In this document: positions 1-28,410 of the stretch, one piece after another | Layout of the letters: each line of letters starts with the position of its first letter | How positions within the stretch are numbered: position 1 is the stretch's first letter | NCBI GenBank assembly: GCA_027050205.1 | Contig: JALUCS010000110.1 | Location: 1-28,410, forward strand | Length of the DNA stretch: 28,410 nt | Source of the DNA: a candidate division WOR-3 bacterium | Lineage (GTDB): Bacteria > Hydrothermota > Hydrothermia > LBFQ01 | Direction of reading: 5' to 3' | Program-made: the position numbers and the translations under genes | Notes under the pieces: generated by a model | Databases searched by the model: none | Told to the model about the DNA's origin: nothing | Seen by the model: only the letters and a program-made list of their open reading frames with translations

Positions 1-126
1 TACTTCTCCATCGCCATCGTCCTTGATTCCATCTCCTACGGATGGAGACGCCCCATTCCCATCTTCCCCTCCGTTTCCTACGAACTCAACCAGCTCGCCG
101 CCGTAAAATACCTTACACAATCTTAG
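1..126 (+). CDS. 3' end of an unidentified protein, truncated by the window edge
   Basis: Frame 1 is open from base 1 (YFSIAIVLDSISYGWRRPIPIFPSVSYELNQLAAVKYLTQS) to TAG at 124-126, with host-like C-ending codons. Confidence 0.55.
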   Translation, partial: YFSIAIVLDSISYGWRRPIPIFPSVSYELNQLAAVKYLTQS

Positions 127-129
127 TAG

Positions 130-462
130 TATGTCCCGGAACCCCTTGTTCTGCGAGGTGCCGATATAGTCGCCGTATCAAAGGAGAGGATGAAGGAAAT
201 ACCCGAAGGAGCGATAGAGATACCGCCGGACCTGATCGTTGAGATAGTATCGCCATCGGACAGTGCCGAATACGTTCAGGGTAAGATGAGGAACTACAGG
301 GATTGGGGGGTGCTAAGGCAGGTGTGGATTTATCCGAAGGTCAGGGAGGTGGTTGTTGTGGATGAGGGAGGGGTATTTGTTTACGGTGAGGAGGATGAGG
401 TTGAGGTTCTGGAGGGGGTGAGGTTCAGGTTGGGGGAGTTTGTGAAGGGGGTAGGCAATTAG
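130..462 (+). pseudogene. Uma2/DUF820 family endonuclease, 5'-truncated
   Basis: PPDLIVEIVSPSD and YRDWGV..VWI are Uma2-type motifs. Homology (LRGADIVAVSKERM) continues in frame upstream of ATG 190 back to stops at 124-129, so the N-terminal part is missing. Confidence 0.75.
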
Positions 463-512
463 GTTGCAACAACTTCCCCACAGAGGAGATTTACAGCTAT
501 AAACTACGCTCT

Positions 513-2708
513 ATGCTGTGGGTTATAACTCTTTCCTCCGGCATAGAAGCGAAGGCTGACTTAAGGGCCGTAGAGGCCTACAACGAGGGTATTCGTATGC
601 TCTTCACAGAGAACGCCGGTCAGCTTTCAGATGAGGTGGTTTTCTACAGCATGCACCCTTCGGTCGTCTATGTTCTCAAGGACGGGACGATATACATCAA
701 CGGAGTTAGGGTATCTTTTGGGTCAAAGCCGAGATTTATAACCGGAGATATGCCGCTTATAACGAAGATATCGTATTTTGGGAGGAACAAGGCCATAAGC
801 AACATACCGACGTACAGACGGGTTGTTTTGAAGGAGGTATATCCGAAGATAGATGCTGTGCTGACGGCTGACGGTAGGGGGGTCGTTGAGCTCCAGTTTA
901 TCGTCCGTCCCGGAGGGGATCCGAGCCAGATAAGGGTTGAGACGGATGGGGATGGGGAGGTGAAGGAGAATGGGAATGGCCTTTACATCGTCAAGGGTGG
1001 TAAGGAGGTCGTGAGGGTAAGCAACCTGAAGGCGTATCAGGGGGCGGAGGAGGTGGAGGTTAAGGTGGATGTAAAGGGTGAAGAAGTTCGGTTCATAGTT
1101 GATGATTGGGACGAAAAGCATACGCTTGTGATTGACCCTGTTATAACAACTATTTTGGCTTCTGGACATTACGATCGTGCCGAAGCTTTAACAATATACG
1201 CTGGTTATGTATATATAGCTGGAAAAACAGATTTTTCTGCAAATTTCTCACAAAGCAGGAATTTCTTCGGTACAAGTGATGGACTGCAAGATGCTTTTGT
1301 AAGTAAATTGGATTTGAATTTATCGACACATATCGCTACCGCTATTTTAGCTTCCACCGGTTCTGACGGAGCTCATGCTGTAATAGCAGACAGTAGCGGA
1401 GTTTATGTAGCTGGATGGACTACAAACTACTCTAACTTTGCTCCAAGTAGGAATGTTTTTGGCACTACAGGTTCAACCGACGCCTTTATAAGCAAATTAG
1501 ATCCATCTCTTTCAATTCACATAGCAACTGCTATTTTAACTTCCAGCGGTTCTGATGAGGTTTATGATATAGCAATAGATAGTAATAGTATATATGTTGT
1601 AGGTTATACAGGAAATTCCTCTGATTTTGCGCCAAGTAGAATAATATTTGGCTCCAGAGGTGGAAGTGATGTGTTCGTTAGCAAATTGAATAAGGATCTA
1701 TCATCTCACATAACGACCACTATATTGGCTTCTACAGGCAACGATGGAGCCTATGATCTGGTGATCAAGGGAGATAATATTTATGTTGCCGGATTTTCCG
1801 GCAATCCATCAAATTTTGCTCCTTTTAGAACATTCTTTGGTGCTAACGGTGGTGAAGGAGGATTTATAAGTAAATTAAGCTCAAATCTGTCTGTTCATAT
1901 GGCCACAGTTATATTGACTTCTAGCGGTAATGATGTGATTAACTCAATAGCGATATATGATAGTAGCATCTACGCAGTAGGGCATACGGGTAATTACTCT
2001 AATTTTGCACCGGGTAGGAATGTTTTCGGTTCTCCTGGATGGCAAGATGCTTTTGTAAGTAAGCTAACTTTAGATTTGTCCTCTCACATTTCAACGGCTA
2101 TTTTAGCTTCAGATAGGGATGATTATGCGCTCGGTTTAGATGTTGATAGCAGTGGAGTTTATATCGCAGGGTGGACTGATAGATCGTCTAACTTCGGCTC
2201 TTTTAGGACGTTTTTGGGAACTCCCGGAGGAAGAGATGCTTTTATATGCAGGATGAATAAAGATTTGCTTTATTATATAGAAGCGGTTATACTTACTTCC
2301 AGTCAGGAGGATCAGATATCATATTTGGATATAAATAATAATAATGTTTATGTTACAGGATATACCGCAAATCCTGATGATTTTGCTCCCAGTAGAAATG
2401 TTTTTGGTACTACAGGAAGCGGTGATGCTTTTATATCAAAGCTCTCAATACCTCTTAATATACGAGAGAACCCCGATAAAGTTAAAAATTCGGTAGATTT
2501 TCTTAAAGGAATATTAATCATAAATGTTATATCGCCCGCCTACGTCGGCTTTGACGTATATTTGGCCGATGGCCGCCTGATCAGGCGCGTCAGCCTCGGC
2601 TACCTCCCCGCCGGGAGATACGAGTACCGCCTGAAGTTGCCCAAAGGAACCTACCTGCTGAAGGTCAGGGTCGGGGACGAGGTGAAGACCTTCAAGGGGA
2701 TAATGTAG
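513..2708 (+). CDS. Secreted SBBP-repeat beta-propeller protein with T9SS-like C-terminal domain
   Basis: N-domain has VVLKEVYPKIDAVL, LQFIVRPGGDPSQIR and TLVIDP, typical of SBBP-protein N-termini. Seven ~62-aa repeats follow (ILAS/ILTS..D..YV.G.T...DAFISKL). The C-tail is VYLADGRLIRR...LPKGTYLLKVRVGDEVKTFKGIM. Confidence 0.8.
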   Translation: MLWVITLSSGIEAKADLRAVEAYNEGIRMLFTENAGQLSDEVVFYSMHPSVVYVLKDGTIYINGVRVSFGSKPRFITGDMPLITKISYFGRNKAISNIPTYRRVVLKEVYPKIDAVLTADGRGVVELQFIVRPGGDPSQIRVETDGDGEVKENGNGLYIVKGGKEVVRVSNLKAYQGAEEVEVKVDVKGEEVRFIVDDWDEKHTLVIDPVITTILASGHYDRAEALTIYAGYVYIAGKTDFSANFSQSRNFFGTSDGLQDAFVSKLDLNLSTHIATAILASTGSDGAHAVIADSSGVYVAGWTTNYSNFAPSRNVFGTTGSTDAFISKLDPSLSIHIATAILTSSGSDEVYDIAIDSNSIYVVGYTGNSSDFAPSRIIFGSRGGSDVFVSKLNKDLSSHITTTILASTGNDGAYDLVIKGDNIYVAGFSGNPSNFAPFRTFFGANGGEGGFISKLSSNLSVHMATVILTSSGNDVINSIAIYDSSIYAVGHTGNYSNFAPGRNVFGSPGWQDAFVSKLTLDLSSHISTAILASDRDDYALGLDVDSSGVYIAGWTDRSSNFGSFRTFLGTPGGRDAFICRMNKDLLYYIEAVILTSSQEDQISYLDINNNNVYVTGYTANPDDFAPSRNVFGTTGSGDAFISKLSIPLNIRENPDKVKNSVDFLKGILIINVISPAYVGFDVYLADGRLIRRVSLGYLPAGRYEYRLKLPKGTYLLKVRVGDEVKTFKGIM

Positions 2709-2757
2709 CCTCCTTTCCCTACCCCCCATCTCCCCTCCGCCTCTACAATCCCCACCT

Positions 2758-5310
2758 ATGCTTTCGGAAACCTACAAGGGCAAGATAGTTTCAAACGTTC
2801 CCCTGTTGGACTACGCTGAGAGGTTAAATATAGCCCAATCCTACGGGTACAACGTCCACAAGATCCCCGCTGGCTACGTCTTAGTGGACCTCTACGACTT
2901 CACCCACAACGGGCTTTCCGAGGACCAAATGGGCGCCCTCTTCCGCGGAGACGAGGCCTACGCCGGCAGCAAGAACTTCCTGAAGATTCTCCGCAAGGTT
3001 AAGGAGATTTTCGGCAAGGATTGGGTGGTCCCCGCCCACAACGTAAGGGGGGCGGAGCATCTCCTGTTCAAGGCCTACGGTGAGAAGGCCGAAGTCGCCG
3101 CCTACCACCCCACCCCCACCTTCCGCGTCCTAGCCAGGTACTTCAACGTCCCCGTAAAGGAGTACGACACCCCCGACGACACCCCCGGCGGCACGCTGGC
3201 ATACATAAACACCACCCCCAAGAACGCCCATGAGATAGACCGCTGGATAAGGGAGGCAAAGGCCAAGGGGCTTATGGTGGTCGTGAACGCCTCCCGCATC
3301 TTCTCCCTCCTCGCCTTCCACCAGATCAGAGAGGGAGGCAAACCCTCGGATCTGCGCGGTAGGGTGGCCGAGGTTTTAAAGGACGCCGACGTGATAATCC
3401 TTGACGCCACGCACGACCTCTTCTCCCACGTTGGAGCCTTGATAATAACGGGCAGCGAAGAGATATACCGCAAGTTCCAGAGCTGGGTCGTCTCCTTTGA
3501 GGGACTCCACACCTACGGAGGTCTGGCCGGCAGGGACATGGAGGTCATCGCTATCGGTCTGGACGAGGCCCTTAGGGAAGACTACTACGTCTGGAGGTAC
3601 CACGAGGTCAAACGCCTGTACGAGGCCGTCAAAGAGGCCGGGTACGAGGTAGGTCCCCACTTCTCCCCCACCGGGTTCCCCATCCTGCACGACGACCCCG
3701 TCTCCCTCAACCTCGCCCTCTACCTCGCCGGACAGGTCAGGGGGAGTGCCAAGGCGAAGAAGGGACGTCTATGCCTCCACCTACCCCGCCGCACCTACAC
3801 CCGCGAACATTACGCCCACTTCGTAAAGACGCTGGCCTACCTGAAGGACAGGAGCCTCCCCAAATTGGTGGCGGCCTACGAGACGGACTTCCACGAGGAG
3901 GAGGTGATGGACTACGAGCCGGAGGGCCACATACCGCGGTACGACGTTATCCCCTACGAGGGCTACCCCTACCGCTTCAAGTCCGTTGAGCTTCTGAAGA
4001 TGCGGAGCCGCGAGTACAGGGAGAGGGCCATAGAGGAGGCCGGTTTCAACACCTTCCTGCTCAAGAGCGAGGACGTGTATATAGACCTCCTGACGGACTC
4101 CGGCACCTCCGCCATGAGCGACGAGCAGTGGGGAGAGGCCTTCTACAACGAGTGGAAGGACCCCTACTCCTTCCTGGCCCAGGCCGTTGAGGACGTCTAC
4201 GGCTTCCCCTACTTCATCCCCACCCATCAGGGGAGACAGGCGGAACATTTCATCTCCCAGGCCCTGATAAAGCCCGGCCAGTACGTCATAAACAACATGT
4301 ACTTCACCACCACCCGCTTCCATCAGGAGTACGCCGGCGGCATCTTCGTAGACCTGATAATCCCGGAGGCCCACGACCCGGCCGCGGAGCATCCCTTCAA
4401 GGGCAACCTTGACGCCGAGAGGGTTGAGGAGTTCATAAAGGAGAAGGGGGCGGAGAACATCGCATACATCTGCATAGAGACCAACGTAAATATGGCCGGA
4501 GGCCAGCCCGTATCCCTTGAGAACGTACGCCGCATAAGGGAGATAGCCGACCGCTACGGCATACCCGTGGTCTTTGACGCCACCCGCATAGCCGAGAACG
4601 CCTACTTCATAAAGACTCGTGAAAAGGGGTATGAGAACTGGAGCATAGCCCAGATAATAAGGGAACTCCTATCCTACGCCGACGCTGCCAGCATATCGGC
4701 CAAGAAGGACCCCCTGACCAACATAAGCGGCCTGCTCCTTGTGAGGGACCCGGACGTCTACGCCCGGATATACGAGTTCGCCACGGCCTTTGACGGCTCC
4801 CCCTACGACGGAGGCCTCGCCGACAGGGATCTGGCCATACTGGCCAAAGGGCTTTACGAGATGACCGACTACGATTACATAGCGAGCCGCATAAGGCAGG
4901 TGCAGTACCTCGGTGAGAAACTCCATAGCCTTGGGATACCGGTCGTCAGGCCCATAGGTGGCCATGCCGTCTATCTGGACGCCAAGAGGTTCCTGCCCCA
5001 CATACCACAGGACGAGTTCCCCGCCCAGATATTGGCCGCCGAGATATACGTAGAGGGTGGGGTGCGGACGATGGAGAGGGGTACCGTCTCCGCCGGGAGG
5101 GACCCGAAGACCGGAGAGAACCGTAAGCCCAAACTGGAGCTGGTCCGGATAACGATACCCCGCCGGGTCTATACGACCGACCACATGGACCACGTCGTTG
5201 AGGCCATCCTTGGCGTCTGGAACAGGAGGGACAGCATAAAGGGCCTTGAGTTCGTCTATGAGGCTCCCTTCTTGAGATTCTTCACCTCAACCTTCCGCAG
5301 GAAGGGGTAA
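2758..5310 (+). CDS. tpl: Tandem two-domain beta-eliminating lyase (tyrosine phenol-lyase-like)
   Basis: C-half has IDLLTDSGT, PTHQGR, NMYFTTTR, DATR, SAKKD (PLP Lys), MERG, VRITIPRRVYT and LRFFT. N-half is a diverged second copy with GDEAYAGS and TYGGLAGRD. Confidence 0.85.
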   Translation: MLSETYKGKIVSNVPLLDYAERLNIAQSYGYNVHKIPAGYVLVDLYDFTHNGLSEDQMGALFRGDEAYAGSKNFLKILRKVKEIFGKDWVVPAHNVRGAEHLLFKAYGEKAEVAAYHPTPTFRVLARYFNVPVKEYDTPDDTPGGTLAYINTTPKNAHEIDRWIREAKAKGLMVVVNASRIFSLLAFHQIREGGKPSDLRGRVAEVLKDADVIILDATHDLFSHVGALIITGSEEIYRKFQSWVVSFEGLHTYGGLAGRDMEVIAIGLDEALREDYYVWRYHEVKRLYEAVKEAGYEVGPHFSPTGFPILHDDPVSLNLALYLAGQVRGSAKAKKGRLCLHLPRRTYTREHYAHFVKTLAYLKDRSLPKLVAAYETDFHEEEVMDYEPEGHIPRYDVIPYEGYPYRFKSVELLKMRSREYRERAIEEAGFNTFLLKSEDVYIDLLTDSGTSAMSDEQWGEAFYNEWKDPYSFLAQAVEDVYGFPYFIPTHQGRQAEHFISQALIKPGQYVINNMYFTTTRFHQEYAGGIFVDLIIPEAHDPAAEHPFKGNLDAERVEEFIKEKGAENIAYICIETNVNMAGGQPVSLENVRRIREIADRYGIPVVFDATRIAENAYFIKTREKGYENWSIAQIIRELLSYADAASISAKKDPLTNISGLLLVRDPDVYARIYEFATAFDGSPYDGGLADRDLAILAKGLYEMTDYDYIASRIRQVQYLGEKLHSLGIPVVRPIGGHAVYLDAKRFLPHIPQDEFPAQILAAEIYVEGGVRTMERGTVSAGRDPKTGENRKPKLELVRITIPRRVYTTDHMDHVVEAILGVWNRRDSIKGLEFVYEAPFLRFFTSTFRRKG

Positions 5311-5317
5311 GGTAAAG

Positions 5318-5337
5318 GGGGGCCTGTACAGGCCCCC
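5318..5337 (+). terminator. GC-rich palindrome/hairpin after the lyase gene, putative terminator
   Basis: Perfect 20-bp palindrome GGGGGCCTGTACAGGCCCCC beginning 7 nt after the stop codon, with no immediate U-tract. Confidence 0.5.
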
Positions 5338-5367
5338 TCCACTGCTTTAGAATACCCCTATATAGGG

Positions 5368-6675
5368 ATGGAAAGGTTGATAGTTAAGAATTTTGCTGGG
5401 ATCAAAGAGGCGGAGCTAGAGTTCAAGGACATTACCGTCCTCATAGGGCCGCAGGCAGAGGGGAAGAGTGTTATTGCGAAGTTGATGTACGTTATGATGG
5501 AAATGATACAGCTTAAAGTTTTATATAAAATTCAAAGTATTGTAAGAAATAGAACAAAAGGTAAATTTGATTTTTTTAAGAATAATGAGTGGATACTGGA
5601 ATTTTACAAAATATTTCCAAAAGACTTTATAATTCCCAGAACTAGAAACAGAACAAGCTATATTATTTTTCAAATGGATAGAAATAGAAATATTTCTAGA
5701 TCAATCAAATCAAAGATCCTCTTGAGAAAGAACTCCCAAGAATTTGTTATAAGCAACATAGATCCTATTGCCCATGAAATGGCTGACAGAATAATTAGCG
5801 CCTCAACAAAATTCTTTGAACATAATGTCGCGATTAATATTGTTGATGTTATCTATAAGTTTCTATTTTATAAGCAATATCCAATACAGATATTTGTACC
5901 AGCGAACCGATCAATATATGCCCTTGTAAAAAATCTTCCTATAGTATGGAAAAGCTCATCACTAGATCCAGTATTCATAGATTTCGGTATGACATATGAA
6001 TTTATTAAGTCAAATTGGCTTAAAAAATTGAAGAATAAATACAAAAAAATTATAATTGAATTCTTAGGAGGAGATATTGTACGCAGAGATGATAGTGAAA
6101 TAATTAAACATTATGATGGACGCCAAGTGGATATACTTTTTGCATCATCCGGACAGAAAGAATTGCTTCCACTAATTTTAACCTTGTTATGGGTACGAGA
6201 GCAATTGTTCCCGAAGATATTCCTCTACATAGAGGAACCGGAGGCCCACCTCTTCCCGGAGACCCAAAAGAAACTCGTGGACCTCATAGCCGAAGTCTAT
6301 AACGCCCTTGAGGGAAGGCTACGCCTCGTAATCACCACCCACAGCCCATATATCCTTACCGCATTGAACAACCTCCTGTATGCGGGATACATACGCGACA
6401 AGTTCAAAGCTCGCAAAGATGTTGCCGCCAAATTGGAAAAGGTACTCCGGAGGCAAGAAAATATCCCTTCCTTAGGATCAAGGATAATTTCCCCCTCAAA
6501 AGTTGCCGTATATGAGGTTAAACGCTCTGGAACTCGTTCAATATTAGATGAAAACGGTTTAATAAGCGATAGTTATATGGATGAAATTGCAGATGAGCTA
6601 CACAGGGAAGAGGAAGAACTGTATGACATCAAATGGGAGGTGGAACGTGGCTCTGAAAGATATCTGGAGCAGTAA
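5368..6675 (+). CDS. ABC-class ATPase (AAA_15/AAA_21, OLD/AbiEii-like)
   Basis: LIVKNFAGIK at the start, Walker A GPQAEGKS, signature ASSGQKE, Walker B/D-loop YIEEPEAHLFP and H-loop ITTHSPYIL. The core is AT-rich. Confidence 0.85.
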   Translation: MERLIVKNFAGIKEAELEFKDITVLIGPQAEGKSVIAKLMYVMMEMIQLKVLYKIQSIVRNRTKGKFDFFKNNEWILEFYKIFPKDFIIPRTRNRTSYIIFQMDRNRNISRSIKSKILLRKNSQEFVISNIDPIAHEMADRIISASTKFFEHNVAINIVDVIYKFLFYKQYPIQIFVPANRSIYALVKNLPIVWKSSSLDPVFIDFGMTYEFIKSNWLKKLKNKYKKIIIEFLGGDIVRRDDSEIIKHYDGRQVDILFASSGQKELLPLILTLLWVREQLFPKIFLYIEEPEAHLFPETQKKLVDLIAEVYNALEGRLRLVITTHSPYILTALNNLLYAGYIRDKFKARKDVAAKLEKVLRRQENIPSLGSRIISPSKVAVYEVKRSGTRSILDENGLISDSYMDEIADELHREEEELYDIKWEVERGSERYLEQ

Positions 6676-7162
6676 GTGTGTTAAGGATGTAATTCCCCAT
6701 AACAATGGTCGTAGTACGAGTATATGCGATAAAAGGGGAAGAAAATGCCTCCAAATTTTTAAGGGAAAACCGGGAGAACTGTACGTTTTTGAATTTGATG
6801 GGTGTATATTGAGGGATAAAAATGTTAGAAAATGCGATTATGTGGCAGAATTTTTTCATAACAACCGATGGATGACAAGCTATTTGATAGAACTAAAGGG
6901 AAATAAAATAAAGGAAGCGATTGAACAGATAGAATCTTCATACAGAATTTTGAAGAAAAATTATAACCTTAACGATAAAAACACCAAAATAATCTGTATA
7001 ATCATCTTTTCCGGACGTCAGAGCATACCAAGAAGGCACGCAAGCCAAAGGGAGTTCTTGGATACCGAGATTAGGAGAAGAGGGCTTAATGTTGAAAGAT
7101 GTTTCATAAAACGGAATAAACAGGTTATAAGGATTGATGTAGATAACGATAGATATTGGTAG
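6647..7162 (+). CDS. Small basic protein with PD-(D/E)xK-like nuclease motif
   Basis: Motif RKCDY...YLIELKG..IKEAIEQI. Likely start is GTG 6647, with GGAGG at 6636-6640, overlapping the end of the ATPase. AT-rich. Confidence 0.65.
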   Translation: MALKDIWSSKCVKDVIPHNNGRSTSICDKRGRKCLQIFKGKPGELYVFEFDGCILRDKNVRKCDYVAEFFHNNRWMTSYLIELKGNKIKEAIEQIESSYRILKKNYNLNDKNTKIICIIIFSGRQSIPRRHASQREFLDTEIRRRGLNVERCFIKRNKQVIRIDVDNDRYW

Positions 7163-7165
7163 CCT

Positions 7166-7768
7166 TTAAACCCTCTCAATGTAAGCGTGGAGCCTACCCT
7201 TGTCCCCCCGCCGATGGGAGTAGAGCGTAGGGTCCTCGTACGTACAGGCCGGTGGTGGAATCACCCTTCTAACTCCCCACTTTCGTAGAACCTTTAAGTT
7301 GTACTCGTACAGGTCCAAGAGGTACTTCCCATTCCCCTTAGGGCGAAGGAAAGCCCCGAAGAATGGTTTAAGATCCTCTCCCACCTCGTAGCACTTCCCA
7401 CATATCCCCGGCCCGAAGACAACAGTTATCTCCTCCGGGACTATCCCCCATAAGGCGTGCATGAGGCTCAACCCTTCATGAAGGATCCCCTTAACGCTCC
7501 CCCTCCACCCCGCATGGAGGATCCCTACGGCCCTCTTGGAAATCAAGAGTATGGGATAGCAATCCGCCACCTTTACCCCCAAGCGTATCCCCCTCTCGTC
7601 GGCCAGTATTCCATCCCCCACGTCTTCCCGTTGCCCCCTATACACCACCACCCTCGCACCGTGGACCTGCTTCAACCTAACCGCAAACTCCACAGGCTCC
7701 CGCGATATCCCTCCCCTAACCCAAGGGATACCCTCTAAGACGAATCCCTCTTCCGTTCGCCTCCACAC
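7166..7768 (-). CDS. pgeF: YfiH/PgeF (laccase-domain, purine nucleoside phosphorylase-like) protein
   Basis: Motifs KQVHG, VADCYPI, HAGWRG, GPGICGKCYEVG and YSHRR. Confidence 0.9.
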   Translation of the reverse strand: MWRRTEEGFVLEGIPWVRGGISREPVEFAVRLKQVHGARVVVYRGQREDVGDGILADERGIRLGVKVADCYPILLISKRAVGILHAGWRGSVKGILHEGLSLMHALWGIVPEEITVVFGPGICGKCYEVGEDLKPFFGAFLRPKGNGKYLLDLYEYNLKVLRKWGVRRVIPPPACTYEDPTLYSHRRGDKGRLHAYIERV

Positions 7769-7792
7769 ACCGGGTAGTATAGGGGCGGAGCT

Positions 7793-8413
7793 TCAGAAGG
7801 TTAGACCCACACCTACAGAGGCCTCCGCCCATCCGGTGTAGCCGTCGGTGAAAGATCCAAGGCTCTCGGAAGTTAACTCGCCGAAGAAGTAAAGGGGCTT
7901 TAAGGCCCTGTACGAGGCGAAGACACCTATAAAGAGGGAGGGGGAGAACTTCGGTGGCGTATGCCCTCCACCTCCGATTATGCTGTCTCCCGTCGGGGCG
8001 TACTCGTTGATAAAGCCGAGGGATACGAAGGAGCCGTAGGTGAAGTTCTCCCTGTCGCCGGCGTAGACCCTTCCGCCTATCCCAGCGTAGAGCATGTTTC
8101 CGCTCTTGACCGTATCGCCGTTATGTACTTCCCACACTATGGGTTTCAGGGAGTTCCAAGTGTGGTAGAGGACGAGGTAAGGGGCGAAGGCGTTGGCTTC
8201 TCCTAAGGGGCCAAGGTACTGGCGGAAGAAGTCGGGGAGGGTTATCTCTATATCGTACCCCACACGGGCCTTGCCTTCTATTCCAAGGTTGTGGTTCGTG
8301 CTGAAGGCTCCAACGAACGGGATCCAAGGACCGGCACCTCCTTCAACCCACACACCGGCAGAAAGGTTTAGGGGTAATAGGGATGCAGTTAGCAAAGTTA
8401 AAACTTTCCGCAT
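7793..8413 (-). CDS. Putative outer-membrane beta-barrel protein
   Basis: Signal peptide MRKVLTLLTASLLPLNLSA, alternating Gly/aromatic strands, and C-terminal ASVGVGLTF ending in Phe (beta-signal-like). Confidence 0.6.
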   Translation of the reverse strand: MRKVLTLLTASLLPLNLSAGVWVEGGAGPWIPFVGAFSTNHNLGIEGKARVGYDIEITLPDFFRQYLGPLGEANAFAPYLVLYHTWNSLKPIVWEVHNGDTVKSGNMLYAGIGGRVYAGDRENFTYGSFVSLGFINEYAPTGDSIIGGGGHTPPKFSPSLFIGVFASYRALKPLYFFGELTSESLGSFTDGYTGWAEASVGVGLTF

Positions 8414-8499
8414 GGTACCTTTATCCTACCGGTGTTTCACCGGAGCCGAGTGGAAATTTGCAGGAGCGTTTGCAACCCTCCGCCCTTAAAATAAGAACC

Positions 8500-10182
8500 A
8501 TGCGTGAGACCGTAAGTCGCGACCTTGAGGAACTCTACAAGGAGTGGAAGGAGCGGGCCAAGGCCAGATCAAAAGACAGGAGAGAGCAGTTCCTGACCAT
8601 CTCCGGTATCCCGATAAAGGACCTGTACACCCCCCTTGACATACCCGGCTTTGACTACGTGGAGAAGCTCGGTTTCCCCGGTGAGTACCCCTACACCCGC
8701 GGGCCGTACTACAACATGTACAGGGGCCGGCCCTGGACCATAAGGCAGTTCGCCGGTTTCGGTAGGGCGAAGGACACGAACGAGCGTTTCAAGTACCTGA
8801 TATCGGTCGGTCAGACCGGTCTCTCAACGGCCTTTGACATGCCCACCCTGATGGGGTACGACTCCGACCACCCCATGGCCGAGGGAGAGGTCGGAAGGGA
8901 GGGGGTGGCCGTTGATACCCTGGCCGACTTTGAGATCCTGTTTGACGGCATAAACCTCGGGGAGGTCTCCGTCTCCTTCACCATAAACGCCCCCGCCATC
9001 TTCATCTACGCCCTCTACCTCGCCGTCGCCGAGAAGCAGGGGGTACCCTGGGAGAAGCTCCGCGGCACCCTCCAGAACGACATGCTCAAGGAGTTCCACG
9101 CCCAGAACGAGTGGATATTCCCACCCGGTCCCTCCGTCAAGCTCGTGACGGACATCGTTGAGTTCTCCACCTACCACACCCCCAAGTTCAACACCATATC
9201 CATATCCGGGTACCACATCCGGGAGGCGGGTTCCACGGCGGCCCAGGAACTGGCCTTCACCCTCGCAGACGGCTTCGCGTACGTTGAGGCCGGAATACGC
9301 CGTGGTTTGGACGTGGACGCCTTCGCTCCCCGCCTATCCTTCTTCTTCAACTCCCACCTTGACTTCTTTGAGGAGATAGCGAAGTTCAGGGCGGCCCGCC
9401 GGATATGGGCGAGGGAGATGAGGTACCGCTACGGTGCCAAGAAGCCCGAAAGCTGGCGTCTCCGCTTCCACACCCAGACGGCCGGATGCTCCCTCACTGC
9501 CCAGCAGCCCCTCGTTAATATCGTCAGGACGGCCTTTGAGGCCCTCGCCGCCGTCCTTGGCGGTACCCAGAGCTTGCATACCAACTCCTACGACGAGGCG
9601 CTGCAGCTTCCCTCCAAGGAGGCCGTGACCATAGCCGTGAGGACGCAGCAGGTCATCCTTCACGAGATAGGGGTGGCCAACACCATAGACCCCCTCGCTG
9701 GTTCCTACTTCGTGGAGTGGCTCACGGACGAGATGGAGAGGCAGGCCTACGAGTACTTTGACAAGATCCTTGACCTCGGAAGCGGCTCCTTCCTTGACGG
9801 GGTGCTTAAAGGTATAGACCTCGGATTCTTCAAGAAGGAGATAGCCGACGCCGCCTATGAGTTCCAGAAGAGGGTTGAGGAGGGGGACTTCATCTGGGTC
9901 GGCGTGAACGCCTATCAGGAGGACGTACCCCTTGAGGTTCCCAAGTTCTACGTGGACCCGAAGATAGAGGAGGAGCAGAGGGCCTTCGTCAAGAGGATAA
10001 GGGAGACGAGGGACAACTACGCCGTTAAGGAGGCCCTGAAGAGGCTGAAGGAGGCCGCCAGGAGGGGCGAGAACCTCGTACCCTACTTCGTGGAGGCCGT
10101 GAAGGTCTACGCCACCGAAGGGGAGCTGATGGACGCCTTAAAGGAGGTGTACGGCACCTACAGGGAGAACCTCATCCTGTAG
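8500..10182 (+). CDS. B12-dependent acyl-CoA mutase large (substrate-binding) subunit, isobutyryl-CoA mutase-like
   Basis: Motifs PGEYPYTRG, WTIRQFAGFG, GTLQNDMLKE, SISGYHIREAG, RFHTQTAG and SLHTNSYDEA, with no DxH B12-binding domain. ATG 8500 is preferred to 8383, which overlaps the divergent gene. Confidence 0.9.
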   Translation: MRETVSRDLEELYKEWKERAKARSKDRREQFLTISGIPIKDLYTPLDIPGFDYVEKLGFPGEYPYTRGPYYNMYRGRPWTIRQFAGFGRAKDTNERFKYLISVGQTGLSTAFDMPTLMGYDSDHPMAEGEVGREGVAVDTLADFEILFDGINLGEVSVSFTINAPAIFIYALYLAVAEKQGVPWEKLRGTLQNDMLKEFHAQNEWIFPPGPSVKLVTDIVEFSTYHTPKFNTISISGYHIREAGSTAAQELAFTLADGFAYVEAGIRRGLDVDAFAPRLSFFFNSHLDFFEEIAKFRAARRIWAREMRYRYGAKKPESWRLRFHTQTAGCSLTAQQPLVNIVRTAFEALAAVLGGTQSLHTNSYDEALQLPSKEAVTIAVRTQQVILHEIGVANTIDPLAGSYFVEWLTDEMERQAYEYFDKILDLGSGSFLDGVLKGIDLGFFKKEIADAAYEFQKRVEEGDFIWVGVNAYQEDVPLEVPKFYVDPKIEEEQRAFVKRIRETRDNYAVKEALKRLKEAARRGENLVPYFVEAVKVYATEGELMDALKEVYGTYRENLIL

Positions 10183-10559
10183 AGCCTCCTCGCCAGCCGC
10201 CTTATGTGGCACTCTATCTCGTCGCGGGCTTTACGGTAGGTCCGTAGGTCGCCGCCGTAGGGGTCGGGGACGTCCCAGACCTCGTGATACTTGCCCGGTA
10301 CGTACGGGCATTTATCGCCAGAGCAGACGGTTATGACGACGTCCCACTCTATAGGGGGCAGTTCCCATATGCCCTTTGACCTCTGCCCGGATATGTCTAT
10401 CCCCACCTCGGCCATGACCTCAATTGCCCTCGGATGGACGAAACCCTCCGGTTTGGAACCGGCCGAGAACACGTTCGTCCCTTTGAGATAACGCCGGGCA
10501 AAACCCTCGGCAATCTGGCTGCGGCAGGAGTTCCCCTTACAGAGGAAGAGGACGTTCAT
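10158..10559 (-). CDS. arsC: Thioredoxin-type arsenate reductase (LMW-PTP fold)
   Basis: P-loop LFLCKGNSCRSQIAE, later Cys pair VCSGDKCP, and WDVPDP. Confidence 0.8.
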   Translation of the reverse strand: MNVLFLCKGNSCRSQIAEGFARRYLKGTNVFSAGSKPEGFVHPRAIEVMAEVGIDISGQRSKGIWELPPIEWDVVITVCSGDKCPYVPGKYHEVWDVPDPYGGDLRTYRKARDEIECHIRRLARRLYRMRFSL

Positions 10560-10743
10560 CGGGCGACGATTCTAAGACCGCCCGAACTGCACCCCGTAGG
10601 GGCGGTGGGATCTTGCCGGAATAGGATGGCGATTAAGGGATGAGACGAGGGGAGAGCCGTTGGTATTCAAAAAGATAGAAGGGGATAGAGGGATTGACAG
10701 GCCCGGTAGCTATGGAGTTGATGGGAATGTGAAGCTCCACCGT

Positions 10744-10931
10744 GGGGGATACCCATAGAATTTTGTAATGGAAAAAGTCCGAGCAACGGGTACTACGAGA
10801 GGGAGGTGAGGTCGTTAGGGGAGAAGGAGAGTGTAAAGGTACCGAGGACGAGGAAGGGAGGGTTTCGTAGTGCGTTGTTGCCGATAGGGGAGGACGAGGT
10901 GGCCCTCGTGTATCTGGAGGGGCTATCATAA
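10744..10931 (+). mobile_element. IS256-family transposase remnant
   Basis: The frame from 10785 reads NGYYEREVRSLGEKESVKVPRTRKGGFRSALLP..EDEVALVYLEGLS*, matching the IS256 NGYY.R..G...VPR.R.G.F...L pattern. It is preceded by IR-like GGGGGATACCCATAGAATTTTGTAA. Confidence 0.65.
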
Positions 10932-10941
10932 GGACTTGTAG

Positions 10942-11147
10942 TATTATCGCGACAGGTACGAGAAGTTCGTTCTCTACGAGAAGTACGGCGTCAGGGAGTA
11001 CTAGATAGTCCTGCCCCGTGAGAAGGTGAGGTATGGTGTTTGAAAGATGGTAGGTACGTCCTCCACACCGTCGCCGCTGGCAACGGAGAGGTTGAGTCTT
11101 GCGTCCTCAAAGGCCTTAAGATAAAGGTTGAGGAAGTTTTGAAGTGA
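10942..11147 (+). pseudogene. Uma2/DUF820 endonuclease C-terminal pseudogene
   Basis: Reads YYRDRYEKFVLYEKYGVREY*IVLPREK, with TAG at 11002 where Trp is expected. A frameshift then leads into EVWCLKDGRYVLH...VESCVLKGLKIKVEEVLK*. Confidence 0.75.
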
Positions 11148-11173
11148 AAGAAACCGTACCTGCGGGTGGCCTC

Positions 11174-12067
11174 CTATAGGCCGAGTTCCAGCTCCCTTAT
11201 GAAACGGAGGTTTTCCCTCCACTTCTTCTTCACCTTCACCCACAGCTCCAGATATACCTTCCTTCCGAGCAGGGCCTCTATCTGCTTCCTCGCCTCTATC
11301 CCCACCCTCTTTATGGCCCTTCCCTTGTGGCCGATTATTATAGCTTTCTGCGAGGGCCTCTCAACGTATATGACGGCGCGGATGTAGATGGGTTTGTTGG
11401 GATCCTCCGGCTCCCTGAACTCCTCCACCTTCACCGCCGTGGAGTACGGCACCTCCTCCCTGTAATGGACGAATATCCTCTCCCGGATGATCTCGGCGAT
11501 TATGAAGCGGAGGGGCTTGTCCGTTATCTCATCGCCCGGATAGAAGGGTAGGCCTTCGGGTAAGTGCCTCTTTATGGCCTCTAAGAGGATATCTAGACCG
11601 TCCCCCTTGAGGGCGCTTATTGGGACTACCTCGGCGAAATCGTACATACTGGCGTACTGTTGGATTATGGGGAGTAGGACGTTCTTGTGTATGGTGTCTA
11701 TCTTATTTATTACGAGAATTACCGGCTTTTTATCCGGAGACTTCTTAAACTCCTCTATTAGTGCCTCCTCTATATCTCCGGGGGGTTTTGGTTCCACCAC
11801 CATAAGGACGACATCCGCCTCGGCCATGGCGGTCTTGGCTTCCTTGAGCATGTAGTCGTGGAGGGCGTACTTGCTCTTCTGAAGTATCCCAGGGGTATCC
11901 ACCAGAATCACCTGGGCGTCCTCGTCGGTTATTATGCCTATGATCTTAAACCGGCTCGTCTGGGGTTTGGGGCTGACGGCCGAGACCTTGAACTTCAAAA
12001 GGGCGTTTACGAGGGTGGATTTCCCCACGTTCGGCCGCCCTATAACGGCTACAAATCCTACCTTCAC
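11174..12067 (-). CDS. era: GTPase Era
   Basis: Motifs GRPNVGKST, DTPG, NKID, ISAL, REEVPYS and KH-domain IIIGHKG...LELWVKV. Confidence 0.97.
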   Translation of the reverse strand: MKVGFVAVIGRPNVGKSTLVNALLKFKVSAVSPKPQTSRFKIIGIITDEDAQVILVDTPGILQKSKYALHDYMLKEAKTAMAEADVVLMVVEPKPPGDIEEALIEEFKKSPDKKPVILVINKIDTIHKNVLLPIIQQYASMYDFAEVVPISALKGDGLDILLEAIKRHLPEGLPFYPGDEITDKPLRFIIAEIIRERIFVHYREEVPYSTAVKVEEFREPEDPNKPIYIRAVIYVERPSQKAIIIGHKGRAIKRVGIEARKQIEALLGRKVYLELWVKVKKKWRENLRFIRELELGL

Positions 12068-12110
12068 GTTAATGATTCTACGGCGGATGAAGGTCGTTGG
12101 ATTACAGACG

Positions 12111-12340
12111 GGGGGATACCCAAGGTAGAAGAAGAGGAAGGAAAAGGAAGATGAGCAAGGAAGAGGGAAGGATGAGGGAGATGGCGTACGAGATAGTGGA
12201 GGGGGTAGGGTTTGAGAAGGCGATAAGGGCAGAGAGGGAGAGGTACAGGGAGGAGCATCCGGAGCATTTCCAAGGTATTACACCGATAGGGGGACGTTCT
12301 AACCATCCTCTACCCCCGTTACAAGATTTTGAACAGCCCC
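12111..12340 (+). mobile_element. Internally deleted IS256-like element
   Basis: Starts with GGGGGATACCCA (identical to 10744-10755) and encodes an IS256-like N-terminal helix (EKAIRAERERYREEHPE, from ATG 12151). It ends in TTACAAGATTTTGAACAGCCCC, an imperfect inverted match to the left-end motif. Confidence 0.5.
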
Positions 12341-12420
12341 TTCCGGAACCCGGTTTCAAATGGAAATCGCCAAATTCCTATTGAGAACCGGATGTGGTCC
12401 TACGGTGGGATACGTAGTCA

Positions 12421-12616
12421 CTCCATCAGCAGAAATCCCTAGAATCTTAAAGGCGACCTTTCAGCTTACGAAAATGATCCTTTATGTTCCTTGAATAGGG
12501 ATTAGCGGTTTCTTAAAGGGTAAGTTTCATATTTTGAAAATGGGTTCATCTTTCGTCAAAGGCCGGACGGGAGAAACGCCCATCGGGGGATGTATCACCT
12601 CATCCGCCGAATACCC
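12421..12616 (+). repeat. Dispersed intergenic repeat, copy 1 (most diverged)
   Basis: CTTTCAGCTTACGAAAATG...AATAGGGATTAGCGGTTTCTTAAAGGGTAAGTTTCATATTTTGAAA aligns colinearly with copies 2 and 3. Confidence 0.85.
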
Positions 12617-12749
12617 TTTCCAATTCTTAAGTTGTGTGTTTCAAATCGGATTGAACCTATGGGGGTGAATTTGTGAAAGTACGGGGTTCATTTAGGCTAT
12701 CCCTCCATCGGTGTAATCCCTCCGCCGATAACCGCCTTAGAATACGTTT

Positions 12750-13235
12750 ATGTTGAAGGTCGGCGATGTCGCTCCGGACTTCGTCCTCAAAGACGCCGAT
12801 GGCAACGACGTCAAACTCTCCGACTTCCGAGGTAAGTGGGTCGTCCTCTACTTCTACCCGAAGGACAACACCCCCGGCTGCACCAAAGAGGCCGTAGGTT
12901 TCACCGAGTTAGCCGGGGAGTTTGAGAGACTTGGGGCTGTGGTGATAGGGGTCAGTCCGGACCCTCCCGACAGGCACGCCCGCTTCATACGGAAGCACAA
13001 CCTCCGCGTTAGGCTCCTAAGCGATACGGAGAAGGAAGTCCTGAAGGCGTACGGGGCCTGGGGAAAGAAAAAACGGTTCGGCAGGGAGTACGAGGGGGTG
13101 ATAAGGAGTACGTACCTGATAGACCCGGAGGGGAAGGTGGCCTATGTATGGCCCAAGGTAAAGGTGGAGGGCCACGCCCAGGAGGTCTTGGAGACCCTGA
13201 AGAGGCTCAAGGAGGAGAGGGCTAAGGGGCCTTGA
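12750..13235 (+). CDS. bcp: Peroxiredoxin Q / BCP
   Basis: Motifs [17 protein letters not shown] and IRSTYLID. Confidence 0.95.
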
Positions 13236-14007
13236 GGATGACGCCGCGGCGGGTGGTCTTGAAGAAGGATACGAGGTGGGCGATGTGGGGATCCTCCGGA
13301 TAGCGTTCACTTAAGATTTGGAGGGCCTCCTCCAAGGGTAGGGAGGACCTGTAGATGGTCCTGTAAGCCTCCTTGAGGACTGCTATTTCCTCCCGTGAGA
13401 AACCAGCCCGCCGTAGGCCAACGAGGTTGAGACCCACCACCTTGGGGTCGTACCCTACGGTCATAAAGTAGGGAGGGGCGTCCCTGTTGAGGCGGGTCAT
13501 ACCGCCCACCATAGCCAGTTCCCCCACCCGCGCCCACTGGTGTATCCCGAGAACGCCGGAGACGAAGGCCCTCCTCTCCACTACGACATAGCCGGCCAGT
13601 TGGGCGGAGTTGGCCACTATCACGCCGTCCCCCACCTCGCAGTTGTGGGCGATATGGACGTAGGCCATCAGGTACGTCCCGTTCCCCACGACCGTCCTCT
13701 TTCCCTCCCCAGAGGCCCGGTGGATGGTGACGAACTCCCTTATGACGTTTCCATCCCCTATTACGACTTCCGTCTCCTCCCCCCTGTAGGACAGGTCTTG
13801 GGGAGGTTGCCCGATGGAAACGGAGTGGTGGATGCGGTTGTTCTTTCCTATACGCACCCTCCCCACTATGTGGGTGTATGCCCCTACCTTCGTACCTTCG
13901 CCAATGACGACGTCCCCGGAGACGAAGGCGTACGGCCCTATCTCAACGCCATCACCGAGGACCACCTTACCCTCAAGTATGGCTGTGGGATGGACCTTGA
14001 CACTCAC
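13222..14007 (-). CDS. lpxA: Acyl-ACP--UDP-N-acetylglucosamine O-acyltransferase
   Basis: Hexapeptide repeats plus [27 protein letters not shown] and GLNLVGLRR. Confidence 0.95.
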
Positions 14008-15047
14008 AGGTACCTCTCTGCTATGGTCTCGTAGGGGAAGGTGAAGGCCCGGAACACCCTCAACTTGGCCTCCATATGGGCGAAGGTGCGGATCAGGTTC
14101 GCGTACAGGACGGGGTCCTCCTCCTTTATACGGCCGATGGGCTTCCCGTCCACCTCCTGATCCATCAGGGTGTTGTAGAAGCGGGCGAGTTCCACGTAGT
14201 TGACCGGGTCCGGAACCCCTTCGGGCTTAAAGAAGGGCTTAGGCTCGTAATCCTCGCCCACGTACTCCTTCGGTGGATAGTACAGGTAGGTGTCCCTCAT
14301 AGACGGGTGGATGTACTCCTTTAGGAACTCGTAGGTCGCCTTTATCCTGCTCCAAGAGGGGGCGAAGACCTGAACGAACAGCATACGCTTTATGGGCAGA
14401 AGGTCCAGAACGGCGAGGTAGGGGAAGGGACGGTAGCGGGGGGAGGGGAGGAGGCGGGGGAGGTTCCTGTGATCCGTCTTACTGATGAGAAGCCCGTAGC
14501 TCTTGATCACCCCAAGTTCCCTGTCCTTATCCAACAGGTCTATCTCCTCGGCGTACCTATCCACGAGGGTGTCTAAGTTCTTGAAGGCCACGAGGGGAAT
14601 GTAGAGCTTGAAGGGTTCGCTCCGGTACCCCTCTATGAGGACGTTGGGTCGCTTCAGCTCCTCAAGGAGTTTCTCGTACCGCTCCGGGTCGCTCACCCCC
14701 TCAACGGCCATCCGCTCGTCCAAGCTGCGGGCCGCGTAAGGATGGAGGAGGGCGAACTTCTTCCTGTCAAACTCAAAGATATAAACCAGCCGCCTCTCGT
14801 ACGGCACCACGTCTATGAAGGTGTAGTACCTGTTCCCCTCGCTGTCTATAACGCTCAAGTCCTTGCTGTCGTGGATGTCTATGAGCCGATACTCCCCCTC
14901 CATAAGCGCCCAGTACACGCGGGCGTGGAAGGAAGGGTACTTCCGGGGGTCAATGTTCTCAAGGACCTTCAGGTTGGTGCTGTACCCTTGGATGCCGAGG
15001 TCCAAAAGGGCGGAAAATACCTTCCGCACGAACTCAACCTTGTCCAT
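14004..15047 (-). CDS. Hypothetical protein (347 aa), translationally coupled to lpxA
   Basis: Long ORF with host-like codon usage. TAGAAT lies 8 nt upstream of the ATG, and the stop overlaps the lpxA start (GTGA). No family recognised. Confidence 0.8.
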   Translation of the reverse strand: MDKVEFVRKVFSALLDLGIQGYSTNLKVLENIDPRKYPSFHARVYWALMEGEYRLIDIHDSKDLSVIDSEGNRYYTFIDVVPYERRLVYIFEFDRKKFALLHPYAARSLDERMAVEGVSDPERYEKLLEELKRPNVLIEGYRSEPFKLYIPLVAFKNLDTLVDRYAEEIDLLDKDRELGVIKSYGLLISKTDHRNLPRLLPSPRYRPFPYLAVLDLLPIKRMLFVQVFAPSWSRIKATYEFLKEYIHPSMRDTYLYYPPKEYVGEDYEPKPFFKPEGVPDPVNYVELARFYNTLMDQEVDGKPIGRIKEEDPVLYANLIRTFAHMEAKLRVFRAFTFPYETIAERYL

Positions 15048-15120
15048 CGCCGCCTATTCTACGGGGGTCGGACCCCCCAAACGGGGCGGGTGATGGGTCT
15101 TCGGATTTAGAATTGCCCCT

Positions 15121-16284
15121 ATGGGGAGCGAAGACAAGTTGAGATGGAAGCCTAAGCTCCGACCCCTGCAGAGCCACGTCTACGAGGGACACCTCATCCT
15201 AACCGACCCTTTCGGCATAACCCCCCACCCGGTCTCCCTATCGCCGGCGGCTGCCGTCGCCGCCAGCCTTATGGATGGCCGCCGTACCATAATAGACATA
15301 GCAGCAGAGTACGTGAGCATAACGGGACACCTCATCACTACGGCGGAACTTCTGGCCTTGGTGGAGAAGTTGGACCGGTGGTACCTACTGGACAACGAGA
15401 GGTTCAGGGAGGCCTACACCCGTCTGGGAAGGGAGTTCTTGGAGAAGGGCGTACGCCCCTACGTAATGGCCGGACAGTCCTACCCGGCGGACCCCGTATC
15501 CCTCAAGTCTATGGTGGCAACAGCCCGGAGGAGGGACCGGAGTGACCCACCCCTCGCCGCCCGCGGTGCCGTCATACCCCACATAGACCCCAGGAGGGGA
15601 TGGGAGGTGTACCTGAAGGGCCTTAGGGTGGTGGGTGACAACCCTTCCCCCCTCTACGTAATAATCGGGGTGGCCCACTCCCCCATAAGCCACCCCGTCC
15701 AACTCCTCCCTATGGACCTGGATACCCCCCTCGGTAGGCTCAAGGTCGCCCGAGATGTGGTGGATAGGGTGATAGGATCTACGGGGTTCAACCTGATCTC
15801 CGACCCCCTCGCCTTCGCCAACGAGCATTCCGTAGAGTTCCCCGCCGTCTTCATAAAGGCCCTGTTCCCCGATAGGGAGTTGGAGGTCGTGCCGATGATA
15901 GTTTCAGACCTCGGAGGAAACGCCGAGGCCATAGACGAGGTGGTCTCCCGACTCCTTGAAGCGTTGGGGGACAGGCCCTTCTTCCCGGTAGCTGCTGTGG
16001 ATCTGTCCCATTCGGGACCGAGGTTCGGGGACGAGCATTTTGACGAGGAGAAAGTCCGGTACCACGACAACGAGTTCATCGCCGCCTTCTCAACGGGGGT
16101 CCCGGAATCCCTCCTCGCCCTCTACGAGGACCTCGGAAACCCCACCAACATAGACGCCTTCGGGGCCACCTACGCCCTGATGAGGGTGGTTGAGGGGGAG
16201 AGGGGGGAGAAGCTCGGCTACGCTATCTCGTACGAGGAGGACACCGGTTCGGCCGTGAGTTTTATGGCGGGTAGGCTCCTGTGA
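15121..16284 (+). CDS. amrB: MEMO1-family / AmmeMemoRadiSam protein B with N-terminal extension
   Basis: Motifs AGQSYP, VIPHID, IIGVAH, TPLG, EHSVE and DLSHSGPRFGD. Confidence 0.85.
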   Translation: MGSEDKLRWKPKLRPLQSHVYEGHLILTDPFGITPHPVSLSPAAAVAASLMDGRRTIIDIAAEYVSITGHLITTAELLALVEKLDRWYLLDNERFREAYTRLGREFLEKGVRPYVMAGQSYPADPVSLKSMVATARRRDRSDPPLAARGAVIPHIDPRRGWEVYLKGLRVVGDNPSPLYVIIGVAHSPISHPVQLLPMDLDTPLGRLKVARDVVDRVIGSTGFNLISDPLAFANEHSVEFPAVFIKALFPDRELEVVPMIVSDLGGNAEAIDEVVSRLLEALGDRPFFPVAAVDLSHSGPRFGDEHFDEEKVRYHDNEFIAAFSTGVPESLLALYEDLGNPTNIDAFGATYALMRVVEGERGEKLGYAISYEEDTGSAVSFMAGRLL

Positions 16285-16288
16285 TGGC

Positions 16289-17578
16289 CTATTTGAGCCT
16301 AAGGGAGGGGGAGAACTCCAACGGTGGCTCTACACCGTTGTCAAGGTCGTAGTACTCCTCCGGGAGGGAGGAGAAGTCCCGCAGGAACCTCTCCCTCGCC
16401 GCTTCAAGGGAGTCCTCCGTATATACGTACTCGCCGCCCCTCACCACCTGAACGAGGAGAGGCTCACCGTCGTACCTCTCGTTCCTGTGGGCGACTACGT
16501 CCTTTAGGAGTTTCCCTTGGCCGTCGTAGTACCTGTAGACCCTCTTTGAGCCGCCTATTACGACCTTCCCCTTGGAGAGCTTGTGCTTGAAACCGGTCTC
16601 GTCCTCCACCAGTTTGTATATGGCACCGAGGACAGGTTTGTCGGGCGGTATGGCCACCTCCGAGCCTACGCCGAAGGCGTCCGCCTCTCCCCTCTCCACT
16701 ATCTCCCTTATCTTCCACTCGTTGAGGTCGCCAGAGAGGACGATGATGACGTCCTCTAAACCCGCCTCCTTGAGCCTCCGCCTCGCGTACCTGGAAAGCT
16801 CCACGAGATCCCCGGAGTCTATCCTTATCCCCTTCAGCTTCAGCCTGTCCTTCAGGTGGTTTATGACCTCTATGGCCACCTCTATACCGGCGAGGGTGTC
16901 GTAGGTATCCACGAGGAAGATGGCGGATTCGGGGTAGGCCTTGGCAAACTCAAGGAAGGCCTCAAACTCCGTCCTGTAGGACTGGACGAAGGCGTGGGCC
17001 ATGGTGCCGTAGACGGGGATCCCGTACAGTCTCCCCGCCTCAAGGTTGGAGGTACCCGCCCAACCGACTACGTAGGTCGCCCTCGCTATCCTCACCGCCG
17101 CTTCGGAATCGGCAGCCCTCCTCGCCCCGAACTCAAGGAGCATCCTACCGCGGGCGGCGTGGTATATGCGGGCGGCCTTAGAGGCCGAGTTCATCTGGTA
17201 GGCCACCCTGTTCAGGAGCATCGTCTCCACTATCTGCCCCTTTATCCGGCTCGTCTCCACCACCATCACCGGCTCCCTCGCGAAGAGTATCCGTCCGTCC
17301 GGCACCACGTAGATGTCCCCGTCAAAGCGGAAGTTCCTTAGGTACTCAAGGAAGTCCTCGGAGAACTTACCGAGGGATCGGAGGTAGTCTATCTCCTCGT
17401 CTGTGAAGGTCAGGTTGGCGAGTTCCCTCGCCGCCTCCAAGGTCCCCATCGCCACCAAGAAGTTGCGGTACCTGTTGGGTCGTACGCTCATCTCAAAGGC
17501 GCTCCATCCGTCTGCCCCGCTCCTTAGGTAGGCGTCGCCCATCGTTAGCTCGTAGAGGTCGGTTAGGAGGGCTTTCAT
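16289..17578 (-). CDS. pncB: Nicotinate phosphoribosyltransferase
   Basis: Motifs LLTDLYELTM, EFGARRA, GTMAHAFV, LVDTYDT, IRIDSGDL and YKLVE. ATG 17578 lies 7 nt from TAAAAT. Confidence 0.95.
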   Translation of the reverse strand: MKALLTDLYELTMGDAYLRSGADGWSAFEMSVRPNRYRNFLVAMGTLEAARELANLTFTDEEIDYLRSLGKFSEDFLEYLRNFRFDGDIYVVPDGRILFAREPVMVVETSRIKGQIVETMLLNRVAYQMNSASKAARIYHAARGRMLLEFGARRAADSEAAVRIARATYVVGWAGTSNLEAGRLYGIPVYGTMAHAFVQSYRTEFEAFLEFAKAYPESAIFLVDTYDTLAGIEVAIEVINHLKDRLKLKGIRIDSGDLVELSRYARRRLKEAGLEDVIIVLSGDLNEWKIREIVERGEADAFGVGSEVAIPPDKPVLGAIYKLVEDETGFKHKLSKGKVVIGGSKRVYRYYDGQGKLLKDVVAHRNERYDGEPLLVQVVRGGEYVYTEDSLEAARERFLRDFSSLPEEYYDLDNGVEPPLEFSPSLRLK

Positions 17579-17724
17579 ACGCAATATTTTACGGTTGAGG
17601 GGATAAACGCCACGGGGGAAACGGCGTACGGCGTTGGTACAGGGGCGAGATTGAAATGGGACTTCCAGTTTATTGAAAGACGGGTAGCGATTTTCTGAAG
17701 TATGACCTTCGGTTTTTGAAAGGG

Positions 17725-17951
17725 GGTATCACGCTGATAGGGTGAGGATTGCTCCGCAGCCCTATCAAACGGGGCTGTGGAATTTTGAAAGCAGGCTTTC
17801 AGTTTACGAAAGTGAGTCTTTACATTTCTTAAATAGGGATTAGCGATTTCTTAAAGGATAAGTTTCAGATTTTAAAAGTGCATTCGTCTCCCGTCGAACG
17901 GCAAACGGAACCCCGGACAACGGACAGGTATCCCTCTACAGGCTCAATACC
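17725..17951 (+). repeat. Dispersed intergenic repeat, copy 2
   Basis: GGTGAGGATTGCTCCGCAGCCCTATCAAACGGGGCTGTGGAATTTTGAAAGCAGGCTTTCAG...GGTATCCCTCTAC is nearly identical to copy 3. Confidence 0.9.
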
Positions 17952-18026
17952 TGAAAGGGCAAACGAACGGCAAATGTCGTATGGTTTCGGCGTAATATCT
18001 TCTTCCCTACCGTAAAATCGCAGAGT

Positions 18027-19865
18027 ATGACCGGGTTGGGGTACATCGTATCGCTCACTATCGTTGAATACCCAAGGGACTTTCGGGAGGGCTACGAGTA
18101 CTACTACTTCGGTTCCTATCCCTTCACCTGGAGGGACTCCACGCACCGTTTGAGGAAATGGCACCTCGGCCTCCACCTCTACGCCAACGACGTATGGGGT
18201 ATGAGGATCATCGGGAACGACCTGGACCTCAACGACGATGGGCTGTTGGACGTAGTCGTAACCCACGACGAGTGGGAGAACAGGGACAACTACCAATCCT
18301 ACTTCCTGAACCTCGGCAACAGGAGGTTTGAGCCTCACCGCTGGGTGTGGAAGGGAGATACCTTGAGTATGATTGACGGGGCGTGGTTGGGTGATATAAA
18401 CGGGAACGGAAAGTTAGACATAATCTTCGGTGTGATGGGGAAAAACATCCGTACCGGTATCCGGATATACTACGACTTCCCTTGGGATACGGCGAGGATG
18501 AGGTACATATACTACCCCGGCTCCGTTGAAACACCGTACGTCGCCGACATAAACGACGACGGATGGCCGGATATCCTTCTGGCCGTTCATAGGGATGGCG
18601 ATGAGGCCGCTCCGGACGGGATGGAATGCTCCACCATCCTTTGGGGGGCGCCCGAAGGGTACGCCGGCGGGAGGCGTTCCTTCTGCCTGTACGGTGGTGG
18701 GACGCACGTGATCTTCGCTGCCGATTTCAACAACGACACCTACCTTGACGTCTTTGTAGGCAGCACCTACTACAACTTCGCCCCACACTATCCCCCCCGC
18801 ATATACTGGGGAGGACCCGATGGTCTGGACAGCACCCGATACTCCCTCGTATGGACGGAACCTCCCCCGGAGGACCGCCTCGGTACGTACGGCGGTACGG
18901 TGGCCGATATGAATAGGGACGGGTGGTTAGACATAGTGGGGTGTTGGCATCCCGTTTTCATCCTTTGGAATTCGGGAGGAAGGTTTTCCCCTACGGATAG
19001 GACGCTTCTGGCCAATCCGGACTGCAGATCCCTTCAGGTAGCCGATATGAACGGGGACGGAAAACTGGACATCGTAGCCGCCTCCAAATCGGTAGAGGAC
19101 GACCTTTCAAAGGGAAAAATTACGATCTATTGGGGGGACAGGTACGATTACGTTGCTATACCTTCCCCTTCGGCCTACGGGGTGTACGTGGCGGATCTAG
19201 ATGGGGACGGGTGGCCCGATATAGTGTCATCGCAGAAGGAGATGGATCACTCGGACGTCTATTGGAATACCGGCTATCCCCTGTTCTGGGGAACGACCCT
19301 GTTAGAGGGTACCCACAAGGCCTCAAGGAACCTCTCGGTACAGTTCTTCGGAAACGTCTTTGATAGGTCCAACCGTTTCGGCTTCCTATCGCACACTGTA
19401 CGTACGGCCGCTCCGGCCTTTTTAAGCCAATTTGAGGTGTTCGGGGACATACCGGAAGGTACGGAAGTGAAGGCCTTCGTCAGGGCTTCGGAGGATGGCT
19501 CCAACTTTGGCCCCTGGATACCCATAACCCCTTCCGGTGAGCCGTACCTACCCCTGTATGGCAGGGCTTTCCAATACCGCCTTGATGTGAGTACGGACTT
19601 CTCCAGAACTTCAGACTTCCACGTAGATAGCGTAAGGCTACGATTCTCGGACCACCTCCCAAGGGCCTCAAGGGTGAGGGTTGTGCAGTACGGCGGTAGC
19701 ATACTCCTATACGGCGATGGATGCCACAGGTACGCCCTATACACCAAGGATGGCCGTAGGTACGCCTCCGGGAAGTTCTGCGACTTCTTAGAAATCCGCA
19801 CCGTCAACCGCAAGACCTACCTCATCAAGGTTGATGGTCTCACCTTTAAGGTCGTCTCCATCTGA
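18027..19865 (+). CDS. FG-GAP/VCBS repeat protein with T9SS-like C-terminal tail
   Basis: Repeated DxNxDG..D(I/V) motifs (DLNDDGLLDV, DINGNGKLDI, DINDDGWPDI, DFNNDTYLDV, DMNRDGWLDI, DMNGDGKLDI, DLDGDGWPDI). The tail is LYTKDGRR...TYLIKVDGLTFKVVSI. Confidence 0.85.
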   Translation: MTGLGYIVSLTIVEYPRDFREGYEYYYFGSYPFTWRDSTHRLRKWHLGLHLYANDVWGMRIIGNDLDLNDDGLLDVVVTHDEWENRDNYQSYFLNLGNRRFEPHRWVWKGDTLSMIDGAWLGDINGNGKLDIIFGVMGKNIRTGIRIYYDFPWDTARMRYIYYPGSVETPYVADINDDGWPDILLAVHRDGDEAAPDGMECSTILWGAPEGYAGGRRSFCLYGGGTHVIFAADFNNDTYLDVFVGSTYYNFAPHYPPRIYWGGPDGLDSTRYSLVWTEPPPEDRLGTYGGTVADMNRDGWLDIVGCWHPVFILWNSGGRFSPTDRTLLANPDCRSLQVADMNGDGKLDIVAASKSVEDDLSKGKITIYWGDRYDYVAIPSPSAYGVYVADLDGDGWPDIVSSQKEMDHSDVYWNTGYPLFWGTTLLEGTHKASRNLSVQFFGNVFDRSNRFGFLSHTVRTAAPAFLSQFEVFGDIPEGTEVKAFVRASEDGSNFGPWIPITPSGEPYLPLYGRAFQYRLDVSTDFSRTSDFHVDSVRLRFSDHLPRASRVRVVQYGGSILLYGDGCHRYALYTKDGRRYASGKFCDFLEIRTVNRKTYLIKVDGLTFKVVSI

Positions 19866-19895
19866 TGCGACCCCCGTATAATCCCTTAGGCCACG

Positions 19896-20936
19896 ATGAA
19901 GAGACTCCTAAGCCTGCTCCTCCTCCTTCCGCTCCTCTCCGTAGGCTGCGGTAAGAGGGAACTTAGGCTGTGGTACTACTTCGGCGAGATCCACGACTAC
20001 CACTTCCGCAACCTCCTGAACCACCTCTGGAGGGAGGTACCCTTCACCGTAATACCGAGGAAGTTCTCATCCATACGGGAGTTGGAGGATTCCCTCCTCA
20101 AGAGCCAAAACCTACCGGACGTCGCCCTCGCCTACCCATCAACCGTCAGGGAGCTGTACGAGGCGGGACGTATAGTCCCCGTCCCCCAAACCCTTGGCCA
20201 CCCCATTCCGGGATACTGCGAGTTCGGAGGGAAGAGGTACTGCTGGCCGATGCTGAAGAGCTTCGTCGGCTTCTACGTGAACGTGCCTCTGGCCGAGGAG
20301 GTGGGCCTTGATACCGTCTTTAAGTTGGAGGACCTCCTGTCCCTCAACACCGAGTACGTCGTTCTGGGTATGTACGTCTCCGCCACCCTATACACCGCCT
20401 TTACCTTCACCTACGTCTCGGAGGGGATGCCCCTACGGGAGGCCTGCTTCAAAGCAGGAGAACTCTACTACGGCCTTCTTCACAGGCCCTACGTCAGGCT
20501 CTACGCCTCCCCCTACAGGGCGCAGGAGGATATGGTCCTTGAGAGGATAGTCCTCCTTCCGGGGACGAGCGCCTACGCTCCGTACATAGAGCGGGAGGGT
20601 ATAGCCCTCAAGTTCGTCCCCCTCATCAACTCCGAGGGCGAGGAGGTCCTTTTCCTCTCCGGCCCCGACCTCGTCCTCCTCAAAGGTGGGGACAGCGATA
20701 TGGCCCTCCAGTTCGCCGAGGCCCTCTACCGTACCCTAAAGGAGGACACCGTCTGGCGGAGGTTCGGCTACATCCCCGCCCCCCAGCTCAAGGGAGGGAA
20801 CCTCTACCACAACCTGAACGTTGAGGTGCCGAGGGAGGACGTGCGCCGCCTCGTAAGGAGCTTCATCGGGGCCGACTCCCTTGACACGGCTGCCTTGAGG
20901 GAGGTCTGCTCCAAGTTCAGGGAGAGTAGGGATTGA
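19896..20936 (+). CDS. Lipoprotein, divergent extracellular solute-binding protein
   Basis: Lipobox MKRLLSLLLLLPLLSVG-C. LRLWY, LPDVAL and FGGKRYCWP...FYVN resemble sugar-type SBP family 1. Confidence 0.65.
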   Translation: MKRLLSLLLLLPLLSVGCGKRELRLWYYFGEIHDYHFRNLLNHLWREVPFTVIPRKFSSIRELEDSLLKSQNLPDVALAYPSTVRELYEAGRIVPVPQTLGHPIPGYCEFGGKRYCWPMLKSFVGFYVNVPLAEEVGLDTVFKLEDLLSLNTEYVVLGMYVSATLYTAFTFTYVSEGMPLREACFKAGELYYGLLHRPYVRLYASPYRAQEDMVLERIVLLPGTSAYAPYIEREGIALKFVPLINSEGEEVLFLSGPDLVLLKGGDSDMALQFAEALYRTLKEDTVWRRFGYIPAPQLKGGNLYHNLNVEVPREDVRRLVRSFIGADSLDTAALREVCSKFRESRD

Positions 20937-21601
20937 TAACCGCCTTAACCCTCCACATCCTCGGCAGGGAGGTCCTACTTCTACTTCCGCCCGACACCCT
21001 CCGCAGGGGGTACTACCTCTTCCTCCACGGCTCCCTCCTGTCGCCGGAGAACTACACCCGATACCTAAGGGGGGTGGCCCAAGGGGGGTACGTGGTCGTG
21101 GCCCCCAAGTACCGGATGCACATCTTCGCACCGGCCAACCGCTACGGTACGGAGGCCCTCGCCATCTTGGACAGCGTAAAGGCCCGGTACGGTGAGGGGG
21201 AGGCCTGCGTAGGGGGACACTCCATGGGGGCGTACATAGCCCTGAAGTTTGCCAACAAATTCAGGTGTGCCGTACTCCTCTCCCTCTACCTCCCCTTCGG
21301 CAGGGTACCCGACGACATCCGGGTCCCCGTACTCCTGTTTTCGGGGACGGCCGACCTCCTGACCCCCTACCCCCTGAACCAGATGCCCGCTTTCCGGAGG
21401 GCCTCGTCCGACAAGGCCCTGATCCTCCTCCCCGGAGGGACCCACAACGCGTACTTGGACGGTCCGGTATGGGGGGACGTAATAGCGGGGTGGCCCCCCT
21501 TTGGGCAGAGGAGGTTCCACCGTCAGGTGGCCCAGATGACGGTCAGGTTCCTGAACGGGTACGTCAGGGCTTCAGGATTAGCTCGTTCCAATGACCACTG
21601 A
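20933..21601 (+). CDS. Alpha/beta hydrolase (chlorophyllase/cutinase/DLH-like)
   Basis: FLHG, GYVVVAP, nucleophile elbow GHSMG, PVLLFSGTADLLTP (Asp) and LPGGTH (His). The TTG start overlaps the upstream stop. Confidence 0.8.
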   Translation: MITALTLHILGREVLLLLPPDTLRRGYYLFLHGSLLSPENYTRYLRGVAQGGYVVVAPKYRMHIFAPANRYGTEALAILDSVKARYGEGEACVGGHSMGAYIALKFANKFRCAVLLSLYLPFGRVPDDIRVPVLLFSGTADLLTPYPLNQMPAFRRASSDKALILLPGGTHNAYLDGPVWGDVIAGWPPFGQRRFHRQVAQMTVRFLNGYVRASGLARSNDH

Positions 21602-22580
21602 TCCCCGGCCTATGGGTTGAGGATAGGAGGACCTGACCCTTGAGGCTCCGCATTACCCCCTCCACCCCCTCCCTGTCAAGATAGACGAAAGGCTCGTCCA
21701 GAACCATAACCGGGGCATCCTGCAACTTCCCCTCCAAAAGGTCCCTAAGGAAGATAACTATACCGAGATGTATCCGCCTCTTCTGACCCTCGGAGGCGAA
21801 GTATCTGACGGGTTTCCCGTTTAGGAGGATCTCAAACCTATCCCTGTGGGGGCCATAGAGGGCCTTCCGGACGGCCATCTCGTCCTTCGCTTTCGCCACC
21901 ATACCCTCCCCCCTCTCCACGCTCGGCTCGTAGGTGACCCTCGCCCCTTTGGGGACGAAGGAGTACCGGATGCCGGCGTTGACCTTTTCAACGAACTCCC
22001 TCCTCCGGCTTATGAGGTAGTTGGCGTAGGGTACCATGGCCCTCGTTATGGGGGTGGGGTCTCCCCCTCCCCTCAAGAGCAGCCTCTTTTGGAGCAGGAG
22101 CCTCCGGTAATCCACGAGGTGGGCGTAGTACTCCGCATCAAGGAGGGATAGCGCCCAGTCAAAGAACTTCCGCCTCTCGGCTGGGGGGCCGTCCATAAAG
22201 GCGTGTTCCTTGGAGCTGAAGGACAGGACGACGAAGGTGTTGAAGACGTCCTGATAGGTACGGAGGGTCCGGCCGTCCTTCTTGAAGACCTTCCTTACAG
22301 TGTTCCCCCGCTCGTCCACCTCAACGTAGGCCGTCAGGGTTATGGGGGTACCGAGCCGCACCAGACTGGCCTCTAGAAAGAAGCTCCTCTCCCCCCACCG
22401 GACGAGGGCGTAGTCCCTGACACCCCTGAAGGACCTCGGTACGGAGAGGTACGCGACGGCCTCCAAAAGGGAGGTCTTACCCGCCCCGTTGGGGCCGAGG
22501 ATGAGGTTTATGCCCTCACCGAAGGTGTAGGTCCCGTGGAGGTTGCGGAAGTTCAGCAGACGCAGGGTGTTTATCCTTAT
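21564..22580 (-). CDS. recF: DNA replication/repair protein RecF (probable AUA start)
   Basis: The in-frame extension upstream of 22466 gives IRINTLRLLNFRNL...LILGPNGAGKTSLLEAVAYLS. Also present: GPPAERRKFFD, GPHRD, SEGQKR and VLDEP. Confidence 0.9.
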   Translation of the reverse strand: MRINTLRLLNFRNLHGTYTFGEGINLILGPNGAGKTSLLEAVAYLSVPRSFRGVRDYALVRWGERSFFLEASLVRLGTPITLTAYVEVDERGNTVRKVFKKDGRTLRTYQDVFNTFVVLSFSSKEHAFMDGPPAERRKFFDWALSLLDAEYYAHLVDYRRLLLQKRLLLRGGGDPTPITRAMVPYANYLISRRREFVEKVNAGIRYSFVPKGARVTYEPSVERGEGMVAKAKDEMAVRKALYGPHRDRFEILLNGKPVRYFASEGQKRRIHLGIVIFLRDLLEGKLQDAPVMVLDEPFVYLDREGVEGVMRSLKGQVLLSSTHRPGISGHWNELILKP

Positions 22581-22603
22581 GGTTTCCCTCCTTTTGAGGT
22601 TGT

Positions 22604-22625
22604 ATTCTACGGTCGTGTGTAGAAT
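22604..22625. promoter_or_regulatory. Back-to-back -10 boxes for divergent recF and ubiE/menG
   Basis: ATTCTAC-N8-GTAGAAT places TAGAAT on both strands. Confidence 0.55.
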
Positions 22626-22635
22626 CCCCTACCCG

Positions 22636-23277
22636 ATGCAGGATAAGAGGCGGATAGAGGAGATGTTCTCCAACATGAGGCTCTACGAGGCCCGGAACGT
22701 CATCTTCTCCTTCGGCCAAAACTTGGTATGGCGGAGGTACCTGATAAGGGAAGCCGAGGGCAGGCTCCTTGACGTCGCTACGGGGGAGGGGAACGTCCTG
22801 AAGCTCCATCGGAAGGGGATGGGGGTCGGGGTGGATATATCCTTGGGTATGCTCCGGAGGGCGCCCAAGGGGTTGCTCTTAGTGAGGGGGGACGCCGAGA
22901 ACCTCCCCATAAAGGACGGCTCCTTTGACAGCGTTAGCATAGCCTTCGGCTTAAGGAACGTCCCGGACAAGTTGGCAGCCCTAAGGGAGTTCAACCGCGT
23001 CCTGAAACCGGGGGGTAAGGTCCTCATCCTTGAGATGAAGATAGGGGACCGCCTCACCTCGTGGCTGGCCCTCCCCTACGTCGCCCTCGTGATGCCCGCC
23101 TTGGCCCCCCTCTTCGGAGGCAGTTTCGGGGACTACGTCTATCTCTTCCGGAGCATCCTCAACTTCCCCGGCCGGAGGGAGATGGAGAGGCTCTTCAGGG
23201 CAAGCGGCTTTATGATGGAACGGGTGTATTACTTCCACATCGGCTCCACCTACCTCTTCGTAGGGAGGAAGGTTTGA
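22636..23277 (+). CDS. ubiE: UbiE/MenG family SAM-dependent methyltransferase
   Basis: Motifs LLDVATGEG, GDAENLP, FDSVSIAFGLRNV, RVLKPGG and Y.YL..SI..FP. The start is placed at MQDKRRIEEMF. Confidence 0.85.
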   Translation: MQDKRRIEEMFSNMRLYEARNVIFSFGQNLVWRRYLIREAEGRLLDVATGEGNVLKLHRKGMGVGVDISLGMLRRAPKGLLLVRGDAENLPIKDGSFDSVSIAFGLRNVPDKLAALREFNRVLKPGGKVLILEMKIGDRLTSWLALPYVALVMPALAPLFGGSFGDYVYLFRSILNFPGRREMERLFRASGFMMERVYYFHIGSTYLFVGRKV

Positions 23278-23432
23278 GTGTCGTTTAACGGCTTTCGCCA
23301 ACGGGACCTTACAAGCGTAAGGTGGTCGTCCCCGACACCCGTCGTGGAGTTGGGAACCTCCAAATGACGCATCCTACACCGTTCAAAATTCGGGGAATCG
23401 GTAGCCAAGGAATTCCCTTCGTATCAAACGCC

Positions 23433-23669
23433 GGTATTACGACGATGAGGTGAGGATTGCTCCGTAGCCCCATCAAACGGGGCTGTGGAATTTTGAAAGC
23501 AGGCTTTCAGTTTGCGAAAGTGGGCCTTTACGTTTCTTAAATAGGGATTAGCGATTTATTGAAGGATAAGTTTCGGATTTTGAAAGGGCATTAGGCTCAT
23601 TAGGCTTCCGTCAAAAGCCGAGTGGAACATCGGACAGCGGATAGGTATCCCTCTACTGTCTCAACACCC
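23433..23669 (+). repeat. Dispersed intergenic repeat, copy 3
   Basis: Colinear with 17725-17951, and carries a small internal duplication (CATTAGGCT x2). Confidence 0.9.
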
Positions 23670-23764
23670 AGTCGTACTGCGAAACGTTTCCTATCTACCC
23701 ATCCTTTAGGAACATCAGCCGGCCTCAAACGGCCGTAGGCATCACCGAACCTTTCAAACCCCGG

Positions 23765-23783
23765 TGGGGGGCGTAGCCCCCCA
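23765..23783 (-). terminator. Hairpin downstream of sodC
   Basis: Inverted repeat TGGGGGGC-GTA-GCCCCCCA, 5 nt past the sodC stop. Confidence 0.55.
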
Positions 23784-23788
23784 TTCCC

Positions 23789-24313
23789 TCACTTCACCAC
23801 ACCTATAACGCCACAGGCGATACGGGGGCCGGCTTTGCCGGCGGGCTGGGACTTGTAGTCGTCCGCCCCGGCGTGGATTATGACGGACCGACCGAGGACG
23901 GAGTAGGGGGACGGAACGACCGTAAAGGCCTTCGTACGGAAGTCTATAACGGCCTCGCCCTTGGCGTTGCTCTTTATGTTGGGCATATCGCCGGAGTGGT
24001 GGGTGCCGATGGGGTCGTTGGGGCTTCCGTGTTTGCCGCTGTGGTAAGGGTCAAAGTGGCCGCCGGCGGCCTTGGGGGAGGAGCAGTCCCCGAACTGATG
24101 GACGTGGATGGCGAAGGTGCGGTTCTTGGGTAGGCCCGTGATCTTGCCGAAGACGTGGACGGTCATATCGGGGTACTGGTAGAAGAAGACTTCACCCTTT
24201 ACGTTCTTGTCCTTAAAGCCGAAGATGGAGGCTTTGGCCTTCATAACGGGGTTATCGCCCGTCGCCCCGATGAGAAAGATAGCGCCCAGGAGTGCAAGAG
24301 ATAACCTCTTCAT
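23789..24313 (-). CDS. sodC: Periplasmic Cu/Zn superoxide dismutase
   Basis: Signal peptide plus IHVH, GGHFDP, KHG, HSGDMPNI, VIIHAGADD and RIACGVI. Confidence 0.95.
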   Translation of the reverse strand: MKRLSLALLGAIFLIGATGDNPVMKAKASIFGFKDKNVKGEVFFYQYPDMTVHVFGKITGLPKNRTFAIHVHQFGDCSSPKAAGGHFDPYHSGKHGSPNDPIGTHHSGDMPNIKSNAKGEAVIDFRTKAFTVVPSPYSVLGRSVIIHAGADDYKSQPAGKAGPRIACGVIGVVK

Positions 24314-24367
24314 AGTAAGGAGAAATTCTAAGGTCGTCGGGTTATCCGGCTTTATAATATGGGGACT

Positions 24368-26365
24368 ATGATTAGCCTGCTGACAGCAGCCTTATACACG
24401 GTTGGGAGGCTATCCTTCGGTGGGGCGGTGGTGGAGATAGACGGCGACCGACTCTACGCTTCATCCGGTAGCGCCGTTGAGATATACGACGTTTCCACGC
24501 CGAGCAGCCCCGTACTCCTGTCAAGGGTACCCTACACGGGGAACGGTAGGATCCTGACGATGGATCTATCGGGGGATACCCTGTTCGTAGGGACGGCCGG
24601 GGGCGATGTGGTGGCCTTGGACGTATCGGACTACTCCCATCCGAGGGTGATAGGTACGGCGAGCTTCAGCGATGCGGTGGTATCTTTGAGGGTAAAGGAT
24701 AGCACACTCCTGATAGCCAACGGATATTTCGGGCTAAGGGTATTGAGGAGGAGCGATTTAAGCGAGCTGTCTTCGCTATCGGTCTCCTCCTACTCCGTGG
24801 GGATTGACTACAGGGGGGACACCGTACTCCTGACATCAACGGGAGTGCCTATCAGCGTAATAGACGTTTCGGACCCTACGTCTCCGAGCCTAATAGTTTC
24901 GCACACTACGTTGCCGGGTTGCGACGGTGGGCTGTACGTACGGGTGTTGTCCGGTGGCTACACGGCCTTGAGGTGTGGGGACACGGTGAAGGTGTACGAC
25001 CTCTCGGACGTCTCGTCCCCGTCCTATATTGCGACGGTTGGAGATGCGAACGTCCTACCCTACCTGAAGGACACCCTTTTGACCTTGGCATACGACAACC
25101 ACGTATATGTCTTCTCGGTCTCGGACCCTACATCCCCTAACCTCCTTGGGGATACGTCCGTAGGGTTTGTGTCCCATGCCGCCGCTTCTGGGGAGGAGTT
25201 GTACGTATTTACGAAGTGGCCGTTTAAGACCTTTCTGGTGATCTCGTACCCTACGAGTACGGTCCTCTACGAGGCCCGTTTGCCCGGTGTCTCGTCCTCC
25301 GTAGAGAAATCCGGAGGATACCTATACATCTACAACCAGGGGCTTTCGGTCGTTGATATTACCTCCCCTTCCAACCCCCAACTCCTGTCCTTCATCCCCG
25401 TCAGTTTCGGCTTGTGGTCCTCGTCGGCGGCCTCTATGGATCTGATGGGGACCTCCCTGTTCGTCGCCGGCATAACGGGGAACGAGATCAAGGTCTACGA
25501 CGTCTCCGACCCCTCATCCCCCACGCTGGACACGTCCTACTCCATATCTACGGCCATTTACAGCTGCCTCAAGGCGGTGGATTCCCTTAGCGTCGTAGTG
25601 TGCGGGAACTCAAGTCTGGATCTCATAGACCTCTCCTCTATGAGCGTCACCTCCCTACCACCCGCGAGGGGGGTAGACCTGACCCCCGATGGGAGCTACG
25701 CCGTAGCCGTAGGAGGGGGAGAGGTGAGGGTGATAGATATGGCCACGTTCTCCGTCGTAGGTACGGCCTCCCTACCATCCGGGGCGAACGCCCTACAGGT
25801 CACGGTGGACGGTAGCAACGCGTACGTTATGTACCTGACGGGAACGGACTCCGTAAACGTCGCCGTAGTTGATATAAGCTCCCCGACCTCCCCCACCCTC
25901 CTTGGGAGTACCTTCGTATCCCGCATAAGGTACTCCGACTTTACCCTCTACCTGCCAGGGAAGTTGCAGAAGGTGGGGAACTACCTCTTTGGGAGTGTGG
26001 CGAGCCTCGCTCCCTTCGTGATTGATGTCTCCGACCCTACCTCTCCGGACGTCGTGGAGGTCCTGCGGACACCGGGGTACGGCACGGATATGGTCGTGAG
26101 CGACGGGAACGTCTATCAGTTGGACTACTTCACAGGCCTAACCGTCTTCCGCGCCCCTCTACCCACGTCCGTAAGCGAGAGGGAACCTTCCCCCGTACCC
26201 GTCCCCTTCATCCTCAAGGGCAGGGAGTTGAGGTCGGACTACGAGGTGAAGGTCTACACGGCCTCCGGGCGTCTCCTCCACACCGGGAAGGGCTACAGGT
26301 TTGACCGTAGCGGGGTGTTCTTTGTAGTCGTTGAGGGGAAGGGATACAGGGTCGTGGTTAGGTGA
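24368..26365 (+). CDS. LVIVD-repeat beta-propeller protein with short T9SS-like tail
   Basis: Many (V/I)(Y/I)DVSDPTSP repeats, Ser/Thr-rich, with tail VKVYTASGRLL...SGVFFVVVEGKGYRVVVR. Start is 24368 (alternative 24359). Confidence 0.85.
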   Translation: MISLLTAALYTVGRLSFGGAVVEIDGDRLYASSGSAVEIYDVSTPSSPVLLSRVPYTGNGRILTMDLSGDTLFVGTAGGDVVALDVSDYSHPRVIGTASFSDAVVSLRVKDSTLLIANGYFGLRVLRRSDLSELSSLSVSSYSVGIDYRGDTVLLTSTGVPISVIDVSDPTSPSLIVSHTTLPGCDGGLYVRVLSGGYTALRCGDTVKVYDLSDVSSPSYIATVGDANVLPYLKDTLLTLAYDNHVYVFSVSDPTSPNLLGDTSVGFVSHAAASGEELYVFTKWPFKTFLVISYPTSTVLYEARLPGVSSSVEKSGGYLYIYNQGLSVVDITSPSNPQLLSFIPVSFGLWSSSAASMDLMGTSLFVAGITGNEIKVYDVSDPSSPTLDTSYSISTAIYSCLKAVDSLSVVVCGNSSLDLIDLSSMSVTSLPPARGVDLTPDGSYAVAVGGGEVRVIDMATFSVVGTASLPSGANALQVTVDGSNAYVMYLTGTDSVNVAVVDISSPTSPTLLGSTFVSRIRYSDFTLYLPGKLQKVGNYLFGSVASLAPFVIDVSDPTSPDVVEVLRTPGYGTDMVVSDGNVYQLDYFTGLTVFRAPLPTSVSEREPSPVPVPFILKGRELRSDYEVKVYTASGRLLHTGKGYRFDRSGVFFVVVEGKGYRVVVR

Positions 26366-26399
26366 CCTACCCTGAACACCCGCGACCGTAGAATACGGG

Positions 26400-27461
26400 G
26401 TGAAGAGGACCCCCTTTTACGACCTGCACGTTAAGGCCGGCGCCCGGATGATCGCATTCGCCGGGTACGAGATGCCCGTTCAGTACACGGGTATAGTTGA
26501 TGAGACCCTCTGGACCAGAAAGCACGCCTCCCTCTTTGACGTCTCCCACATGGCCCGCTTCTCCGTCTCCGGGCCGGAGGCCCTCCCCTTCCTCAACTAC
26601 TCCTTCTCCAACGACGTCTCCCGCCTCGGCAAGCGAAGGCAGGCCCAGTACACCCTCCTGCTCAACCCCAAGGGAGGGATCCACGACGACGCGTACATCT
26701 ACTTCCTTCGCGAAGGGGAGTACCTGGTGGTGGTGAACGCCGCCAACCACGAGAAGGACTGGGGGGTGTTGAGGGATAGGTTGAAGGGTTTTAACGCCGA
26801 TATGATAGACGTAACGGAGGAGATGGCCCAGGTGGCCCTTCAGGGTCCGGATGCCCTCCCCATAATGGCGGAGATAACGGGTATTGAGGACCTGAAGACG
26901 GCCCGGAGGAACAGGGTATTCCTCTGGAGGGACCTCATAGTGGCCACCACCGGATACACGGGGGAGAGGGGGGTTGAGGTCTACGGCCCCATCGCCCCGA
27001 TGATGGAGTTGGTTGAGACTTTACTCGCCAGGGAGGAGGTGAGGTGGGCCGGTCTGGGGGCGAGGGACATCCTCCGGGCGGAGGCCGGCTATCCCCTCTA
27101 CGGGAACGACATAGACGAGGACACGGACCCCTTCTCCGCCAACCTCGGCTGGTTCGTGAAACTAAACAAGGGGCACTTCGTGGGCCGGGAGGCCCTCCTG
27201 AACCTTGAGGTGAAGGAGTTGCGTAAGGGCTTCGTAAAGGAGGGGAGGGGCCTCATACCCCACAAGGGGGACAGGATATTCGCAGATGGTGAGGAGGTAG
27301 GCAGGATAACGACGGGCGTCTTCTCCCCCCACATCAACGGCATCATAGCCATGGGGTACGTACCGAAGGACCTGACGGGGGAGGTTGAGGTAGAGAGCCG
27401 GGGCCGCCGCTTCCGCTACGAGGTGAGGGACTACCCCTTCGTACAGCTGCCGAAGTGGTGA
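26400..27461 (+). CDS. gcvT: Glycine cleavage system aminomethyltransferase T
   Basis: Motifs KRTPFYDLH, FAGYEMPVQY, LFDVSHM, TGYTGE and GLGARDILRAEAGYPLYG. Confidence 0.95.
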   Translation: MKRTPFYDLHVKAGARMIAFAGYEMPVQYTGIVDETLWTRKHASLFDVSHMARFSVSGPEALPFLNYSFSNDVSRLGKRRQAQYTLLLNPKGGIHDDAYIYFLREGEYLVVVNAANHEKDWGVLRDRLKGFNADMIDVTEEMAQVALQGPDALPIMAEITGIEDLKTARRNRVFLWRDLIVATTGYTGERGVEVYGPIAPMMELVETLLAREEVRWAGLGARDILRAEAGYPLYGNDIDEDTDPFSANLGWFVKLNKGHFVGREALLNLEVKELRKGFVKEGRGLIPHKGDRIFADGEEVGRITTGVFSPHINGIIAMGYVPKDLTGEVEVESRGRRFRYEVRDYPFVQLPKW

Positions 27462-27462
27462 T

Positions 27463-28311
27463 ATGCTGCCCATCGCCGACTTCCATCAGGACATAATCTT
27501 CATAAACGGTATATTAGAGAGGCTGTACAGGGCGGGGTACCGGTTGGTCGTCGGGGCGGTCTGGCCCCTTCAGGGAGGGGAGGTCTGGGACTACGACAGG
27601 ACGGTGAGGGGGGTGGAGTGGTTCCTCAAGGAGGTGGAGAGGTCGCCCAACGCCTCCCTTTTGACGGACTTCGGGGAGGTCCGGACGGACAGGCTCAACC
27701 TCGTAATCGGCCTTGAGGGGGGGTACCTGAAGGAGATTGACCGGTACGAGGCCCTCTACCGGATGGGGGTAAGGCTCTTCGGCCTGACGTGGAACGTAGA
27801 CTCCGCCTTATCCACCTCATGCTGCGGGGATAAGGGAGGGAAGGGGGGCCTCACCTCCTTGGGAAGAGAGTTCCTCCACTGGGCGAAGGAGAGGGGGGTA
27901 CTCGTGGACGTGGCCCACGCCTCCTACGATGCCATATACGAGACGGTGGAGAGCGGGGCGAAGTACCTCTACTCCCACGGGGGAATCCTGAAGGAGCCGC
28001 CCTCCCAGAGGATCCTGACCTACGACCTGGCGAGGGAAATAATCTCCGGTGGGGGAGTCGTGGGGATAGGGTACGGGGCCATCTTCTTCGGGGAGATAAC
28101 CCTGCAGGAACTGGCCCGGAGGATAGGGGAGTTCTACTCCGTCTTCGGTGGGGGGATAGTCTCCGGCTCGGACTTCTTCGGCCTCGGTGGGAGCGAGTAC
28201 GAGGGTATAAGGGAGGTGGAGGACATCCACAACCTCCTGAACCTCCTGCCGGAGGGGATAAGGGAGAGGTACGCATGGGGTGAGGCTACGGCCTTCCTCG
28301 GCCGGCCTTAG
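27463..28311 (+). CDS. Membrane dipeptidase family (peptidase M19)
   Basis: Motifs ADFHQD, GLEGG, GLTWN, GGLTSLG, VDVAH, YSH and GSDF. Confidence 0.8.
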   Translation: MLPIADFHQDIIFINGILERLYRAGYRLVVGAVWPLQGGEVWDYDRTVRGVEWFLKEVERSPNASLLTDFGEVRTDRLNLVIGLEGGYLKEIDRYEALYRMGVRLFGLTWNVDSALSTSCCGDKGGKGGLTSLGREFLHWAKERGVLVDVAHASYDAIYETVESGAKYLYSHGGILKEPPSQRILTYDLAREIISGGGVVGIGYGAIFFGEITLQELARRIGEFYSVFGGGIVSGSDFFGLGGSEYEGIREVEDIHNLLNLLPEGIRERYAWGEATAFLGRP

Positions 28312-28320
28312 ACTACAGGT

Positions 28321-28410
28321 ATGCCGCTGGTACCGGCTAAGGAGGTCATAGAATGGGCGGAAGGTGAGGGGGTGGCCGTAGCCGCCTTCAACTTCAACAA
28401 CTACGAGTTC
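28321..28410 (+). CDS. fba: Class II fructose-bisphosphate aldolase, 5' end (truncated by the window)
   Basis: MPLVPAKEVIEWAEGEGVAVAAFNFNNYEF matches the MPLV...AV.AFN.NN.E N-terminus of class II aldolases. Confidence 0.75.
   Translation, partial: MPLVPAKEVIEWAEGEGVAVAAFNFNNYEF

What the first reader, a model, noticed from the sequence alone, without database searches (positions are those of the whole stretch)
2758..5310. Single-chain pseudo-dimeric tyrosine phenol-lyase whose halves lost complementary catalytic residues
Seen: the 850-aa ORF is two tandem TPL/tryptophanase domains with a junction near nt 3960. The N-half has lost the cis PLP machinery: DATHD (His219) replaces S.KKD, NASR replaces DATR, and LCLHLPRR replaces VR.TIPRR. 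It keeps intact GDEAYAGS (Tyr68) and FEGLHTYGGLAGRD. The C-half has the cis machinery (DLLTDSGT, QGR, DATR, SAKKD Lys650, MERG, VRITIPRR) but lacks those two loops, reading GEAFYNEWKD and FDGSPYDGGLADRD instead. Established: in TPL and TnaA each active site lies at the catalytic-dimer interface, and the catalytic Tyr (Tyr71 in C. freundii TPL) and the YGG loop come from the partner subunit. Inference: duplication-fusion followed by reciprocal subfunctionalisation gave one live site (C-half Lys plus N-half Tyr). The other pocket is dead and could be regulatory or purely structural. FTTT, MERG and LRFF favour tyrosine over tryptophan as substrate.
Basis: partly seen in the sequence, partly recalled or inferred. 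Interest (0 to 1): 0.88.

Follow-up and report, generated by a model that had tools for sequence, protein, structure and literature searches.

The report
Fused two-half tyrosine phenol-lyase
One gene joins two copies of a vitamin-B6 enzyme that splits tyrosine into phenol; each copy keeps only the active-site parts the other has lost, and the working site probably forms between two such chains rather than inside one.

Summary
Confirmed. ORF 2758-5310 (850 aa) is two tandem tyrosine phenol-lyase (TPL) units. It is no assembly artefact: single contigs bridge the junction in 4 of 4 runs laid, and 96 full-length fused clusters share the pattern. Front halves keep the residues a TPL subunit lends its neighbour (Tyr71 93/96, Tyr291 95/96). 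Back halves keep the PLP lysine and the four cis tyrosine-specificity residues (96/96) and lack both tyrosines (0/96). So there is one live site per chain, most likely acting on tyrosine; this genome's other family member is a normal tryptophanase. Correction: folding suggests the linker joins the non-catalytic, arm-swapped pair, so Tyr68 would serve Lys650 of a second chain in an (N-C)2 dimer (about 65%, indirect evidence). A regulatory dead pocket is unsupported, and internal duplication is unproven. The same logic is known in glycine decarboxylase and serine palmitoyltransferase. My paper searches found no description in TPL/tryptophanase, and NCBI often calls only the back half. This scan found the family before on three other genomes. 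No activity was measured.

The parts
2758..5310 (+). Gene for an 850-aa protein of two tandem TPL-type units (P0001)
   Evidence: PF01212, 2 stretches; TIGR02618 784.8 bits for the whole protein
2758..3921 (+). Front unit (aa 1-388): no PLP lysine, shortened; donor of the partner-subunit loops
   Evidence: 114 synonymous against 40 non-synonymous codon differences in 390 codons versus the G072 orthologue
2773..2796 (+). Front N-terminal arm strand (aa 6-13), part of the predicted non-catalytic four-stranded sheet
   Evidence: DSSP, pLDDT 95; sheet residues of E. coli TnaA in PMC2770544
2947..2970 (+). First donated loop (aa 64-71): Tyr68 = TPL Tyr71, the general acid; Glu66 = TPL Glu69
   Evidence: Tyr in 93 of 96 front halves (3 misses are N-truncated), 0 of 96 back halves
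3412..3414 (+). His219, at the place of the PLP lysine (TPL Lys257)
   Evidence: Lys is present here in 4 of 96 front halves
3496..3537 (+). Second donated loop (aa 247-260): Leu250 = TPL Met288, Tyr253 = TPL Tyr291 / E. coli Tyr307
   Evidence: Leu 95 of 96, Tyr 95 of 96 front halves; Tyr 0 of 96 back halves
3922..3954 (+). Short linker (about aa 389-399)
   Evidence: P408-to-K11 spacing is 63-79 residues in 89 and 39-43 in 7 of 96, against about 59 for a direct head-to-tail join
3955..5307 (+). Back unit (aa 400-850): full TPL fold with all cis catalytic residues
   Evidence: Z 58.4, rmsd 1.2 A, 447 aligned to 6dvx_A
3970..3993 (+). Back N-terminal arm strand (aa 405-412): a strand in the full chain, unpaired when the half is folded alone
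4132..4161 (+). Degenerate first loop of the back unit (aa 459-468; Tyr71 region lost)
4303..4314 (+). Phe516/Thr517 = TPL Phe123/Thr124
   Evidence: 96 of 96 back halves
4696..4710 (+). PLP-lysine motif; Lys650 = TPL Lys257
   Evidence: 96 of 96 back halves
4789..4830 (+). Degenerate second loop of the back unit (Asp684 for Tyr291, Asp689 for Gly296)
5071..5082 (+). Met772/Arg774 = TPL Met379/Arg381
   Evidence: 96 of 96 back halves
5272..5283 (+). Phe841/Phe842 = TPL Phe448/Phe449
   Evidence: 96 of 96 back halves

Best explanation
A tyrosine phenol-lyase (L-Tyr to phenol, pyruvate and ammonium) in which two subunits of the usual homotetramer are fused and have divided the work. The back unit binds PLP on Lys650 and holds the substrate (Thr517, Met772, Arg774, Arg797, Phe841/842). 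The front unit lends Tyr68 (general acid), Tyr253, Leu250 and Glu66. The opposite pocket is empty scaffold, so there is one live site per chain. Most likely the chain spans the non-catalytic, arm-swapped pair of the tetramer; two chains then assemble head-to-tail into (N-C)2, and each front unit completes the site of the other chain's back unit, giving two live sites instead of four. Shown: residue pattern, family, fold. Inferred: activity and substrate (about 80%), one PLP per chain (about 88%), sites formed between chains (about 65%). The confidence given is for all three together.
For: Residue pattern across 96 fused clusters. Tyr74 and Tyr307 of E. coli TnaA bind the PLP phosphate of the neighbouring subunit (PMC2770544, passages); Tyr-72* comes from the other chain of the catalytic dimer (PMC11301627, passages). 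Four of the five residues that tell TPL from tryptophanase (PMC5805759, passages) are TPL-type in 96 of 96; the fifth is Leu, not Phe, and comes from the front unit (95 of 96; Leu also in 6 of 19 single TPLs). Unlinked halves dock through the catalytic-type interface (front 65-72, 245-251, 255-260; contacts 66-655, 66-449): score 0.90, best of 3 controls 0.00, a mark reached by 116 of 157 solved and 2 of 215 mismatched pairs (counts hold only roughly here), runs agree in at least 95% of contacts, partner pLDDT 92; this may reflect likeness to solved TPL dimers. Topology: the linked chain (pLDDT 94.7, pTM 0.93) has strands 6-13, 53-54, 405-412 and 453-454. These correspond to TnaA 12-17 and 58-60 of both subunits, the non-catalytic sheet. 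The back half alone has neither of its two strands and its first ten residues fall to pLDDT 53 from 96. Sole TPL: the window genome's other family member is tryptophanase-type, as are 18 of 18 second copies fetched from fusion-bearing relatives. Both halves are under purifying selection.
Against: No activity, cofactor or oligomer measurement. The topology rests on secondary-structure and confidence strings, not coordinates; the two folds used different alignments (93 and 48 rows), and 3 of 5 full-chain models scored lower (84-87), so other packings were probably sampled. Four close relatives (P0004, P0005, P0007, P0008) have Lys at the front-half 257 position, though they lack the TDSG, QGR and FTT motifs. 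The back half alone scores 650 bits, under the TIGR02618 cut-off of 720.7. A fused active site could have shifted to a tyrosine analogue.
Confidence: 0.5

Rival explanations
1. Same enzyme and same division of labour, but the chain spans the catalytic pair, so Tyr68 and Lys650 meet within one chain.
For: Unlinked halves dock through the catalytic interface in 3 of 3 runs. The residue pattern fits this equally well. Three earlier scan notes read it this way (AI notes, not evidence).
Against: The linked model pairs both N-terminal arms, which belongs to the non-catalytic interface, and its two donated loops are among its least confident parts (pLDDT 84, 84, 77). Linkers add only about 4-20 residues over a head-to-tail join, and 7 of 96 are shorter still. 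I could not measure the distance the linker would have to span.
Confidence: 0.27
2. The split architecture is as described, but the live site prefers another substrate (a ring-substituted tyrosine, an S-substituted cysteine, or tryptophan).
For: TPLs also eliminate Cys, Ser and S-methyl-Cys (PMC10170061 table). The gene has no conserved neighbours that would point to a pathway. The Met288 position is Leu.
Against: Thr124, Met379, Arg381, Phe448 and Phe449 are invariant (96 of 96) and Tyr71 is invariant in all 93 complete front halves. The back halves nest among ordinary TPLs. A separate tryptophanase is present.
Confidence: 0.12
3. The dead pocket binds a ligand (PLP non-covalently, or an amino acid) and regulates the live site; in some lineages it may keep a second PLP.
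For: His97, Arg100 (70 of 96), Asp/Asn214 and Asp258 (83 of 96) are partly kept in front halves. Four keep Lys. Non-covalent PLP binding was proposed for the lysine-less half of glycine decarboxylase (PMC7259800, passages).
Against: The pocket residues vary freely: Phe123 3%, Asn185 1%, Arg217 14%, Arg404 0%, Phe448 7% of front halves. No new conserved front-half residue lines the pocket except Ser for Thr216. This copy has deleted the Asn185 loop.
Confidence: 0.09
4. Assembly artefact, or a decaying pseudogene fused to a TPL.
For: The window comes from a fragmented assembly (135 contigs). NCBI calls relatives as 459-467-aa back halves only.
Against: One contig bridges the junction in 4 of 4 runs from 4 studies, one of which may be the source (table 8). 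Open frames of 827-975 aa occur in 23 of 272 genomes of the phylum. Front and back halves each form one clade with largely matching branching. Purifying selection acts on the front half.
Confidence: 0.02

Closest known systems
Tyrosine phenol-lyase, EC 4.1.99.2 (Citrobacter freundii, Erwinia herbicola; PDB 2ez1, 1c7g, 6dvx; NCBIfam TIGR02618)
   Same: Fold (Z 58.4, rmsd 1.2 A over 447 residues, 53% identity); every cis catalytic and specificity residue in the back unit; Tyr71 and the Tyr291 loop in the front unit.
   Different: Known TPLs are homotetramers of about 456-aa subunits with four PLP (PMC10170061). Here two unlike units lie in one chain, neither complete, giving half the sites.
Tryptophanase TnaA, EC 4.1.99.1 (E. 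coli, Proteus vulgaris)
   Same: Same family and tetramer plan; the source of the interface assignments used here.
   Different: None of Asp137, Phe304, Val394, Ile396 or His463 is present in the live site. The genome has a separate gene of this type.
Glycine decarboxylase P-protein (GcvP / GcvPA+GcvPB)
   Same: A fold-type I PLP enzyme made of two related units, split or fused, in which the N-terminal unit lacks the lysine (PMC7259800, passages).
   Different: Different family and reaction (Pfam finds only PF01212 here). From recall, its two units form the catalytic pair; here the chain probably spans the other interface. The split here arose inside a family whose homo-oligomeric form is still common.
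Eukaryotic serine palmitoyltransferase LCB1/LCB2
   Same: A heterodimer of related units, only one binding PLP, derived from a homodimer-like ancestor (PMC5519370, passages).
   Different: Separate genes, membrane-bound, different chemistry. A natural viral single-chain form is recalled, not checked.

Membership tests
Tyrosine phenol-lyase (TIGR02618) | PLP lysine and cis cofactor/substrate residues (K257, D214, N185, R217, R404, S51, Q98-G99-R100) | tested here: met
   All present in the back unit, 96 of 96. Numbering read from the 2ez1 chain and carried through P0118.
Tyrosine phenol-lyase (TIGR02618) | Tyr71 general acid and Tyr291 loop supplied by a neighbouring unit | tested here: met
   In the front unit only: Tyr68, Tyr253; front-back catalytic-type docking predicted.
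Tyrosine phenol-lyase (TIGR02618) | Specificity set T124, M288, M379, R381, F448 | tested here: met
   Four exact; the 288 position is Leu, as in 6 of 19 single TPLs.
Tyrosine phenol-lyase (TIGR02618) | Homotetramer of complete subunits, one PLP lysine per subunit | tested here: not met
   Front unit has His219 at the lysine position; back unit lacks Tyr71 and Tyr291. So it works like a TPL but is not a canonical member.
Tyrosine phenol-lyase (TIGR02618) | Score over the curated cut-off (720.7) | tested here: inconclusive
   784.8 for the whole chain, summed over both units; 650 for the back unit alone.
Tyrosine phenol-lyase (TIGR02618) | Releases phenol from L-tyrosine | not testable with these tools
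   Needs an assay.
Tryptophanase (TIGR02617, NF053783) | D137, F304, V394, I396, H463 | tested here: not met
   0 of 5 in the live site; scores 596.7 and 619.4, under the cut-offs 825.8 and 750.
Glycine decarboxylase P-protein | Sequence match to the P-protein family | tested here: not met
   Only PF01212 in Pfam; no GcvP model among the 7 NCBIfam hits.
Glycine decarboxylase P-protein | The two units of one chain form the catalytic pair | tested here: inconclusive

The most novel reading that the evidence does not exclude
A natural trans-complementing enzyme: the covalent link crosses the non-catalytic interface, so a single chain is inactive and phenol release needs two chains to pair, each lending its catalytic tyrosine to the other. 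Chain pairing, which in E. coli tryptophanase is the interface that opens in the cold or without PLP, would then act as an on/off switch. The family, with other independent TPL/TnaA fusions at earlier stages of decay, would record repeated steps from a symmetric tetramer to an obligate asymmetric one.
Probability: 0.35. Interest if true: 0.78.

Novelty: new variant of a known kind. Interest (0 to 1): 0.64.

Why it matters
It is a clean natural case of two copies of a subunit losing complementary residues, in a family whose intact form survives for comparison. It separates the donated loops from the cofactor-holding unit, so inter-subunit catalysis in TPL can be tested one part at a time, which a homotetramer does not allow. 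TPL is used to make L-DOPA and tyrosine analogues (PMC10170061), and an asymmetric scaffold from vent and hot-spring bacteria could be engineered on each side separately. The family is easy to miss: NCBI records often give only the back half, named tryptophanase, which lacks its catalytic tyrosine, and one recent tryptophanase mining study kept only 400-600-aa sequences (PMC12980246, passages).

Tried and rejected
Split two-gene forms. The 459-467-aa back-half-only proteins (P0085, P0086, P0306-P0312, P0268, P0391) looked like a natural split. Their start matches Met384, which lies in the front unit's last strand and is not conserved family-wide. A search for shorter stand-alone front units (aa 76-245, 30-466 aa) gave 1 hit among 330 candidates, a 167-aa fragment; this reaches close relatives only, so split forms are not excluded. 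P0137 and P0141 look like frameshifted or cut fusions.

Gene context. Neighbours differ among the 20 loci listed, even between families of one order; no pathway signal.

Taxonomy by locus scan. The genome-contig scan was swamped by single TPLs: 1 fusion among 80 loci.

Topology by fold search. I hoped single-chain glycine decarboxylase would align over both units; it was not among the 50 rows shown, which shows nothing either way.

Expression. No RNA holder was listed.

Origin. The AU test did not reject front+back sisterhood (p 0.108, 30 rows, quick tree, long branches). The careful tree did not finish and the quick tree was read. P0019 was dropped from the 97 long proteins before counting because it is a separate fusion with an intact back half.

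Literature. Eight full-text searches listed no paper on fused TPL/TnaA; I saw listings and abstract starts, plus term passages of ten papers. Subscription journals and supplements were not seen. The potassium-site role of Glu69/Gly52/Asn262 is recalled; one search did not give it.

Full report
Observation. The ORF at 2758-5310 encodes 850 aa with two PF01212 stretches. The back 450 aa match Erwinia and Citrobacter TPL at about 550 bits and tryptophanases at 378-414 bits; the front 400 aa match both weakly (117-127 bits). The halves are 24% identical.

Not an artefact. A single contig bridges the junction in each of 4 runs from 4 studies; one may be the source. A whole-length search listed 120 proteins; with the query, 97 of 121 are 780 aa or longer. 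I set aside P0019, a separate fusion, and counted 96. In the window's phylum, 23 of 272 genomes have the back half in an open frame of 827-975 aa, and 3 more in shorter frames that I read as cut by contig ends. Named members include WOR-3/Hydrothermia, Ca. Caldipriscus, Ca. Calescibacterium, Nitrospira, Chlorobiota, Aminicenantes, Elusimicrobiota and KSB1. The nearest named cluster (71%) is Ca. Caldipriscus, so the window is probably WOR-3 (inference). Against the G072 orthologue, synonymous to non-synonymous codon differences are 114:40 in the front and 110:19 in the back.

Residue pattern. I use C. freundii numbers, read from the 2ez1 chain and carried through P0118. Back halves keep T49, S51, Q98, R100, F123, T124, N185, D214, R217, S254, K257, M379, R381, R404, F448 and F449 in 96 of 96, and have Tyr at 71 and 291 in none. 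Front halves keep D68 and Y71 in 93 of 96 (the 3 misses are N-truncated), E69 in 92 and Y291 in 95. In an unselected screen of 171 nearly invariant TPL positions, 11 are kept by both halves, 109 by the back only, 15 by the front only and 36 by neither; 12 of the 15 fall in residues 67-73 and 283-297. Bias: 79 of the 98 reference TPLs were fetched with a pattern covering the second loop, but Y71 and Y291 are also 19 of 19 in the other references. These are the loops a subunit lends its neighbour: in E. coli TnaA, Tyr74 and Tyr307 bind the PLP phosphate of the neighbouring subunit (PMC2770544, passages), and Tyr-72* of P. vulgaris comes from the partner chain (PMC11301627, passages). Against a clean story, 4 of 96 front halves have Lys at 257, though their TDSG, QGR and FTT motifs are gone.

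Substrate. Five residues separate TPL from tryptophanase (PMC5805759, passages). Four are TPL-type here. The fifth, Met288, is Leu250 of the front unit (Leu in 95 of 96; Leu in 6 of 19 single TPLs; Phe in TnaA). Thr124 and Arg381 bind the substrate hydroxyl and Tyr71 protonates the ring carbon (PMC9262865, passages). The window's genome has one other family member, tryptophanase-type. Of 20 fusion-bearing genomes with a second hit, I checked 19 (18 plus the window's own): all tryptophanase-type. The one single-unit TPL seen among the 20 regions fetched is in G264, which showed no fusion. So the fusion looks like these organisms' only TPL (inference; the genomes are incomplete).

How the units pair. 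Folded as two free chains with PLP, the halves dock through the catalytic-type interface, with front residues 65-72, 245-251 and 255-260, and Glu66 touching Asn655 and Gly449 (the potassium site by recall). Score 0.90, best of 3 controls 0.00; that mark was reached by 116 of 157 solved and 2 of 215 mismatched pairs, counts that hold only roughly for this job; runs agree in at least 95% of contacts; partner pLDDT 92. Likeness to solved TPL dimers may explain the pass. The linked chain behaves differently. Its best model (pLDDT 94.7, pTM 0.93) has strands at 6-13, 53-54, 405-412 and 453-454. These match TnaA 12-17 and 58-60, which from two subunits form the sheet of the non-catalytic A-C interface. 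The back half folded alone has neither strand, and pLDDT of its first ten residues is 53 against 96, and 79 against 95 at 451-460. The donated loops are among the least confident parts of the linked model (84, 84, 77). Two units cannot use both interfaces at once, so I infer that one chain spans the arm-swapped pair and that the front unit meets the back unit of a second chain. The reciprocal pattern requires front-back catalytic pairs; front-front plus back-back pairs would leave Tyr68 with no lysine. The linker is short: 63-79 residues from P408 to the next K11 in 89 of 96 and 39-43 in 7, against about 59 for a direct join. This is indirect: I had no coordinates, the two folds used different alignments, and three of five full models scored 84-87. 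I put it at about 65%. Either way there is one live site per chain.

Dead pocket. Its residues vary across front halves (F123 3%, N185 1%, R217 14%, R404 0%, F448 7%), and the only conserved non-canonical change near it is Thr216 to Ser. A structural role is more likely than a regulatory one.

Origin. Front halves form one clade (99*) and back halves one clade (99*, 96*) among ordinary TPLs, with largely matching branching, which fits one ancestral fusion (quick trees, long branches). The two clades are not sisters in the free trees, and sisterhood is not rejected (p-AU 0.108). Duplication and paralogue fusion both stand. Neighbouring genes are not conserved.

Comparison. It works like a TPL but fails the homotetramer test, so it is a variant, not a canonical member. 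The design is known in other fold-type I enzymes: glycine decarboxylase, whose N-terminal unit lacks the lysine (PMC7259800, passages), and LCB1/LCB2 (PMC5519370, passages). Eight searches listed no paper on a fused TPL or tryptophanase; subscription journals and supplements were not seen. No solved chain longer than 569 aa was hit by either half. Three earlier notes of this scan describe the same family on other genomes as one site per chain; I read them after forming my view, and they are not independent support. The likely inter-chain topology was not in the lines I saw.

Verdict. Real, conserved, apparently undescribed, with known analogues. Interest 0.64.

Noticed in passing
P0125, P0127, P0128, P0129 (864-909 aa): Other tandem fusions of this family, outside the main clades. 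They lack MERG, both halves keep a lysine at the PLP position, and in P0128 and P0129 the back half has lost Tyr71 while the front keeps it: possibly independent, earlier stages with another substrate.
   Followed up: partly
P0019 (944 aa, named Chroococcales MAG): A fusion of another kind: back half fully intact, front half with Phe for Tyr71 and Cys for Tyr291 but lysine kept. It would fit back-back catalytic pairing.
   Followed up: partly
L026 1483-2730; P0170, P0155, P0159, P0179, P0217: Stand-alone 415-447-aa tryptophanase-like paralogues with His for Tyr291 and no DEAY motif (Phe for Tyr71 in L026); lysine kept. Similar-sized frames recur in the window's phylum. A different activity or a partner subunit.
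   Followed up: partly
P0336, P0340, P0341 (437 aa): In-register deletion forms of a Chlorobiota fusion: the front unit joined to the last 37 or so residues of the back unit, with no PLP lysine. Real deletion or assembly collapse; not among the 51 loci.
   Followed up: partly
MEO0152004.1, MDT7904344.1, MDT7880814.1, WP_447863312.1: NCBI calls the fused gene from an internal Met as a 459-467-aa 'tryptophanase', hiding the front unit and misnaming a TPL-type site.
   Followed up: yes
window 5368-7162 (+): Low-GC (39-42%) AAA_15/AAA_21 ATPase plus a 193-aa ORF with no family match, directly downstream; weak likeness to PtuA and MAD3 far under their cut-offs. Looks like an inserted defence module.
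   Followed up: no
window 513-2708 (+): 731-aa low-GC repeat protein with DUF7948 and a short C-terminal tail that looks like a sorting domain (recalled, no family hit); the RIP and Csx26 hits are weak and have no passing stretch.
   Followed up: no
G000:C60:38011-39312 (L002): Ordinary tryptophanase-type gene, the genome's only other TPL/TnaA relative.
   Followed up: yes
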